From: an uncultured archaeon
Lineage (GTDB): Archaea > Thermoproteota > Nitrososphaeria > Nitrososphaerales > Gagatemarchaeaceae
NCBI GenBank assembly: GCA_963799775.1
Contig: CAWCYD010000003.1
Location: forward strand, 384,001 to 448,000
Direction of reading: 5' to 3'
Length of the DNA: 64,000 nucleotides
How positions within the stretch are numbered: the first letter of the stretch is position 1; the number at the start of each line of letters is the position of its first letter. The notes under the pieces were generated by a model. That model saw only the letters and a list, made by a program, of their open reading frames with translations, was not told the origin of the DNA and searched no databases. The translations under genes were made by a program, and so were the position numbers. Positions 1-64,000 of this stretch are shown piece by piece.

Positions 1-1329
1 ACGGTCATGGTCGTCGCGCCGAGCGGGAGTTCGACTTCTCTACCCTACACGTTCACGTCCGCTGGGCAGGTTGTGACCAACGTCTACGGCAGCACGACCT
101 CAGGCTTCGCCGTCGCGGTGACTCAGGCAGGCACGTACAACGTGTACGTGGAGCAGGGCTCGACGGTGGTCAGCACGGCTTCCTTCTACGCGACCAGCAA
201 GCTCTTCATCACCATGGACATGGTGACGGGAGGAACCTGCGCTTACATCCTTTCAGAGCCGAGGGGCTGGAAGTTCCTCCCTAGGTTCTACGTCTACTAT
301 GCGTCGAATCCCACCGGCACGCTCACGGGCGTAGCGGTGAACAGCACAGCGACCCCGAACTTGATTCACGACGCCAACTTTACAGTGAAGTTCACGCAAC
401 CAGACGGCAAGACGGTCACGACGGCCTCGTGGGACGCAGGAGCGCTCCTCTACAGGGGCCTAGTGCAGCCCGCTTGGAACTACACTTTCATCGGACCATG
501 GACGCCCACCGTCACAGCTAGTGACGCAGCGGGGAACTCGGGCACCTACACATACTCGTCTTCGGCTACAGGGCCATTCAGCATCACGGCCGCCACTCTC
601 TCGGCAACCACCAAGGTGATCGATGCCAATACAGGCGTGCCCGTCGCGTCGATCTACGCTGGGGAGTCCGTCACCATCAGCTCCACCATCATGTATCCCA
701 CCAATCCCGAGCCTACGTCAGGCTTCGTGACGGGTCTTGACGCCACCAATCGGGGCGGCGTGGTCAACGCCGTCGTCGGATACGGCTCTTGGAATGTCAC
801 GGCAGGAACGTTCGGTGGCGGTGCCAAGAACCCAGGCGGCGTCATAGGGACGGTGAAACTGTCCAACACCAACGGGGTCAACGGCACGTGGACAGGAACA
901 TTCTCCTTCCCGTCCACCCTCCCAACGCTTCCAGCAGGCGCGAGCTTCGCCGTGGCCATAGTCTCGTCAGACAAGGCCAATCCTCCCAACACTGGACTTC
1001 AGGTTACCAACATGGGACTAGCGCCGACTCCTGCGACGACCAGTGGCTCTCTCGTCATAACGACTTCGACGGTCACAGCCCCCCCATCCACCACCACGGT
1101 GGTGATATCGGGGACTCAAACCCTCTCTCCGGTGACTTCGACAGCAACGACAACGGCGACAGCAACGACAACGGTCACCGGGGCAGCTAGCACCGCGATC
1201 AGCACCTTGACCTCGACCATCTCGCAAGTCACGCAATCCATACCCACGGTAGCCTACGCCGGGATGATAGTCCTACTCATAGTGGGAGTAGTCGTCGGAC
1301 TTATAGTCAAGATGCCGAAGACCAAGTAG
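1..1329 (+). CDS. Secreted/surface Ser/Thr-rich protein with C-terminal membrane anchor (possibly 5'-partial)
   Basis: Frame open from base 1; beta-rich Thr/Ser/Gly sequence, Thr-rich linker, C-terminal TM helix plus basic tail (VAYAGMIVLLIVGVVVGLIVKMPKTK). Confidence 0.7.
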   Translation, partial: TVMVVAPSGSSTSLPYTFTSAGQVVTNVYGSTTSGFAVAVTQAGTYNVYVEQGSTVVSTASFYATSKLFITMDMVTGGTCAYILSEPRGWKFLPRFYVYYASNPTGTLTGVAVNSTATPNLIHDANFTVKFTQPDGKTVTTASWDAGALLYRGLVQPAWNYTFIGPWTPTVTASDAAGNSGTYTYSSSATGPFSITAATLSATTKVIDANTGVPVASIYAGESVTISSTIMYPTNPEPTSGFVTGLDATNRGGVVNAVVGYGSWNVTAGTFGGGAKNPGGVIGTVKLSNTNGVNGTWTGTFSFPSTLPTLPAGASFAVAIVSSDKANPPNTGLQVTNMGLAPTPATTSGSLVITTSTVTAPPSTTTVVISGTQTLSPVTSTATTTATATTTVTGAASTAISTLTSTISQVTQSIPTVAYAGMIVLLIVGVVVGLIVKMPKTK

Positions 1330-1338
1330 GAGAGAGAC

Positions 1339-3145
1339 TTGGTCAAAGCTGGCAATCTGGGCGTCAAGATATCGCTTGCAGCGATCTGCTTCGTACTCCT
1401 GTTCGTGGGAAGCGTCCACGCCCAAACTCAGGCGTCGGCTTCGATCTCTGTCTCGTCGTCCGCGGGAATCGTCGGGAGCAAGATTACGGTCAGTGGTTCG
1501 GGCTATCCCCCTAGCACAACCCTGCAGTTGGAATGGAACTCAGCGAACGCGAACTGGGTAGTGGCGAGCGTCCCCGGCGCTGCGGGACAGAGCCCTCCCC
1601 AGGTCACCGGCATCAACGTAGTGCCCTTCGAGAAGACCCTGGGGTCTGCCCAGACCAACGCGTCGGGCTCCTTCAGCGTTCAGATCACCACGCCCTCTGA
1701 CTTCGGCGTTCAGCATGTCATACAGGCCTACGCAGCGAATGGCACGGCGTACGCGCCAAAGGCCACCTACACGACCGAGCCTTTGTTCACCGTCTCGCCG
1801 TTGAGCGGACCCGCCGGGACTCCAATCACCATAACGGGGACGGGGTTGGGTGACGGGCTCTACTCGACGAGCTACCACGTCTACTGGGACAACAACTACG
1901 TGGGCTATGCGACCGCAATCGACTCTCAAGGGTCGACGAGCTTCACCGTATACGCGTCGGGGGTACCGGGGACGCACTTTCTCGCCATATACCAGGGATA
2001 TCCCGGTCCGGGATACCTGAACGCGGAGCAGATTCCGGTAGCAAGCCAGAGCCAGTCCTACTTCCCTCCGGGATGTGTCGTGATGGTCTCCTGCACGATT
2101 CCGTACTACGTGAATTTCACGGTCTCAGCCTCTGATCCGCCAAGCAGCAGGCACCAGCGGCTTGGCAGCTCCGGCTCGATGGCCTTCGTTCCTCTTCTGG
2201 CGGCAACAACTGCGCTCGCGGGCGGAGCTCTCTACGTGTCCAAGCAAGATCCCGAGAGACGCAAGGCCGTCAGCAGGTCTATGGCGGCAATCGTGCTCAT
2301 AGTCGTGATCGTCGTCGCAGGCGTCGCACTCTACGGCAGCATGGCGTCGAGTGGCTCTCGGAGCGCATCCACCGTCACCGCCACCACCACGGTCACCGCA
2401 ACGCCAACGACGTCTGCAACCTCCACCACCCCGATCAGCTTCACGCCTGTCGCCTCCATCGACAGGCCGCAGATAACAGTCCCAGTGTATAACACCGCGA
2501 CGACGGGCCCTCGGATAACCGTCACTCCAGAAATAGTCTCGGTGGGACAGACGATAAACGTCACCGGGCAAGGCTTCGCACCGAACACCCAGCTCCCGAT
2601 AACCTGGTCGACTAGACAAGGGAGCAACCTTCTAGGCTATAAGCTGGTCGCGCTCCCGCTGAAGACCGTGACCACGGACAGCAACGGAGCGTTCACCTTC
2701 GCACAGAAGGTTCACTCCGACGTCGGGGGGATCCACTTCGTGGCGGCCGGCAACCTGACCGAGAACTCGAACGGGACAGTGTTCCTGCAGAGGACCGGGA
2801 CCATTAGCGCGACGCAAGGGCCCGCCAGGGACCAAGATAGTGATCTCCTTCGTCGGGATCGGATGGGACTACAACACGAACATCATGACCGTCGACTACG
2901 ACAACTCGTACGTCGGCTATGGGTGCGGCTTCAACACTGGCGGTAACACTACCATCACCATATTCGCCGCGGGCGCACCCGGAGTGCACAACATCGACAT
3001 CTATCCGTCGATCTGGTGGGGTAATTCAGGTCCCACGGCCCAGCAGGTGACGATCTATAGGTACCCGATCTTGACGCCTCAGGACCACCCAGAGCTGATG
3101 CCTTCGTTCCACTTCACCTTCCTCATCACGGGCGGGACCGCATAG
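1339..3145 (+). CDS. Membrane-anchored Ig-like (IPT/TIG-type) repeat protein, frameshift near 2826
   Basis: Signal peptide; repeated Ig-like modules (GPAGTPITITGTG; YWDNNYVG echoed by DYDNSYVG); ORFs 1339-2946 and 2840-3145 join through a 1-nt shift. Confidence 0.6.
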
Positions 3146-3222
3146 CGGCGGAGGCGGATTGTTGACGTGATGATGTCGTCAGACCACTCTCAAGAATCTG
3201 CGGCACGGCTTGGGGACAACCA

Positions 3223-4032
3223 ATGACCGCGAACGAAGAGGACGAGTCGAAGAAAGCGGCCCCTCCTCCGGGCGACCGCAGCATCACCCGGAGGAACCTG
3301 TTGCGCGCAGGTCTCACGTTGGGTCTGATTTCGATGGTCGCGGGCATCTCCTCCGTCGCCAAGTCGCTCTTCTCTCCAGCGAATCCTCCTTCTCCGCTCG
3401 AAGCGCAGACCTCCACGCCCACCGTAACGAAGACCAAGACCTCGACCGTCACCGTCACGCAGGGAGGGGGGAACCAGACGGCCTCGGCCTCCTCAAGCGC
3501 TTCCTCGTCAGCGACCAGTGAGACCACTTCGACGTCGAGCACTTCGACCACCTCCTCGCCCTTCCCTCAGCTGGACATAGCCAACATCAGCAGTCTGGTC
3601 GTGTCCCAGCCCATATCGTTCAACTACCCGCTGGAGGAGACGCCGAACATCCTGGTGAAGCTCGGCGTGAAGGCAGAAGGGGGGGTCGGGCCGGACGGGG
3701 ACATCGTAGCTTACAGCGTGGTCTGCCAGCATCTTGGGTGCATCTTCGGTTTCGTCGCCAAGGGCGACGCCCCCGCATGCGAGAGCGACTACACCGCCGC
3801 CGGACCGATAGGCTACTGCTGCTGCCATGGGAGCGTCTACGACTTTCTAAACGGCGCCAAGGTAACCGACGGTCCTGCACCACGGGCGGTACCCCAGGTA
3901 ACCCTCTCGATCGACGACTCAGGCGAGATATGGGCGGTGGGCATGGGCCCGCCGACAATCTTCGGGCACAACACAGGCTCAAACGACGTCCTGGACGACC
4001 TGCAGGGGGGAACCGTAGTGAGTGGTCAATAG
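3223..4032 (+). CDS. Tat-exported Rieske [2Fe-2S] protein (SoxL/AioB-like)
   Basis: TRRNLL twin-arginine motif; Rieske boxes CQHLGC and CCCHGS. Confidence 0.9.
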   Translation: MTANEEDESKKAAPPPGDRSITRRNLLRAGLTLGLISMVAGISSVAKSLFSPANPPSPLEAQTSTPTVTKTKTSTVTVTQGGGNQTASASSSASSSATSETTSTSSTSTTSSPFPQLDIANISSLVVSQPISFNYPLEETPNILVKLGVKAEGGVGPDGDIVAYSVVCQHLGCIFGFVAKGDAPACESDYTAAGPIGYCCCHGSVYDFLNGAKVTDGPAPRAVPQVTLSIDDSGEIWAVGMGPPTIFGHNTGSNDVLDDLQGGTVVSGQ

Positions 4033-4033
4033 A

Positions 4034-5600
4034 ATGTCGGAGCAAGAGGAGGAGAAGAAGAACCCAAGCCGCTTCCATCCATCAGAGGAGGCCGCGCCTC
4101 ACGAGCGCCTCTTGGCAAGGACGGTCCACTGGTTCGACGACAGGCTGGGCCTTTCACACGAGATGTTTCGCCCTGCGCCGGCCTACTCCGTCAACCCGTT
4201 CTACTGGCTCGGGGCTCTGGCGGTTGTCGCCTTCGGGATTCAGGCGGTCACCGGCATGATGATGATGATCTACTACATCCCCACGCCCGCGCAGGCGTAC
4301 TCCTCCACCCTCTACATCTTCGAGAATGTGAGTTATGGGCGGTTCCTCGAGACCGTGCACCTCTACACCGCCTACGCGATGATCATGCTCGCGTTCATGC
4401 ACATGATGAGGGGTTACTTTGTCTCGGTCCACAAGAAGCCGCACGAGCTGATGTGGGTGACCGGGATGGTCATGGGGTTCGTCACGCTGGGGTTCGGATT
4501 CACCGGGTACCTTCTTCCCTGGACCGTCGTCTCCAAATCGGCGACCGACGTCGGGATTGGAATGATGTCCGCCCTGCCGCAGCCCCTGTCTAACTTCATC
4601 CAGTTCCTCATCGTCGGCGGAGGGACGGACTCGGGGACCATGCTGAGGTTCTTCGACCTCCACGTCGTCGTGCTCCCCGCCGTCCTCGTGATTCTCCTCG
4701 CCGCCAAGATGTACATGCTCGAGGCGCACGGCGTGTCTGAGCCGGTGACAGGCCCTGTACCGCTGCCGGGGAAGAAGAGGAAGCTGATCCCGATCTTCCC
4801 TGACCTCACGTTCTATCTCCTCGAGCTCGCAGCCTTGTTCGGCGTGGCGATATTCCTCATCTCCGTGGCGTTCCCGCTGACCCTTCCGCCGCAGTACACC
4901 CCGACCTTGGCCGCCCAGTCCACCCCGCAGCCCGACTGGTACTTCCTCTGGGTCTACCAGGTGCTGAAGATCGCGGTCTTCGAGGGGCCGGGGCTCACCG
5001 TCGCGCTCACGCTGATCTCGCTGGTGTTCGTGGCGCTGATCGTCCTTCCCTTCATTGACAGGGGGACGACGCGAAGGATTGCGTCGAGGAGGAACTTCGT
5101 GACCCTGGGACTGATCTTCGTTGCAGAGGTAGCCGTGCTGACGGTTTGGGGGTACAAGACGCCTGGCAAGATCATACCCAACGAGCAGGCCTTGCTCGTT
5201 CTGGGCGGCACCGCGCTGCTCGTGGCTCTGGTCTCCGCAGGGATGTACAGGGTCATCTTCAGGGGGCTTCCAAAGGGAACTTCTGCGCCGGGCATGTCGC
5301 CGGCTACTTCCGGAGCCCCGTATGCGACCAGGGCGTTCAATTCTGCTGCCCTGTGGACCGCCTCCAGCTTCGTCATCCTGCTGACCTTGGGGACGTTCGG
5401 CATCGGCGGCACCCTGGCATGCGGGGTCAACCTGATAATGCAGGGCGCTACCCCGGCGATACTGACCTCCTTGGCAGAGTCGCTCGTGGAGCTCTCGGTA
5501 GCAGTGGCGGGATCCGTCTACCTTCTCTATAGGCTGAGACCTCGGGACAGGGTCCATCAAGCGGCGCGTGAAGGCACTCGAGGTCGGATGGAGCTCATGA
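4034..5600 (+). CDS. Cytochrome b of a Rieske/cytb complex (SoxN/PetB-like), probable frameshift near 5533
   Basis: Heme-ligand His residues, GFTGYLLPW, QPDWYFLW (PEWY-like); the shifted frame ends LDLGTGSIKRRVKALEVGWSS* with TGA overlapping the next ATG. Confidence 0.85.
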
Positions 5601-5869
5601 CAGAACTAGACGAGCGGGTCGGCCTCCGGGTGGTGGGGCTGCTCTTGGTGGTTGCGTTCGCGACCGTAATAGGCCTATGGACCTTGGACACCTCCGCGGT
5701 GGCCGGCGAGTCTCTATACGCAATCTACGTCTCGATAGACCTCATATGCTTCGCCATGATCGCATACATCTACAGGAAGAGCAATGCAGGTGAGAGCGTC
5801 GGACGCATCCCACTGCTCGCCGGGTGCTGCATGATGCTCATCCTAATCTTCTCCGGGTTCGCTGTGTAG
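5597..5869 (+). CDS. Small 3-TM membrane protein, possible Rieske/cytb accessory subunit
   Basis: ATGA overlap with the corrected cytb stop; three hydrophobic segments. Confidence 0.55.
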   Translation: MTELDERVGLRVVGLLLVVAFATVIGLWTLDTSAVAGESLYAIYVSIDLICFAMIAYIYRKSNAGESVGRIPLLAGCCMMLILIFSGFAV

Positions 5870-6095
5870 GGCTCCAGAGAAGGACCGCGCGGCCAAAGCT
5901 GAGGGTACCACAGATAGGCTCCATTGTCTTGCTCGAGAGCTGAGGTTCTCTGTCGCGCCACGGTACCCGGCCGCGGCGCACCCAGGGAGCGCCAAGCTCC
6001 GCCCGCAAACCGGTTATGTGATTGTGCGCGCAAATGCGCGCATCCGCACGGATGCGCTTATACCGGACCGCAACTCTGTAAATTTAGTGACATCG

Positions 6096-6576
6096 ATGGA
6101 AGTGCAAGAGAGACAGATGGACGAGCTGTTCTGGCACCAGTTCTGGAAGGACTTCCCTGCTGCCACCGACTACTTTTCGCCGGCGATCAAGGCGTTGCAG
6201 GACTACCTGGGATTTGGGTCGAAAGACATACTCCGATCGCTGGGCGAGATGATGGGCCGCAAGGTCGTGGAGAGGTGCCCCGCACATGAACATGACGGAG
6301 ATGCTATCTGAGCTTTCCAGAATCTGGGAGAGCATGGATATCGGGCACTTGAAGGTCGTAAGCCAGGATCCGCTGACATTGGAAGTGTCCAACTGCATGA
6401 TCTGTGGGCAACTGGCGGGGTCGGGCGGGATGTACGAGTGCTCGTTTCACGAGGGCTTCTTCCACGGGGTGCTGACCAGCTGCATGCAGAGAGACGTCCA
6501 GGTACATCAGGACACGAACTTCGAGGGCGACGCAGGGACCTGGTGCAGGAGATTCGTCACAGATATCAGGCCTTGA
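6096..6576 (+). CDS. V4R-domain protein, frameshift near 6280
   Basis: ORFs 6018-6311 and 6286-6576 join; V4R-like C-x2-C, C-x-FHEGFFHG and C-terminal C-x2-F. Confidence 0.7.
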
Positions 6577-6868
6577 GAGATGCCTAACGCTAGCGCCGAG
6601 CCGAAGCCGCAGAGGTCAGATAGACACGGAAGAGAAATGCATTTGTTGTGAAGTCGACGCCAACCGAGGCGACGGCCTTCGATGTTGGGTGTGCGAGTGC
6701 GAAGCAAGCAAGAATAGCGTCTGAGAAGCTGTCGGCCATTTTCGGCCGATAGTCAGTTTAAAGGTTCTTCGTGATTGGGCGACTCGATATTTCATCATGG
6801 CCGTTGACGACGCTCTGCAATCTCAACGATTAGCGGTTTAATACGTCGCCAAGCCCTACTGGCCCACA

Positions 6869-7387
6869 ATGACATCTTCGCTGATGGATCTCTCCACCGT
6901 CCTTGGCATCGCAGGCTTCAGCGTAAGCGTTCTCGTCGCAGAGGAGCTGATCAGTTTCGTGGTGCGCCGTGCGGCGAAGAAGGCCCGCGCAGACCTCACC
7001 GTCCAGAGGGACCTGGGGACTGGCATGAGGCTGATTGCCGTGCTCCTGATAGTCTCGGACATACTCAGCGCTTCCGGGCTCTCATCGCTCTTCGCGACGC
7101 TCACGATCTCTGGCATCCTCGCCGTTGCCGTCTCCCTAGCCCTGCAGAGCACCCTCGCGAACGTGATCTCAGGCCTCCTCCTCTTCAGCGACGGCGTTCT
7201 GAGGCTCGGCGACACAATAGAGTACAGCAGCGCCAAGGGGAAGGTCGTCCGGATAGGACTGAGAAACACTTGGATAAAGACTGAGCCAGGGCACATCGTC
7301 GTCGTGAGCAACTCCTCCCTCTCGAGCGGGCCTCTGGTCAATCTCACAGCCACGGAGCGGCTCTCGAAGCGCTACGCGTTCGAGTGA
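6869..7387 (+). CDS. Small-conductance mechanosensitive channel (short MscS family)
   Basis: LALQSTLANVISGLLL...LRLGDTIE...GKVVRIGLRNT MscS signature. Confidence 0.85.
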   Translation: MTSSLMDLSTVLGIAGFSVSVLVAEELISFVVRRAAKKARADLTVQRDLGTGMRLIAVLLIVSDILSASGLSSLFATLTISGILAVAVSLALQSTLANVISGLLLFSDGVLRLGDTIEYSSAKGKVVRIGLRNTWIKTEPGHIVVVSNSSLSSGPLVNLTATERLSKRYAFE

Positions 7388-7397
7388 GCCCGCGACC

Positions 7398-8393
7398 TCA
7401 TTCGGGCCTGAACTGGTACGTGGGCAGCGCCAGGTCGGAGATGTCGACGATGATGCTCGCGACCCTTTCCAATAGGGTGAGGAGGTCGACCATCATCCCA
7501 GTCGATGCCCCCCTCATCCCGACCATCTCCTTTGAGAGTTCCCCTAGTCGTTCGCGCATCGCGGCGACATCCGTGTGCGTCTTCTTGGGCTGGACCCGCC
7601 TCCTGGCCAAGAACGAAGAGATCGCCACTTCGCCCATCTTCTCGAGCGTTCCAAGAAACTCCACTAGCTGGACGGATACCTCCTCCAGCTCCTCTCGGGC
7701 CGCCCTCTTGGAGAAGTCGGCGACTGCGTCTCCGAGACTCTCGAGATAGCTTGCTAGGACCCGGAAGTCTAGGCACTCTATGGGGGCAAGCTTGTATCTC
7801 TCTGCGACCTCAGGGTCGATCGTCGCCGTCCTGATCGTCCTGACGAGCAGGAAATACAACCTGTCTACCTCGTCGTCCCTCTCGTCGACGGTCCCCAAGA
7901 GGGCGCGGTCTTGTCGGATTCCCTCTGCCGAGTCCCTGAGCATGCCTGCAATCAGGCTCCCCATTCGCCTCACTATCTTCTCAGGGTCGAGGGCCGCCGG
8001 GTCTGGAAGGAACTGCATCGTCATGCTCTTCGCATCCTCGTCGACCACCTCTAGTCCCACGAGCCTCGTGACGGCCGACTTGAGCCTCGTCCTGTCCTCT
8101 CTCGTTATCATCGACTTACCGGCCACCCGTATCGCGTTGCTCCCCATCAGGTAGGCGCCGGTCACGTCGTTGGTGACGTATGTGATGCTCTCTCGTGGAT
8201 ACTCTATCACAACCTCGTCCCTCGCGTCGTCCCGCTGGTTCTCTTCTATGGGCTTCACGACCAGCCTCCGGGGCGAGATCTCCTCGACGACGACGCTCGA
8301 GCCGCGCACCACGCCATTCCTCTTGGCCCAATTCTTGGGAAGCGAGATCAAGACGGTCCCTCCGCCCATCTCAAGCACCTTTCTGGTGTCCAC
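7398..8393 (-). CDS. phoU: AbrB-PhoU phosphate uptake regulator
   Basis: N-terminal AbrB domain (RKVLEMGGGTVLISLPKNW); PhoU motifs DDEVDRLY and LESLGD. Confidence 0.85.
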   Translation of the reverse strand: MDTRKVLEMGGGTVLISLPKNWAKRNGVVRGSSVVVEEISPRRLVVKPIEENQRDDARDEVVIEYPRESITYVTNDVTGAYLMGSNAIRVAGKSMITREDRTRLKSAVTRLVGLEVVDEDAKSMTMQFLPDPAALDPEKIVRRMGSLIAGMLRDSAEGIRQDRALLGTVDERDDEVDRLYFLLVRTIRTATIDPEVAERYKLAPIECLDFRVLASYLESLGDAVADFSKRAAREELEEVSVQLVEFLGTLEKMGEVAISSFLARRRVQPKKTHTDVAAMRERLGELSKEMVGMRGASTGMMVDLLTLLERVASIIVDISDLALPTYQFRPE

Positions 8394-8395
8394 AG

Positions 8396-8437
8396 AAATC
8401 TATAGCTCTATAGATTATTTATAGATTATCTTGATAA
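8396..8437. promoter_or_regulatory. Divergent promoter with repeated (T)CTATAG(A) boxes
   Basis: AT-rich AATCTATAGCTCTATAGATTATTTATAGATT between divergent genes. Confidence 0.45.
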
Positions 8438-8465
8438 ATTGACCACCCTTGAGACCCAAAGGCAC

Positions 8466-9283
8466 ATGTTCCCTGTGAACGCCAAGCCTACGGCCGCCGG
8501 GAAGGTAGCCCTGATCGCCATAACTGCCGCGTTATACGCGGTCGCGAAGGGCCTCACGGCCTTCATCCCCACTCCTTTTGGCGTCGGTCAGTTCCTCCTC
8601 TTCATCTTCGTCCCTGCCTTCTTTGCGATAGTTGGCGACACCCTCTCTGCCGCCATCGGGGCCGCGATAGGCACTTTCCTCGGCGACACGATCTTCCTGA
8701 CGCCCTTGGGTCAGACCAATCCCGCGCTGTCCCTCGTCTCAGGCGTCCCGGCCAACTTCATCGCGTTCCTCCTCTACGGATACCTGGTCAAGAAATACAA
8801 GTCGTGGCCCGCCTTCATCTCCAGCACCGTCCTCTGCATCACGCTCGGAAACCTGATTGCGGGCGCCCTGGTCGTGGAATTCGCGGCGCAGGTCTTCCTT
8901 CCGGCCTTCTCAGCCACCGTCGCCCACTACGGGGTCTTGACCCTGGTCCTTGGGTTCACCCTCTTCTGGACCGGCACGATGGTCCCAGCAGTTGTGATCG
9001 CGATACCTCTCCTCTTGAGGGTCGTCAGGCCGCTGGCCGGGCGCTCGAGCATCTTGTCATACTACCCATCGTGGTCGAACTACGAGGTGAGGAGCATATT
9101 GCCAGCGACCCTGGCTTACGCCATAGCTTTCATCGTCATCGCCGCGGGCTTCTTCATCCTCCAGTTCAACGTCCTCCAGGGCTGGTCTGTAATAGGAAGT
9201 TGGATCCTGGTGGCCGGAGTCGTGCTCGCGATAGTGGGCCTGTCGCAGGCCTCTTGGCTGGGGCCAACAAGCCAGGCTACTAG
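8466..9283 (+). CDS. ECF-transporter S-component-like membrane protein, probable frameshift near 9240
   Basis: Multi-TM; AAIGAAIGTFLGD motif; shifted frame ends GPVAGLLAGANKPGY* two bases before the next gene. Confidence 0.6.
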
Positions 9284-9284
9284 A

Positions 9285-10223
9285 TTGCAAGCCAGAACGG
9301 CTCTCGCGTTCGCTCCCGCCGTGATCTCGAACTTCTTTGCGATTCACAACGAGGGCCTCTCTATGAGCCCGCCCGACCTTTCCCGCGTGGGCGCGACCGG
9401 AGGCGGGTTCACCCTCTCGAAGGGGGTCTACTCCCACACGAGGGTCGTGCCTAGCTCCTCTCCCGCAATCTCGGTCGCCGTCAACGGCGACGCCAACTAC
9501 CCTGCCGCCACGACCAGAAAGGCCATAGAGCTGCTAATGAAAGGGACCCGACAGGCCCCTCACCTCGTCGAGCTCATTCAAACCGTGGAGGTCCCGATAG
9601 GTGCGGGGTTCGGCAGCAGCTCAGCATCGGCGCTGTCCGCGGTGATGGCCGTCGCCTCCGCCCTCGGGCTGGGCCTGACCAAAGAGCGCGTCGCCTCATT
9701 CGCCCACGAGGCCGACATCGTGCGCCACACGGGGCTCGGGACCGTCTCCTCCACCTACAACCAGTCGGGGGCCGCGCTCATCATCAGGCCCGGCGGCCCG
9801 GGCGTCGCCGAACTCAGGAGCGTCAAAGTGCCTGAGGGGGTGCGCGTCATCACCGCGTGCCTGTCCCGCAAGGCAAAGGCGAACCTGCTCTCCTCGAAGC
9901 GGATGCAGACGAAGGTCAACGCCTTGGGAGACGCAGCCCTCCAGAGTGCCTCCGACCTCAGCCTGGAGAGCCTCCTGGCTGCCGGTCATGAGTTCGCCGA
10001 GAGACTGGGGATAATGACCCGGGCGGTCGAACATCTCGTCTCGGCAGCCCTGGAGAACGGGGCGATCGGGGCCAGCCAGAACATGGTCGGGAACTCCATG
10101 CACGCGGTCGTGAGGGACAAGGACCTGGACCGCATCTCTGGGATAATGCAAAACATCTCGAAGAAGGCGACGATCGACTCCTTCCGAATCGGCGGGCGAA
10201 CCGCCCGCGTCTTAGATGAATAA
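9285..10223 (+). CDS. Pantoate kinase (GHMP family)
   Basis: AFAPAVISNFF start, GATGGG, VPIGAGFGSSSASA GHMP motif, ASQNMVGNS. Confidence 0.85.
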   Translation: MQARTALAFAPAVISNFFAIHNEGLSMSPPDLSRVGATGGGFTLSKGVYSHTRVVPSSSPAISVAVNGDANYPAATTRKAIELLMKGTRQAPHLVELIQTVEVPIGAGFGSSSASALSAVMAVASALGLGLTKERVASFAHEADIVRHTGLGTVSSTYNQSGAALIIRPGGPGVAELRSVKVPEGVRVITACLSRKAKANLLSSKRMQTKVNALGDAALQSASDLSLESLLAAGHEFAERLGIMTRAVEHLVSAALENGAIGASQNMVGNSMHAVVRDKDLDRISGIMQNISKKATIDSFRIGGRTARVLDE

Positions 10224-10295
10224 TCATCAGATTTCTTCAAGCTTAGGCTTATATGCGCCTCCCGTCAGCAGGATAAGACAGCCGGAGTCTGCAGA

Positions 10296-13200
10296 TTGGG
10301 TTATATTCGAAGGCTCGAAGTGAAAGGGTTCAAGTCCTTCGGCCCTCGCCCGCTCACGATAAGCTTCGAACAGGGTCTCAACGTCGTCACAGGACCGAAC
10401 GGGAGCGGCAAGTCCAACATCGCAGACGCGATCCTATTCGCCCTCGGGGAGAACTCGCCCCGGTGCCCTCAGGGCAGCGCAGGGCCGCCTGACTGGGCTG
10501 ATTTATGACCCGAAGAGGGAGGCCGTTGAGGCCGCCCATAAGGAAGCCGAAGGCGAGACCTCAGGTGGTGGCCGGCCCTATTCTGGCGAGGAGCGCCCCT
10601 CAAGCTGCAGGGTAAGCCTGCAGATCGACAACGCCGATAGGAAGATTCCGGTCGACACCGACCTCGTGACGCTAACTAGGGAACTCAAGAACAACGGCGA
10701 GAACTCCTACTACCTTAACGGAAAGAAATCGACAAAGTCGATGATTGCGGACTTCCTCGACGTCTCAGGTCTCTCTCCAAGCGGCCTGAACGTCATCCCG
10801 CAAGGCGCGGCGACCAGGGTCGCCGACCTCACGCCTGATGAGAAGAGGAACATGATTGAGGACGTCATCGGGATTGCAAAGTTCGATGACAAGAAGGCGG
10901 AGGCCCAGAAGCAGCTCTCTCAGGCCGACACAAAGCTGCAGATAGAGCTCGCGCGCACCGGCGAGATGAAGTCCCAGCTGGAGCGGCTCGAGGAGCAGAG
11001 GAACGACCTCGTCAGATTCAACCAGCTCGAGGGACAGCTGAGCTGGCTGAAAGGGGTCCAGACATCCAGAAGGATCTCGGATTTGCGCGAGAAGCTTAGC
11101 TCCAACAGGAAGATGGAGGAGGAGCTGACACTGAGGCTTGAGGAGGTACGAAAGCGAAAGGAGGAGTTCGAGGCACGCGTCGCAGCTCAGACATCGGAGA
11201 AGGAGAAGTTCATCGTAGAGATAGTCCAGGGTGGCGGCGAAGGCCCCACCAGGCTCCGCGACGAGCTCGAGTCGGTCAGGCTCCGCCGTGACCAGCTGAC
11301 GAGCGAGGTGCGCAAGCGCGAGGAGAACACCAGGCGCCTTGAGATGGAGTCGATGCCGACCCTCCGCTCCTTCGTCGCAGAACGAAAGAAGCAGGTCACC
11401 GCTGTCACCTCGACCGTCGAGTCCCTCACCGCCACGGAAGAGAAACTCGAGGGGAGGAGGAAGGAACTGAGCTCCCAGCTTCAGGAGATCCTGGACGCGG
11501 AGGAGGTCCTTCGGGCCACCATCGAACGGAACAGGAAGCAGGCGGAGCGCTACCGGTCAAAGCTCGACCAGCTCACAGAGGAACTCGCGCCGGTGGGCTT
11601 GGAGATCAACGCGGTGCAGGCCGGCCTCGGGGCGGAGAAGAAGAGGGCCGAGGAGCTAGAGTCAAGGGTGAAGAGCTTCACCGAACTTCTCGACAGGCTG
11701 GACAACAACTCCAAGCAGCTCATGGAGCTCCAGACCGAAGAGACGCGGGAGCTCGCCACAATTGACGATGAACCTCTCGAACCTAGAGAAGGAGAGGAAC
11801 CTCATCGAGCAGAGCATCGGCGCCGCGGCCAAGGTCTTGGACAAGGCTTCAGGAGAGGTAGCCACCCAGACCGCCAAGTCCGAGTTCTCGGAGCAGCTCG
11901 GCTCGGACCGCGTCGGCCACAGCAAGCTGAGAGAGCTCTGCGAGGGCGGAGGAGTACCAGGATACGTGGGGATGGTCAATCAACTGATCTCCCTCCCGGC
12001 GCAGTACAGGAAGGCCTGCACCGCCGTCATGGACACTTGGAGCAGCGCGTTCGTCGTCTCGGACGTCCGGTCAATGACCGCCATGATAAAGGCCGGAAAG
12101 AAGCTCAACATCAGCTCGTTCGCCATTATCCCTCTCTCGGAGGTCGCCGACGTGCGAGCCGTCTCGGTGTCAAAGTCTGCAGGGGTGATAGGGCCTCTCT
12201 CAGGAGTCCTAAAGGCCGACAAGGAGTACAGAGGCCTGTTGAACTTCATAGCAGGGGATACGGTCCTCGTAGAATCCGAGGGTATCGCCTACATTCTTGC
12301 GTCAGAAGGGTTCCGGACCGTCACCCCCGACGGCGAGATCTTCGAGCTCGGAGGCAGAGCCTTCGCATTTGGACTACGCGACGCCCTCTCGAAGTGTCCT
12401 CGAGGCGCTCGAAGACATCGAGAACGTCGGAGAGGTCCAGGGCGCCGTAAAGGCCCTGAGGGCGGCCATCGACAAGAGGAAGCAACAGATGGTGTCCCTC
12501 CAGAACGATGACAAGACGCTCACGAAGGACAGGGTCAAGAAGATCGCCTCCGTGGCCGCGCTGAGGGCAGAGGCCGAGACCGTCCTAAGGCTGTCCAAGC
12601 GCTACCGGGCGATGCACCGCTCCATTAACCAGGACTTTGAGTCCCAGATGAGGGCGGTGGAGAAGCTCCAGAGGCGCGAAGCCTCGCTCCAAGTGAAGCA
12701 AGACTCCATGGCCACGGAGATGAAGCTCCTCAAAGAAGGGCTCGCCGAGCTGGAATCACTCGGCCTCGACGGCCACATGGCCGAGATCGAAGGTGCGCGC
12801 AACGACCTCAACCTTCAGCTCAACGAGCTCTCCGCAAAGGTCGGGGAGTTCCATCTCTCCCTCACCAGAGAAAAAGCGAACCTGGAGCAGATGGTGCTAC
12901 CCAACCTCGAGCGCGTCAGGCAAGACCTGGAGGCGAGCGAGATGCAGTACGAGGCTGACAGGCAGTTCATCCAGGCGTCGAGGAAGGAGCTCACCGAGCT
13001 CGGCCACAGGTTCACCGACTTGGACGCGCAGCTGCAGAAGGTCCATCGAGTCTTCCACCAACAGCAGGCCGGTCCTCGAGGAGTTCGACAACAAGATCAG
13101 GCGCCTGAAGGAGGAGGCCTCAGCGGCCGAGAGGTCGGCCTTCAACACTGAGAAGGAGATCTTCGCGCTCCAGCAGGCCGCACTGGCTCTCCAGGACAAG

Positions 13201-13917
13201 GTCGCGGAGCAGCTGAGCAGCTTGAGGTTCTACGGCTACGACGACGTGCTGGATGTCTTCGAGGGGAGCGACCAGCTGCTATCCCAAGTGGAGTTCGAGC
13301 ACGAGGGCCTTGCGATGACCGTGAACAAGAGCTCGGAGAGGGACTACGCGGCGGTCTACGACAGCTACAGGAACCTCTCCCAGAGGATCAACGAACTGGA
13401 GCAGGAGAGGAACTCCATCGTCAGGTTCATCGAGAGCGTGGACTCGGAGAAGAGGAAGGTCTTCGCCTCTGCGTTCGAGACGATAAACAAGGAGTTCGCG
13501 GTCACATTCAAGACGCTCACGACCGGTGAGGCGTGGCTTGAACTGGAGAACAAGGAGGAGATCTTCACAGGCGGGATCTACATGATGGCGAGCTTCAGGG
13601 GCAAGCCGGCCTGGGAGTCGTCCTCGATGTCTGGAGGAGAAAAGTCGGTGACGGCCGTGGCCCTCATACTGGCCATCCAGAGGGTGAACCCGCACCCGTT
13701 CTATCTCTTCGACGAAATCGACCAGAACCTCGACCAGACCAACTCCCAGAGCCTGGCGGACTTCTTCAAGGAGAGGTCGCAGCAGGCGCAGATCATAGTC
13801 GTCTCGCTGAAGGACACGATGGTCTCCCGCAGCGGGATCGCATACGGCGTCTACAACGTGGCTGGGATCTCAAGGATAGTAAGGGCAAAGATGGAGGTGC
13901 AGGTCAAGAGTGGTTGA
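10296..13917 (+). CDS. smc: Chromosome segregation protein SMC, about four frameshifts (~10475, ~11770, ~12392, ~13040)
   Basis: Walker [10 protein letters not shown], coiled coils, hinge, signature MSGGEKS, Walker B YLFDEID. Confidence 0.92.
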
Positions 13918-14563
13918 AGGCGGCATCCTGGCCAGGCCACCCCTGAACCTGCTCATCGACCCCAACGCAGCCAAGAGGAAGAGCCCGTGGGAGATCCACA
14001 TCTCCGAGCTCCTCGACATGTTCCTGCAGGCCATCGCCAAGTCTGAGTTCCTCGACCTCCGCGCCGCCGGGACGGCCGCCCTCACCTCTGCGACCATCTA
14101 CAGGTTCAAGGTAGAGTCGCTCTTCTTGTTCGAGAAGCTCCAGCGCGAGAGGAGGATAATGGACGCGGTCGAGCCTCCGCAGATCGTCGTGATGCCCTTC
14201 CGCTATGAGGTCTACTCGACCACGGTCGACGAGCTCTTCGATGCGCTCACGAGGATCCTGGAAGACATAGTGGACAACGACAGAGAGATCTCGACCATAT
14301 CTCCCTCCCTCCTCGAAGAGGGCCCCCCGCCGAATCCCGAGGAGTACCTCATCACCATCCTTTCGAACCTGCAGGCGTTCGCCAAGGCCCTCAGGGAGAG
14401 GGTAGGCCCGCTGGGGAGGATCAAGTTCTCCGACCTGATCGCGGGGATGCCGCTGCTGGAGGCGTCCCGGACCTTCATCCTCCTTCTCTTCTCGGCAATG
14501 AACGGGACAGTCGTCTTGGACCAAGAGGGAGATGACGACCTCTTCGTGATACTCGTGGGTTGA
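13910..14563 (+). CDS. scpA: Segregation and condensation protein A (kleisin)
   Basis: PWEIHISELL...DLRAAG; follows smc. Confidence 0.85.
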   Translation: MVEGGILARPPLNLLIDPNAAKRKSPWEIHISELLDMFLQAIAKSEFLDLRAAGTAALTSATIYRFKVESLFLFEKLQRERRIMDAVEPPQIVVMPFRYEVYSTTVDELFDALTRILEDIVDNDREISTISPSLLEEGPPPNPEEYLITILSNLQAFAKALRERVGPLGRIKFSDLIAGMPLLEASRTFILLLFSAMNGTVVLDQEGDDDLFVILVG

Positions 14564-14573
14564 TGTCGCAAAG

Positions 14574-15170
14574 ATGAGCGAGTTCCAGGCCCCACCGGGT
14601 CAGCAAGCCCAACAAGAGCAACCGGAGCTGACAGAAGGACAGCCGAAGACGGCCACTGGTGAGGAGGTGAGGGCGCGGATAGAGGCTGCCTTGTACTCGT
14701 CAGGAAGGGCTCTCGACGCTGAGCAGCTGGCCAAGGCAGCTGGAATCACCTCGAAGAAGAGGGCGATCGACGAGGCCAAAGCCATCCAGGCAAGGGTGAA
14801 ATCGACGATGTCCGCGATCGAGGTGGTCGAGTACCCCGGTCAGAGGTTCGCGATGCAGCTCAAGGCGGACTACACCCACGTCGCCAGAAAGTTCGCCACC
14901 AAGCCCTTGTTGTCAAAGGCCGCCCTTCGAACACTCTCTTTCATCGCGTACTTCCAACCCATCTCGAGCGCAGACCTTGCGCTCAGGAGGGGGTCGCAGG
15001 CGTACGACCATGTGAAAGACCTGGAGGAGGTCGGTTTCGTATCGTGGGAGAGGACCGGAAGGTCGAAGCTCTACAATACCACGACCGAGTTCTCCGAGTA
15101 TTTCGGGCTGAGCGTGGATCCGAGCACGCTGAAGCACCAGCTCGAAAGGCGCGCCCTGATTCTCCGGTAG
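14574..15170 (+). CDS. scpB: Segregation and condensation protein B
   Basis: IEAALY, LSKAALRTLSFIAYFQPI, YNTTTEFSEYFG. Confidence 0.9.
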   Translation: MSEFQAPPGQQAQQEQPELTEGQPKTATGEEVRARIEAALYSSGRALDAEQLAKAAGITSKKRAIDEAKAIQARVKSTMSAIEVVEYPGQRFAMQLKADYTHVARKFATKPLLSKAALRTLSFIAYFQPISSADLALRRGSQAYDHVKDLEEVGFVSWERTGRSKLYNTTTEFSEYFGLSVDPSTLKHQLERRALILR

Positions 15171-15229
15171 CCGCCGGGCTGGAAGAAAGGCTTAACACTA
15201 TCCCAGGGTGGGGGCAGCCAGAACGCACT

Positions 15230-15613
15230 TTGGTGAAGGCCGTAGAGAACCTCAGAAAGAGAAAGTTCACAGGAGGGAAGAGGCGCCCGTTCAGGGGAAG
15301 AAAGGCCAGCGAGACGGACGACTATGCGTTCGAGACGGCGGTGGGAGAGACAATCCGCTCCCCAAAGCGGACGAGGGGAGGGAAGTTGAACTTCGGGCTG
15401 CGCTACGCCAACAAGGCCAACATCTATGACCCGTCGACAAGCAAGACGGTGTCCACCGACATTTTGCGCGTCACCGCCAACCCTGCGAACAGGGAGTATG
15501 AGCGCAGAGGCGTCATCACGAGAGGTGCTACGATCGAGACCAAGCTCGGGAAGGCGAAGGTAACCTCCAAGCCAAGCGACGATGGCGTCGTGAACGGCAT
15601 CCTCGCAAAGTGA
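15230..15613 (+). CDS. rps8e: 30S ribosomal protein S8e
   Basis: KRKFTGG...NPANREYERRGVITRGATIET...DGVVNG. Confidence 0.92.
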   Translation: MVKAVENLRKRKFTGGKRRPFRGRKASETDDYAFETAVGETIRSPKRTRGGKLNFGLRYANKANIYDPSTSKTVSTDILRVTANPANREYERRGVITRGATIETKLGKAKVTSKPSDDGVVNGILAK

Positions 15614-15686
15614 AGCGAGAAACAAACACTATATCACTCGCTCATCTCCCGCCACTCACAGTCGAGGCTTCCTTGAGGAGACAGAG

Positions 15687-15986
15687 TTGAAAGAATACGA
15701 GCGGTTCGTCGTCTGGCTCGACTACCTGGATTCTGAGAAGAAGAGGAACGAGGGAAGGCGTGTCCCCTTGAACTCCTGCGTGCGCACGCCGACGCTCGAC
15801 GAGGTGACACAAGCGTGCAAAAGGCTGAACCTCGACCCCCAGCCGCAGAAGGCCTTTCATCCAAAAGCTTCGCGACGAGAGTCAGGATACGTCTCGGTCA
15901 AGAAGCAGGGACACAAGCAACAGCAGTTGATCGCGATAGCGAGGGAATTGTCGAAAATCAGAGGCTCTCAGCCGAAGAAAGTTTAA
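15687..15986 (+). CDS. srp19: Signal recognition particle protein SRP19
   Basis: VVWLDYLDSEKKRNEGRRVP motif. Confidence 0.9.
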   Translation: MKEYERFVVWLDYLDSEKKRNEGRRVPLNSCVRTPTLDEVTQACKRLNLDPQPQKAFHPKASRRESGYVSVKKQGHKQQQLIAIARELSKIRGSQPKKV

Positions 15987-16025
15987 AGGCAAGCTTCGTC
16001 TCTTTGTCAAGTTTAATGCAGGAAG

Positions 16026-16241
16026 TTGGCGAAGGTCATCCACAGAGCAAGAAGCGGAAGGCTGATTATCCGTCTGACGCAAAGAGTCGAACCAGGCTCG
16101 GTACTCTTGGATTCAAAGGGCAGGAACGCCGCCAAGGTCTACGAGCTCATAGGGCCAGTATCGAGACCGTACGCCTCTGCCGCGCCTGCAAGTGACCGGA
16201 GCGACACGGGGAAGGAAGGCCGGAAGCTCTTCCTCGGGTGA
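16026..16241 (+). CDS. gar1: H/ACA RNP component Gar1
   Basis: KVYELIGPVSRPY; srp19-gar1-tfb synteny. Confidence 0.85.
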   Translation: MAKVIHRARSGRLIIRLTQRVEPGSVLLDSKGRNAAKVYELIGPVSRPYASAAPASDRSDTGKEGRKLFLG

Positions 16242-16250
16242 GTCCGAGCA

Positions 16251-17195
16251 GTGTGGGACCCAAAGGCAGACTCCGAACTCTACCGCACAGATTGTCCCAA
16301 CTGTGGCGACAGGCTCATCGGTGACTCTGAGAAAGGAGAGCAGGTCTGCCAGGCTTGCGGATACGTCGCCGCGGCGGGAGCCGACCAAGGGCCTGAATGG
16401 AAGGCGATCGACCTCGAGGAGAAGAGCAAGCGGGTGAGGGTCGGGTCGCCCACGACTTTGACACTCCATGACCTAGGTCTCTCTACCGACATCGGCAGCG
16501 ACATGCGCGACTCACACGGCAAGTATCTCGACCCCACGATGCGCGCCACCGTCGAGAAGATGAAGAAGTGGCAGAGCCGCATCAGGACGATCAACAGCCA
16601 GGAGAGGGGGCTCTCCATAGTGCTCGCAAAGATCACGGAGGTTTGCGACAACCTCAACCTCCCACGCAACGTCGCAGAGACCGCCGCCCACATCTACAGG
16701 ACCTCGGTCAAGCTCAAGGTGGCCAAGTCCAAGTCCATCATGGGGATGACCGCGGCGACAGTCTACCTCGCGTGCAGAAAATGCGGCGTCAGCAGGACGC
16801 TCAAAGAGGTCGCAAGGGCCGCCGGGATAGAGAAGGGGTCCGTCGCGAAATATTTCAGGCTGATATTGAAAGACGTCGAGAAGGAGTACGTTCCTCCGGC
16901 GTCCGTGGAGAAGCACATCTCGAAGCTCGTGAACCTCGCGAAGATCGACCCGCGCGTGGAGCACCTAGCCCTGCAGCTCTCTCGCATGACGAACGACTCC
17001 AGGATCTCGAGCGGGAAGGCTCCCGCCGGGCTCGCTGCGGCCTACGTCTACATGTCCTCGGTAATGAGAGGCGAACACCTCCCGCAGAGAGAGGTGGCAG
17101 AGTTCGCGGAGGTCACAGAGGTCACGGTCAGAAACCGATGCAGGGAACTACTCGACAACTACATTATAAGGCAGAAAGTTGGATGGACAGAGTAG
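16251..17195 (+). CDS. tfb: Transcription initiation factor IIB
   Basis: Zn ribbon CPNC...CQAC, GPEWK, two cyclin repeats, VTEVTVRNR. Confidence 0.95.
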   Translation: MWDPKADSELYRTDCPNCGDRLIGDSEKGEQVCQACGYVAAAGADQGPEWKAIDLEEKSKRVRVGSPTTLTLHDLGLSTDIGSDMRDSHGKYLDPTMRATVEKMKKWQSRIRTINSQERGLSIVLAKITEVCDNLNLPRNVAETAAHIYRTSVKLKVAKSKSIMGMTAATVYLACRKCGVSRTLKEVARAAGIEKGSVAKYFRLILKDVEKEYVPPASVEKHISKLVNLAKIDPRVEHLALQLSRMTNDSRISSGKAPAGLAAAYVYMSSVMRGEHLPQREVAEFAEVTEVTVRNRCRELLDNYIIRQKVGWTE

Positions 17196-17705
17196 TTGCC
17201 AAAAGGCGAGAAGAGCGCGAAAGCCAAGGCCAAGTCGCCAAAGACCTCAACCCCTGAAGCGCAGACAGAGAAGGCCGCTGATAAGAAGCAGAAGCCTGTC
17301 CCAAGAACAGAGAAGACAGAGGAAGAGCTAGTCGACCTGACCTCGAGGGTCTACAAGCTCGTAGTAGAGAGAGGCAAGGACGGCGTCCTCCAGAGCGAGA
17401 TCTGGAAGGAGCTAGGCTTGACGAGCAGGGACGGCTCGAGGCTTGCGATCAGGCTCGAGAAGCGAGGGATGATACGGCGAGTGAAGGTCCTCGACGACGG
17501 AAGGTGGACCTACAAGCTCACCCCCCTCAGGCTGCCGGCGAACATCTCCTCGATGGAGTCCGCGCCATGCATCGTCTGCCCGGTGGAGTCCAAGTGCTCC
17601 GTCACGACAGAGATCAATCCGCTCACCTGCCCTCTGATAGGGCCGTGGGTCATCAAGGAATACGCGGCCTCCAAGTCCATAGAGGTCGCCCCGGCTGTCG
17701 TCTAG
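17196..17705 (+). CDS. Winged-helix + Cys-cluster protein (archaeal Rpc34-like)
   Basis: GVLQSEIWKELGLTSRDGSR wHTH; C-x2-C-x5-C...C C-terminus; adjacent to tfb. Confidence 0.7.
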   Translation: MPKGEKSAKAKAKSPKTSTPEAQTEKAADKKQKPVPRTEKTEEELVDLTSRVYKLVVERGKDGVLQSEIWKELGLTSRDGSRLAIRLEKRGMIRRVKVLDDGRWTYKLTPLRLPANISSMESAPCIVCPVESKCSVTTEINPLTCPLIGPWVIKEYAASKSIEVAPAVV

Positions 17706-17711
17706 TTCACG

Positions 17712-18305
17712 ATGAGGCTCCAGGACGCGAAAAAGGACCCGTACAGAAGACTCGCGCGCGAAGAGGGCTACAAGAGCCGGGCGGCCTACAAGCTCCTCGA
17801 GGTCGTGAGGAAGCACAATCTCATCCAGAGCGGCGACGTGGTCCTAGACTTCGGGGCAGCCCCTGGGGGTTGGTTGCAGGTGGCAGCCGAGGCGGTGGGC
17901 GAATCGGGACTGGTGGTGGGAGTGGACATCGATCCCGTCGAGCTGGACCAGGAGAACATCGTCACGATCCAGTCCGACGTCAAGTCCCCCGAGCTCTCCC
18001 TTCGACTCGAGAAGACGCTCCCCAGGAAGGCAGACGTGGTTCTCTCAGACCTCGCCCCCCAGGTCACGGGCACCTGGGGCCTGGACCACTTCAGGCAGAC
18101 CGAAATCACGCTCTCCGCCGTCTCTCTCATGGCCGGCTTCCTTCGCAAGGGAGGGAACGCGATGTTCAAGGTATTCGACGGAGAGCGGTTCGGGGAGATT
18201 CGGTCCACGCTAACCAAGCAGTTCCGCATCGTGCAGGTGACGAAGCCAAAGGCCAGCAGGCGCTCCAGCGCAGAGGTCTACCTCGTCTGCTTCGGCTATC
18301 TGTAA
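17712..18305 (+). CDS. rlmE: 23S rRNA 2'-O-methyltransferase (FtsJ/RlmE)
   Basis: YKSRAAYKL, DFGAAPGGWLQ, SDLAP, KPKASRRSSAEVY. Confidence 0.92.
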   Translation: MRLQDAKKDPYRRLAREEGYKSRAAYKLLEVVRKHNLIQSGDVVLDFGAAPGGWLQVAAEAVGESGLVVGVDIDPVELDQENIVTIQSDVKSPELSLRLEKTLPRKADVVLSDLAPQVTGTWGLDHFRQTEITLSAVSLMAGFLRKGGNAMFKVFDGERFGEIRSTLTKQFRIVQVTKPKASRRSSAEVYLVCFGYL

Positions 18306-18369
18306 AGTGAGACCTTTCCTCCATAGGACTCTTAAGCCAAAAGCGCGTCCTTTCTCGCAGGGGACGACG

Positions 18370-19938
18370 ATGCACAGGGTCACGATGCTGAGCGCGCTCC
18401 TCGTAGGGCTGCTGGGACTGTCCATCGCGAGCGGAGTTGCCGCATCGTTCGCCGCCGCTGCCCCCAACACTTCGACCGTGGCCGTCGGGACCGCCCCTTC
18501 GGCGATGGTCTACGATGGCAGCAACGGGAACATCTACGTCGCGAACTCCAACTCCAGCTCGGTCTCGGTCATCAGCGGGACGGCGGTGTTGGCCACCGTC
18601 GGGGTCGGCTCGGGCCCCTCGGCCTTGGCATACGACCCTTCGAACGGCTACGTCTATGTCAGCGACACGAACTCGAGCACCGTGTCCGTGATCTCCGGGA
18701 CTACGCTTGTAGGCAGTGTGGGGGTCGGCTCAGGCCCGACGTCCCTCGCATTTGACGCGTCCAACGGCTACGTCTACGTCTCTGACACCAACGTCAAGGG
18801 GAGTGCGAGCCTCCCGGACAACGTGACGGTGATATCTGGGACCACGGTGGTGTCCACAATCTCTGTCGGGTACCTGCCCTCATCGATAATCTACGACCCC
18901 TCGAACGCGTACGTCTACGTGGCGGTCGGGGGCTCCGGCGTGGTCGACGAGATCTCAGGGACCACGGTCGCCGCGACGACGCCCAAGCTCTCCTCGCCCG
19001 GTCCGCTGATCTTCGACCCTAACAACGCTGCGGTCTACGTCGGCAATCTCGGATCTGGGACGGTCTCGGAGATACTCGGGAGCACTCTGGCGGCCAACGT
19101 CACGGTGGGGGTCGACCCTTTATCGATGGCGTTCGACTCTGGCGACAACGACGTCTACGTGGCAAACTTCGACAGCTCAAGCGTCGACGCGATCTCAGGA
19201 TCCTCTATCATGGGAAACCTGACCCTCGGGTTGTTCCCTTCATCGACGATCTACGATGCCTCTGACCAGTCCGTGTACGTCGCAAGCGCCAACCCGGCGG
19301 CGACCCAAGGCACCCTTTGGCAGGTCGAGGGCACCACCCTGATCGGGAACATGACGCTGGGTCCCGAGCCAAGGCCCCTGGGCCCTCAACACATGGTCTA
19401 CGATTCGGCGAACGGAGACCTCTACGTCGCCAACGTCGAATCGGGCAGCGTCCTTGTGATACCTACGGGCGCCCCGGTCAGCTCCACAACGTCAATCACG
19501 TCTACCTCTACGACGTCCACGACGACAACGAGCTCGAGTTCATCGAGCCCCTCCTCTACCACCTCGACGACGTCGGCGTCCAGCACGACGACGAGTTCGT
19601 CGACGACAACCACGGCAACGGCCAGCACCAGCAGCAGCTCGACCACGTCGAGCTCGAGCAGCAGCAGCTCGACTACATCGAGCACCACCGTCTCGCCGCC
19701 GAGCTCAACCTCCACGTCCACCAGCTCGGGAGCTTCCTCGACTCAGACTTCGCCAACGCCTTCTTCGACGTCCTCTACACCGTCTCACACCTCGTCGAGC
19801 AGCACCTCGCCAAGCGTGGCGTCCTCGACCCAGCTCCCGTCTGCCTCCAGCCAACCCACCATCTATGTGGCCGGGGCACTGGGTCTCCTGGGTGCGATCC
19901 TTGTCGCCTCCGCCGTCTTGTTGAGACGACCGCGGTAG
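18370..19938 (+). CDS. Secreted YVTN/YncE-type beta-propeller protein with Ser/Thr linker and C-terminal anchor
   Basis: Repeats of P-x3-YDPSNGYVYV; long S/T tract; TM helix plus RRPR. Confidence 0.8.
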   Translation: MHRVTMLSALLVGLLGLSIASGVAASFAAAAPNTSTVAVGTAPSAMVYDGSNGNIYVANSNSSSVSVISGTAVLATVGVGSGPSALAYDPSNGYVYVSDTNSSTVSVISGTTLVGSVGVGSGPTSLAFDASNGYVYVSDTNVKGSASLPDNVTVISGTTVVSTISVGYLPSSIIYDPSNAYVYVAVGGSGVVDEISGTTVAATTPKLSSPGPLIFDPNNAAVYVGNLGSGTVSEILGSTLAANVTVGVDPLSMAFDSGDNDVYVANFDSSSVDAISGSSIMGNLTLGLFPSSTIYDASDQSVYVASANPAATQGTLWQVEGTTLIGNMTLGPEPRPLGPQHMVYDSANGDLYVANVESGSVLVIPTGAPVSSTTSITSTSTTSTTTTSSSSSSPSSTTSTTSASSTTTSSSTTTTATASTSSSSTTSSSSSSSSTTSSTTVSPPSSTSTSTSSGASSTQTSPTPSSTSSTPSHTSSSSTSPSVASSTQLPSASSQPTIYVAGALGLLGAILVASAVLLRRPR

Positions 19939-19948
19939 TGCTCGTGCT

Positions 19949-21091
19949 CTAGCGCGAGGCCTTCCTGACTGCCACGAGGAGCTCTTCGTAACTTGCGTCC
20001 GTCTTCAGTCCGGACGACCCGAAAGGCTGCCGCATCGCCGACCGTCCGGAACCCTCGAGCTCCTCAACGACGCTCTGGAACTTCACTGAAGAGACCTTCT
20101 CCCTCGACGTGATCCTCTCGAGGGAGAACCCGAAAGGAGGGAAGCGGTCGCAAGACTTCAGAGCCTCCATCGCGCGGGCGGCTTCCCTCCACCCTTGAGA
20201 GGAGCAATATCGGAGGGACTCCCCGACCGCCGCCTCGTCCACCAGCTCTCCCAGCCATTGCGGGCCTATCGACCTGGCCTTGCTTCCGCAGCGCTGGCAC
20301 AGAGCGACAGGCGAGGGCGAGAGAGCGTTCTCGTGGCAGCTCGCGCAGGTCACGACGTATCCCAGCTGTCTGATGCACGAATCCGAGGCGGCCGCACCTC
20401 TGGAGCACCTGAAGTAGACGCGCAAGTAGTGGAGCGTAGAGTGCGCAGCCATGGGCTGGAGTCCGATGTCGAGCACCCCGCCCATCCTCGCACAGAACCC
20501 CAAGAGCACCCTGACAGCCGCCTCGTGGGAGAACTCGCTCCTGCTGACCAGCGCGCCGTACCTCCTAAGCGCGACCCTAGGATAGACACCGCACAGGGTC
20601 GCCGTGTCTGTCGCTGTCATGGAGACGATGCCCTGGTCCTGCGCCGCGGTCAGCGCTCCCTGGACATAGGGGGCCGGGGTGCCGAACGGGTCGATGTCCA
20701 CCGCGTCGAACCGCTCCGCCCTCCCAAATCTGGAGCTGAGGTAAGCGCTGGACTCCTCGTGGACCATGGCACACCTTCCCGCCAATCGGTTCACCTTGAC
20801 GTTCTTGGCCGCGATCTTCGCTGAGACCTCGTTGAACTCGACCAGCGTGACCTCGACCTCGGATGTCGCCTCGTTGGCGACGCGCACCCCTCTGGCTCCG
20901 GTCCCAGCCAGCGCGTCCAGGAAGCTTCGAGGCTCTGTCGCCCTCGCGATCGCGACGGAGACGTCTCTGTTTACCCTCGCGGCAGGGTTGAAGAAGGCCG
21001 GGAAAGTCTTCGGCTCTCGGCCACTGAGGCTCTCTTTGGGAACGAAGAGGTCGGTCGAGCCTTCGCGTATGAGCTCGAGCTCCGGGAGCAT
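19949..21091 (-). CDS. trm1: tRNA (guanine26-N2)-dimethyltransferase
   Basis: FFNPAARVNRD, DALAGTGARG, DIDPFGTP, TATDTA. Confidence 0.9.
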   Translation of the reverse strand: MLPELELIREGSTDLFVPKESLSGREPKTFPAFFNPAARVNRDVSVAIARATEPRSFLDALAGTGARGVRVANEATSEVEVTLVEFNEVSAKIAAKNVKVNRLAGRCAMVHEESSAYLSSRFGRAERFDAVDIDPFGTPAPYVQGALTAAQDQGIVSMTATDTATLCGVYPRVALRRYGALVSRSEFSHEAAVRVLLGFCARMGGVLDIGLQPMAAHSTLHYLRVYFRCSRGAAASDSCIRQLGYVVTCASCHENALSPSPVALCQRCGSKARSIGPQWLGELVDEAAVGESLRYCSSQGWREAARAMEALKSCDRFPPFGFSLERITSREKVSSVKFQSVVEELEGSGRSAMRQPFGSSGLKTDASYEELLVAVRKASR

Positions 21092-21152
21092 CGGAGCCTC
21101 GCCGCTCACTGCGAAGCATTTAAGCCCCGTGCGGAGGTTTCGACATGAAAAC

Positions 21153-21698
21153 TTGAGTTCATCCGGAAAGATCTGGCTGGTCACAGGCCCGCCAGGGATA
21201 GGAAAATCCACCCTGGTGGCGAAGGTAGTCTACGCGGTCAGGTCAAGAGGGCATGCGGTGGGAGGATGCCTCACAAGAGAGGTGAGGGTCGGAAGGGAGC
21301 GCACAGGATTCATGCTCATCGACCTCCTTAGCGGCAACGAGGCCGAGCTCGCCTCTGTGAAGGGACTGGGACCGAGGGTCGGCAGATACAGGGTCAACAT
21401 CAAGAACCTATCTGGCCTCGGGGCAAGCTCCCTTCTGAGGGCCGCCGAGCTAGCGGACTTCATCGTGATTGACGAGGTAGGCCCTATGGAGCTCACGAGC
21501 CCCGAGTTCAGGAAAGGCGTGAGCGCCTGCCTCAAGACAGCCAAGCCCATGCTCATCGTGCTCCACGAGAGCATGAAAGACCCGTTGATGACGGAGATCA
21601 CCGGGCAGACGAACAAGGAGCTCGTCGAGCTGACGCTCCACAACAGGGAGAAGATGGCGAATGAGCTTCCGGCGGAGATTTCATCAAGTCTGGGGTAA
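21153..21698 (+). CDS. Nucleoside-triphosphatase (NTPase_1/THEP1)
   Basis: LVTGPPGIGKST, IVIDEVGPME. Confidence 0.88.
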   Translation: MSSSGKIWLVTGPPGIGKSTLVAKVVYAVRSRGHAVGGCLTREVRVGRERTGFMLIDLLSGNEAELASVKGLGPRVGRYRVNIKNLSGLGASSLLRAAELADFIVIDEVGPMELTSPEFRKGVSACLKTAKPMLIVLHESMKDPLMTEITGQTNKELVELTLHNREKMANELPAEISSSLG

Positions 21699-21814
21699 GG
21701 CGCCTGCGAGACACGCTCGCCGGCGTCGCGGCATGCGGTCGGTTTTACGGCTCGTCGCATCTGCGCTGAAATAGGTCAGGATCATTTCTATTCACGAAGA
21801 CCTCCGGCAAAGAC

Positions 21815-22820
21815 TTGGCGCAGATCGTAGGACTCTGGCTGGCAGAAGGCGATCACAAGACATTACGTGAGGTCACCTTCACCAACAATGACTCGAAACT
21901 CATAACCTTCTTTCACCACGTTCTTTGGGAGCACTTTACGCCACGTAACCCGCCAAGAGTCTACGTCTACCGACCGTCCAAGGATGCAACCTTCGACCGT
22001 CCGGTAATGGGCGCAGTTTACAGGTATTACATTGACCGACGGGCCAATGTGCCGTATTACATCTACAGAGTCTCTGGAGTTGAATTAGCGAGAATCTTGA
22101 GAAGAACCTCGCAGACGATATGCGCTGATTCGTCCAATTATCGGGGAATACTTCAGGGGTTCTTTGCCGGAGAAGGCAATATCAAGGAAACCATTGCTCA
22201 TTATTCGAGAGTGCTTAGAATCGCTCAAGGTAAGAGACTCGCTATTCTTGAGCGGATCTTGCGCTTTTTGAGTGTGAAGTTCAGCTACAAGCTGTCAGAA
22301 AGCTCCTACGTAATTTCGGGTCGAGACAACTTGGAAAAGCTATGGAGCATCGGCGTAAGCGAACTGCATTCGAAGAAGCACGCAAAATTTGCTGCTATGA
22401 TGTCCTCGTACCAACAATATCATTATCGACGAGGCTATCTCAGTGCTCGAATATTAGAGATCCTTTCGTTGCCCTTGACTACTCGCCAAATTGCCACCCG
22501 AGTGAATCGGGGTAAATCAAGGGTAAATCATCTATTGACTGCGCTCTGCCGGAAAGGCGAAGTCGAAATGTTCAAGGTTAGAAGCTCATATTATTGGGTA
22601 AGGAGCGACCAACAATGCGTAATAATCTCTAAGGAGAAGTCCACGATTCTAGAAGCGCTCTCCTGTCCTCGGCGACTATCGGAGATCGCCAAGGGCCGTC
22701 AACCGCACCGAGAAGTCAGTTTCCCATAGACTTGCAGAGTTGAACAGGCTCGGTCTTGTCATGAAAGCAAACTCTAATTGGCGAGCAATCGAGGTATCGA
22801 AGCGGGTGATTGTCAAATAA
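21815..22820 (+). CDS. Double-motif LAGLIDADG homing endonuclease with C-terminal HTH regions (frameshift ~22693; true start probably slightly upstream)
   Basis: Motifs DLAQIVGLWLAEGD and YRGILQGFFAGEGNI; visibly more AT-rich than flanks; corrected frame ends EVSKRVIVK* at 22820. Confidence 0.78.
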
Positions 22821-23496
22821 CGCTCATCGGTGGGGTCGATGAGGCCGGGAGAGAGCACGACGAAAAGTCGTCTCCCCGCGAGGCTGCGTACTCGGCCCGC
22901 TCGCGGTCGCAGGCGTCTCAATAGAATCATCTAGGCTGCAGGAACTCTCTGAGCTGGGGGTCAAGGACTCGAAGCTCCTCTCACCCAGCCAGCGGGACTC
23001 CCTCTACCCGGAGATCAAGAGAATCTGCAAGGGCGTCGAAGTCTCCTGCATCCCCCCGAAGATGATCGACCGATACGTCAGCAGGGGCAAGAAGTACAGG
23101 CGCCTCAACTACCTCGAGACCATCCACATGGCGAAGGTCATCGACGCGCTCTGCGTCGACGAGGTATTCGTCGACGCTCCGGACGTCAACCCGCCGAGGT
23201 TCACGATGGAGCTCGCCGAGCTGCTCACCACGACCCCACGGATAGTCGCCGAGCACAAGGCGGACGTCAACTACGCGGTCGTCTCCGCCGCCTCGATAAT
23301 CGCGAAGGTGGAGAGGGACCTCGAGGTCGCTGCGCTCAGGGAGATCCACGGCGACTTCGGCTCAGGCTACCCCTCGGACCCTGACACGATAGCCTTCCTG
23401 GAATCATGGGTGAAGAGGCAGAGCTCGCAGCCCGAGTTCGCCCGCAAGAGCTGGAAGACGTGGGAGAGGATAGTCCCGCTCCCCACCCTCGACTAG
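22820..23496 (+). CDS. rnhB: Ribonuclease HII, spliced: join(22820-22851, 22881-23496), ACG start
   Basis: Spliced frame reads (M)LIGGVDEAGRGCVLGPLAVAG...GVKDSKLL...AEHKADVNYAVVSAASIIAKVERD...GSGYPSD; 648 nt, in frame. Confidence 0.88.
22852..22880 (+). other. 29-nt bulge-helix-bulge mRNA intron in rnhB
   Basis: Central helix CGGG(22846-49)/CCCG(22875-78), bulges AGA(22850-52) and CGA(22879-81), intron stem GAG.ACGAC-GAAAA-GTCGT.CTC; cutting after the 2nd nt of each bulge gives GGG AG|A GGC = G-R-G. Confidence 0.85.
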
Positions 23497-24170
23497 TCAG
23501 CTCAGAAGCGCCGAGATCAGCGCGTGGTCCTTGTCGAACGGATGGAGGTCGACCACGCGCTCGACGACGAAACCAGCGTCCCTCAGCTTCTGGGCCTCTT
23601 CCTTGAAGACCAGCGAGGGCTCCTTCAGCTGGTCTATGCTCCTCGCTTTGACGATGAGCAGGATCCTGCCGCCCTTTCTGAGATGCCTCTTCGCGTTCGT
23701 TATCGCGATCTCGGTCTGGTCCCTCTGCGCGATGTCGCAGTAGAGCACGTCCATCTTCCCGAAGCCACCGAAGCTCCCGGTCTCCCTTGCGTCAGAGATG
23801 AAGGGTATGACATTGGGCCTCGCCTTCGCCACCTTCTCGATGAACTCTCTGCCCACGCGGGCGGAGAGCTCCACCCCAACAACCATCCCGCCCTCGCCGA
23901 CGATGTCCGAGACGTGCGAGATTGTCGTGCCCGTCGAGGCACCGAGATATACGGCACCTTGTCCCCGATGCTTATGACATCGGGAGAGACCGCGCCCTTG
24001 AGTATGCCCCCCGCGAGCTTGCTGCGGTAGGGGTCCCATGCCCTGTACTCGCTGCCGTGTATCTTGACGAGGTCTTCGTCATACGCCGTGCGGCCTGGGA
24101 CGAGATTTCTTGTGAAAACCTTTCTCCTTCCCGGCTCCCGGCCTTCCATAACGAGGACGTTGCTTGCCAT
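23497..24170 (-). CDS. flpA: Fibrillarin-like rRNA/tRNA 2'-O-methyltransferase, frameshift ~23955
   Basis: EYRAWDPYRSKLA, YLGASTGTTISHVSD, YCDIAQRDQ. Confidence 0.9.
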
Positions 24171-25315
24171 CGCGCCGGAACTCTCTTCGTTGTTCGGGTC
24201 GGGGCGCGGGTGGTTCCTTATACTTTATCCTGATTTCATTTAGTCTCTTCTCCAACAGGCCCGTGAGCTCCCCCGCCTTCTCTCCCCTGAAGTAGTCGAT
24301 CCTCGCTGCGATGGCAATCTTGTTCGCCAACGTGCGCGCGATCTTCCCTCTCTGCCATTTGGGCGCCGTGTGGACCGCCTCGTGCTGGAAGAGTATCCCG
24401 TGCTTCGGAGGCCTGGAGCCTGTCCTTATCGCCCTGAAGAGCGCCTTCTCAGCCCCCAGGACCTGGATCGTGCTGGCCGGAAGCCTGGCCATGCGCTCCA
24501 GCCCTCCCGCCCTGGCGATCAGCCTCGCCCCTATCGTCGCCCCCGCGACCGCGGTGACGTTGGGGGCGATCTTGTTCATCGTAGACTCCACCGTCTCGGC
24601 GAGCCTCTCCCTCTCCGCTGCTGTCTTGACCGCGAGCTCGGCCAGACCGACGATGCGGCGCATGTCCTTGTCTGAGATGCTGCCCCCCTTCGAGCGCTCG
24701 GCAGCGAGCACGATCGCCTCGGCCTTCTTGTCGCCGAACCCTTGCTTCTCGAGGGTCTCCTTGTCGAAGGTGCCCCGCTTTCCGATGTCTATGATCAGCT
24801 TGGCCAGCGCCAAGTTGTCTTTCAGGATGTCTTGAAGCTCAGGGAAATGCAGGCTGTACCACTCCATGGTCCTCTCGGTCGTGATGTTGAGGAACCGGTC
24901 CAGCTCGTCGAGGGCCTGTATCGCGTTGACGAGATGTATGGTCCTCTTTGGAGGAGGCCTCGCTCACCTCCTTCTCCGCCGCGGCTATGGCCCGCGCGCG
25001 AGTGCTCTCAAACGCGCTCTTGGCGTCGGACGCCAGACCCGCCTTTGCAATGATTTCGAACTTCCGCGAGTCCAGCTCGTCGCGCTCGTCGTCCGTTATA
25101 ATCGAGGTCTCGATCCCGAACTCTTCCATCTTCTCCTTCGCGGGCAGGCTCGACACCTTCAGCCGCCCGATGCCCTTCTTCTTGACCCCCTCCGCCACCC
25201 TGCGCAGGTAATCCTCTGCTCCGCCCTCCTTGCCCGACTTTTCCGAGAGGATGATGTCGTCGCCCTGCACGACCACGAAGCCGGCTTCGGTCTCGTAGAG
25301 GATGGGCTCGGCCAA
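24079..25315 (-). CDS. nop5: C/D box sRNP protein Nop5/Nop56, frameshift ~24940
   Basis: EWYSLHFPEL, PASTIQVLGAEKALF, PPKHGILFQH, GKIARTLA. Confidence 0.9.
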
Positions 25316-25403
25316 GAAAAATTCGATTGATGCACCCTCAGGGCACGGATAAAGGTTGTCGCCAATGCGCATTGCTGCTTATTAGCGGAACCCACTTCTC
25401 CAG

Positions 25404-25986
25404 ATGTTGGAGTACCGCTGCGAGTACTGCGGGGCAGTCTTCGCGGGAAAGAGGCAAGTTATCGGTCACAAGGTAGGCAAACACATCAAAGTAACCTCGT
25501 TTGCAGAACGCGAAGATCAAGCTCGATGGGTTGACTGAACGTCAGATAGGATACATCGCGGCTTTCTTGGACGGCGAAGGCGGCATTCAAATCACTAGGA
25601 CGACAAGAAAGGACAGGGAATACACCATAGCCCTCCATCCTTGCGTCTACTTTACCAACACGAATCGCGAAGTAATCGAGACGTTGAGGAGGTGGTTCTC
25701 CGCAGGATGTGTCGTGACCGCCAAGGCAAACAAGGAAGGCCACAAGCCAACCCATGTCCTTCACATCACAGGGACGAGGAACATCGTCTCCCTCCTTACA
25801 GTCGTCAGGCCATGCCTCATAGTCAAAGCGAAACAGGCCGACACCATGTTACAATTTTGCAAGAGCCGCCTCACTCACAACGCCGGAAAGGACCGAAGAT
25901 ATACCGAAGAGGAATTATCATTATATATGACTCTCAAAGCACTGAACGAGAGAGGTGTAAAGAAACGCCAACACACGGAAGTCTAA
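25404..25986 (+). CDS. Single-motif LAGLIDADG homing endonuclease, probably with an N-terminal C2H2 zinc finger (1-nt shift ~25500)
   Basis: ATG 25404 reads MLEYRCEYCGAVFAGKRQVIGHKVGKH; after an extra T the frame continues to QIGYIAAFLDGEGGI...FTNTN...LIVKAKQA. Confidence 0.8.
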
Positions 25987-26148
25987 CGAAGGCGGGGAAA
26001 TGCCAAATGGCACCCTTTAGTCCGCGGTCAGACCCCCAAGATAGAAGGCAAACCGCACAAGGGTAAGATCCCCAAAGTGAGGAACACCCGGACCTTCGTC
26101 AAGAGATTCACACTAAAGAGAAAGCCCGGACAGAATTGGAGACTTTAG
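25965..26148 (+). CDS. rps30e: 30S ribosomal protein S30e, spliced: join(25965-25999, 26019-26148), ACG start
   Basis: Spliced product (M)[53 protein letters not shown], 54 aa; divergent from nop5. Confidence 0.9.
26000..26018 (+). other. 19-nt bulge-helix-bulge mRNA intron in rps30e
   Basis: Central helix GGGG(25994-97)/CCCT(26013-16), bulges AAA(25998-26000) and TTA(26017-19), intron hairpin TGCC-AAAT-GGCA, exon stem GGC/GTC; splicing gives GGG AA|A GTC = G-K-V. Confidence 0.88.
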
Positions 26149-27765
26149 ACTCCGATTCTTTCTCGGACGGAGAGGCCGCGGCTACAGAGTGGCTAGTCGC
26201 CTCTATCCTCTCCGGCGAGATCTCTTCCCGCCAGCAACTGGAGAGAGCAAAGAAAGTCGCCGCCCGGGATTTTCACCTCGGCCGCTTTCTTACCAACTCC
26301 GAGATTTACCTCGCCCTCGAGCCCAACGATCGCGAGGGAAGGAAGGAGCTGTTCCGGGTCCATCCTCGCCGGAGCGCCTCCGGAATAGTCATCGTGACCG
26401 TCTTCACGGCGCCAGCAAACTGCCCTCACGGGACGTGCACCTACTGCCCGGGCGGGCCGAGCGTCGGCACACCACAGAGCTACGTGCCCGACGGTCCCAG
26501 CATGCGCGGGGCCCGGAGCGTCGGCTTCGACCCCTATCTGCAGGCGCAGAAGATGCTGAAGAAGTACCTCGACAGAGGACATGAGGCGTCAAAGGTCGAG
26601 CTGATGGTCGAGGGAGTGCACCTTCCTCGCCATGCCGAGAGAATACCAGGAGTGGTTCCTCAAGCGGGCCTTCGACGGCCTGAACTGCGCCCCGTCTCCG
26701 TCTCCTTCCCTAGAGCAGGCGCACTCGACGAACGAGTCCGCAGACTATAGGTCCGTTGGATTGACGATCGAGACCAAGCCCGACTGGTGCAGACCTGAGC
26801 ACGTGGACATGCTCCTCTCATATGGGGTGACCAAGGTGGAGATAGGGGTCCAAGCGCTTCGAGACGAGATCCTGACAAGGAGCAACCGCGGCCACGGCGT
26901 CCAGGACACGCTCGATGCGTTCCAGGTGGCGAGGGACGCCGGCCTGAAGGTCACTGCCCACATGATGCCTGGCCTTCCGGGCTCGAACCCCGAGGACGAC
27001 CTAGCCGACCTGCTCAGGCTCTTCGAGGACGACGCCTTGCGCCCGGACATGATGAAGCTCTATCCTACCACGGTCGTGAAGGGGACGGCCCTCGCGAGGA
27101 TGTGCGAGGCGGGCCGGTACACGCCCTATGACCTTGAGACGGTGGTGAACCTGATCGCGGAGATGAAAGTCCACGTCCCCGCCTGGCACCGGATAATGAG
27201 GATCCAGAGAGAGATACCAGAGGCTGACATAGCGGCGGGAAGCAAGGCTGGCAACCTCCGGGAGATGGTCTTGGCCAAGCTGCGGGCAGACGGGCACACA
27301 TGCGGTTGCATCAGGTGCAGGGAGGTGGCGATGGACTCGCCTTCAGACCTAGACGAGGCGTCGCAGGGCGAGCTGGTCATCCGGAACCAGAGCTACCGCG
27401 CCTCAGGGGGGACGGAAGTCTTCTGCACGTACGAGTTCAGCAACTCCAGGAAACTGGCTGGTTTCATCCGCATGCGGGCTCCCTCGGCCGAGGCACACAG
27501 GCCCGAGATGGCAGACCATCAAGTGTGCATAGTCCGCGAGCTCAAGGTCTACGGGCGCGTCGTCTCGGTCGGATCCAGGGACGCTGCTGCCTTCCAGCAC
27601 CGAGGGCTCGGTCACTCGCTGCTCGAGGAGATGGAAGAGGAGGCGAGGCGAAGCTTCGACGCCCGCAGGTTGCTCGTGATGAGCGCCGTTGGAACCAGGA
27701 ACTACTACAGGAAGTTCGGGTACGAGAGGTCGGGGCCTTACATGGCAAAGGCGCTCGCGTCCTAA
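26136..27765 (+). CDS. elp3: Elp3 radical-SAM/GNAT tRNA uridine(34) acetyltransferase, frameshift ~26618
   Basis: CPHGTCTYCPGG, TIETKPD, AHMMPGLPG, IVRELKVYG, FQHRGLG. Confidence 0.92.
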
Positions 27766-27793
27766 GGAAGACGAAGGAGTCCCGACCTCACGC

Positions 27794-28465
27794 TTGATCA
27801 TCGGCAACTGCAGGTTCGCCGACGATGTCTTGTATGACCCGTCCATCGGCACGTGGGTGCGTTTCTCGCGGGCTTCACAAGGAGCGACTGTCGGAATAGA
27901 CACCATATTCGCCTGGCTGATGGGCCGGGTCACGTCTGTCTCTTTCAAGCCAACGGGGGGCGTGATAGAGCGAGGGAAGGCGCTGGGGGCGGTCGAGAGC
28001 GCGCGCCACTTCGACGTCGTGAGGGCTCCGATAAGCGGCAGGATCCTCGCGGTGAACGACGAGCTCGCAGGGAACCCGAGATTGCTCAATCACGACCCGT
28101 ACGGCGAGGGCTGGTTTGCGAAGCTCGAGCCGCTAGAGGGAGCCGCGGTCGCGGGAGTAGAGCCTCCGGAGGCGGCGAGGCCAGCGCTCGAGGCGAAGAT
28201 TGCCGAGCTCAAGATAAGATGCTTCGCCGAGTACCCGGACCAGGAGATGTACGAGATAGGGACCGAGTGCTCGGCCGTGCTCGTCAGGCTGGACGAGCTC
28301 CTGTCTGGCTCCAAGGTCGGGACAGTCGTCCACCTCGTGTCTGATGATCCCTCCTCGCAGGTCGAGATGGTCGGGTGGGCTGACCGGACGGGAAACGCCC
28401 TCCTGGAGACCCGCAGGGAGGACAAGCTGGTGCACTACATCGTGAAGAAAACCGGTGAGAGGTGA
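27794..28465 (+). CDS. GcvH-like domain fused to a TusA-like domain
   Basis: VESARHFDVVRAPISG...NPRLLNHDPYGEGW (H-protein fold), then GTEC...VHLVSDDPSSQVEMVGWADRTGN. Confidence 0.75.
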   Translation: MIIGNCRFADDVLYDPSIGTWVRFSRASQGATVGIDTIFAWLMGRVTSVSFKPTGGVIERGKALGAVESARHFDVVRAPISGRILAVNDELAGNPRLLNHDPYGEGWFAKLEPLEGAAVAGVEPPEAARPALEAKIAELKIRCFAEYPDQEMYEIGTECSAVLVRLDELLSGSKVGTVVHLVSDDPSSQVEMVGWADRTGNALLETRREDKLVHYIVKKTGER

Positions 28466-28472
28466 ACCGATC

Positions 28473-29330
28473 CTACGGCTTCTCTACTGGCGTCCCTACA
28501 GAGTTACCCCACTCCGTCCAAGAACCGTCGTAGTTCTTGACGTTGGGGTAGCCCAGCAGGTACTTCAGCACGAACCAGCTGTGGGACGACCTCTCGCCGA
28601 TCCTGCAGTATGTGATGATCTCCTTGTCCGAGGTCACTCCCTTTGGGAAGTATAGGGCCTCGATGTCCTTGCGGGACTTGAATGTCCCGTCCGCATCGTT
28701 CACGGTCTGCGCCCAAGGGATGTTCCTCGCGCCGGGGATGTGGCCGCCCCTCTGGGCGTGCTCGGTAGGATACTCGGGCGGAGCCAATATTTCGCCGCTG
28801 AACTCCTTGGGGCCTCTCACGTCAACGAGGACCTTGTCGCCCAGCCTCAGGCCTTGCAGGACGTATTCCTTGAAGACCCTCAGAGATGGATCGGGCTTGC
28901 CGACCTTGTACTCAGTCCTCTGGGGTGTCGGCACGTCCTTTGTGACCGGCTTGTCCTCGAGGAGCCACTTCTTCCTCCCGCCGTTCATTAGCTTGACCTT
29001 CTCCACGCCTCTGTACTTGAAGGCCCAGAAAGCAAACGTGGCGAACCAGTTGTTGAAGTCGCCGTAGAGCACGAGCCATGTGTCGCTTCCGATGCCCGCG
29101 GAGCTGAACAGGGCCTCCAGTTGCTCCTTGCTCAGGACGTCACGTTGGGTGGGGTCGTTGATGTCCCTCTTCCAGTCAAACAGCACCGCCCCAGGAATGT
29201 GACCAGTGCCATAGTTGGCGGCCGGGTCGTAATCGACCTCGGCGATTCTGACGTTCGGATCCTTGTGGTGCTGCAGAACCCATCCAGTGTCCACAAGCAC
29301 TTCAGGATGTGCGTATTCGACGGCGCTCAT
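28473..29330 (-). CDS. Thiosulfate sulfurtransferase (two-domain rhodanese)
   Basis: GHIPGA, TYCRIGERSS, NYDGSWTEWG. Confidence 0.92.
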   Translation of the reverse strand: MSAVEYAHPEVLVDTGWVLQHHKDPNVRIAEVDYDPAANYGTGHIPGAVLFDWKRDINDPTQRDVLSKEQLEALFSSAGIGSDTWLVLYGDFNNWFATFAFWAFKYRGVEKVKLMNGGRKKWLLEDKPVTKDVPTPQRTEYKVGKPDPSLRVFKEYVLQGLRLGDKVLVDVRGPKEFSGEILAPPEYPTEHAQRGGHIPGARNIPWAQTVNDADGTFKSRKDIEALYFPKGVTSDKEIITYCRIGERSSHSWFVLKYLLGYPNVKNYDGSWTEWGNSVGTPVEKP

Positions 29331-29512
29331 ATTTTTGAACCGCGATTATTCTCTATATTAATACGATTGTCCAAGATATTCTTTCTAGAATGCAGGAAGG
29401 GCGTGCGAAGAGAGGCCTGAGCCTGGCTAGCTCGCCCGGCCTTTCGTAGGCGCCGAACCCGAACGGGGCCTCAAAACTTTATGCCGTCCGCGTCGGGAGC
29501 GAAAGCCACCAA

Positions 29513-30833
29513 ATGGCAGCGCCTTCTGGATATCGGGGACCTTCAGCCAAATTTCTAGAGAAGGCTGGGGTGACGATCGGGGACGTCCTAGAGGTCACCA
29601 CAGGAGACCAGAAGATCAAGGGGACCCTCGTGCCCCGATACGAGCACGACGACGACAGACACATCGTGATCAAGCTCAGGAGCGGGTACAACGTCGGCAT
29701 CGCCGTCGAGAAGATCACCGGCGTCGCCCGGATCGCCAAGGGAGAGGCCCCGAGGTTCGTCGCCCCCCCAAGCGCCGTCTCGAGCGACCTGCCCAAGGTC
29801 TCGATCCTCGGGACCGGCGGGACGATCGCGAGCCGTGTCGACTACAGGACCGGAGCGGTTCACCCTGCGACCACTTCGGAGGAGCTATACTCGCTCTTCC
29901 CCGAGCTCTCAGAGATCGCATCTATCACGCCTGAGATAGTCCTGAGCGTCTACAGCGAGAACCTCGAGCCTTCGCACTGGGAGGTCATAGCGAAGAAGGT
30001 CTCCGATGTCGTCTCCAAGGGAGTCTCCGGGGTGATCTTGACGATGGGGACGGACACGATGGGATACACCGCCGCGGGCCTGAGCTTCGCCCTCAGGGGG
30101 CTGCCGGTCCCCCTCTTCATAGTGGGGTCGCAAAGGTCGTCTGACAGGCCCTCGTCGGACGCGTTCCTGAACCTCATAGGCGCGGCGAACCTAGCCGTGA
30201 AGGCCGACTTTTCAGGCGTGTTCGTCGCCATGCACGCGGACTCGAGCGACGAGAGGATCGCCATCCATCGGGGCACCAGAGTCCGGAAGAACCACACCAG
30301 CTCGAGAGACGCTTTCGAGTCGATGGGCGTGGAGCCGGTGGGGTACTGGTCTCGTCTCGGATTCATTCCAACGGCTCACGACCCGCCTCCACCCCGAGGC
30401 AAGCCGAGCAGCTTCGTCGCCATGCCCAAGTTCGACCAGCGCGCGGCGCTCGTGAAGTTCTATCCTTCGATGTCGACCGGGTACCTCGAGGCCTTGCTGG
30501 GGTCGGGCCTGAAGGGGGTCGTCTTCGAGGGGACAGGCCTGGGTCACATCAACAGCAAGAACATCGAAGTGGTGAAGCGGTTCATCGACGATGGCGGCGT
30601 GGCTTGCATGACGTCGCAATGCCTCTGGGGGAGGGTCGACATGAACGTCTACGACACCGGAAGGGGCACTCCTCAGGGCCGGAGTCCTGAGCCTGGAAGA
30701 CACGCTCCCGGAGGCGGCCGTCGCGAAGCTGATGTGGGCGCTGGCCAACTCGCAGTCGAAGGACGAGGTCCAGAAGATGATGCAGACGAACCTGGCCGGG
30801 GAGATGAGCGCCAGGAGCATCCTGAGGGAGTAG
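29513..30833 (+). CDS. gatD: Glutamyl-tRNA(Gln) amidotransferase subunit D, frameshift ~30663
   Basis: IKLRSGYNVG, GTGGTIASRVDYRTGAV, GTDTM, GSQRSSDRPSSD. Confidence 0.92.
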
Positions 30834-30839
30834 AGCCGC

Positions 30840-32756
30840 ATGGAGCGCGCACCCTCTCAGGCCAGCCTGCCGTTCGACCCGGGCTCGTGCAATCTCAGGG
30901 TCGGATTGGAGATCCATCAGCAGCTAGCCACAAGCACCAAGCTGTTCTGTCCTTGTCCTCCGATGAAATCCGACGAGCTGCCTCTCTCCTTCGAGAGGAG
31001 GCTCAGGCCCACGCAGAGCGAGCTGGGACAGATCGACCCGGCCGCCGTGTTCGAGTTCAACAAGGGGAGGGCGAACGTCTACAGGGCCAACCCAGAGTCC
31101 TCATGCCTGGTCGAGGCCGACGAGGAGCCCCCGCACCCGCCGAATGCAGACGCTATCGAGACGGCTCTGATAATGGCCCATGTTCTGGGGTCGAGTGCTG
31201 TGGACGAGGTCCATGTCATGCGAAAGATAGTGATCGACGGCTCGAACACCTCGGGCTTCCAGCGGACCGCCATCATCGCGCTGGGTGGAGCACTCCGAGT
31301 GGGGCCTTCCACCGTCGGAGTACAGACGATCACCGTCGAGGAGGACTCCTCGAGGGTCCTCAAGGAGACCTCTCAGGCCAGGGAGTACGCCCTCGACAGG
31401 CTGGGAGTCCCGCTGATTGAGATCGCCCTGGACCACGTCGTGGGCGTGCCTGAACAGGTGGAGGCGATAGCCCTCACGCTCGGAAGGTCGTTGAGGTCCA
31501 CGGGGAGGGTAGCGAGAGGTCAGGGAACGATTCGACAAGACCTCAACGTCTCGTTGCTCGGTGGTCAGGTCGTGGAGGTGAAGGGAGTGCAGAAGCTGAA
31601 CCTCCTCGCCAAGGTCGTGCGCTACGAGGCCATCCGGCAGATGGGCATGGTCAAGATAGCGGAGGAGATCAAGAGAAGAGGCCTCGTCGAGGCGAGGTGC
31701 ACCTCGAAGGATGCGCGGGCAGCGCTTGAGAAGACAGAGTCCCCCATCCTGAGGCGTCTCCTGCAAAAGGGCGGAGCGGTGGAGTGCATCTCGGTCCCGA
31801 AGTTCGCGGGCCTCTTCGGGTACGAGCCGTTCCCTGGAATCCGATTGGGCAAGGAGCTCGCGGAGATCGCGAGGACGAACGGGCTTGGAGGCGTGATCCA
31901 CTCGGACGAGTTTGCGAAGCAGAGGATAGCGGAGAGCGAAGAACGCGCCCTCCGGGCGCTCACTGGATCCGATCAGGATGCGGGGTTGGTGCTGGTCGGA
32001 GGAGAGGCAATCGAGACTGTCGAGACGGTCGTCGCGCTTGTCATCGACCGTGTGAAGATGGCGTCCGTCGGGGTTCTCGGCGAGACCAGGGCTGCGACCG
32101 ACGACGGCGAGACGAGATACCTGAGACCCCGCCCAGGCGCCGCCAGGATGTACCCCGAGACGGACATACCTGAGATAGCCATCACGGAGGAGACGAAGCG
32201 CCGCTTGGCCGCCAAGCTCCCCGTCCCCTGGCAAGAGAGGGTCGCGGAGTACTCGAAGAGATACCAGCTCAGCCAAGAGGCTGCGGTCCAGCTCTTCGAC
32301 TCTGAGTATTCCGGGCTCTTCGAGGAGCTCGCCACGAAGCTGAAACTCGAGCCGTCGGTCATCGCCTCGGTACTCGTCGAGATCCCCGTTCGCCTCTCCC
32401 GCGAAGGGATAGACGAATCCAAGATCACTCCCGAGCTGCTCGCCTCAGCGCTCTGGGCCTTGGACGGGGGAAGGTTCGCAAAGGAAGCCACCATCGAGAT
32501 ACTTCGCACCATCGGCAAGGGCGAGGCCCGTGACGTGGACGAGGCGGCCTCGAAGCTGGGCCTTGCGGGAATGGGAGACGAGGAACTCGCGAAGATCATC
32601 GAAGGCGTGGTTGAGCGGAACCGAGAGCTGATCCGCAACAAAGGAGACCGCGCCTTCAGCGTCCTGATGGGCGAGGTCATGAAGCTCGCGAGGGGGAGGG
32701 TAGACGGACAGAAGGTAAGCAAACTGCTCCATCAAGCCATCGAGCGAGCCAGCTGA
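30840..32756 (+). CDS. gatE: Glutamyl-tRNA(Gln) amidotransferase subunit E
   Basis: VGLEIHQQL, IDGSNTSGFQRT, RPRPGAARMYPETDIP. Confidence 0.95.
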   Translation: MERAPSQASLPFDPGSCNLRVGLEIHQQLATSTKLFCPCPPMKSDELPLSFERRLRPTQSELGQIDPAAVFEFNKGRANVYRANPESSCLVEADEEPPHPPNADAIETALIMAHVLGSSAVDEVHVMRKIVIDGSNTSGFQRTAIIALGGALRVGPSTVGVQTITVEEDSSRVLKETSQAREYALDRLGVPLIEIALDHVVGVPEQVEAIALTLGRSLRSTGRVARGQGTIRQDLNVSLLGGQVVEVKGVQKLNLLAKVVRYEAIRQMGMVKIAEEIKRRGLVEARCTSKDARAALEKTESPILRRLLQKGGAVECISVPKFAGLFGYEPFPGIRLGKELAEIARTNGLGGVIHSDEFAKQRIAESEERALRALTGSDQDAGLVLVGGEAIETVETVVALVIDRVKMASVGVLGETRAATDDGETRYLRPRPGAARMYPETDIPEIAITEETKRRLAAKLPVPWQERVAEYSKRYQLSQEAAVQLFDSEYSGLFEELATKLKLEPSVIASVLVEIPVRLSREGIDESKITPELLASALWALDGGRFAKEATIEILRTIGKGEARDVDEAASKLGLAGMGDEELAKIIEGVVERNRELIRNKGDRAFSVLMGEVMKLARGRVDGQKVSKLLHQAIERAS

Positions 32757-32818
32757 ATTCTCGTACGCCCGCGCTCCGAGCCCTCTCTGGACGTCGTCTG
32801 AGAAACTCTCGCGACGAA

Positions 32819-34142
32819 GGCTCCGTCAGCTCTTCGGTTCATGATGCCTCGGAGCCAACTTGCCTGGCATCTGCTCCTGGGATCACCGTAGTCGTCAGGT
32901 TCCCATTCATCGCTTCACATGCAGGCCCTTCCGCCCCTTCCTTTACAGGAGGAGGCAGGGAACTGGCAAGCCTTGACAGCCCCCTATCCGCCAGATTGGC
33001 CACCGCGTTGCCGTCGCGGTGGACCCACTCCTTGCACCTCGGACACCAGAGGTGTCTCCTGTGTCTGAGGTCTCCTCTCGCAGGCCTGCAGAGCTTCTCC
33101 CCGCATGCTGAATGGATGGATGAAGACCCTCTGGTCTCTCCCCTTGTCAGCTTAACGACGGCCACTCCCTTGTTCGCCGCCTTGTAGCCCAGCATCTCAT
33201 ACTCCCTTCTATGCGGCCAGGAGTTCATCCTGAACCTATAGGCTCGACCTTTCCCGTTCCCCTTTCGATAGATCTTGTTGATGCCGGTGATGTCCTCGAG
33301 CGCGATTGCAGCTCCGGTCGACCTTGCTCTCTCGACGATCTGGTTAGTCGCGCGATGGAGCATCTGGTTCGTCCTGTCGCTCGCCCTCTTCCAGTACTTT
33401 TGCGCGAGCCTCCTCGCTATTCTCACGTCGTCCCTCTTGAAGGAAGCAAGGATCTCCCTCGTCGTCTGCTTCACTTTCACCATCCTTGAGAGGTCAACAT
33501 GCTCGAACCCTTCTCGGTCACCGTAAGTGAGGTTCTTCTCGTTCCTATCCACGCCCAGTACCCGCCTTGGCTCGATGTCCGCTACCTGGGTCGAGTAGCA
33601 TATCGCGACTCTGCCCTCCGTGATCGTCAGGCTCCTCATCTTCATGCCTGGTGTCGAGACCTTCGAGAGAGCATACCTGTTGAGCTGGACCATCTCGAAT
33701 CTGTCGTGCCCGAGGGAGATGAACAGCTTGCCCGTCGCTGTCACGAAGAATCCCCTGATTATGCATGCGGCTAGCTTCAAGGGCTTGCGGTGACTGACTC
33801 GGACGCCTCTCCTTTCGCTCTTCTCCCTGCTCCTGAGCACTGCGCATGCACGAGTTATTACTGCGGCCTTGAAAGATGATGGGAGGTCCACATCGCGGAT
33901 CGATCGGTAGAATCCCTTCATCTCCGTCCTGTTCTTGATACGGTTGCTCTCGGCGTACCGAATCGCATTGTATGTCAAGGTCCTGCATTGAGAGAGGATC
34001 TCGCGAAGGCGAGCATTGTCGTGGGGCTGCCACACCGACAGCCTCCCGAGGGACATTATGTCAGCATGATTCTAGAGTAGATAAGCGCCCATGCCCCAGC
34101 CTCATCTCGTCATGAGCCGAAGAGTCAACGGATAACAGAGCC
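32819..34142 (-). mobile_element. tnpB-only element with IS6-like imperfect terminal inverted repeats and an 8-bp flanking duplication
   Basis: Ends GGCTCCGTCA (32819-28) and revcomp GGCTCTGTTA (34142-33); subterminal IR 32830-44 / 34110-24 (14/15 match); GCGACGAA at 32811-18 and 34143-50. Confidence 0.72.
32839..34056 (-). CDS. tnpB: TnpB RNA-guided endonuclease
   Basis: RuvC I VLGVDRN, RuvC II IALEDI, Zn ribbon (HSAC...CPRC), RuvC III HRDGNAVANL. Confidence 0.88.
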   Translation of the reverse strand: MSLGRLSVWQPHDNARLREILSQCRTLTYNAIRYAESNRIKNRTEMKGFYRSIRDVDLPSSFKAAVITRACAVLRSREKSERRGVRVSHRKPLKLAACIIRGFFVTATGKLFISLGHDRFEMVQLNRYALSKVSTPGMKMRSLTITEGRVAICYSTQVADIEPRRVLGVDRNEKNLTYGDREGFEHVDLSRMVKVKQTTREILASFKRDDVRIARRLAQKYWKRASDRTNQMLHRATNQIVERARSTGAAIALEDITGINKIYRKGNGKGRAYRFRMNSWPHRREYEMLGYKAANKGVAVVKLTRGETRGSSSIHSACGEKLCRPARGDLRHRRHLWCPRCKEWVHRDGNAVANLADRGLSRLASSLPPPVKEGAEGPACEAMNGNLTTTVIPGADARQVGSEAS

Positions 34143-34205
34143 GCGACGAAGATACTCTTGCGTTCGTTGCACGCCTTTAATTGACAGGCCTAGAAATCGG
34201 TCGCG

Positions 34206-34499
34206 TTGGAATCACTTCGGAAATTCAACCAGAGGTTACGCCTTTGGGAAATCTATCTCTCAGGCATTTTAGGCATTCCAATCTTGCTCTTTCTCTTGTG
34301 GAAATGGAACCAGATTTCCACGACTGAATTCGGCGATGCCATCGCCTTCGTTGCCGTATGGGTTTGGGCTTTCTGCGTCTATCGACTATTCACGCTGAAG
34401 TTCCAGCCAAAGAAAGAGAAAGACGAAGTGGCAACAGCAATTTTGGCTCTCGTTCAGGAAATGAAGAAAGACAGAGAAGAAAGAAACTCTAAGCCTTGA
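34206..34499 (+). CDS. Small 2-TM passenger protein
   Basis: 97-aa ORF with two hydrophobic helices inside the IS. Confidence 0.55.
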   Translation: MESLRKFNQRLRLWEIYLSGILGIPILLFLLWKWNQISTTEFGDAIAFVAVWVWAFCVYRLFTLKFQPKKEKDEVATAILALVQEMKKDREERNSKP

Positions 34500-34626
34500 G
34501 ATTCTTCTTGATTTTCTGTTCCCATTCTTCTTGCGTGATGAGACCCTTCTCTTCAAGGACTTCCGCTAGGGAGGTAATCATGGCATCCAAGACCTCAGCG
34601 TTTTCCACCTTACTTTTCTTTGGCGT
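34489..34626 (-). CDS. 45-aa helical protein, probable ACG start
   Basis: GGAGG 8 nt upstream of ACG; (M)PKKSKVENAEVLDAMITSLAEVLEEKGLITQEEWEQKIKKNLKA*. Confidence 0.55.
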   Translation of the reverse strand, partial: TPKKSKVENAEVLDAMITSLAEVLEEKGLITQEEWEQKIKKNLKA

Positions 34627-34783
34627 TTCGCTTTCCTCCTTTGACTAGGTATCCGTTCTCCGAGAGCCAAGCTAAAACGATGCTCCTTATCGTGTCCGAG
34701 TATCCCTTCCCCATAGTGTCGCCTAGGTCTCGGTCGATAATGGCCCAGATTTCGTCCGGTAGTGCAACGAGTGCCTTTCTCAT
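34610..34783 (-). CDS. Ribbon-helix-helix (CopG-like) protein
   Basis: MRKALVALPDEIWAIID...YSDTIRSIVLAWL; ATGA-coupled to the transposase stop. Confidence 0.7.
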   Translation of the reverse strand: MRKALVALPDEIWAIIDRDLGDTMGKGYSDTIRSIVLAWLSENGYLVKGGKRNAKEK

Positions 34784-35685
34784 CGTGAAGCCACCTGCAC
34801 AGGAGCGATTGCGATTCTCTCCTGACTTTCTGGTTGCAAGGCCTCCTTTCGTGTGGCGTTTTCTACCAACGCCTTCCATCCCTTCAGGGCGATCCCGGCC
34901 TGCTCCGCCGGAGTCTTCCCCTTCAAGGCCATGTGAGGCCTCGCGAAATTGTAATTCACGACATATCCCTCTAGGATTATCCTCGCGCTGTCTTCGTTCT
35001 TGAATCCCCGCATAGGTCGGGTTCGCTCCTTCACGGTCTCATGGAGTCTCTCGACAATGTTGTTTGTCTCCCTCGACCGAATGCCGACCCTCTTCACTAG
35101 CTCAGGCCTTGCGACCTTGTATCGAGACCAAAAGACCGTGTTGAAAGCTTGGTCATACTGGTTCGAGCCGTCCACATACAAGACGTTTGGCTTGCGCTTG
35201 GCCGACTCTAGCCCCTTCCGGAATTGGGCGATTGTGTCCTTGAGGCTTCGCGTCTCGGAAAGATGTGATGCTACCAAAAACCTCGTCTCCTCATCTATCA
35301 TCTCCCAGAACCACACGTTTTGACCCTCGCATCGGATAACGGTCTCGTCGTGATGCCACCTTCCAATCTGGGGCGAGAGGGTCTTCACATACTCGGAAAC
35401 GAGCTTCGAGTATTTCTGAACCCACCGCCAAACGGTCGTCTGGTTCACCTTCTCCCCGTAGATGCTCTCAAGCTGGCGAGAGACCTTCTGCGCGGAGAGG
35501 CCTTCGAAATACATGGAGAGCGCGGTCAGTATGGCGTGCTTGTTCACCCTCATCGCCGGAAGGCTATCGTTATCGATAGACCGCTTCCCGCATTCGTTGC
35601 ACCTAATCATCTTCTTGCCGCGCATGGAACCGGCTGGCTTCACGCATTCCGAGAGGCAGTTCTTGCAAGGCATGATTCGACGCAT
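34780..35685 (-). CDS. IS6-family DDE transposase
   Basis: N-terminal Zn ribbon and HTH; WHHDET, LYVDG, NNIVERLHETVKERTRPMRGFK. Confidence 0.88.
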   Translation of the reverse strand: MRRIMPCKNCLSECVKPAGSMRGKKMIRCNECGKRSIDNDSLPAMRVNKHAILTALSMYFEGLSAQKVSRQLESIYGEKVNQTTVWRWVQKYSKLVSEYVKTLSPQIGRWHHDETVIRCEGQNVWFWEMIDEETRFLVASHLSETRSLKDTIAQFRKGLESAKRKPNVLYVDGSNQYDQAFNTVFWSRYKVARPELVKRVGIRSRETNNIVERLHETVKERTRPMRGFKNEDSARIILEGYVVNYNFARPHMALKGKTPAEQAGIALKGWKALVENATRKEALQPESQERIAIAPVQVASR

Positions 35686-35731
35686 ATCCCTATGGATATG
35701 CCACTACTTAAGCATATATCCATATGGATAT
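35683..35731. promoter_or_regulatory. Twin palindromic operators around a TATA-like box in the IS divergent promoter
   Basis: CATATCCCTATGGATATG (35683-700) and perfect ATATCCATATGGATAT (35716-31) flanking CTTAAG. Confidence 0.6.
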
Positions 35732-35738
35732 TTCGGTC

Positions 35739-36038
35739 ATGAAGGGTCGATTTGTCAGACTTAAGCTGTTGAAGTCTCCAAGATATGCGATGGACACAGA
35801 TTTGGACATGACCGACACTAGGGTTTGTCTCGCGTGCAAGACTACGATGGGTCGGCTTGTAGTCAAGGGCATTGGAAAAGCGACTGACCTCACCTTCGGA
35901 ATCTCCCAAATTCTCGACCAGAGGACCGGAGACAATCGGGCGATTGTAGAGACTCTTGGCGCTATGGCCTTCATGTGTCCGAAATGCGGCCACCTTCAGT
36001 TTTATGGGCGAACGATATCTGGTCGAGCCATTCCTTAG
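35739..36038 (+). CDS. Small zinc-ribbon passenger protein
   Basis: CLAC...CPKCGHLQFY; ends just before the right TIR. Confidence 0.55.
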   Translation: MKGRFVRLKLLKSPRYAMDTDLDMTDTRVCLACKTTMGRLVVKGIGKATDLTFGISQILDQRTGDNRAIVETLGAMAFMCPKCGHLQFYGRTISGRAIP

Positions 36039-36110
36039 CTGTGCAACGAACGCAAGAGTATCCGCGACGAATGACGCTTAAATAACTACGCAGACTCCTC
36101 AGAAGAGTCC

Positions 36111-36728
36111 ATGCCTGAAGATATTGGGATTATCAAGATTAGAGTGAAGTCCGGAGAGAGCGAAGCCGAGATCGAGACGTCGATGTCGAACATGAGGCAG
36201 GCGATCGAGTTTATCCCGGAGGTCTTGGCAAAGCTGCCTCAACAGGCGCTGACAAGGAGGCAGATCCACTCGTCGATGGCCGTCGAGACCCCCGCCGCGA
36301 CCCACACGCACGCAGAGGGGCCTTCCGAGGCGCCAGCAGTCTCGGCTTCGTCTGCCATACCCGCCGTCACGGTCGACAAGGGTGACTCGCTCAGCGACGT
36401 GATCTCAAAGTTCTTCGCAGACACGTGGGGACGAAGCCCTAGGAAGCTGATGGACGTGAGGGAGGCCCTGCAATCATACGGGCTGAACTACCCGAAGCAG
36501 TCGGTCGCCGTCGCGCTGCTAAGGCTTGCAAAGGCCTCGAAGATTCGGCGCTTCAAGGCTGAGGGCGGAGAGTACGTCTACACGGCGACGACAGGTGCCA
36601 TCCGCGGACCAGCGCCGATGCAACCCTCCCCAAGTCCCTCCAGCGTCGAGACCCCGGAGCCCGCGCAACTTGAAGGCGATGCTCAGATGGAAGAGCAGCT
36701 CAACCTGGACGTGCCCTCTCGCAACTGA
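36111..36728 (+). CDS. Hypothetical protein with C-terminal winged helix
   Basis: WGRSPRKLMDVREALQSYGLNY...VAVALLRL. Confidence 0.6.
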   Translation: MPEDIGIIKIRVKSGESEAEIETSMSNMRQAIEFIPEVLAKLPQQALTRRQIHSSMAVETPAATHTHAEGPSEAPAVSASSAIPAVTVDKGDSLSDVISKFFADTWGRSPRKLMDVREALQSYGLNYPKQSVAVALLRLAKASKIRRFKAEGGEYVYTATTGAIRGPAPMQPSPSPSSVETPEPAQLEGDAQMEEQLNLDVPSRN

Positions 36729-36788
36729 TGGCTCCAGTAACTGTGTGAAACGTTTAATCGGGGATGGATTTCTACGGCCTCGCACCTC

Positions 36789-37322
36789 TTGTCATCTCCC
36801 GCGGAAAGGCAGCTTGCGGTCGCCGTCAGCTACGGCGATGTCAAAGTAGAGTTCTCTGGTTCTCCCGACGTCGTCTTCCGATCACTTCACGAGTTCATCT
36901 CGAAGGAGATCCCCAACATAGACCTGGCGAAGAGCATCTCCCTGAACTACTCTCTCAACGACCTGATACAGATGTTCAAGGACTACATCCGCTTCACCGA
37001 GGAGGGCCCAAGGGTCTGGTTCCAGGACAAGAAGCTGAGCGACAAGGACGTGATCGCGCTTCAACTGGTCGCAACCAAGGCCGCCAAGTCGTCGGGCAAG
37101 GCCAAGAGCGACGACCTGAACGTGGCGGAGCTGCAGGCCTCGACGAGCCTGCTCGCGAAGACGATAGGCTCTAGGCTCTCTGAGCTGAACAAGGCAGGCG
37201 CGGTAGACAGGATCGAGGTGGAAGGTACGGGCAGATACAGGATAACGACGACAGGCATCCACTGGCTCCACTCCCAGCTCTCGAAGAAGTTCCCGAAGGC
37301 TGGTCAGGCCCCGCCGGTCTGA
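36789..37322 (+). CDS. Hypothetical protein with C-terminal winged helix
   Basis: KTIGSRLSELNKAGAVDR...YRITTTG. Confidence 0.65.
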   Translation: MSSPAERQLAVAVSYGDVKVEFSGSPDVVFRSLHEFISKEIPNIDLAKSISLNYSLNDLIQMFKDYIRFTEEGPRVWFQDKKLSDKDVIALQLVATKAAKSSGKAKSDDLNVAELQASTSLLAKTIGSRLSELNKAGAVDRIEVEGTGRYRITTTGIHWLHSQLSKKFPKAGQAPPV

Positions 37323-37745
37323 GGCTCGAGAGGCCTCTTCTGCACGTAGCGGTAGTTTCGCATCGTCCCGTCCCTGAACAGGTGCCCCTTCCCGGACAAG
37401 GTCGACAAGGGCGTGGGACACTGCTGTGCGGTCGTAGTGATATCCTCGCCTCGCTAGCTCTTCGTGGACGTCCCCGAGCGTCCTCTCGGATGCGAACCAG
37501 CCCTCCTTCCACATCCTTTCCAGCAATCCGCGGCACGTCTCGAACCTCTTGCCCTCCTCGCCTGGTATTGGGGAGTCCAGCGAGGCCTCGATCGAGACCT
37601 GCTCCTTGGAGACCATCCCGGCTAGGACGCTCTCCACCGCCTGCTGCACCCTGTCTGGCGCGCATGTGATCTCTATCTCCCACGTTCCTCGCTTGAGCTT
37701 GACGGTCACGCTGGCTGGCGCCTGCGGCTGTTGCTCACCCGACAA
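37304..37745 (-). CDS. Hypothetical winged-helix protein, frameshift ~37388
   Basis: MWKEGWFASERTLGDVHEELARRGYHYDRTAVSHALVDLVREG. Confidence 0.6.
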
Positions 37746-37863
37746 TGTAACACCCCAGCCAGACCACGCCCCTAGGCAACAGGTGAATCGGGCGTCGATG
37801 TAAGATTTCAGAGCCGGTGCGCATGAGCAGCCCGGCGAATCGTCGACTACTCTGGCTCACGGT

Positions 37864-37931
37864 ATGTTGCGCAGTAGCATGTTGCGCAATACTTATTAAT
37901 TAAGTTGCGGATACTCATGTTGCGCAACATG
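37864..37931. promoter_or_regulatory. Triple ATGTTGCGCA operator array around a TATA box
   Basis: Copies at 37864, 37879 and 37917; perfect palindrome CATGTTGCGCAACATG 37916-31; TTATTAATTAA 37893-903. Confidence 0.65.
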
Positions 37932-38924
37932 AACAATCAATTGAGCGTAGCAACGGTCGTCAACATGGACACACTGCAGTCGCTTGCAATGGAGTTCAAG
38001 GAAAGGTTCGACCTGTCCTCGGGGCAGATCCATGAGAGGTTGGCCGGGAAGGAATTCATATTCAACCACGACGGCAAAGATGCGTATCCCTACGCCGGAT
38101 GGAGCGAGGCATGCGACGGGGAGCTCCGCTCGATAGCCCCGTTGAAACAGGAAGCGACCATCGCGTCGACTGACTCCTCGTGCATACTGCTCGGCGAGTC
38201 CTTCGAGGGGGCGGTTTACGCGGTGAGGGCCGCGGTCACGTTCAGCTGCGCCGGACTCGTGAGGGGCTACTTTCGGGTCGGGCCGACCGTCGTCTACCTC
38301 TCCGCGAAAGGGGCCTATGGCCTGCCGTCTGAGCTCGAGCCGATAGAGCTCAGGATAGCGGTCTCTGACCACCAGATCGCAGAGAGGATAATTCGGAACA
38401 CCGTGGAGCGCAAGATAGTCTCTACCCTCGTCTCCTGCGACCAGATCTCCGTCGTCATGGCCGACGGCTCCCTGAAGCATCCGTTCGACCTGTATGACAC
38501 CTCGCCCGCGGCCCAGTCCGACGCGAACGCCTGCCTGGTCGGGTTCTCAAAGTCGAGCTCGCTCGTCGCGTCTAGCCGCCTCACCGGCACGGTCACAAGG
38601 GCCGACGGGCCTGCTTACTGCGCCTCGCAGGAGGGCCTGGTCCAGACGATAGTGGCGAAGTTCGCAAAGGACGGCCTGGTCTTCAGGCTCGACGTCGCAA
38701 GGCCCGTCTCCCAGCTCCAGAACATCCTCGGTCTGATCCTACACAACGACGGCTTCTCCGTCGGATACCCCGAGTCGCTCAGGGTCTCTCACCACCTCTC
38801 GGTCTTCTCGAGGTCGGAGGACACGGCGCTCAAGGCCTACCTCTCGAAACGCTACCTCCTGAAGCACCTTCCGGCCTTTGGGCTCCGCAGGATCACGCTG
38901 GGCGGCCTGAGCAACTCCGGGTGA
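37929..38924 (+). CDS. nurA: NurA-like nuclease
   Basis: IASTDSS, VMADGSL, LVGFSKSS, GYPESLRVSH. Confidence 0.75.
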   Translation: MNNQLSVATVVNMDTLQSLAMEFKERFDLSSGQIHERLAGKEFIFNHDGKDAYPYAGWSEACDGELRSIAPLKQEATIASTDSSCILLGESFEGAVYAVRAAVTFSCAGLVRGYFRVGPTVVYLSAKGAYGLPSELEPIELRIAVSDHQIAERIIRNTVERKIVSTLVSCDQISVVMADGSLKHPFDLYDTSPAAQSDANACLVGFSKSSSLVASSRLTGTVTRADGPAYCASQEGLVQTIVAKFAKDGLVFRLDVARPVSQLQNILGLILHNDGFSVGYPESLRVSHHLSVFSRSEDTALKAYLSKRYLLKHLPAFGLRRITLGGLSNSG

Positions 38925-38933
38925 TATAGCGAC

Positions 38934-40452
38934 ATGAGAATCCTGAGGAAGGAGTCCTCCAACATCCTGGTGGTAGCCTCTCCCAACGAGAACGTGAGGA
39001 TGGGGGACTATCTCCTTGTCTCTGACAAGGACGAGCGTAGCCTGATCCTCCAGATATACGACGAGAACTACCTCGACGTTGGCGGGATAGAGGAAGAGGT
39101 GGCCAGAGAGGAGGTGCCTCTTCGCCTCGACACAGGGGTTGACCGAGGACCCGGCTGACGTCGCTACCATCTCGAAGGAGATACGAGACATGAGGCTCTT
39201 GCAATGCAAAGCCAGGGGCAGCATAGAGCACGGCCGCTACAGCCCGAGGAACGACTGGATACCTTCTCGCACGGTCTCCAAGGTGACGAAGCTCAGCGTC
39301 AACGAGCTCCTTGACCTCGTCGGAAGGCCCGGGGAGAGGTTCATCAAGATCGGCAGGACGGGGAGCAGGTCTCACCAGTTCTCCATCCCGGCGGAGGCCT
39401 TGGACGGCCGGGTCACGATCATCACAGGTCGGAAGGAGTCGGGCAAGTCCCACCTCGCCAAGATGATGGTCAGGGGGCTTGTCTCCCAGGGCGCGTACTG
39501 CATAGTCTTCGACCTCAACGACGAATACGGCAGTATCGGGCTCAGGGCGGACGGCAGCGCCACGGACATCGCCACGAAGATAGAGGTCCGAAGACCTGGG
39601 CGGAACCTGAAGTTCTCCCTGGCGGGGGCGGGGCTTAGGGCGATCACATCGCTCCTCCAGCACTCCCTCGACATGACAGGAACCTCGGTCAGAGAATTCA
39701 TCAGGATATGGGATGCCATGGAGGCGAAGCACGAGATAGGACTAACCTCCTTGGGCAACTACATCCAGTCGTGGCGATGCAACGAGTTCGTCCGTGACGC
39801 GCTCTACACCAGGTTCCACACCCTCGCCAACTCCGGGATCTTCTACGAGGGGAAGACGGGCGACCCCGACACGAGAGAGGACGACGCTCTTGAGACCTTC
39901 TTCGAGACCCATCCCGAAGGCGGGGCGCTCGTCATCTCCCTGACCCGCACGTCGCCCCTCAACAGGCGGATGACAGTGGAGCTCATCCTCTCGAAGCTGG
40001 TCGAGCTCCTGGAGCACAGGAAGGTCCCGCCTGTCTTCCTCCTCTCGGAGGAGGCGCACCTCTACCTCCGCGACACGTACTGGGAGGATCTCATCACAAG
40101 GATGAGGCACTTCGGCGTCTTCGCGACCTTCGTGACCAACCAGCCCGACGCCATAAAGCACGAGATATACAGGCAGGCAGACAACATCTTCCTCTACAAC
40201 TTCTCGAACGACTCGGACCTCTCGTTGGTCTCGCAGGCCTCCATGGTCGACACCGACACTGTGAAGTCGATCGTCCGGACACTCCCGCCAAGGATGTGCC
40301 TGGCTCTCGGGCACGCCGTCAGCAACCTGCCGATTCTCGTGACCGTGGACCCGTTCGACTCGCCGCCAACAGGCCTCACTCGGCTCTTCTTCCAGAAGGA
40401 GGCGGACGCCATGAACGTTGCAGTCCGGAGGAACAGGAGCGGGGAACAATGA
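38934..40452 (+). CDS. herA: HerA/FtsK-family ATPase, frameshift ~39136
   Basis: Walker A GRKESGKS, VFDLNDEY, Walker B LSEEAH, RMRHFG...TNQP. Confidence 0.82.
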
Positions 40453-40733
40453 CGGAGACAGGACAAGCCTCCGTCTCCATCCGGGAAAGTGAGGCGTCAG
40501 CAGCGAATCCTGCTCCCAAGCAGGCCTCATGCGCCCACTGTCTGCGGAGGCTTGGAGCGGAGTACTACTTCACATGTCGCAGATGCGACTCGTCCTACTG
40601 CTACATCCACATGTCGCGGCACGAGCGAACGCCTTGCGGGCGAAGGTTCACGAAGGTCCGGCTGCGAGAGCAGCAGCGAATTCCCATGCTGGTTGGCTCC
40701 GGACAGGCTTCCTCCTCTTCGGCAAATGTTTAA
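40449..40733 (+). CDS. Small zinc-finger protein (AN1-like)
   Basis: CAHC...CRRC...YCYIH...H...C. Confidence 0.55.
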   Translation: MTETGQASVSIRESEASAANPAPKQASCAHCLRRLGAEYYFTCRRCDSSYCYIHMSRHERTPCGRRFTKVRLREQQRIPMLVGSGQASSSSANV

Positions 40734-40759
40734 TACTTATTCACACTCTTTTGCTCGAC

Positions 40760-41467
40760 ATGGAGTCGTCTCGGCAAGAGTCGATAGCGAAGATCGGCGG
40801 GGAGGTAATCGCGAGCGAGGAGCCGGGCAAGGCTCTAAAGTCCTGGAGAGAGAAGCTCGGGATAAGGCAGATCAACCTTGCTAGGCAGCTGAAGCTCTCG
40901 CCTTCGGTCCTCAGCGACTATGAGAGCGGAAGGAGGCCGTCTCCGGGAGTGCTCTTCGTGAGGAAATACGTGGAGGCGATGGTGACCCTCGACGAGTCGC
41001 AAGGCAGGGTGGCGTCGAGGTTGCTCTCTAGGGAGGACAGCAGCGCGATCCTGGCGATAAAAGAGTTCGTCGAGCCCATCAACGCGGTCGACCTGCTTCA
41101 CAGGGTGAAGGGCAAGGTGCTCTCCGGGCACCCGAGCAAGCTCCACCTCTACGGATACACGGTGGTGGACAGCATAAAGACGATCTACGCCCTCTCGGGC
41201 TACGACTTTTACCGCATCTTCGGGGCGACCACTGAGCGAGCGATCATCTTCACCAAGGTGGGCATGGGCAGGAGCCCGCTCGTCGCGATCCGGGTCTCGC
41301 AGCTCAAACCGCGCGTGGTGGTGGTGCACGGTCCGGAGCACCTCGACCCCCTGGCGGTCGACCTCGCGAAGAAGGAGGGTCTAGTCCTTGCGCTCTCTCA
41401 TAGCGCCGACGAGGCCGACATTATCTCCTCTCTCTCCACGCTGGGTCGTGAGCGCGGCAAGCCCTAG
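40760..41467 (+). CDS. XRE-family HTH transcriptional regulator
   Basis: LKSWREKLGIRQINLARQLKLSPSVLSDYESGRR; FTKVGMGRSPLVAIRV. Confidence 0.85.
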   Translation: MESSRQESIAKIGGEVIASEEPGKALKSWREKLGIRQINLARQLKLSPSVLSDYESGRRPSPGVLFVRKYVEAMVTLDESQGRVASRLLSREDSSAILAIKEFVEPINAVDLLHRVKGKVLSGHPSKLHLYGYTVVDSIKTIYALSGYDFYRIFGATTERAIIFTKVGMGRSPLVAIRVSQLKPRVVVVHGPEHLDPLAVDLAKKEGLVLALSHSADEADIISSLSTLGRERGKP

Positions 41468-41540
41468 CGCTCTCGTTCAACAGGGGCCCAAGGAACCTTT
41501 TTAGCACGTCCCGGGTCGTGTTCGGAAAGCCGGCTTTCTC

Positions 41541-42361
41541 TTGGAGCAGCTCACCCTACTCTCCTCTCTAGTCGACCTTGTCATCGTGGTGGCGTTCGCC
41601 CTCGTCGCCATCCGCTTGAGGGCTATAGACAGGCGCGGGTTCCTGGCAAGCGTCGCCGTCGGCTATCCCATCCTTCTTGGAGGGGGTGCGCTGCCTGGTT
41701 CGTTATCGTCGCCACGTTCTTCGTCCTGGGGGTGGCGTTCACGTGGTATCGATACGAGTACAAGAAGAGCCTCGGCAGTGCGCAGGAGAAGGGCGGGACC
41801 AGGAACTGGCCGAACATACTCGCGAACGGAGGCGTCGCCTCTCTGCTGGGGCTGGGGGAACTCCTTGGAGGCGGGCTTCTCTTCTCGGTGCTCTATCTCG
41901 GGGCCGTCGCTGCGGCTACCAGCGACACGGTCGCGACCGAACTGGGGCTCCTCAACAAGTCTCCGCCCCGGCTCATCATCGCCCCGAACAGGACTGTCTC
42001 TCCAGGGACTTCGGGAGGGGTGAGTGCGATGGGGTTCGCAGGGACCTTGCTCGCAGGCGGGCTAATAGGGGTCGTGGCCGCGATACTCGGCGTCGCGCAC
42101 GGCCTCTCCCCGGCCTACGTGCTGGGGGTCTCGGTCGCCGGCGGGCTCGTCGGCTCGGTCGCAGACAGCGTTGCCGGCGCCACCATCCAGAGGAAGAGCT
42201 TCTGCGTGGTCTGCGGGAAGCCTTCGGAGAACCTTGTCCATTGCGGCGAGCCTACAAGGTACTCGTCAGGACTGCGCTTCGTGGACAACCATGTCGTAAA
42301 CGTCCTCGCGACCATCTTCGGATCGCTGGGCTCGCTGGCGCTCTTCCTTCTTATCAGATGA
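41541..42361 (+). CDS. DUF92/TMEM19 membrane protein, frameshift ~41690
   Basis: RNWPNILANG, SDTVATELG, PGTSGGVSAMG, DNHVVN. Confidence 0.82.
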
Positions 42362-42370
42362 GCGTGCGGC

Positions 42371-43835
42371 TCACCGGAGATGGCTGCGGAGCCAGTCTCC
42401 GAGCTCGTCCTTCTTGACCTTGTCCTGCGACCTGTCGTCCCTGTGCCTCACGGTCACCAGGCCTTCGGTGATGGTCTCGCGGTCGACCGTGATGCAAAAG
42501 GGGACGCCCGCCTCGTCCGCTCTGGCGTACCTCCTCCCAATCGAGCCGGACTCGTCGTAGAAGAGGTCGTACTCGCCACGCAGGGCGTCATAGAGGCGTC
42601 TCGCTTCCACATCCAGCCCGTCCTTGGAGACCAACGGGAAGACGCCCGCCTGAACTGGAGAGATCCCGGGCCTGAGCGAGAGGTATAGCCTCTGGCCTCC
42701 CTTCCCGTCGTCCTCGGACCTGTAGGCCTTCTCGAGGATGACGTACAGGCTCCTGTCCACGCCCATCGAGAGCTCGAAGATGTGCGGCAGGACCTTCTTG
42801 CCCCTGTCCTCGACGGTGTAGTCGGTCCCGCTCACCTCCGCGTGCCTCTTGAGGTCGTAGTCAGACCTGTAGTTGCAGGCGACGAGTTCCAGCCAGCCGA
42901 CGGACGTCCTGACCTCGAGGTCGAAGGCCACCTTCGAGTAGAATGCCTTCTCGACGTCGGTCAAGGTTCCTCAGCCTGATGTCGCCCTTTGGGAGGCCGA
43001 CTGCCTCCTCGTAAAAGGACTGGATCAGGTAGAGGTAGTAGCCGATGAGCTTGTTCGGGACCGCCCCTGCCGTGATCGCGTCTTCCACTTTCGTCGCCAC
43101 AGGCTCCTCGTCTCCCTTTGAGATCGAGAGCTCGAATCCCGTTGCCACGTCGAACTTCGGGAGCGAGACGTTCTCGGGGTCGAAGCACACCTCGACCTCC
43201 GCCTGGTATATCTCCCGCACGCGCAGGATCCCCTGCCTCGGCGCTATCTCGTTCCTGAAACTCTTGCCCACCTGAGCGAAGCCCTGCGGCAGCTTCGCGC
43301 GTTGCGTCTTGAACAGGTATGGGATGTCGGCGAATATGCCCTGGCACGTCTCAGGCCTGAGGTACGCCTCCTCTCCCTGCGGGCCTATCCCGAGCTTGAA
43401 CATCATGTTGAACCTCTTGGTCCCTGTCAGTTCCGCCTTGCACTTTGCGCAGCGTATCCCCTCCTCCTTCAGCATCTCGTCGTACCTCTCGTCGGGCAGG
43501 TTCTCGGGCGTCGGGTGACCGACCTTCTCCTCGATCAGCTTGTCGGGCCTGTAGAGGGAGTGGCAGTTGGCGCAGACGACGATGGGGTCTGTGAAGTTGG
43601 ACAGGTGGCCCGAGGCGACGAAGACCGCGGCCGGCATGATCTGGGCGGCGTCTATCTCTATCATCTCGTCTCTCTTCACGAGGTGCTTCCTCCACAGCTC
43701 GACATACCTGTTCTTCAGGCCCACTCCCAGGGGGCCGTAGTCCCAGAATCCTGCGGGGGTGTTGGGATAGGCCTCGGCAGACCTGATCAGGTAGCCCCTC
43801 CTCTGGGCGACGTTCATGACGTCCTCGTACTTCAT
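42371..43835 (-). CDS. glyS: Glycine--tRNA ligase, frameshift ~42965
   Basis: GFWDYGPLG, YLRPETCQG, GKSFRNEIAPRQG, GSIGRRYARADEAG. Confidence 0.93.
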
Positions 43836-43910
43836 CTGGACGAGGCCCAGTTCTCGGACAGACCGTATTTTAGGAGTTGCTGGAAAGACGGGTTGAGCAC
43901 CCGAGGGCCC

Positions 43911-44135
43911 CTAGATTGCCTTGATCTGCTTGACGACGCTGGGCCTGACTTTCCTGAAGACCCTGTACCCGCAGATGCACTTCACCTCGGGAAGGGAGGA
44001 GAGCTCCTCTTGGGTGGTCCTCGTCCCGCATCTGACGCATTCGTACACTGCACCCGGGAATACCTTGACCGGCGGTTCACCGGCGGGTGGAGTTGTTAGC
44101 TTCTCGCCCGAATCTGGCGATTGTGATTCAGACAT
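43911..44135 (-). CDS. rpoP: RNA polymerase subunit P (Rpo12)
   Basis: YECVRCG...KCICGYRVFRKVR. Confidence 0.85.
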   Translation of the reverse strand: MSESQSPDSGEKLTTPPAGEPPVKVFPGAVYECVRCGTRTTQEELSSLPEVKCICGYRVFRKVRPSVVKQIKAI

Positions 44136-44239
44136 CTCTCTTTTGACGCGAAGAGCGGGCGTATTTCTACGTTGCCCCTCGAAACGCCGCCCAAACCCAT
44201 GAGAACGGTTAAATTTCGCTCATTCGACCCTGCTATTGC

Positions 44240-44521
44240 ATGACAAACGACAGGGCCTTGGGAGGCGCGATCTTGATTGGCAGCATCCTGGGGATAATCG
44301 TCTATGGTGTGCTCCTTTACTTCTGGGCAACCATCATTCTTGAGATCACCGCTTTCCTAGGCGTGGTAGTCCTCCTGGGCATCCTGGGCTGGATAGGCTG
44401 GACCATGGCGACGACACCGCCTCCTGAGCCGATGCCAGAGATGACCGGAGCGACCGGCCAGACTCCGGCTGCACCTACGGCCCCGACGACGGGAACGTCC
44501 GAGAAAAAGCCTCCGAGCTAG
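44240..44521 (+). CDS. Small 2-TM membrane protein
   Basis: ILGWIGWTMATTPPP motif typical of a conserved archaeal small membrane family. Confidence 0.7.
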   Translation: MTNDRALGGAILIGSILGIIVYGVLLYFWATIILEITAFLGVVVLLGILGWIGWTMATTPPPEPMPEMTGATGQTPAAPTAPTTGTSEKKPPS

Positions 44522-44540
44522 GGAACAGGGCTTTCGGTGC

Positions 44541-45285
44541 CTAGTACTTCCTGAACCGGATGCTAAGCACCCCTACGAAGAATCCCCACATCTCACCGGC
44601 GCCCATCTTCGAGGCGCCCTTCGCCCTCTCCTCGAACGTGAAGGGGAACCTCCGTCATCTTGAAGCCGTGCTTCTTCAACACATACAAGGACTCAACCTG
44701 GAAGATGAAGCCGCTCGACCTTGGTGGGTGAGCAAGGAGGCACTCGACGGCGGCCTTGTCCAGGGCCTTGAACCCGGTCGTCGTGTCCTTCACCTGCAGA
44801 CCGAGGATGGTCCGCGAGATCCAGCTGGCGCCCCTGCTTATGGCCCTCCTCCTCCAGTTGAGCCCCTTGAAGCTCCCGCCCCTGACGTGTCTGGATGCTA
44901 TCGCGACGTCGACCGCGCCCGAAGCAACATTCTCGACGAGGGAAGGAAGTATCTCGGGTGGGTGCTGCAAGTCGGCGTCCATCTGGACGACGATGTCGGG
45001 GTCCTGAGCGTCGATGACCATCCGGAAACCGTCCAAGTAGGCCGTCCCAAGGCCCTTCTTGCCCTCCCTCTCGAGGAGACGGAAAGCCGGGTCGGCCTCG
45101 GCGATAGCGCGGATCTCGCTCCCCGTCCCGTCCGGGCTGTTGTCGTCGACGAAGAGCACCGCCAGGCGCCCTGCCATGCTCTCGAGGATGGGGTCCAGCC
45201 TCCTCTTGAACTCCCGTATGTTCTCCCTCTCGTTGAAAGTGGGGACCACCAAGGCGACGCGAGGCATGGTCGTCGTGGACGCCAT
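44541..45285 (-). CDS. Polyprenol-phosphate mannosyltransferase (GT2, Dpm1-like), frameshift ~44645
   Basis: VPTFNEREN, VDDNSPDGT, QMDADLQHPP, KDTTTGFK. Confidence 0.88.
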
Positions 45286-45315
45286 GCGGCTATCACTCTC
45301 AGCGCTCGCTTCCGC

Positions 45316-46423
45316 TCAACTCTTGACGGCCTTCTCGAACTCTTCAGCTATGTAGCTGATCTCGGACTCTTTCACTCCCGGGTGGACGGGCAAGGAGAGC
45401 ACGTGCGCGGCAGCGGAGACCGCCATGGGCACCTTCAGGCCGGCGTACCCCAGCCTACTATACAGCGGCATCCTGTTGACCGGCGTCTCCCAGTAGGCCG
45501 CGGCTCCGATGCCCCTGGCCCTGAGCTGCTGCAAGACTACGTCTCGCCGCCTCGAGAGGAATACCGTGTAGAGATACCAGACGTGCTTCCTATCGTTCGA
45601 CCGCTGCCGCAGCTCGACCCCCTTGATCTTCGACACCGTCTCTGAGAGGGCCTTCGCGTTCTTGCGCCGAGCGCGGATGTACCCCTCGAGCCTGTCCATC
45701 TGGACCGAGGCGATGGCTGCCGCGATCTCTGGTAACCGGTAGTTGAACCCGATGGGCCCTCGTGTCATACCCCTCTTGCATCCCGTGGTTTCTGACGAGC
45801 CTCACCTTCTCGGCGAACTCGTCGTCGTCGGTGGTGATGGCCCCTCCTTCGCCTGACGTGATCACCTTCGTCGCGTACAGGCTGAAACAGCCTGCCTGGT
45901 CGGTCTTTCCGGCTGGCTTCCCGTGGTACTCGGCCCCAAGCGACTCTGCGGCGTCCTCGACGACCTTGACCGACGCCTTGTCGGCAACCTCCCTTATCTC
46001 GTCTCTATCTGCCGGATATCCGTAGACGTCGACAGGTATCACCACCTTGGTCTTCCTTGTGATCTTCTTTCGGACGTCGTCAGGGTCGATGTTGTAGTCC
46101 GCCTTGATGTCTGCGAAGACGGGCTTCGCCCCGCACGCCAGGACCACGTTGGCCGTGGCCTCGAAAGTGAAGGCGGGAACTATCACCTCGTCTCCGGGGC
46201 CCACGCCATAGGCGACCAGCGACGTGTGAAGGGCAGCCGTCCCCGAGTTGACCGCGACCGCGTGCTTGGTCCCTACCTTCTTTCTGAGCTTCGACTCGAA
46301 CTCTCTGACGTACTTTCCGCCCTCGAAGCTCGCGTTCGTGAGTATCCCGCTGTCCAGAACGGCCATGACGGCCTCCTTCTCCTCCCTTCCGAGGAGAGGA
46401 ATGTTGATCGGGATGAACTTCAA
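45316..46423 (-). CDS. DegT/DnrJ/EryC1/StrS sugar aminotransferase, frameshift ~45757
   Basis: NSGTAALH, EDAAESLG, FSLYATKVITSGEGG. Confidence 0.9.
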
Positions 46424-46430
46424 TCGCTGC

Positions 46431-47525
46431 TCACCTGGCCGGCACCGGCTTGCCCTCCTCACGGAGGATCGCGGTCACCTCTCCGAACATCTTCGTCCCC
46501 TCGAAACTCTCCCTGAAAGGAGCGACCATCTTCTCGAGGCTCGTGGCGACCCCCTTCTTGAGGTCGGTCGGATGCAGCTTGCCGGAGACGTACGAGCCCT
46601 CCAGCTCTTGGTAGCTTCGGAACGATACGTTGCCTCCATATTTCTCGGGCCTCTCCACGTCGAGGTGGTCCGTCTCGTGGAAGACGAGGTACCGCGCGTA
46701 CTCGAGCACGGGGTTGCCGTCCACCTGCCTCTCAGGACACCAAGCCTTGCTCAACTTCCTCGAGATCTCCTCCTGGCTGTCGTGGAGGAATATCCCCGAG
46801 TCAGGCTTTGACTTGCTCATCTTGCTCGAGACCATCTTGTCGGACTCTTCGTCCTCGTCGATTCCCTTGGCCACCGGCTTTTCGAGCCCGCCGAGAAGAT
46901 GGTGATGCACTGCGACGGGCAGCTTCCATTTCAGCGAAGGAAAGACCTCCCTGACAAGGACGTGTATCTTCCTCTGGTCCATCCCGCTGTGCACGATGTC
47001 CAGGTCCATGGCCTTGATGTCTGTCGCCTGCATGGGCGGATAGATGTACTGGGCCACGTCGAGGCTATCCTTCGTGCTCCTGCCCATTATGGTGAGGCAC
47101 CTGGTGTCTCGGGCCAGGCTGATCTGCTTGGAGAAGCGAAGCATGTCCTTCCAGTACTGGTCGTTCTTCTCGTACAGCTTGCTCCCGAGCTCGAACTCGA
47201 CCCCGGGGGCAAGGAACTCGAACGCCTTCTCGAAGTATCGCGACACCTTCTCTATCTTCTCGAGGTCGCCGCCCATCTTGTTGTTGATGTAGCTGTGCCA
47301 GTCAGCGAGGAAGACCTCGCACCGGATGCCAGCTTTCATGAAATCCTTGAGCTTGAAGCCGATCAGGAAGTATCCGAGGTGAAGCAGTCCGGAGATCTCC
47401 AGACCGATGTAATGCTTCGGATGGGGTTCTCTGCCGAGAAGAGAGACGAGCTCGGGTTCGGTCAGGATCTCTTCGGTCGGTGGTCTCTTGATAAGTGCCA
47501 TCCTCTCTTCAAGTTCCAAGACCAC
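46431..47525 (-). CDS. tyrS: Tyrosine--tRNA ligase
   Basis: YIGLEISGLLHLG, YPPMQATD, GMDQRKIH, KMSKS. Confidence 0.93.
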   Translation of the reverse strand: MVLELEERMALIKRPPTEEILTEPELVSLLGREPHPKHYIGLEISGLLHLGYFLIGFKLKDFMKAGIRCEVFLADWHSYINNKMGGDLEKIEKVSRYFEKAFEFLAPGVEFELGSKLYEKNDQYWKDMLRFSKQISLARDTRCLTIMGRSTKDSLDVAQYIYPPMQATDIKAMDLDIVHSGMDQRKIHVLVREVFPSLKWKLPVAVHHHLLGGLEKPVAKGIDEDEESDKMVSSKMSKSKPDSGIFLHDSQEEISRKLSKAWCPERQVDGNPVLEYARYLVFHETDHLDVERPEKYGGNVSFRSYQELEGSYVSGKLHPTDLKKGVATSLEKMVAPFRESFEGTKMFGEVTAILREEGKPVPAR

Positions 47526-47705
47526 TCACCGGTGTCTCGTTCCCCTCGCCAGTCTCCATTTAAGCGATTCAAGGCTGATCCGGGGAATCAAGGACATTCC
47601 GGGTCGATTCGGACCTTGAGGATGCGGGTCGTCCTTGGTTCGCTGCCTTGTGCCGCTCGACTAAACCTTAAAGGAAAGTTTCTGGCGCGCGGCCGTTGAA
47701 TACTC

Positions 47706-48272
47706 ATGGAGCAGATGGACCAGCTCCGCCGTCCAGAGGAGAAGACCCGCCTCATGTACAGGATCGTCTGCTGGGCTTCTGGTATCACGATACTCGCGAC
47801 CATAATCTACGGGGTCGCGACCTCAGCCATCTACGCCAGCGGAAGCATCCCGGACATCGGGCAGAGCCTGGTCAACATCGACTTCCCCCTTCCCTACTTC
47901 GCAAAGCCTGCCACCTACCTGAGCATCGCGTGCGTCACTTTCTTCTATTCGGGCCTGAGGTTGTGGCAGAACAAGGTCGCCCAATGGTCCCAGGTCCGCT
48001 TGGCCGCGCTTCAGCTGTTCGCCATCGTGATCGCGTTCGCCTCCGCCTATGAAGTGCTCTACAACTTCATGCTCTGGGGGTCGTTCTTCAGCGTCCAGGT
48101 CCTTTACAATAACCTCGCGGCCAACCCGAACTTCCTTTCGAGCCCTGGGCCCACGCCCTGGAACCTTGTCTTCGCGACCAAGATGTTCGCGGCGCTGTTC
48201 GCGATAAGCGGGTACAGCGTCTACTTTCTCAGGAAAGTGCACAGAATCCGCGGTCTGCCGGACGCGCTCTAG
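47706..48272 (+). CDS. Hypothetical membrane protein
   Basis: Four TM segments; YEVLYNFMLW, PWNLVFATK. Confidence 0.65.
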   Translation: MEQMDQLRRPEEKTRLMYRIVCWASGITILATIIYGVATSAIYASGSIPDIGQSLVNIDFPLPYFAKPATYLSIACVTFFYSGLRLWQNKVAQWSQVRLAALQLFAIVIAFASAYEVLYNFMLWGSFFSVQVLYNNLAANPNFLSSPGPTPWNLVFATKMFAALFAISGYSVYFLRKVHRIRGLPDAL

Positions 48273-48643
48273 AGCTTCTTGGCCGCCATGGGCTTTACCT
48301 TGCCCATCGACAGCACAGACAATTCCAGATAGACCGACAATATCGCGAAGACACCGAAGACCACGCCGCTGGTCAACCCCAGAGTGCCAAGAGTCGTACC
48401 TGAGAGTGTCGCCGCCTCATACACCTGATAGAGTGTGAGCGTCAGTCCGAAGAGGGCGCTCGCCCCCGCAAGAGGCCGGGTTATCCAGTTCGTCTCTGCG
48501 GCCAGAAGAAGGACGGCGCTGACTACGAACGCCAAGACGGCGAGGAGCAGCAGAGTAGCTCCCCCGGTGGCGACTATGACCAGCCAGAACGCGCCCTCCA
48601 CAAGGAAGAGGATGGGCACCAACCAGCCGCTGGGAGACCTCAC
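48269..48643 (-). CDS. Hypothetical 4-TM membrane protein
   Basis: Hydrophobic 124-aa ORF filling the gap. Confidence 0.55.
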   Translation of the reverse strand: MRSPSGWLVPILFLVEGAFWLVIVATGGATLLLLAVLAFVVSAVLLLAAETNWITRPLAGASALFGLTLTLYQVYEAATLSGTTLGTLGLTSGVVFGVFAILSVYLELSVLSMGKVKPMAAKKL

Positions 48644-48716
48644 AGAGGCTTCCGAAAAATGTTGAAGTTATAATCGTATCGTTGGGCGGCCAGCCACGGG
48701 AACATTCACCCTCGAC

Positions 48717-50273
48717 GTGGCTTCGACCAAGGGGTTTTTGAGCGCGGGTGATGCAGGACGCCCAGCCGTGCCAGACCTGGCCCAAAAGTCGGAGGCCGAC
48801 AGAGAGATCGCCTTCCAAGCAGGCGTCTCTTCTCGTTCGATACGAGGAATTGTGGATTATGTCAAGAAGCACTACCTCGATTCGAACGTCGAGTCTCTGG
48901 AGAACCGCTCCTACAGGGAGAAGTGGGCTCCAGACAATGGTCGGGCGGAACTCGAGTGGACGTTCTCCCCTTCATCGGCCCATACGGGATTTTCGGTCCA
49001 GCCTTTGCAGGGGAAGAGCGTCCGACTCACGATCAGCACGACCTCTGCCTCGATATCGTTCGGAGGGCTGGAGAAGGGTGACGCGCGGGGGCTGCAGGCC
49101 TGCACCCACGTGGCGGACGACGTCGAGGTCATGATCACGCTCTTCCTTTCCAAATCCAAGACCACCCAGCTCTACTTCATCTTCTCTTCAGAGGCCAAGG
49201 GGAGGGCCCGCGACTCTCCGACCGCCCCCTCCGTGGGCAGGGACGCTCTGAAGAGGCTCCTGAGCGGGAACATGACGAACGTGTACCTGCTCATCATGGC
49301 GCTCAGCTTCGTCTTGTTCTTCGTTCTAGGGGCCCTGGCGATCTTCGCGGTCCTTGCCATACAGCTCCTCGCCCTCTTCTATTCTGACAGGCTCTCGTTG
49401 ATGGTCGGGAAGGTCAAACCGAACTCCGACAGCCCATGGGTGACGATGGTGGGCGTTCCCGTCCCCAACGAGGCGAAGGACCATTTCGCCAAACTCCCGA
49501 GAGGCAAGGTGGAAGAGATCGCCGACCAGCTAGGGACGAGCATCTCGCAGGAGACGCTCGAAGGACCAGGCGCGAGCAAAGCGGTGCAAGAGATGCTCGC
49601 AGCGTCTGGCGTCCCCACCTCGACAGACGAGGTCAAGGTCGTCACCAGGAACGTCTTTGGCCTTGTGAAGGGGGTGGCCGACCGCTTCAGACTCCCGACT
49701 CCCAAGATAACGATAGTCAACAGCGTGGCGGACAACGCAGCTGCGACCGGCATCTCTCCCTCCAGGGCATCAATCACGATCACAGCCGGTTCCCTTGAAG
49801 ACCTGGGAGATCCAGAGCTGTCCGCCGTGATAGGGCACGAGCTCGGCCACATCAAGGGCCGCGACTCGTTGATACTCTTCTCTGCGACCTTCATCCTCTA
49901 TGTCGGAGGCCTCTACCTGTGGTTCCCCCTCCTCCTGGCGTTGGGCATATTCTACTACATCCTCATCTTCGCCATCATCTTCGCCGTGGGGAAGGTGCTC
50001 GAGACGAGGGCGGACACCGAGTCGGCTGTCACCCTTGGGACGCCGGCGGTCCTTGCCTCCGCGCTCTCGACCATAGGCTTTCGGCAGCTCTACGTCGAGA
50101 GATACTCCCATCGCGCTCGGGTCTTCGATTGGTTGAGCTTCGACCCGCATCCACCCATCTACTTCAGGGTCCAGCGGCTCTCCAGGATCGCGGCGAGCGG
50201 CAAGAGCGTGGGTAACACGCTGCTGATCGCGATAAAGGACTGCGCGACCGGCTTCCTCGAGACGCTAACCTGA
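48717..50273 (+). CDS. M48/HtpX-family membrane metalloprotease with long N-terminal extension
   Basis: NAAATG, AVIGHELGH, ETRAD, DPHPP. Confidence 0.85.
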   Translation: MASTKGFLSAGDAGRPAVPDLAQKSEADREIAFQAGVSSRSIRGIVDYVKKHYLDSNVESLENRSYREKWAPDNGRAELEWTFSPSSAHTGFSVQPLQGKSVRLTISTTSASISFGGLEKGDARGLQACTHVADDVEVMITLFLSKSKTTQLYFIFSSEAKGRARDSPTAPSVGRDALKRLLSGNMTNVYLLIMALSFVLFFVLGALAIFAVLAIQLLALFYSDRLSLMVGKVKPNSDSPWVTMVGVPVPNEAKDHFAKLPRGKVEEIADQLGTSISQETLEGPGASKAVQEMLAASGVPTSTDEVKVVTRNVFGLVKGVADRFRLPTPKITIVNSVADNAAATGISPSRASITITAGSLEDLGDPELSAVIGHELGHIKGRDSLILFSATFILYVGGLYLWFPLLLALGIFYYILIFAIIFAVGKVLETRADTESAVTLGTPAVLASALSTIGFRQLYVERYSHRARVFDWLSFDPHPPIYFRVQRLSRIAASGKSVGNTLLIAIKDCATGFLETLT

Positions 50274-50338
50274 TTCGAGCGGACTCCGCTTCATTAACGC
50301 TAAATATCAGACTAGAACAAACCCTGGCTCGTCTCGAA

Positions 50339-50749
50339 TTGACGAGCGCCGTGCTCGGGTGGGGCCTGGTCGACGGTTTCATCATCGTCGTCGCTCTGAC
50401 CGTCTTCGTCGACAAGGCAGGGGACTACCTCTATCACAGGGGCATCGCGAAGCCGTTCTACATCCGGGGCTACAGGCTGCACCACCAGAAGGTCGTCCTC
50501 GCCCTGGTCCCTTCCGTCTACGCCGTCTTGGCCGCGCTGGTCTACTTCCACTACTTTCGCGTGCTCTGGGCCTCGTTCTGGCCCAGCATCGATGTCACGG
50601 TCGTCCTCGCAGCGGTATGCCTGACTTTGGACTTTAGTCTGGACGCCATCACCAAGGCAGAGAGGAGGATGAACATCCTCCTACACCACGAATGGGTCTA
50701 TCTCGTGGTCCCTGCCTACATATTCACGCATCTCGTAGCCCTGGTCTAG
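50339..50749 (+). CDS. Hypothetical membrane protein
   Basis: TM segments; RLHH and LHHEW motifs. Confidence 0.6.
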   Translation: MTSAVLGWGLVDGFIIVVALTVFVDKAGDYLYHRGIAKPFYIRGYRLHHQKVVLALVPSVYAVLAALVYFHYFRVLWASFWPSIDVTVVLAAVCLTLDFSLDAITKAERRMNILLHHEWVYLVVPAYIFTHLVALV

Positions 50750-50787
50750 GGTCGCCAGAGGCTCCGGGCGGTTGCCAGCCTGGCCCT

Positions 50788-52326
50788 CTAATTCGTCCGG
50801 ACCTGTGGATTTTGAGGAACCGCGGCGCCCACTGGCTCGACCGCGCTCGGCGACGCCATCTCTCTCGGCTGAAGATGCCTCGTAAGGTTCATCGACTTCA
50901 GCGTGAAGGCCCCGAAACCGAGCAAAGAGAGGGTCAGGAACCAGACGCCGTGGAGAAATACCAAGGCCGCGAGCACGATCCCCGAGACGGCCAGGACTCC
51001 CTCGACGATCGCGCTCTTGTCGTTCGTCAAGGCCCGAAAGTACCTCGTCTTCGCCGCTTCCCCGGAGCCCGACTTGGGCGTCCTGTAGAGGAAGAACCCC
51101 ATCCTGTCGAACACGCCGTAGAAGAAGCCCATCGACCCCAACGTCAGCATGCTCCCGGAAGCGTAACCTAGAACAGGTATCAGCAGCACGTTGCGGGCGG
51201 TCATCAGGCCCTGCACACGGAGGGCCCACGCCCCGGATGCCATCGAGAGCGCCATGGGGACCGCCGTCGCTGCGACGTAGATCGGGCTGTTGAAGATCGA
51301 GTCCGCAGGCGGAACGAGTCGCAGGAGGACTGCCATCGCAGAGATGAACGTCACCAGGATCCAGCTGAGGCTGCTGAAGGGCGCCATCAGCATCAGGACG
51401 AGCCCGAGCTTCTTCCTTAAACTTACGTCGCTCGCGGTGAGGATGTTCCTTCCGTATTTCGCGATGCACCGCCACCATCCCTGGGACGTCCTCGCGACCT
51501 GCTTCTTCCAGGCCTCCAGAGTCGACGGGTCTTCCGCCATTATCTTCACGTTGCTTAGGTAGATCCCCCTCTTGCCGGCGAGATACATCTTGATCGAGAT
51601 GTCCGCGTCGTCCGCTATCCTCTCGTTCGACCACTGCCCGATGTCCCTCAGGTCTTTGGCCCGGACGAGCGCGAACCCTCCCTGGAGCGAGAACGGGGCG
51701 TCTATGTGATAGGCGCCCATCTTGGAAAGGGTGTCGCCGATGTCCTGGCTTAGGGCGAAAAGCTGGGTCACCAGATTGTAGTTCCTGTTGTAATGGCCAT
51801 ATCTGTACGAGACGAAGGACGCTCGAGGGTGCTTCTCCATGGCGTCGATGCCCTTCTCGATGATGTCTGGCGGGATGATCGAGTCGGCATCCAAGAGGAG
51901 CACGTAGTCGCCCACCACCTTCTCCATCGCCTTGTTCAGAGCACCGCACTTGAAACTCTCCCTGCTGGGCCTCCGCGAGACGATCGCCCTTATCCCGGAT
52001 GCGTTGAGGTCGCGGACCTTGTCGTCGATCAGCTCCACCGTGTTGTCGCTCGAGTCGTCGGCGACCACCACCTGCAGCCTGTCTTTGGGGTAGTTGAGGC
52101 CCTTCATCGCCTCGAGGGACCTCTCGATGACGTACCTCTCGTTGAAGGTCGCTATCAGAATGGAGACCATCGGGTGCTCCTCTAGCTCGACCTCGGCCGC
52201 GCCGAGCCCCATGGGGTACGTGAGGGAGTTCCCAAGGAGGAAGACCCAGTAGTACTCGAGGGCGAAGACAGGGACGCTGAGGACGAGCGTTATTACCTCA
52301 ATCAGGAACCAGATTTGTATCGCCAT
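50788..52326 (-). CDS. Membrane GT2 glycosyltransferase (cellulose synthase-like)
   Basis: ADDS, FKCGALN, LLDAD, ADDAD; degenerate QxxRW (QVART). Confidence 0.85.
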   Translation of the reverse strand: MAIQIWFLIEVITLVLSVPVFALEYYWVFLLGNSLTYPMGLGAAEVELEEHPMVSILIATFNERYVIERSLEAMKGLNYPKDRLQVVVADDSSDNTVELIDDKVRDLNASGIRAIVSRRPSRESFKCGALNKAMEKVVGDYVLLLDADSIIPPDIIEKGIDAMEKHPRASFVSYRYGHYNRNYNLVTQLFALSQDIGDTLSKMGAYHIDAPFSLQGGFALVRAKDLRDIGQWSNERIADDADISIKMYLAGKRGIYLSNVKIMAEDPSTLEAWKKQVARTSQGWWRCIAKYGRNILTASDVSLRKKLGLVLMLMAPFSSLSWILVTFISAMAVLLRLVPPADSIFNSPIYVAATAVPMALSMASGAWALRVQGLMTARNVLLIPVLGYASGSMLTLGSMGFFYGVFDRMGFFLYRTPKSGSGEAAKTRYFRALTNDKSAIVEGVLAVSGIVLAALVFLHGVWFLTLSLLGFGAFTLKSMNLTRHLQPREMASPSAVEPVGAAVPQNPQVRTN

Positions 52327-52494
52327 GCGCCGAGTCCCCGGAAAGGTCCAGCAAACTCACTTGACCGAGTATGTAAATCTTAGTATGTTTTTCGAACCCA
52401 CCTCCCCGACTATCATGCCGCAGAATTGAGGGCCAGGAAGTCGCCTCCGGATAAATAGCCGACTGCTTGAGCGTGCTCGAAAGACGAAGAAACC

Positions 52495-53670
52495 GTGCAG
52501 AAAACCTACTTTGCAGTCTTCGGTTCGGGGCTGGGCCACGCCACCCGCGTCTGCGACATCGCCGGAGTGCTCGAGGCAAAAGGCGGGACCATCCGCCTCT
52601 CCTCCTCCGGACAGGGTCTTCGATACATCCAAGCTCAGAGACCGAAGCTCGACGCGGTCGCGAGTCCCGAACTCGACGTCGAGTGGACCCAGGAAGGAAG
52701 CTTCTCCTCGCGGGACTTTTTGGTCCACTTTCCATTCATGCTACGCTCCTTCGTGAATCAGCTCGCCTTCGAGACCGAGAGCATCAAATCGTTCAATCCG
52801 GCGCTCGTCGTCTCCGACTCTAGGCTCTCCGCGGTCCTCGCGGCAAGACCTCTCTCCTATCCGGTCATCACCATGCTGAACCAGTTCAAGGTGACCTTGC
52901 CTCCTCGGTATGGGGGAGGCGCCGTCGGGCACCTCTTCGAGAGGATAGCAGGCGACGTCCTCGGGCTCTTGTGGTCCCTAAGCGAGCAAGTTCTCATGAC
53001 GGACCTGCCCCCTCCTTACACGATAGGAGAGGCGAACATAGCCGGCACCGATCTTTCCAGGATAGTGAAGTACGTCGGCTTCACCTCGCCCCCGGTCGAG
53101 GTGAGCGAGGAGAGGCTGCGCAAGGCCAAGACGTCGCTGGGGTTGGACGCGAGGCCCCTCGTCTTTGTCCAGATAAGCGGTCCAGATGCGACAAAGAAGC
53201 GCTTCATTGACGTGGTTCTCCAATCGGCGTCCGATCTCTCCAAGAGATACAACGTGGTCATCTCGATGGGGTACCTCTCCGGCAACGGCGAACCGCGGAG
53301 GCTTGCAGACGGGGCCATACTATACGACTGGTGTCCCATCAAGGACGAGCTCTTCGCCCTCTCAGAGGCGGTCGTCGCGCGCTCTGGCCACGGGACGATC
53401 GGCCAGTGCATCGACAGGCGAAAGCCCGCGGTGCTCGTCCCTATCCACAATCACTCGGAGCAGATCGGGAACGCTGAGAAATTCGAGAAGCTCGGCCTCG
53501 GGATCAGCCTCTCTCCCGGGGACCTGCGACCGGAGAGACTCACTGAAGCGGTCGATTCGTGCATCGACGAACCCCGGTTCAGAAAGAACCTCGACGCCGT
53601 TGGCGAGATCTCAGAGCGATACCGAGGGATCGAGGCCTGCGCGGATATCATCGGCTCCTACAGGAAATAG
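52495..53670 (+). CDS. GT-B glycosyltransferase (GT28/MurG-like)
   Basis: GSGLGHATR, ARSGHGTI, HSEQIGNA. Confidence 0.85.
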   Translation: MQKTYFAVFGSGLGHATRVCDIAGVLEAKGGTIRLSSSGQGLRYIQAQRPKLDAVASPELDVEWTQEGSFSSRDFLVHFPFMLRSFVNQLAFETESIKSFNPALVVSDSRLSAVLAARPLSYPVITMLNQFKVTLPPRYGGGAVGHLFERIAGDVLGLLWSLSEQVLMTDLPPPYTIGEANIAGTDLSRIVKYVGFTSPPVEVSEERLRKAKTSLGLDARPLVFVQISGPDATKKRFIDVVLQSASDLSKRYNVVISMGYLSGNGEPRRLADGAILYDWCPIKDELFALSEAVVARSGHGTIGQCIDRRKPAVLVPIHNHSEQIGNAEKFEKLGLGISLSPGDLRPERLTEAVDSCIDEPRFRKNLDAVGEISERYRGIEACADIIGSYRK

Positions 53671-53689
53671 CCTCCCGGCCCCGCTGGAG

Positions 53690-54394
53690 TCACGGTTGCT
53701 TCGAGATGAAAAGCTGAAACTCCTTGAGGGACTCGGCGGTCCCGATCTCGTAGAACCTCTCCTTCACTGAGAACGCGAGCAGCTCGTCCCTTTTGATCAG
53801 CTCTCCATAGAACTGCTCTTCATCGCATGGCTTGCCGGCGGGGATAAGCCCTAGGGCCTTCTTCCTGAGCGCAGACACGCCGAAGTTGATCCAGTCCAGA
53901 CCCTTCCCGCTTGCGCGCTTGTCGTATCTCACGACGCGAGCGTCCTTCACAACGAGGTCGCTCCTCCCGTGCTTGTTGTGGTTCTTGTAGACCGCCATCA
54001 CCGCGAGTCTACCAGAGTCTATGAGCCTGCGCATCAGGGCACCGTAGTCTGCCCTGAGGTAGGCGTCTCCATAGGTCACGAAGAAAGTCTCCTGCAGAAG
54101 CGGCTCCGCGCGCTTCAACGCTCCTGCCGCTCCTAACAGTCTGGGCCCATCGTAGCTGTACTCGATCTTGACGCCCCACCGGGAGCCGTCCCTGAAATGA
54201 GCCTCGACCATCTCTCCCAGGTGGCCGACGCACAAGACCAACTGGTCTACCCCACTCGCCTTCAACAGCCCGATCTCGAGCTCAAGGAACGGCCTGCCAT
54301 TCACCTCCACCATGCCCTTCGGGACGGCCTCCGTCATGGGCCTCAGCCTCGTGCCGAGCCCTCCGGCAAGGACAGCCGCCTGCATGCCTCTCAT
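53690..54394 (-). CDS. Sugar-phosphate nucleotidyltransferase (HddC-like)
   Basis: LAGGLGTRLRP, YGDAY, EIGT. Confidence 0.85.
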   Translation of the reverse strand: MRGMQAAVLAGGLGTRLRPMTEAVPKGMVEVNGRPFLELEIGLLKASGVDQLVLCVGHLGEMVEAHFRDGSRWGVKIEYSYDGPRLLGAAGALKRAEPLLQETFFVTYGDAYLRADYGALMRRLIDSGRLAVMAVYKNHNKHGRSDLVVKDARVVRYDKRASGKGLDWINFGVSALRKKALGLIPAGKPCDEEQFYGELIKRDELLAFSVKERFYEIGTAESLKEFQLFISKQP

Positions 54395-54421
54395 GCCGCC
54401 TTGCTCTTGGGTGTCTCGAGA

Positions 54422-55404
54422 CTAGACGTTGTAGATGACCTTGCTCCCCTCAAAGTCGAACCTGAACCTCATCTCCGTCAGCCCGTGTTTGGAGAGGGCC
54501 GACCTCACTTTCTCCCTGCCTTCCTCGCAGAATACCATGAGGAATCCCCCTCCTCCGGCCCCAACCAGCTTGCCTCCCAGGGCGCCGTTCTTCCTCGCCG
54601 CAGAGTACCAGGAGTCCACCTTGTCCGTCGTCATCCCAGTAGTTATCCCTCGCTTCACCACCCAGTGCTCGTGCAGGAGCTCCCCAAACATCCGGAGATC
54701 CCCTGACTCGAGCGCTCTCATGCTCTTGAGGCCGATCTTCTTTATCGCGTGCATCCTCTCGACCGCGGAGTCGTCCCCCTTCGAGACCTTCGCTTGCTGC
54801 TTCCCGAGAATCTCCCCTGCCCTCCTCGTGATCCCTGTGTAAAACATCATTATCCCATATTCGAGGTCCGACAAAGTGTTCTCAGGAATCCTCAGCTCTC
54901 TCGCCTTCACCTTGCCCCGCGTGTCGATCTCGTAAGCGCGGATCCCGCCGAGGCTAGCCGTGTACTCGTCTTGCTTGCCCGAAGGCTCGCGCAGCCGGTT
55001 CATCGCGATGTCGCACGCGATCTCTGCGACCTCCTCCGGTGTCTTGACTATCCTTTGATGGGCGTAGAGCGCGTTGAGGAGCCCGACGGTGAAGCTCCCC
55101 GAGGAGCCCAACCCGGTCGCTGCTGGCACGTCCGCCAGTGAGACTATCTCGAGCTTGTCTCTGAGGTCGAGGAGTTTGAGCGCCTCCCTCACCAATGGAT
55201 GGCGTATCAGGTCTATCGAGTCGACGATCTCCGTCTGGCTGTAGCTGAGCCTGATCCCTGGTTCGAACCTGTTGTTCAGGACGATGTGCATGTACTTATC
55301 GACTGCGCCAGAGACGAAGAAGCCGCCATGCTTCGAGTAGTAGGCGGGAAGGTCAGTCCCACCGCCTCCGAGCGAGAGTCTAAAGGGGTCCTCGAGACGA
55401 TCAA
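54422..55404 (-). CDS. hddA: D-glycero-D-manno-heptose-7-phosphate kinase (HddA-like GHMP kinase), frameshift ~55383
   Basis: MIVSRTP.RLSLGGGGTD, TGLGSSGS, GKQDEY, GKLVGAGGGGF. Confidence 0.8.
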
Positions 55405-55478
55405 GAAAAGCTGTGAGCTCTCCGACCCGAGCGTCTTTTTGGTCTATTTAACTAGTCTCGGGGAGTTGGTGACGAACC

Positions 55479-56090
55479 TCAGACGGATGGGCGCTTGACG
55501 AGCCTTCCGACGCTTGCCGCAATCGGTTCCCAATCGACCTTGTAGGTCACTATGCCTATGACGACGAAAGCAGCCGAGGCCACGATCGAGAGCTGGAGCC
55601 GAGAGAGCCCGAGCAGATTATGGGTGAGCTTCGATATCTCCAAGAGACCGCTCAGCTCTAAGAGTATCTCGAAAGCACTCTTCCCGAGCTTGGCGAGGAA
55701 AGTGACCCCCAGCATCGGCGCAAGGCGTCCACGGTTTGCCCCCGCACCGATGTAGACGTAGTCGTCGAAAGGCAGGGCCGGGAGCAGGGCAGTGATGAAC
55801 AGTCCCAGATAGAAACCGCTCTTCCCGATCCAAGTCCCGAGGAGCCTCACGTTCCTGTTCTTCACGAGCGTGCCTCGGAATCCTAGGGCTGTCGCGTAGA
55901 TCACTATCTTCCCGAGCGTGGCCCCCAGGGCGGTGACGAACACCACGATCGCGAAGTTCTCGATGGTCACGCCTGACGCTGAGAGCTCAGCCGTCCCAAT
56001 CAGCGTGTATGAGGCGCCGAAGAACGCCGTCGCGTTCGAGACGAACGAGAGCACGAAGAGCAGGAGCAACCTCAAGATTATTGATATCAA
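55479..56090 (-). CDS. DedA/VTT-like membrane protein
   Basis: ALGATLGKIVIY, PALPFDDYVYI. Confidence 0.65.
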   Translation of the reverse strand: MISIILRLLLLFVLSFVSNATAFFGASYTLIGTAELSASGVTIENFAIVVFVTALGATLGKIVIYATALGFRGTLVKNRNVRLLGTWIGKSGFYLGLFITALLPALPFDDYVYIGAGANRGRLAPMLGVTFLAKLGKSAFEILLELSGLLEISKLTHNLLGLSRLQLSIVASAAFVVIGIVTYKVDWEPIAASVGRLVKRPSV

Positions 56091-56226
56091 TCGAGATCTC
56101 TCTCGCTCTCAGGCCACCGGTCTGGCTGCCCCTTATAGAGTGGTGGGCTCTGCTGCCAACCTCGAGTGGGCAACAGGCTAAAATACGAACAATCTCGTCG
56201 ACCACATAGCGAACCCAGGCGGTCGA

Positions 56227-57738
56227 GTGCTTCTCTTGCAAGGTAAAGTCGTAGTCATAGGTCTCGATGCGGCAGACGCCAACCTCACGAGGCGCCTCAT
56301 GGGCGAAGGAAGGATGCCACGCCTTGCTTCAGTGAGGGATGAGGGACATCTCTCCAGCCTGAAATCCACCATCCCTCCGCAGACGGCACCTGCGTGGACC
56401 TCGATGACGACAGGGGTCAACCCGGGCAAGCACGGGATCTACTACTTCTACAACTTCTCGACCACTCCCATATCGATAGTCAACGCGTCGCACACGTCTA
56501 CCCCAAGAATCTGGGACTACGTCGGGGCGCTGGGGCAGAGGTCGGTGGTGGTGAACGTGCCGGTCACCTATCCCGCGCAGGAGATGGTAGGGTCGATGAT
56601 ATCCGGGATACCTCCGTGGTACTTTGACTCGAGGTCGGTCTATCCCTCGAAGCTTTTCGAGGACTTGAGGGCGCGTGACTACACGATAGAGACACCGATG
56701 AGCAGAGGTCTGGAGAGCAGACCCGACGAGCTGGTGGACCGGCTCGTCGCGACAGAGGAGAAGAGGGTCGATCTCTTCATCGATCTCCTCAAAAGAGACG
56801 AATGGTCTTTCGCGATGGTGGTCATCACGGCTCTCGACAGGGTCCAGCACAAGATAGTCGGGAAGGGAGAGGCAGCCGATTCTGCGCTCGCCCGCTGCTA
56901 TGGAGAGATCGACAGGCTAGCGGGGAATGTGATCGACTCCATCGGGAAGGACGTCAACTACCTCATAACCTCCGATCACGGGTTCAACGAGAGACCTCTC
57001 GCCTTCTACCCCAACTCCTGGCTGTACTCCCAAGGATTGTTGAGGCGCAAATCGTCGCTACGCTACCGCCTCACAAGGTTCGCGCACGATATCTTCGATG
57101 GCCACCTGCTCTGGCTGCCTCAGAGCATCACGAAACGCTTCCAGGGCGCGGCGACCTCTATCAACAGCATAGATGCGGTGGACCTTGGCTCCTCGAGGGC
57201 GTTCGTCCCCGGGACCGACGGGGTATTGATAACCAGATCAGAGCAAGACAGGAAGAGGATACTCTCCGGCCTCTCGGAGCTGAAGGACGAATCTGGAGTA
57301 CGGATATGCCAGGCATATCCAAGGGAAGAGGTCTACAGTGGAGACAAACTCTCTTCGGCGCCAGACGTCCTGATCGTGCCGAGGGACGACGTCAACATCT
57401 GCACCGACCCCTTCAGCCCGACCGTACTCTCGAGGTCTGGAGGCTCCAGCAAAGGCAACCATTCTTCGGAGGGAATCCTGATCGCCGCAGGTCCGGGAAT
57501 CAAAAAGTCCGGTGAGTTCGAGGCGTCGGTGGAGGACGTCGCCCCGACCTGCCTCGTCCTGTTGGGGATCCGTCCATCTTCGAACATGGATGGGCGACCC
57601 CTCCAAGAGATGCTGGTTGAGCCCGAGACCAAGTCCCTGACTTCGGCAGAGGTCGTGGGCGAGTCCCGAGCGTACGCCTTCTCTGAGAAAGAAGAAAAGC
57701 AAGTGATGGAGAACCTGAGGCGACTTGGCTACGCCTGA
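56227..57738 (+). CDS. Alkaline-phosphatase superfamily (type I phosphodiesterase/nucleotide pyrophosphatase)
   Basis: VIGLDAA, TAPAWTSMTTGVNPGKHG, TSDHGF, LRRLGY. Confidence 0.88.
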   Translation: MLLLQGKVVVIGLDAADANLTRRLMGEGRMPRLASVRDEGHLSSLKSTIPPQTAPAWTSMTTGVNPGKHGIYYFYNFSTTPISIVNASHTSTPRIWDYVGALGQRSVVVNVPVTYPAQEMVGSMISGIPPWYFDSRSVYPSKLFEDLRARDYTIETPMSRGLESRPDELVDRLVATEEKRVDLFIDLLKRDEWSFAMVVITALDRVQHKIVGKGEAADSALARCYGEIDRLAGNVIDSIGKDVNYLITSDHGFNERPLAFYPNSWLYSQGLLRRKSSLRYRLTRFAHDIFDGHLLWLPQSITKRFQGAATSINSIDAVDLGSSRAFVPGTDGVLITRSEQDRKRILSGLSELKDESGVRICQAYPREEVYSGDKLSSAPDVLIVPRDDVNICTDPFSPTVLSRSGGSSKGNHSSEGILIAAGPGIKKSGEFEASVEDVAPTCLVLLGIRPSSNMDGRPLQEMLVEPETKSLTSAEVVGESRAYAFSEKEEKQVMENLRRLGYA

Positions 57739-59293
57739 CCGGGCTCCCACGGAGCTTCTTTCCCAGCCGGCGCAGGAGAGCCCGGTCGCCTCCGAGCGGG
57801 AGAGACACATAGCGACGGGTATCCGCTCCCTGACAATCCAGAACGGCGTCACAAGCGTCCTCGGCTTTGTCTTCTTGGCGCTGCTTCTCCGCCTTCTCTC
57901 GCCAACGGAGTACGGGCTCTATTCGGCTGCTCTCCTCGTGACGACGATCGGCTCCTCGATCGCCTCGTTCGGCCTACCCTTCGCAGCGACCAGGTTCGTC
58001 GCGTACCTCTCGCGAGATGCTCGCCAGCTGAGCGTCGCGTCGAGGTCGATAGTCGTCCTCTCGATCGCTTTCTCGACCATCGCAACGATGGTCTTCGTCG
58101 CCCTCTCGCCCTCTATCTCGATGTACTTCACAAAGGACACGGACTCCGCGTGGATCTTCGCTGCCTCGGGCGCGTGGCTCTTCTCTAACACCATCTCGAG
58201 CATATTCCAGGGGCTTGTCCAAGGGATGAGGAGGTACGAGTCTCTCGCAAAGATCCTAATCGTCTCCAACATCGCGATCGTCGCCGTCACCGTGCTCGGG
58301 CTGCTGGAGTTCGACAGTGTAATCGTCCCCATAGTCGCCTGGGTCGTCTATGGTGCCGCCATCACGGCCTGCTCGCTTGCGGTGACCCGAAGGCCGCTCC
58401 TCGCAGCCCGTCCCACCGAGGGCGCGGGCAAGGTGGTGAACCAGGTGCTCAGGTATTCGCTGCCCCTCGGCATCGCGGGGATAGTGACCGTCGCGACGGG
58501 TGCCGCCGACCCGATAGTGGTCGGAGGATTCCTCCCGGCAGCTCAGCTCGGAGCGTACTACGCTGCGATCGCAATCTCGGGTGGGCTTGGAGTGGTCTTG
58601 TTCACCCCTCTCAACACAGCCTTCTTCCCGGAGAGCTCCCGTTACGCAGACGACCCGACGAGGCTCTCCAAAGGCGTGAGGCTGGCGTTCAGGTACACAT
58701 CCCTGGCGCTGATCCCCGTCTCATTCGCCCTCGTGGGGCTCTCTACACAGATGATCAAGCTCTTCGCCGGGGAGAACCCGAGCTACCTAGTCGCGAACCC
58801 TTCGCTACAGGTGATGTCGGGCCTTTTCCTCTTCGTGGCCATGCAGGGCATCCTCACATCCCTCCTCCTCTCGCTGGGGAAGACAACCCAGGTGATGGTG
58901 ATAGGCATAGTGACGGTCTCCTTGGACCTCGCGCTCTCTCTTCTCTTGGTACCCAATTTCGGCCTTCTGGGCGCGGCGACGAGCAGGAGCCTGGTGGACA
59001 TCGCGGGCTTCTTGATGGCGCTAGGGTTGACGAAGAACTACCTCGCGGGAGTGGTCGACCTTGCGTTCCACGTGAAGATCTTCACCGCTTCGGGGATCAT
59101 GCTCGCCGTGCTCCAATCGCTCTCCAAGTTCGTCTCCCACCGTCCCTTGACGCTCCTGCCGTATGCCCTGATAGGGGTAGCAGTGCTCCTCGTCTCAGCC
59201 AAAGCTTTGCACATCTTGACGGAACAGGACAAGCGTTACCTCGAACACTTCATGCCTCCAGGCATGGGCAAGCTGATGCGCTGGCTTCTATGA
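57725..59293 (+). CDS. Oligosaccharide flippase (Wzx/MOP family)
   Basis: Many TM segments; RLLSPTEYGLY, LLVPNFGLLGAA. Confidence 0.85.
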   Translation: MATPDRAPTELLSQPAQESPVASERERHIATGIRSLTIQNGVTSVLGFVFLALLLRLLSPTEYGLYSAALLVTTIGSSIASFGLPFAATRFVAYLSRDARQLSVASRSIVVLSIAFSTIATMVFVALSPSISMYFTKDTDSAWIFAASGAWLFSNTISSIFQGLVQGMRRYESLAKILIVSNIAIVAVTVLGLLEFDSVIVPIVAWVVYGAAITACSLAVTRRPLLAARPTEGAGKVVNQVLRYSLPLGIAGIVTVATGAADPIVVGGFLPAAQLGAYYAAIAISGGLGVVLFTPLNTAFFPESSRYADDPTRLSKGVRLAFRYTSLALIPVSFALVGLSTQMIKLFAGENPSYLVANPSLQVMSGLFLFVAMQGILTSLLLSLGKTTQVMVIGIVTVSLDLALSLLLVPNFGLLGAATSRSLVDIAGFLMALGLTKNYLAGVVDLAFHVKIFTASGIMLAVLQSLSKFVSHRPLTLLPYALIGVAVLLVSAKALHILTEQDKRYLEHFMPPGMGKLMRWLL

Positions 59294-59365
59294 TGGCGAG
59301 ACCGAACGCGGCCTGCAAACGCGACAGACAAACTTAAAGCGAATACAGAGCGAAAGTTCGACGAC

Positions 59366-59986
59366 TTGGCGCGAACGGACGAATATCTCAACGAGGTCTC
59401 CCAGATCGCCGACGACCTCGACCGCGAGGAGATCGACAAGGCGATAGGAATCCTCTACGAGGCGTGGAAGAGCGGTAGTCAGGTGTTCACCATGGGGAAT
59501 GGAGGGTCGGCCTCGACGTCGACGCATCTTGCCTGCGACCTAAACAAATGGGTCTCCGACGAGGCAGAAACAAAGTTCCGCGCGTTCGCATTGGTGGACA
59601 ACATCCCCCTTGTCAGCGCCCTGACGAACGACAACGGATGGGGCGACATCTACTACGAGCAGCTAAGGAACTTCTTCAGAAAGGGGGACGTCGTGGTCGC
59701 GATCAGCGTGCACGGAGGGTCCGGGAGCGACAAAGCGGGGCCCTGGTCACAGAACTTGCTGAAAGCGGTGAAGTATGCGAAGGACAACGGGGGGAGGGTC
59801 GTCGGACTGGCCGGCTTTGACGGAGGCATGCTCAAGAAGGTCTCGGACGCGTGCATCGTCGTCCCTGCCGAGTCGACGCCTCACGTGGAGGGGATGCATC
59901 TGGTCCTCACGCACCTGATGTGCGAGCAGCTACGCGGCATGATCTCGGCGAAGAACCAAAGGAAGAAGCGAGCCTCCAAATACTGA
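59366..59986 (+). CDS. gmhA: Phosphoheptose isomerase
   Basis: GNGGSAST, ALTND, VEGMH. Confidence 0.85.
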   Translation: MARTDEYLNEVSQIADDLDREEIDKAIGILYEAWKSGSQVFTMGNGGSASTSTHLACDLNKWVSDEAETKFRAFALVDNIPLVSALTNDNGWGDIYYEQLRNFFRKGDVVVAISVHGGSGSDKAGPWSQNLLKAVKYAKDNGGRVVGLAGFDGGMLKKVSDACIVVPAESTPHVEGMHLVLTHLMCEQLRGMISAKNQRKKRASKY

Positions 59987-60006
59987 CGGCGGCCTCGTAG
60001 AGGATC

Positions 60007-60684
60007 TCACGAAGATTTCGTTCTTCGCCTCGTTTTCGCCTCGCTCGCCTCGACCTGTCTCCGCAGAAGCTCGGGGCCATGCCTCAGCGAAGGCGCGATG
60101 AAATCGGGCTGGGCATCTTCGACGTCGATCATCCTTGTGAGAAACGTCGTCACGTGCCCGAGCAGTATCGTCTTGCAGCCTGCAGCTCTGCCTGCCTTGA
60201 CGTCGACGAGCGCATCTCCGACATAATATGATCGGCTCAATTCGATCGAATTCTCCCGAGCGGCACGAAGGATTAGCCCCGGCTTCGGCTTCCTGCAGTC
60301 GCAGTCCAACTTGTACTTCGCCACAAGCGCGTCAGGGTGGTGCAGGCAGTAGTATTCAGCGTCGAGGGCGCACCCTTGTTTCGCCAGGTCGTCCCGGATC
60401 AGCGAGTTCATCCTCTCGTACTCGGCGAAGCTCAGCTGGAGTTTCGCTACCCCGGGCTGATTAGAGACTAAAATGGCCTTGAATCCCAGCTTCTGGATGT
60501 TTCTTATCGCTTCGCCACAGTAAGGGAACACTCTGAGCTGTTTTGCCGAAAGGGGACTCGCTATGCGCTCTTCTTGCGAATCGTACTCCAGGTCGTTCAG
60601 AACCCCGTCCCTATCGAGGAACACCGCTCTATTCTGGCTCATCTTGTTCTTGCCGCATACCCCGGTCCTAGCAGTCTGGGCCAC
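60007..60684 (-). CDS. gmhB: Heptose bisphosphate phosphatase (HAD IIIA)
   Basis: AVFLDRDGVLN, SNQPG, CDCRKPKPG, VGD. Confidence 0.88.
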   Translation of the reverse strand: MAQTARTGVCGKNKMSQNRAVFLDRDGVLNDLEYDSQEERIASPLSAKQLRVFPYCGEAIRNIQKLGFKAILVSNQPGVAKLQLSFAEYERMNSLIRDDLAKQGCALDAEYYCLHHPDALVAKYKLDCDCRKPKPGLILRAARENSIELSRSYYVGDALVDVKAGRAAGCKTILLGHVTTFLTRMIDVEDAQPDFIAPSLRHGPELLRRQVEASEAKTRRRTKSS

Positions 60685-60704
60685 TTTCGGCGGAGCGAGT
60701 TTAT

Positions 60705-60963
60705 CACATGCGAGCGATGAAAAGCCACGTGCTTCAGCCGTGGGATGAAAGCGAGCCGTGGGCGCTTAAGTATTGCGACCACAATATGATCAATGTGCGA
60801 TCCGCACATGTAGGGCAGGACATGCCCGAACTAAAGCCTGTGGAGACTAGGGCCTCTGCCCGTCGCGACAACGCGAGGGGCAAGCCAGGTCGAGGAAGCA
60901 GGAACTATACGCGCTGCAACAGGCGCTGAAAGCCCACGGATTCCATTCGTGGGAGGATGTCAC
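60705..60963 (+). mobile_element. Internally deleted IS200/IS605-family element (MITE-like) retaining both ends and the tnpB 3'/omega-RNA region
   Basis: Follows TTTAT; left hairpin CCACG..CGTGG (60725-43); right hairpin CCCACGGA..TTCGTGGG (60933-53) ending AGGATGTCAC; interior translates as a TnpB-like tail VGQDMPELKPVE. Confidence 0.75.
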
Positions 60964-61028
60964 GCCTTTCGCCCTCCTCAGCAAGTCTTATACCTTGCCC
61001 TGCGAAGCCTCGCCAAGGCGAACGAGCT

Positions 61029-61814
61029 TTGGTTCAGTTCTTTCTCGACACTGCCTCACTTGACGAGATAGAGGAATTCGCACGCCAGGGGATTGCCGAC
61101 GGCGTCACGACCAACCAGAAGATACTCCTCTCCGAGGGGAAGGTCGACTTCAAGCGCCGTATACTGGACATCTGCGCACTGGTCGACGGCCCCATAAGCG
61201 TCGAGACGACGAAGAGGACCGTAACCGACCTTGTCGCGGAGGGTCGGGAATACGCCTCCTGGCACAAGAACATCGTGGTCAAGGTCGCGATGCACGGAGA
61301 CGGAAGGGGATTGCAGGTCGTCCATCAGCTGGCGAGGGAGCGGATCAAGACCAACATGACCGTGATGATGACTTTCAACCAGCTCGTTCTCGCTGCCAAG
61401 GCTGGAGCTAGCTACGTGTCACTCTTCTACAACAGGTCGATCGAAGCGAGGGAGAACCCTCTGCAGATCATCAGGGACTACGCTGCGCTCACCAAGGAGA
61501 ACGGGGCGTCTGCCAGGCTGATAGTCGGGAGCATCAGGAAGCCAGAAGACGTGGAGCTGGCGGTCGCCGCTGGTGCCCACATAGTCACGGTCCCCTCGAA
61601 GATACTGAAGCTGATGGCCTACAACAAGAGGACGGAGGAGACCATCGATGAGTTCGACAAGGCCTGGGACGAGTTCTTGGCGATAAGCAAGGGCGAGGTG
61701 GTCAAGGCAAAGGCCAACGGAGAGCGCCCCCAAAAGGGAAGGCTGCCTGACGCGCCATTTATCTCCAACCCGGCTCTCGCGGCGAGCCGACAATCGTCAA
61801 AAGATGGCGCATAG
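61029..61814 (+). CDS. tal: Transaldolase / fructose-6-phosphate aldolase family
   Basis: FFLDTA, DGVTTN, NIVVKV, LIVGSIR. Confidence 0.85.
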   Translation: MVQFFLDTASLDEIEEFARQGIADGVTTNQKILLSEGKVDFKRRILDICALVDGPISVETTKRTVTDLVAEGREYASWHKNIVVKVAMHGDGRGLQVVHQLARERIKTNMTVMMTFNQLVLAAKAGASYVSLFYNRSIEARENPLQIIRDYAALTKENGASARLIVGSIRKPEDVELAVAAGAHIVTVPSKILKLMAYNKRTEETIDEFDKAWDEFLAISKGEVVKAKANGERPQKGRLPDAPFISNPALAASRQSSKDGA

Positions 61815-61897
61815 CTGCCGAACGAGCAGACGCGAAACGTGCACTGTGTTCGGCCGCCAGAAGCTTCCGGGGCGCTTGAGAACCTCGCTTGCGTGAG

Positions 61898-62854
61898 ATG
61901 CAGATGAGAAAGGCGCTTGTCACGGGAGGGCTGGGGTTCATCGGAAGTCATCTCGTGGACAGGCTGCTCGACGACGGCTGGAGCGTGGTGGTCCTCGACA
62001 GCCTGCTGACAGGACAGCGCTCCAACGTGGCTCAGCACAAGGGCAATCCCGAGCTCAGGATCGTGGAGGGAGACATCAGGAAGCTCGAGACGGTCCGGGA
62101 GGCCTCCCGGGGTTGCGACGCCGTCTTTCACCTAGCGGCCCACGCCCTGATGCGAGTGAGCCTCAAAGACCACCGCGCTGACCTTGACCACAACATCGTG
62201 GGAACGCTCAACGTGCTCGAGAGCATGCTCGCCAACAAGGTCCCTGACTTTGTCTTCGCTTCCACCTCCGCGCTCTATGGCGAGGCGGAGGTCACGCCGA
62301 CCCCGGAGACCTACTCGGGGGTCCAGACCTCGCTCTATGGGGCCGCGAAGCTCGCAGGCGAAGGCTATGCCTCCGCCTTCTCTGAGTTCAGCCCCATCAA
62401 GGTCTGGGCCTACCGGTTCGGGACCGTCCTGGGCGAGCGGTGCAGGAGGGGCGCGATATGGGACTTTACACGGAAACTGATGGAAGACCCGAAGAGGCTC
62501 GAGATCCTCGGGAACGGCAGGCAGAGCAAGGACTACCTCTACGTCAAAGACTGCGTGGGCGGCATCATGCTGGGCTACGCGAAGAGCAAGAACAAGGTCC
62601 ACATCTTCAACCTGGGGCTTCAAGAACAGACGACGGTGGACGAGCTGGCGACGATCGTGATAGAGGAGATGGGACTCAAGGGAGTGAAGAGAGCCTACAC
62701 TGGCGGAGTCCGGGGCTGGATCGGTGACAACCCGACCGTATTCCTTTCCACCAAGAGGATCAGGAACCTCGGATGGAAACCGAAGACCTCGCCCGCAGAT
62801 TCCATAAGGCTGACAGCCAAGTGGACGATCGGCGAACTAGGCGGACGCAAGTAA
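61898..62854 (+). CDS. NAD-dependent epimerase/dehydratase
   Basis: VTGGLGFIGSH, YGAAK. Confidence 0.9.
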   Translation: MQMRKALVTGGLGFIGSHLVDRLLDDGWSVVVLDSLLTGQRSNVAQHKGNPELRIVEGDIRKLETVREASRGCDAVFHLAAHALMRVSLKDHRADLDHNIVGTLNVLESMLANKVPDFVFASTSALYGEAEVTPTPETYSGVQTSLYGAAKLAGEGYASAFSEFSPIKVWAYRFGTVLGERCRRGAIWDFTRKLMEDPKRLEILGNGRQSKDYLYVKDCVGGIMLGYAKSKNKVHIFNLGLQEQTTVDELATIVIEEMGLKGVKRAYTGGVRGWIGDNPTVFLSTKRIRNLGWKPKTSPADSIRLTAKWTIGELGGRK

Positions 62855-62868
62855 CCTCCCGGTGAGAT

Positions 62869-63852
62869 GTGCCGAAGTTGGAGAAGACCGCCGTCACGGG
62901 AGGGGCAGGGTTCATAGGCAGTCACATCGTCAGGAGGCTGGTCGACGAAGGCAGAGACGTGAGCGTCATCGACGACCTCTCGGCAGGGTCGTTGCGAAAC
63001 CTCTCGGACCTCAGAGTCAAGAGGAAGCCAAGGGTCGGCGATCTGCGCGACTATAGATTCGCGAAGGCGTCGTTGCGCGGCGTGGAGACGGTGTTCCATT
63101 TCGCAGCCGAGGTGGGGAGCGTCACCTATCTGCATGGGTCCAACGCCAGCGAGCTCGCCGCGCTCCAGTCGAACATCCTCATTGATGCCAACGTGTTCAA
63201 GGCCTGTCTCGAAAACGGAGTGAAGACGGTGATCTATGCGTCGAGCGTCTCTGTCTACCCCTTCGACGAGCAGATGGGGTCCAACGTCCAGTTCAAGGAG
63301 GAGGACGCCGAGCGCCGAGTGAATCCCGAGGGGGGATACGGGTGGTCGAAGTACATCGCAGAGAAGCAGCTCGCTCTCATGCCCGTCACATCGTATGGGA
63401 CGGCGAGGATATTTCACGCCTACGGCAAGAACATCTACTTGAAGCCAGACCGAAGCCAGGTGATAGCCTCCCTGATCAGGAAGGCCCTCAGGTATCCCAG
63501 GGAGGACTTCGTCGTCTGGGGGGATGGCACGCAGAGGCGCTGCTTCGTCTACATCGACGATGCTCTCGACGCACTGATGCTCCTCGAGAGGCACGTCAAG
63601 AGGCACGGGAGCCTCACGGTGAACATCGGCTCGACCGAGGAGGTGACAGTCCGAGACCTCGCCCAGAGGGTGGTCCGCCTCTCTAACAAGGACATCTCCA
63701 TCAAGTTCGACAAGTCGAAGCCAACTGGAGTGCTGAACCGGACGCCGAACCTTGAGAGGGCAAAGCAGACACTAGGGTGGTCGCCCACCACGTCCTTCTC
63801 GGAGGGACTCGGGACGACGTTCCGTTGGGCAGAGTCCAGGCTGAGGAACTGA
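62869..63852 (+). CDS. NAD-dependent epimerase/dehydratase (GDP-mannose 3,5-epimerase-like)
   Basis: VTGGAGFIGSH, YGWSK, VWGDGTQRR. Confidence 0.88.
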   Translation: MPKLEKTAVTGGAGFIGSHIVRRLVDEGRDVSVIDDLSAGSLRNLSDLRVKRKPRVGDLRDYRFAKASLRGVETVFHFAAEVGSVTYLHGSNASELAALQSNILIDANVFKACLENGVKTVIYASSVSVYPFDEQMGSNVQFKEEDAERRVNPEGGYGWSKYIAEKQLALMPVTSYGTARIFHAYGKNIYLKPDRSQVIASLIRKALRYPREDFVVWGDGTQRRCFVYIDDALDALMLLERHVKRHGSLTVNIGSTEEVTVRDLAQRVVRLSNKDISIKFDKSKPTGVLNRTPNLERAKQTLGWSPTTSFSEGLGTTFRWAESRLRN

Positions 63853-63896
63853 CTCGGAGGCGCTGAGCACTCGAGGATGAGCGAGGTCTCGTCTGG

Positions 63897-64000
63897 TTGA
63901 GGGCGGGAACGAGCAGGGCGCAAGCCGCCGGCGCTGTCTTGGTAGCCGCGCTGGTCATCATAGGTGCGGCGTACGTCGCCTTGGTCCCATCGAGGGCCTC
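63897..64000 (+). CDS. 3'-truncated ORF with signal/TM segment
   Basis: TTG start, hydrophobic AVLVAALVIIGAAYVAL, runs off the window. Confidence 0.4.
   Translation, partial: MRAGTSRAQAAGAVLVAALVIIGAAYVALVPSRA

What the first reader, a model, noticed from the sequence alone, without database searches (positions are those of the whole stretch)
21815..26148. Repeated cassette: free-standing LAGLIDADG endonuclease + host 5' exon + BHB micro-intron, at two conserved genes
Seen: the same layout occurs twice within about 4 kb. A LAGLIDADG gene overlaps the 5' end of a conserved gene (rnhB; rps30e). The host starts at an SD-preceded ACG and is interrupted 11-12 codons in, inside its most conserved motif, by a 29- or 19-nt BHB intron. 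The two endonucleases differ in architecture and the introns differ in sequence, so this is not a duplication. Established: archaeal BHB introns are known mainly from tRNA/rRNA and from cbf5 mRNA; homing endonucleases normally sit inside the intron or intein; collaborative homing between a free-standing nuclease and an ORF-less intron is described for phage group I introns. Inference: the endonuclease cuts the intron-less allele, the micro-intron destroys that site, and host EndA splicing restores the gene, so nuclease, exon 1 and intron would spread together by gene conversion. I know of no description of this for archaeal mRNA introns.
Basis: partly seen in the sequence, partly recalled or inferred. 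Interest (0 to 1): 0.95.

Follow-up and report, generated by a model that had tools for sequence, protein, structure and literature searches.

The report
Homing nuclease plus micro-intron cassettes
Two essential-type genes of this archaeon (RNase HII and ribosomal protein S30e) are each split near their start by a tiny intron of the tRNA-splicing kind and each has a selfish DNA-cutting enzyme gene parked directly in front, a pairing that recurs in well over a hundred archaeal loci and looks like a previously undescribed way for introns and nucleases to spread together.

Summary
rnhB carries a 29-nt intron (window 22852-22880) and rps30e a 19-nt intron (26000-26018). Both fold as canonical bulge-helix-bulge (BHB) motifs, and the predicted cuts restore the conserved proteins exactly. 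Each has a free-standing LAGLIDADG gene directly upstream. HEG1 is a two-motif monomer with winged helices. HEG2 is a zinc finger plus one motif. In relatives, the nuclease almost always comes with the intron. For rnhB: 9 of 9 relatives, 24 of 24 species genomes spanning Nitrososphaeria and DPANN-type labels, and 74 of 75 metagenome loci. For rps30e: 11 of 12. The two exceptions are a broken HEG2 and an rnhB whose target motif is altered. Intron-only alleles exist. Helices covary while intron sequences are unrelated. Two loci carry the rnhB intron 9 nt further 5', inside the same conserved 18-bp stretch. A truncated copy of the original rnhB 5' end survives upstream of HEG1, so nuclease, replacement exon 1 and intron arrived as one unit. 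Collaborative-homing-like spread is the best reading (about 0.6); nuclease cleavage and RNA splicing remain untested. The "ACG start" is doubtful for rnhB, where a conserved ATA overlaps the nuclease stop. For rps30e it is a lineage trait, not a cassette trait.

The parts
21713..21728 (+). Decayed remnant of the original rnhB 5' end (old exon 1 copy), 14 nt after the stop of the upstream NTPase gene
   Evidence: In nuclease-less relatives (L002, L005, L006) rnhB starts at this place. In nuclease-bearing relatives (L007, L003, L004, L012) a 20-24-nt copy of that start survives here and breaks off 9-11 nt before the intron site. The window's copy has ACG for ATG and lacks one codon.
21794..22820 (+). 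HEG1: free-standing two-motif LAGLIDADG gene with C-terminal winged-helix domains. It has one frameshift, an extra G in the run at 22693-22695.
   Evidence: The first TTG is at 21815. An in-frame ACG at 21794 lines up by eye with the ATG of L008/L010. The acidic residue at the end of each LAGLIDADG helix is invariant in 19/19 homologues. Single-frame copies exist in L007, L012 and L246.
22804..22810 (+). SD-like GGGTGAT inside the last codons of HEG1, 6 nt before the ATA and 9 nt before the ACG
   Evidence: It is conserved in all nuclease-bearing loci, including those with DPANN-type labels, where it precedes an ATG or GTG that overlaps the nuclease stop.
22817..22851 (+). rnhB exon 1 (replacement copy). 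The candidate start is ATA at 22817-22819, overlapping the HEG1 stop TAA at 22818-22820.
   Evidence: It encodes the conserved N-terminus up to the first two bases of the Arg codon of the DEAGRG motif. Substitutions among relatives are mostly synonymous.
22852..22880 (+). 29-nt BHB intron in rnhB. Central helix CGGG/CCCG, bulges AG|A and CG|A, inner hairpin of 8 bp with one bulged base, outer helix only 1 bp.
22881..23496 (+). rnhB exon 2 (RNase HII)
   Evidence: Pfam RNase_HII, E 5e-40, profile positions 10-198. (single copy).
25404..25986 (+). HEG2: C2H2 zinc finger plus single-motif LAGLIDADG gene. It has one frameshift at the T run 25500-25502. Its last 22 nt overlap rps30e exon 1.
   Evidence: Finger and nuclease domain are one frame in 4 relatives (offset 96 nt) and out of frame in the window (97 nt). 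The closest solved relative by sequence is an archaeal rRNA-intron endonuclease, 3e54, E 3e-6.
25950..25957 (+). SD-like GAGAGGTG of rps30e, inside the HEG2 reading frame
   Evidence: It is homologous to the SD region of nuclease-less alleles.
25965..25999 (+). rps30e exon 1. ACG at 25965-25967 sits at the position of the ATG of other alleles.
26000..26018 (+). 19-nt BHB intron ('intron B') in rps30e. Central helix GGGG/CCCT, bulges AA|A and TT|A, inner hairpin TGCC/GGCA, outer helix 3 bp.
   Evidence: In one search the minimum-free-energy fold is exactly this motif.
26019..26148 (+). rps30e exon 2

Best explanation
Each locus is a mobile cassette made of a free-standing LAGLIDADG homing endonuclease gene and an ORF-less BHB micro-intron. 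The intron sits a few dozen bases downstream, inside the most conserved coding stretch of the host gene.

Shown here:
- The introns are genuine BHB elements at fixed sites.
- The host has the splicing enzymes: two EndA-family genes and RtcB.
- The nuclease genes are LAGLIDADG folds that keep their acidic active-site residues.
- Nuclease presence almost always implies intron presence.
- At rnhB the cassette (nuclease + new ribosome-binding site and start + new exon 1 + intron) lies inside the old gene. A truncated old exon 1 remains upstream.

Inferred:
- The nuclease cuts the uninterrupted conserved sequence, the DEAGRG-coding stretch in rnhB and the KAGKVR-coding stretch in rps30e.
- Repair copies nuclease, exon 1 and intron from a carrier allele.
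- The intron splits the target in the carrier's DNA and so protects it.
- EndA and RtcB remove the intron from the mRNA, so the host gene still works.
- The short old-exon copy upstream of HEG1 could serve as the left homology arm. That would let the cassette move between lineages with different upstream genes.
- The host gene is translated as the second cistron after the nuclease. At rnhB this would go through a start/stop overlap: ATGA or GTGA in DPANN-type loci, ATAA here.
For: (1) BHB geometry
- The strict geometry with the cut after bulge base 2 restores the conserved protein at all three intron sites.
- The chance rate for a fixed pair of positions is about 1e-3.
- The MFE fold of the rps30e segment is the canonical motif.

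(2) Covariation
- rnhB central-helix pair 1 is C-G in 9, U-G in 2, U-A in 6, A-U in 8 and G-U in 2 of 27 loci. Pair 4 is G-C in 18, C-G in 7 and A-U in 2.
- Intron lengths range from 22 to 52 nt with unrelated inner sequences.
- The intron B hairpin switches TGCC/GGCA, TGCG/CGCA, CACC/GGTG, CATC/GATG and GACC/GGTC.

(3) Co-occurrence, rnhB
- Of 33 relatives' loci, 9 have HEG1 or its remnant and all 9 have the intron. Of the 24 without HEG1, 21 lack the intron, 1 has it (L021), 1 is cut by a contig end and 1 is unclear.
- All 24 species-genome loci found by HEG1 similarity have rnhB directly downstream, interrupted at the same codon. A canonical BHB was found in 23.
- Of 80 metagenome loci, 75 show rnhB downstream and 74 of those are interrupted by a BHB intron.

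(4) Co-occurrence, rps30e
- Of 53 loci, 12 have HEG2 or its remnant and 11 of them have intron B. Of the 41 without HEG2, 5 have it.

(5) The exceptions fit the model
- L086 has no intron, and its HEG2 has a frameshift inside the LAGLIDADG motif plus an in-frame TAA.
- L228 has an intact HEG1 and no intron, but the target motif reads DDAARG instead of DEAGRG.

(6) L177 and L182 carry a canonical BHB intron 9 nt further 5', within the same 18-bp conserved stretch. What recurs is interruption of that stretch, not one insertion point.

(7) The old exon 1 remnant upstream of HEG1 breaks off 9-11 nt before the intron site, in two cassette lineages with unrelated junction sequences.

(8) Distribution and decay
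- Distribution is patchy on a GatE tree. HEG2 needs at least 6 changes in 20 genomes and HEG1+intron at least 4 in 18. Close sister genomes differ.
- Many copies are decayed by frameshifts or internal deletions.
- Genes upstream of HEG1 differ between lineages (TBP, PCMT, Trm1, pseudouridine synthase) while rnhB is always downstream.

(9) Nuclease identity
- The HEG1 model matches I-DmoI and I-Tsp061I. Both acidic motif residues are invariant in 19/19 homologues.
- HEG2 matches the solved archaeal rRNA-intron endonuclease 3e54.

(10) Splicing machinery
- The genome has two EndA-family genes and RtcB.
- A passage of PMC4090602 assigns the broad-specificity alpha2beta2 enzyme to Thaumarchaeota.
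Against: - No RNA evidence of splicing and no cleavage data exist.
- Intron-only alleles occur (L021 for rnhB; 5 loci for intron B). rps30e also has a second intron (A) with no nuclease. So these introns persist, and perhaps arise, without a nuclease.
- The exons of carrier alleles differ from nuclease-less alleles at several synonymous positions around the site. Those differences could give immunity without the intron.
- Within the genus, HEG1 identity falls roughly in step with host divergence: 70-80% to near relatives and 44-64% to far ones. Vertical descent with repeated loss would also give that pattern.
- Both nuclease genes of this genome carry a frameshift. Neighbouring essential genes do too, at homopolymer runs, so these may be assembly errors.
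- The rnhB motif has only a 1-bp outer helix, and its MFE fold slips register in the AGAGAG run.
- The top Foldseek hit for HEG1 is WhiA, a non-nuclease LAGLIDADG regulator.
- The species tree rests on one protein encoded 8 kb away.
- Old-exon remnants were significant only in Nitrososphaeria-type loci.
- Metagenome loci are not independent samples.
Confidence: 0.6

Rival explanations
1. Linkage by history only. The introns are old residents of rnhB and rps30e. Each nuclease gene landed beside one once, or targets some other nearby site such as its own insertion point. The pair is then co-inherited and lost piecemeal, and the intron plays no role in nuclease immunity.
For: - Intron-only alleles exist.
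- Intron A of rps30e has no nuclease partner.
- HEG1 divergence tracks host divergence within the genus.
- Synonymous differences around the site could protect carriers.
Against: - Two unrelated nuclease families show the same pairing.
- The pairing holds across phylum-level labels while intron sequences are unrelated.
- The only intron-less carriers have a dead nuclease or an altered motif.
- An alternative intron position falls within the same 18 bp.
- The old exon is truncated 9-11 nt from the intron site.
- The replacement exon 1 would recreate the full conserved stretch were it not for the intron.
Confidence: 0.2
2. Domesticated LAGLIDADG proteins. HEG1, and perhaps HEG2, no longer cut DNA. 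They act as DNA- or RNA-binding factors (WhiA-like regulator or maturase-like helper) for the downstream gene or its intron.
For: - The Foldseek top hit is WhiA, with the same LAGLIDADG-plus-helix-turn-helix layout.
- Full-length HEG1 homologues at 36-47% identity are kept across phylum-level labels.
- The nuclease is tightly coupled in translation to rnhB.
Against: - Both acidic motif residues are invariant in 19/19 homologues.
- Decay is frequent and presence is patchy among close relatives.
- The genes lie in low-GC islands.
- By recalled knowledge, EndA needs no protein helper.
Confidence: 0.1
3. Classic arrangement in disguise. HEG1 lies inside one large BHB intron whose 5' exon is the old exon copy upstream of the nuclease. 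On this reading the 'replacement exon 1' is intron sequence or a micro-exon.
For: - A copy of the original start (with ATG in L003 and L007) lies upstream of HEG1. That would solve the missing-ATG problem.
- Archaeal rRNA introns do carry LAGLIDADG genes. This is a statement in a passage of PMC2738675.
Against: - The old copy is decayed in the window (ACG, one codon missing) and in L004. It lacks the DEAGR codons.
- The replacement exon 1 shows mostly synonymous change.
- No old copy was detected in most DPANN-type loci, which have an ordinary ATG or GTG on the replacement exon.
- HEG2 has no such upstream copy.
Confidence: 0.04
4. Artefact or pseudogenes. The interruptions are assembly errors or disabling insertions in dead genes.
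For: This assembly has single-base frameshifts at homopolymer runs in fibrillarin, nop5, HEG1 and HEG2.
Against: - The interruptions are 19-52 nt long and lie at identical codon positions in well over 100 independent assemblies. They keep BHB structure through compensatory changes.
- Both genes are single-copy.
Confidence: 0.01

Closest known systems
Collaborative homing of a free-standing endonuclease and an ORF-less group I intron in phages, and the related trans-homing by T4 MobE (described in passages of PMC2790892 that I read; the original 2009 papers are recalled only)
   Same: The nuclease gene sits outside the intron and adjacent to it. The intron has no ORF. The intron sits in a conserved gene. 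The proposed logic is the same: the nuclease cuts the intron-less allele, the intron interrupts the site, and both are co-converted.
   Different: - The intron here is a protein-spliced BHB micro-intron of 19-52 nt, not a self-splicing ribozyme.
- The hosts are cellular archaea, not phages.
- The nuclease is LAGLIDADG.
- The rnhB cassette carries its own replacement exon 1 and start signals and leaves a truncated old exon behind.
- Cleavage at the intron site is not demonstrated here.
BHB intron in archaeal cbf5 pre-mRNA (PMC2738675; passages read)
   Same: It is a short (16-44 bp) ORF-less BHB intron in a protein-coding gene, patchily gained and lost, in lineages with broad-specificity EndA.
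   Different: - The host genes differ (rnhB, rps30e), as do the lineages (Nitrososphaeria and DPANN-type labels).
- A dedicated nuclease gene is linked to the intron here. That paper notes the cbf5 intron is too short to encode one, and says splicing had been confirmed for no other archaeal mRNA.
Archaeal rRNA/tRNA BHB introns that encode LAGLIDADG endonucleases (I-DmoI, I-Tsp061I, PDB 3e54)
   Same: The nuclease folds are the same and the splicing system is the same.
   Different: The nuclease gene here lies outside the intron, upstream of exon 1. The intron itself is far too small to hold it.
Free-standing homing endonuclease genes of T4-like phages (overview PMC2988022, seen only in a search listing)
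   Same: Intergenic nuclease genes next to conserved genes, with decay cycles and co-conversion of flanks.
   Different: In phage, immunity usually comes from target polymorphism (recalled). Here an RNA-level removable interruption accompanies the nuclease.
WhiA (LAGLIDADG plus helix-turn-helix transcription factor)
   Same: The domain layout resembles HEG1, and WhiA is the best Foldseek E-value.
   Different: By recalled knowledge WhiA lacks the catalytic acidic residues. HEG1 keeps both in 19/19 homologues and behaves like a selfish, decaying element.

Membership tests
Archaeal BHB intron (EndA/RtcB substrate) | Two 3-nt bulges on opposite strands, separated by a 4-bp helix | tested here: met
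   for both window introns. The rps30e MFE fold is the exact motif. The rnhB MFE fold keeps the 4-bp helix but slips register next to it.
Archaeal BHB intron (EndA/RtcB substrate) | Cuts at the bulges give a functional joined product | tested here: met
   The predicted cuts restore the conserved DEAGRG and TKAGK-VR contexts in frame in all intron-bearing loci analysed. The cut position within the bulge is taken from recalled knowledge of the motif.
Archaeal BHB intron (EndA/RtcB substrate) | Structure conserved through compensatory change | tested here: met
   (27, 16 and 14 loci for the three introns). The loci were picked by a scanner that requires pairing, so the percentage paired is not independent evidence. 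The variety of pair types is.
Archaeal BHB intron (EndA/RtcB substrate) | Host encodes splicing endonuclease and RtcB ligase | tested here: met
   Two tRNA_int_endo matches and one RtcB match
Archaeal BHB intron (EndA/RtcB substrate) | Spliced RNA observed | not testable with these tools
   No RNA run was listed.
LAGLIDADG homing endonuclease | LAGLIDADG fold | tested here: met
   HEG2: Pfam 23.8 bits against a cut-off of 22.5, and PDB 3e54 at E 3e-6. HEG1: Pfam below cut-off (18.4 bits), but a model with pLDDT 91 matches I-DmoI and I-Tsp061I at Foldseek probability 1.00.
LAGLIDADG homing endonuclease | Acidic residue at the end of each LAGLIDADG helix | tested here: met
   HEG1: E11 and E120 are invariant in 19/19 homologues. 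HEG2: the motif ends in DGEGG in the window and relatives. That these residues are the catalytic positions is recalled, not tested.
LAGLIDADG homing endonuclease | Site-specific double-strand cleavage of the element-free allele | not testable with these tools
   Needs protein and DNA substrates
LAGLIDADG homing endonuclease | Patchy distribution and a decay cycle | tested here: met
Collaborative homing (free-standing nuclease + ORF-less intron) | Nuclease gene outside the ORF-less intron but adjacent to it | tested here: met
Collaborative homing (free-standing nuclease + ORF-less intron) | Nuclease and intron are co-inherited | tested here: met
   Nuclease predicts intron in 9/9, 24/24, 74/75 and 11/12 loci. 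Loci are related to one another, so these counts are not independent trials.
Collaborative homing (free-standing nuclease + ORF-less intron) | [quoted passage not shown] | not testable with these tools
   There are only indirect pointers: the exceptions L086 and L228, the alternative intron site, and the old-exon truncation point.
Collaborative homing (free-standing nuclease + ORF-less intron) | Intron is a self-splicing group I ribozyme | tested here: not met
   The introns are 19-52 nt BHB hairpins. The cassettes may therefore work like this system without being members of it.
Classic mobile archaeal intron with internal nuclease gene | Nuclease ORF lies inside the intron | tested here: not met
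   The nuclease stop lies 31 nt (rnhB) and 13 nt (rps30e) upstream of the intron start. A coding exon 1 lies in between at rnhB and overlaps the end of the nuclease ORF at rps30e.

The most novel reading that the evidence does not exclude
Archaea host a widespread, unrecognised class of mobile element: a free-standing LAGLIDADG nuclease travelling with a BHB micro-intron that acts as its immunity patch. At rnhB it also carries a replacement 5' exon with its own translation signals. The rnhB version has crossed between Nitrososphaeria and several DPANN-type lineages. This would give the first mechanism for how protein-spliced introns enter and persist in archaeal protein-coding genes. It would also mean that many 'broken' rnhB and rps30e genes in archaeal assemblies are intact.
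Probability: 0.55. Interest if true: 0.9.

Novelty: new variant of a known kind. Interest (0 to 1): 0.86.

Why it matters
- According to the passages I read in PMC2738675, cbf5 was the only archaeal protein-coding gene with confirmed BHB splicing. My searches found no description of such introns in rnhB or rps30e, nor of a nuclease linked to one.
- This work adds three intron sites in two genes, supported by covariation in over a hundred loci.
- Two of the three sites are tied to selfish nucleases. That turns the open question of where archaeal mRNA introns come from, and why they persist, into one that can be tested at the bench.
- It affects annotation. These genes will be called truncated, frameshifted or missing, and marker-based completeness will be underestimated.
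- It offers two new nuclease families with predictable targets in highly conserved coding sequence.
- It raises a side question about non-AUG initiation: ATA overlapping a stop codon at rnhB, and ACG at rps30e.

Tried and rejected
- A third cassette in this genome. I inspected the seven shorter-frame LAGLIDADG matches outside the window, out of 22 in all. None has a conserved gene with a micro-intron directly downstream. One is an intein-like insert, three lie next to tRNA genes, one precedes a DUF354-like gene with only a 1-nt homopolymer frameshift, and two have no obvious partner.
- RNA evidence. No RNA holder was listed.
- Earlier findings.
- A vector for spread. No HEG1 relative was found in the phage or plasmid collections or in viral contigs.
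- An old-exon copy upstream of HEG2. My attempt to anchor the nop5 start in relatives failed because the N-terminus is too variable. I saw no copy by eye.
- Old-exon remnants in DPANN-type loci. Not significant against shuffles, with borderline p of about 0.055 in L117 and L120.
- Sequence search of HEG1 against solved structures. Nothing meaningful came up, so the fold search was needed.
- Energy z-scores of the two short folds are unremarkable (-1.2 and -0.4). The case for structure rests on geometry and covariation.
- Large-intron reading and artefact reading: considered and set aside (see rivals).
- Papers. The main text of PMC3082918 only lists RNase HII among replication genes. PMC13149111 does not mention cbf5.
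- Supplements of papers were not opened. Those of PMC2738675 list cbf5 introns and do not bear on rnhB or rps30e as far as the main text says.

Full report
**What is in the window**

Between an NTPase gene ending at 21698 and ELP3 starting near 26136, the plus strand holds, in order:
- a LAGLIDADG-type ORF (HEG1, 21815-22729, continuing in another frame to a TAA at 22818-22820);
- RNase HII;
- fibrillarin and nop5, both on the minus strand;
- a C2H2 zinc-finger ORF (25404-25538) running into a second LAGLIDADG ORF (HEG2, 25501-25986);
- ribosomal protein S30e.

Pfam finds RNase_HII only from profile position 10 onward, in 22885-23493. It finds Ribosomal_S30 only from position 12, in 26020-26145. 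The missing N-termini are encoded just upstream in other frames, 29 and 19 nt away. Both nuclease genes lie in low-GC islands: 0.46-0.49 and 0.50-0.53, against 0.58-0.66 around them. The genome has 2.47 Mb in 3 contigs and is 82% complete. It holds only these copies of rnhB and rps30e.

**Are the gaps BHB introns?**

I scanned with the strict geometry: a 4-bp central helix and two 3-nt bulges on opposite strands, with the cut after the second bulge base. The cut position is recalled knowledge of the motif.
- The scan picks introns 22852-22880 and 26000-26018.
- These are exactly the cuts that rebuild the conserved reading frames.
- The rps30e motif is complete: outer helix 3 bp, central helix GGGG/CCCT, inner hairpin 4 bp. 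It is also the minimum-free-energy fold.
- The rnhB motif has a strong central helix (CGGG/CCCG) and an 8-bp inner hairpin, but only a 1-bp outer helix. Its MFE fold slips one register in an AGAGAG run.
- Random pairs of positions in this genome satisfy the geometry about once in a thousand trials (404-444 of 400,000).
- The genome has two EndA-family genes and RtcB. A review passage assigns the broad-specificity alpha2beta2 enzyme to Thaumarchaeota (PMC4090602).

**Relatives: rnhB**

Record titles of the nearest loci call them Thaumarchaeota or Nitrososphaeria. I examined 33 rnhB loci from relatives (30, 3 more).
- Nine carry HEG1 or its remnant, and all nine have the intron at the same codon.
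- Of the 24 without HEG1:
  - 21 are intron-less with an ordinary ATG or GTG start;
  - one (L021, another genus) has a 30-nt intron at the same site with an ATG start and no nuclease;
  - one is cut by a contig end;
  - one (L018) I could not read.
- The intron's central helix changes by compensation: CGGG/CCCG, UGGG/CCCA, AGGG/CCCU, with a U-G intermediate.

A scan of one genome per species, using an HEG1 alignment, returned 24 loci. Their titles span Thaumarchaeota/Nitrososphaeria, Nanoarchaeota, Nanohaloarchaea, Aenigmatarchaeota, Iainarchaeum, Micrarchaeota, Woesearchaeota and others.
- In 24 of 24, rnhB follows directly and is interrupted at the same Arg codon.
- My scanner found a canonical BHB in 23.
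- Some of these repeat loci already counted among the relatives.

A metagenome scan kept the best 80 of 187 relatives.
- Four loci end within 202 nt of the nuclease.
- One (L172) is a truncated nuclease next to an unrelated gene.
- Seventy-five show rnhB downstream. Of these:
  - 72 have a BHB intron at the usual site. Sixty are canonical, 11 have one mismatch in the central helix, and one (L237) I read by eye after my peptide pattern missed it.
  - Two (L177, L182) have a canonical BHB intron 9 nt further 5', between the Glu and Ala codons of the same motif.
  - One (L228) has an intact nuclease and no intron, but its motif reads DDAARG instead of DEAGRG.
- Intron lengths run from 20 to 52 nt with unrelated interiors.

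**Relatives: rps30e**

In 53 loci with a readable 5' end, there are two intron sites.
- Intron B is the window's, 19-20 nt. Intron A is about 31 nt, six codons into the gene.
- Twelve loci have HEG2 or its remnant, and 11 of them have intron B.
- The exception (L086) has a frameshift inside the LAGLIDADG motif and an in-frame TAA in HEG2.
- Of the 41 loci without HEG2, five have intron B, all together with intron A.
- Intron B's hairpin covaries: TGCC/GGCA, TGCG/CGCA, CACC/GGTG, CATC/GATG, GACC/GGTC.
- HEG2 was found only in the window's own family: 12 of 96 genomes, against 0 of 304 in the other 19 families of the order.

**How the rnhB cassette sits in the gene**

In nuclease-less relatives, rnhB starts 14-19 nt after the NTPase stop. 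In nuclease-bearing relatives the same place still holds the first 20-24 nt of that gene. The copy is nearly identical to the empty allele in L007. It is decayed in the window (21713-21728: ACG for ATG, one codon missing). It breaks off 9-11 nt before the intron site.

Downstream of it come, in order:
- the nuclease gene;
- a conserved SD-like GGGTGAT inside its last codons;
- a new complete exon 1;
- the intron.

The cassette is therefore an insertion inside the old coding sequence that brings its own 5' end of the gene. The junctions of the genus-level lineage and of L012 are unrelated in sequence. Both stop at nearly the same point, as expected if a break near the intron site started the event. 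That last step is inference. Remnants were not significant in most DPANN-type loci. Genes upstream of HEG1 differ between lineages.

**Start codons**
- In DPANN-type loci the replacement exon begins with an ATG or GTG that overlaps the nuclease stop (ATGA, GTGA).
- In Nitrososphaeria-type loci the same position reads ATAA.
- So ATA at 22817-22819, coupled to termination of the nuclease frame, is the more conserved candidate. This is unproven.
- For rps30e, ACG aligns with the ATG of other alleles. It is present in 20 of the 53 loci, including 9 with neither nuclease nor intron. One locus (L082) has TCG.

**Are the nuclease genes real and mobile?**
- A 19-sequence alignment gives an HEG1 model at pLDDT 91. 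The model matches WhiA, I-DmoI and I-Tsp061I. The acidic residue ending each LAGLIDADG helix is invariant in 19 of 19.
- HEG2 matches by sequence the solved archaeal rRNA-intron endonuclease 3e54, and also I-MsoI. In four relatives the zinc finger and the nuclease domain form one ORF. In the window they are one base out of frame, at a T run.
- HEG1 of the window has an extra G in a G run.
- Fibrillarin and nop5 next door have similar single-base shifts, so assembly error is likely but not certain.
- Among relatives, HEG1 is single-frame in three loci, frameshifted in four (the window's among them) and reduced to its ends in two.
- On a GatE tree (one protein, 21 genomes), HEG2 needs at least 6 changes of state in 20 genomes. 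Intron B needs 6, intron A 4, and HEG1 with its intron 4 in 18. Close sister genomes differ in allele type.

**Reading**

The data fit a collaborative-homing-like system (passages of PMC2790892) transposed to protein-spliced archaeal introns.
- The nuclease targets an invariant coding stretch.
- The carrier must supply a working copy of that stretch.
- A removable interruption keeps the carrier from being cut.

The alternative intron position, the dead-nuclease and altered-motif exceptions, and the truncation point of the old exon are the strongest indirect pointers.

Against this reading:
- Nothing shows where the nucleases cut, or that the mRNAs are spliced.
- Introns also exist without nucleases.
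- Synonymous differences could protect carriers.
- Vertical descent with loss explains part of the pattern.

I put the mechanism at about 0.6 and the reality of the introns at about 0.9.

**Novelty**

My full-text searches for BHB introns in protein-coding genes, for RNase HII with BHB, for Thaumarchaeota or DPANN mRNA introns, and for free-standing LAGLIDADG genes at intron insertion sites in archaea returned only two kinds of work: the cbf5 studies and the phage collaborative-homing literature. PMC2738675 states that the cbf5 intron is too short to encode a nuclease and that no other archaeal pre-mRNA splicing had been confirmed (passages). Subscription-only papers are outside the library searched.

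Noticed in passing
Relatives' rps30e loci, e.g. L057, L072, L073; together with intron B in L064, L066-L069: There is a second BHB intron ('A', 31-46 nt) six codons into rps30e, with central helix GGAG/CUCC (GAAG/CUUC in L058). It occurs in 14 loci and has no nuclease partner. Five loci carry two micro-introns within the first 12 codons.
   Followed up: partly
Window 25965-25967 and the homologous position in 19 other loci: ACG stands where other alleles have the ATG of rps30e. This includes 9 alleles with neither intron nor nuclease, and one from another family (L042). L082 has TCG. This suggests non-AUG initiation of a ribosomal protein gene in this lineage.
   Followed up: partly
Window about 23955 (fibrillarin), about 24940 (nop5), 22693-22695 (HEG1), 25500-25502 (HEG2), 26136-27765 (ELP3 in two overlapping frames); also G000 C3 near 210,050: Single-base frameshifts in otherwise conserved genes, falling in homopolymer runs wherever I looked at the sequence. 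They are probably assembly errors and may lower the completeness estimate (81.7%).
   Followed up: partly
G000 C3:814700-815600, minus strand (locus L163): A free-standing LAGLIDADG ORF (216 codons) lies between a complete tRNA-like gene and a duplicated 3' fragment of a tRNA (T-arm plus acceptor end). This is the same 'partial duplication of the target flanking the nuclease' pattern as at rnhB.
   Followed up: partly
L018 (rnhB locus of a relative in another genus): rnhB has the GRG... continuation but no recognisable G-x-DEAG coding sequence upstream, and the NTPase frame runs into it. It may be a larger or differently placed interruption.
   Followed up: no
G000 genome-wide: There are 22 LAGLIDADG_3 matches. 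Most lie inside very long open frames (up to 1477 codons), which suggests many inteins.
   Followed up: no
Window 21794 compared with L008/L010: By eye, an in-frame ACG upstream of HEG1's first TTG lines up with the ATG of the HEG1 copies in two relatives. This would be a third ACG at a start position in this 4-kb stretch.
   Followed up: no
L228 (metagenome locus): RNase HII downstream of an intact HEG1 reads DDAARG where the family has DEAGRG. It may be a nuclease-resistant variant of a catalytic motif.
   Followed up: partly

Follow-up and report, generated by a model that had tools for sequence, protein, structure and literature searches.

How a ribosomal protein can be made from a gene whose frame is broken at the twelfth codon is the question raised by this locus. 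In the 64,000-nucleotide stretch of DNA analysed here (the window; the introns, exons, promoter elements and endonuclease genes described below lie on its plus strand), the two halves of the N-terminal region of S30e stand in different frames on either side of an insert, the letters across it being ...ACG CCA ACA CAC GGA AGT CTA ACG AAG GCG GGG AA [ATGCCAAATGGCACCCTTT] A GTC CGC GGT CAG.... An earlier note on this DNA had proposed that the insert is a 19-nt intron of the bulge-helix-bulge (BHB) type, and both the change of frame and the fold it described were confirmed. The minimum-energy fold of 25991..26022 is an exact BHB, with exon stem GGC/GUC (25991-25993/26020-26022), central helix GGGG/CCCU (25994-25997/26013-26016), bulges AAA and UUA (25998-26000 and 26017-26019) and intron hairpin UGCC-AAAU-GGCA (26001-26012), that is, a 4-bp helix between two 3-nt bulges on opposite strands with stems flanking. 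Cutting after the second base of each bulge removes 26000..26018, which splits the Lys12 codon as AA|A, and restores an uninterrupted rps30e exactly, from exon 1 (25965..25999) and exon 2 (26019..26148 including the stop codon; Pfam PF04758 positions 12-57). When deletions of all lengths from 13 to 34 nt (1 mod 3) were scanned from starts at 25990-26011, the 19-nt deletion of 26000-26018, or the equivalent 26001-26019, was the sole one to give AGKVRG and a 54-codon frame. The predicted spliced junction is GCGGGGAA|AGTCCGCG and the peptide across it AGKVR. The earlier description of the product as a normal 54-residue S30e stands as to length and fails as to "normal", the frame opening on ACG with no ATG.

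The motif by itself is not beyond chance. Its folding z-score is -1.25, and BHBs of equal grade number 8 on one strand of the window and 5 on the other, while three shuffles contain 2, 7 and 6. The insert rises above chance because its cuts coincide with the frame-restoring deletion and because the same insert, with covarying stems, occurs in 31 of 70 loci of the host's Nitrososphaerota family. We take this family to be the one commonly known as UBA183 or group I.1c, whose members live in soil and peat and do not oxidise ammonia; the host genome comprises 2.47 Mb in three contigs, 82% complete and with 59% G+C. A profile search with exon 2 found rps30e once each in 74 of 97 family genomes, and 70 loci were examined, leaving out G023 and G097, in which contig ends cut the gene, and G090 and G110; the outgroup set was all 21 matching genomes of other families. 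The gene is uninterrupted in 21/21 of the latter. Within the family, 13 loci are uninterrupted, 18 carry only the insert seen in the window (site 2), 26 only an insert at a further position (site 1) and 13 both.

In this comparison of related genomes for a split S30e, of the kind proposed earlier, the site-2 insert interrupts the same codon in all 31 loci, is 19 or 20 nt long and spans six genera, and beyond the family sample it is present in L218 (19 nt) and L232 (22 nt). Cuts placed by the BHB rule yield the conserved N-terminus in 91/91 loci, including all 31 with site 2 and all 39 with site 1, and restore the frame exactly though insert lengths vary (19 and 20 nt at site 2; 31, 32 and 46 nt at site 1). 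All four pairs of the central helix form in 30 of the 31 site-2 loci, and the intron stem is at least 4 bp in all. For covariation 32 sequences were aligned (the 31 family loci and L218; 29 distinct); 99.1% of 319 structure cells are paired and 62 cells have changed on both sides in a compensatory manner, a value reached by 0/500 shuffles, and slid controls pair 34-54%. The 3' bases of the intron track synonymous exon changes in the central helix, the pair 7-24 occurring as GC in 17 sequences, CG in 6, UG in 5 and AU in 1. It is the structure of the site-2 intron that is conserved, not its sequence. Exon 2 is under purifying selection among the 31 carriers (pN 0.10 against pS 0.63), which, together with the single copy of rps30e in the host genome, speaks for splicing.

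The machinery for such splicing is encoded by the host. One EndA subunit gene (alpha) bears the His/Tyr/Lys motifs and another (beta) has no catalytic motifs, and this combination of one catalytic and one non-catalytic subunit points to an enzyme of the (alpha-beta)2 type; RtcB is present, many host tRNA introns lie at odd positions, and cbf5 is uninterrupted. The proposal of a BHB intron in rps30e is strongly supported by the comparison as a whole (31/70 loci, covariation, EndA and RtcB), and we consider it very probable that the insert is a protein-spliced mRNA intron. Short and of BHB type, the intron itself has no coding content and breaks a coding sequence inside a conserved codon. A second, uninterrupted rps30e, which the earlier note had held would count against the intron, was looked for and not found in the host genome at its 82% completeness or in other carriers, including the single-contig G007. 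The warning that S30e could be wrongly scored as absent was well founded: among 51 matching genomes, S30e falls under the Pfam S30 cut-off in 12/12 with site 2 (15.8-21.6 bits against 27) and the other 39 pass. The ACG start, the second rps30e site, the upstream LAGLIDADG gene and the RNase HII intron, described below, were absent from that note.

Site 1 is a second rps30e intron, within the Leu7 codon, in 39/70 family loci (e.g., L032, L041, L043), and would map to window position 25983/25984. It is 31-32 nt long, with one of 46 nt, and its exon stem is just 1 bp. Thirteen genomes carry both introns within 36 coding bases. Site 1 is as common as site 2, and no endonuclease partner was found for it. 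By eye, many site-1 alleles (e.g., L032, L033, L035) have a GGAGG before the start whose complement, CCTCC, occurs at the intron's 3' end, so that unspliced site-1 RNA could hide its own ribosome-binding site.

The start of the gene is unusual in its own right. The frame opens on ACG (25965-25967), which follows the Shine-Dalgarno-like GAGGTG (25952..25957) at a distance of 7 nt; this motif lies within the upstream endonuclease gene and has similar counterparts in relatives. Further upstream, a TATA-like box (25920..25928) that forms Leu-Tyr codons near the C-terminus of the endonuclease is the probable rps30e promoter, and is retained in relatives that lost the rest of the endonuclease gene; for both elements the function is predicted. 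The Met position is ACG in 28/31 family loci without site 1, intron-less ones included, the remainder having ATG, TCG or GTT, and ATA and CTG occur there too. In other families the position is mostly ATG. Site-1 alleles have an ATG or TTG start and a AAAGATTAA-type promoter in 39/39, and intron-less ATG alleles make up 1/70 in the family. We read ACG as a near-cognate start of rps30e; a term search of the archaeal initiation review PMC7531240 found no passage on ACG initiation. In the predicted fold, GGUGU of the Shine-Dalgarno region pairs with ACGCC over the ACG start (25954-25969). An ATG would weaken this hairpin, which may bear on the retention of ACG.

Directly upstream lies a free-standing gene (25404..25986) coding for a C2H2-like zinc finger and a single LAGLIDADG domain by Pfam. 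It overlaps exon 1 by 22 nt and ends at 25986, 14 nt before the intron, so that, unlike in rRNA-intron endonucleases, the ORF lies outside the intron. Its counterparts in relatives are single ORFs of some 190-200 residues; in the window an additional base near 25490-25494, which falls between the finger and the nuclease domain, divides it into ORFs 25404-25538 and 25501-25986. The catalytic motif FLDGEGG is invariant in 8/8 aligned rows, the HMM matches I-MsoI, I-Vdi141I and I-CreI, and the structural model (pLDDT 83) finds I-CreI with Foldseek at E 6e-9. By profile and predicted structure, the upstream gene is a LAGLIDADG homing endonuclease of I-CreI-type fold. Its core is under purifying selection (pN/pS about 0.13-0.38). 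Outside the host's family, a search of 400 further genomes from the phylum at E 1e-25 yielded no member of the endonuclease family; the related lineage represented by L232 has one intact copy together with the 22-nt intron. A palindrome round the Lys12/Val13 junction in some alleles was spotted post hoc and is not used as evidence for the target.

The endonuclease and the site-2 intron go together to a degree that calls for explanation. The gene lies upstream of 13/18 loci with site 2 only, 1/13 intron-less loci, 0/39 loci bearing site 1 and 0/21 loci of other families. A second sample of 30 metagenome loci was chosen by the endonuclease alone; four end within the gene and some contigs are near-duplicates. 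In all 26 loci long enough, rps30e follows directly behind the endonuclease, one of them ending at the junction, and of the 25 informative loci 18 have the site-2 intron (two of these also site 1, one with a weak stem) and 7 have none. In the endonuclease tree (35 rows), one clade has the intron in 26/26 informative rows and its sister clade is without it in 8/8 (SH-aLRT 99), one change being enough. Members of this intron-less sister clade have GGA AAR GTW AGR at the junction in 8/8, against 11/38 endonuclease-free empty alleles; the Fisher p values obtained overstate the recoding, as the contrast rests on one clade split and not on eight. In these alleles, synonymous changes at the junction seem to shield the sister clade in the way that the intron would shield its carriers. 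Several observations weigh against homing. No endonuclease is detectable at 18/31 site-2 family loci, many endonuclease-free alleles with an apparently open junction persist, the metagenome loci L324 and L338 combine the endonuclease with both introns and an ATG, and the window's own endonuclease gene is frameshifted, be it in reality or through an error of an assembly rich in such shifts. It should also be considered that, with 14 nt between endonuclease stop and intron, co-occurrence is expected under any allele exchange.

Traces of the endonuclease gene were looked for where it is gone. Alleles L004, L006, L007, L008, L015 and L130, which have no endonuclease, show a short footprint of its C-terminal codons round the TATA-like box, and the same footprint is seen in the site-2-only alleles L155, L156 and L161, likewise without endonuclease. 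This is as expected from decay of the endonuclease gene with the promoter left behind. The HMM detected no endonuclease remnants upstream of intron-less alleles; the nucleotide footprint is present in 6/12 such alleles, by a pattern written after seeing the data.

Some 3 kb away, the same arrangement occurs at the gene for RNase HII. We compared the host (G000) with the complete relative G030 in a blind scan for insertions of at least 12 nt; 3,843 alignments gave 2,212 candidates, 31 of which passed the BHB filter, the reach of the scan being introns not shared with G030 in genes that G030 has. On inspection four were convincing, namely those of rps30e and rnhB in the host and introns of 39 and 594 nt in G030, the latter two presumably in the rRNA operon, to go by rRNA motifs. 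The rnhB intron (22852..22880, 29 nt) splits the Arg codon AG|A of DEAGRG, between exon 1 (22817..22851), with a probable ATA start aligning with ATG in G093, and exon 2 (22881..23496), an open frame of 204 codons matching Pfam RNase_HII; the predicted spliced junction is GCCGGGAG|AGGCTGCG. Of 81 family genomes with rnhB, 71 loci were examined and 70 parsed (G025 did not; G066 has two copies). An intron of 26-30 nt occupies the same site in 16/70, with 4/4 central pairs in all 16. Directly upstream of rnhB in the window lies a second free-standing LAGLIDADG-like gene (21815..22820), with an HTH-like C-terminal part and a weak Pfam match (LAGLIDADG_3, E 0.0027), in which the frame shifts near 22700 in the host assembly. 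Such a gene stands beside 12/16 intron-bearing and 0/54 intron-less loci, three of the intron-less having less than 600 nt upstream. The two introns occur independently across 63 genomes: both in 6, rps30e site 2 only in 22, rnhB only in 8 and neither in 27. Paired with an endonuclease of its own, the rnhB intron adds an independent example of this layout to the window. In most endonuclease-bearing loci ATA, the apparent start of rnhB, overlaps the endonuclease TAA stop (22817-22819), and one relative has at this position an ATG overlapping TGA; it may be that near-cognate starts are common in the host's family. The G066 bin has two rnhB copies (L254, L274), one with a 30-nt intron and one without, and is either a mixed bin or a case of coexisting alleles.

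Further free-standing LAGLIDADG frames were noted in the host genome. Four on contig C3 (814785-815435, 752053-752376, 1424790-1425092 and 1815153-1816139) lie beside tRNA genes, namely tRNA-Arg, tRNA-Cys and tRNA-Ala with introns called by ARAGORN and a tRNA-like stretch recognised by eye, in a layout like that at rps30e and rnhB. Two LAGLIDADG-like frames lie beside protein genes (C3:209313-209984 and 57697-58653); behind the former, no intron was seen in the first 50 codons of the following gene. Many LAGLIDADG matches fall within long host ORFs, including C3:449036-454342 just beyond the window, and are probably inteins; to judge by their sequences, the host ORFs encode family-B polymerase, MCM, initiation factors and oxidoreductases.

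The distribution of introns and endonucleases was set against a host tree, for which the RNase HII protein tree (67 rows) was used; this marker is itself a neighbour gene, and parsimony on it does not distinguish gain from loss. Genus g1 needs one state change. Site 2 needs 17 (27/61 carriers; shuffled mean 20.0, with 30/300 shuffles as low), and the rps30e endonuclease, with 13 carriers, needs 12, the value for shuffled labels being 12.0. In independent pairs, each endonuclease changes with its own intron (rps30e 7.0 same vs 0.5 opposite; rnhB 6.0 vs 0; median p 0.03 each) and shows no co-variation with the intron of the other gene (p 1 and 0.6). Close relatives differ (G003/G021, G063/G064, G104/G105), and between close sisters the intron, the start codon and the type of promoter change jointly, which points to allele replacement. 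The endonuclease tree roughly follows host genera, so that part of the pattern can be accounted for by long vertical inheritance, the gene being repeatedly lost or replaced, and the tree is no proof of transfer between genera.

Taken together, we think the best explanation overall is an EndA-spliced mRNA intron spread by collaborative homing, and we hold this to be likely. In this scheme the promoter of rps30e would lie within the 3' end of the endonuclease gene, the intron and its two flanking exons would fold into the BHB in the transcript, the two-subunit tRNA-splicing endonuclease EndA would cut after the second base of each bulge, RtcB would join the exons, and the ribosome would initiate at ACG to give the 54-residue S30e. 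When alleles meet, the LAGLIDADG enzyme would cut intron-less rps30e at or near the Lys12/Val13 junction, repair would copy endonuclease gene, promoter and intron as one, and the carrier would be protected, its target being split by the intron. Later the endonuclease gene would decay or be replaced, leaving orphan introns and promoter footprints. That the intron spreads and persists in this way, with the upstream enzyme as partner, strikes us as probable on the allele comparisons, if with slightly less assurance.

Other explanations deserve to be weighed against this one. The intron might be real and spliced and yet be a passenger or a host shield, the enzyme cutting elsewhere, at the promoter or start, with the intron in the co-conversion tract, or the intron having come first as protection and the enzyme later. 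Start codon and promoter type are indeed tied to haplotype (ATG or TTG in 39/39 site-1 alleles, ACG in 28/31 others), and linkage by itself can yield co-occurrence. However, 6/25 informative endonuclease loci have ATG or GTG starts (the ATG of L330 being taken one codon further upstream), which weakens the idea that the start codon acts as the shield; the strict clade-level tie to site 2, with recoding at that very junction in the sister clade, also speaks against this account, which we regard as unlikely, though the most serious of the alternatives. Less probable still is that the intron descends vertically with repeated loss, or spreads at the RNA level through reverse splicing by EndA and RtcB or transposition of tRNA introns, perhaps being retained as a brake on S30e that acts through splicing, with the endonuclease an unrelated neighbour. 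Intron subtypes do partly follow genera, the two rps30e sites are 16 nt apart, the host has its many odd tRNA introns, and passages of Yokobori 2009 (PMC2738675) discuss a regulatory role and cDNA-mediated loss for the cbf5 intron. Against this, the one pattern tried found no look-alike of the rps30e intron elsewhere in the host genome, the independent-pairs test and its cross-controls tie each endonuclease to its own intron, the same layout recurs at rnhB, and sister taxa differ in promoter type too, which intron loss does not explain.

The remaining two alternatives appear far weaker than collaborative homing of a spliced intron. That nothing is spliced, the broken frame being due to ribosomal frameshifting or hopping, a pseudogene or an assembly artefact, would gain from the frequency of one-base shifts in the host assembly (split events: 186 of +1 and 51 of -1, compared with 28 and 11 in G030). 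Since such shifts abound there (about 240 split events), the other broken genes of the window, fibrillarin, Nop5, ELP3 and GatD, each over two frames (23497-25372, 26136-27765, 29513-31420), are probably assembly errors; as introns these breaks were rejected, the blind scan having found no BHB insertion there. The rps30e insert, however, recurs at this very position in 30 further genomes of the family and in 18 contigs from metagenomes, and an artefact is ruled out by the number of independent assemblies; inserts of 19, 20 and 22 nt would need different shifts and are all removed by the same BHB cuts, which rules out a single frameshift mechanism; and compensatory changes and purifying selection on exon 2 argue the same way, leaving this reading very improbable. 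We give almost no credence to an endonuclease housed in a second, large BHB intron splitting the start codon as AT|G, on the pattern of archaeal rRNA introns. It would account for a gene without ATG and for an endonuclease ORF that overlaps exon 1, but in intron-less relatives ACG follows a TATA-like box at a distance of about 40 nt, which is too little space for such an intron, ATA, CTG, TCG and GTT also occur at the start position, and no matching 5' BHB half was seen by eye at 25380-25500. On the grounds of space and start triplets this candidate was rejected.

An intron in the cbf5 pre-mRNA of Desulfurococcales and Sulfolobales was reportedly described by Watanabe in 2002. The rps30e and rnhB introns resemble it as short, ORF-less BHBs in coding regions, splitting a conserved codon, patchy in distribution and found in hosts with a hetero-oligomeric EndA. 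They differ in host genes and lineage, in not lying at the cbf5 catalytic Asp codon, in having two sites within one 54-codon gene and in the adjacent free-standing endonuclease; moreover, splicing of cbf5 has been shown, whereas that of rps30e is deduced from sequence comparison. In the parts of Yokobori 2009 used here (PMC2738675), cbf5 introns are 16-44 nt, too short to encode a nuclease and of unclear origin, and Schwarz 2020 (PMC7714728), in the passages drawn upon, names a single archaeal BHB intron reported beyond tRNA and rRNA, that of cbf5, to which it adds its own 5' UTR case. That case, Haloferax HVO_1309, has EndA acting on an mRNA, as proposed here, but is untranslated, with no reading frame dependent on it (PMC7714728, same passages). 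Within the sections consulted of PMC3082918, PMC12397907, PMC13149111, PMC6125680 and the preprint 10.64898/2026.10.13.758758 there is no coding-region BHB intron beyond citations of cbf5. The literature searched, mostly open-access and supplements aside, holds nothing on an intron in S30e or archaeal rnhB, nor on a free-standing endonuclease paired with a BHB intron.

The enzymes of phage collaborative homing are HNH, GIY-YIG or Endo VII-like, and in intronless homing immunity comes from sequence change at the target. Collaborative homing is described in phages (T3/T7-like phages, a cyanophage, ICP1) in the portions of Barth 2023 cited here (PMC10448857), and, according to those portions, a free-standing endonuclease by an ORF-less intron is inherited with it, cleavage being predicted at the insertion site. 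The rps30e locus shares the free-standing endonuclease and the ORF-less intron inherited together. It departs from the described cases, with their self-splicing group I ribozyme in phage, in having a 19-nt BHB, probably spliced by the host, in a cellular, chromosomal archaeal mRNA and a LAGLIDADG enzyme; Rfam returned no match at E 0.1 across 21000-27000. The excerpts of Edgell 2010 (PMC2988022) relevant here report that T4 endonuclease genes carry promoters of downstream host genes, favouring retention, and the seg/mob systems resemble ours in the free-standing gene by an essential target with a downstream promoter in the endonuclease ORF. Those are of phage, of other enzyme families and without an intron, the last of which fits the intron-less sister clade. 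The single-motif LAGLIDADG fold is that of I-Vdi141I (PDB 3e54), I-CreI and I-MsoI, and the splicing chemistry would be that of archaeal rRNA BHB introns; unlike in the rRNA-intron enzymes, the gene stands outside the intron, upstream of the host gene, and encodes an N-terminal C2H2-like finger. What is new is thus the joining of two known kinds, a cbf5-like mRNA intron in a ribosomal protein gene and a phage-like collaborative-homing layout.

For the family, the consequences begin with the ribosome. Splicing is needed for a ribosomal protein in 57/70 members, in 13 of them at two introns, and for RNase HII at 16/70 loci; where S30e requires splicing, ribosome supply is tied to the tRNA-splicing enzyme. 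The failure of S30e to reach the Pfam cut-off in all 12 site-2 carriers scored is a systematic annotation error, and the loci suggest that essential genes of archaea can have near-cognate starts such as ACG, ATA and CTG. With somewhat more reserve than for the rps30e locus itself, we lean towards a general picture in which free-standing LAGLIDADG endonucleases are the vehicle that brings tiny tRNA-type introns into essential archaeal protein genes, EndA would remove the intron, the intron would shield the target, the two sister clades would represent two shields, the intron and synonymous recoding, and rival haplotypes with the second intron would replace one another between close relatives. 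With one enzyme and three defined DNA substrates, the way in which ORF-less introns spread in archaea can be tested concretely and at low cost. If this is true, spliced mRNA introns would be a recurrent and overlooked feature of archaeal genomes and not an oddity of cbf5, the endonuclease would supply both mobility and the promoter of the downstream gene, and collaborative homing would explain the entry of tiny introns into archaeal protein genes.
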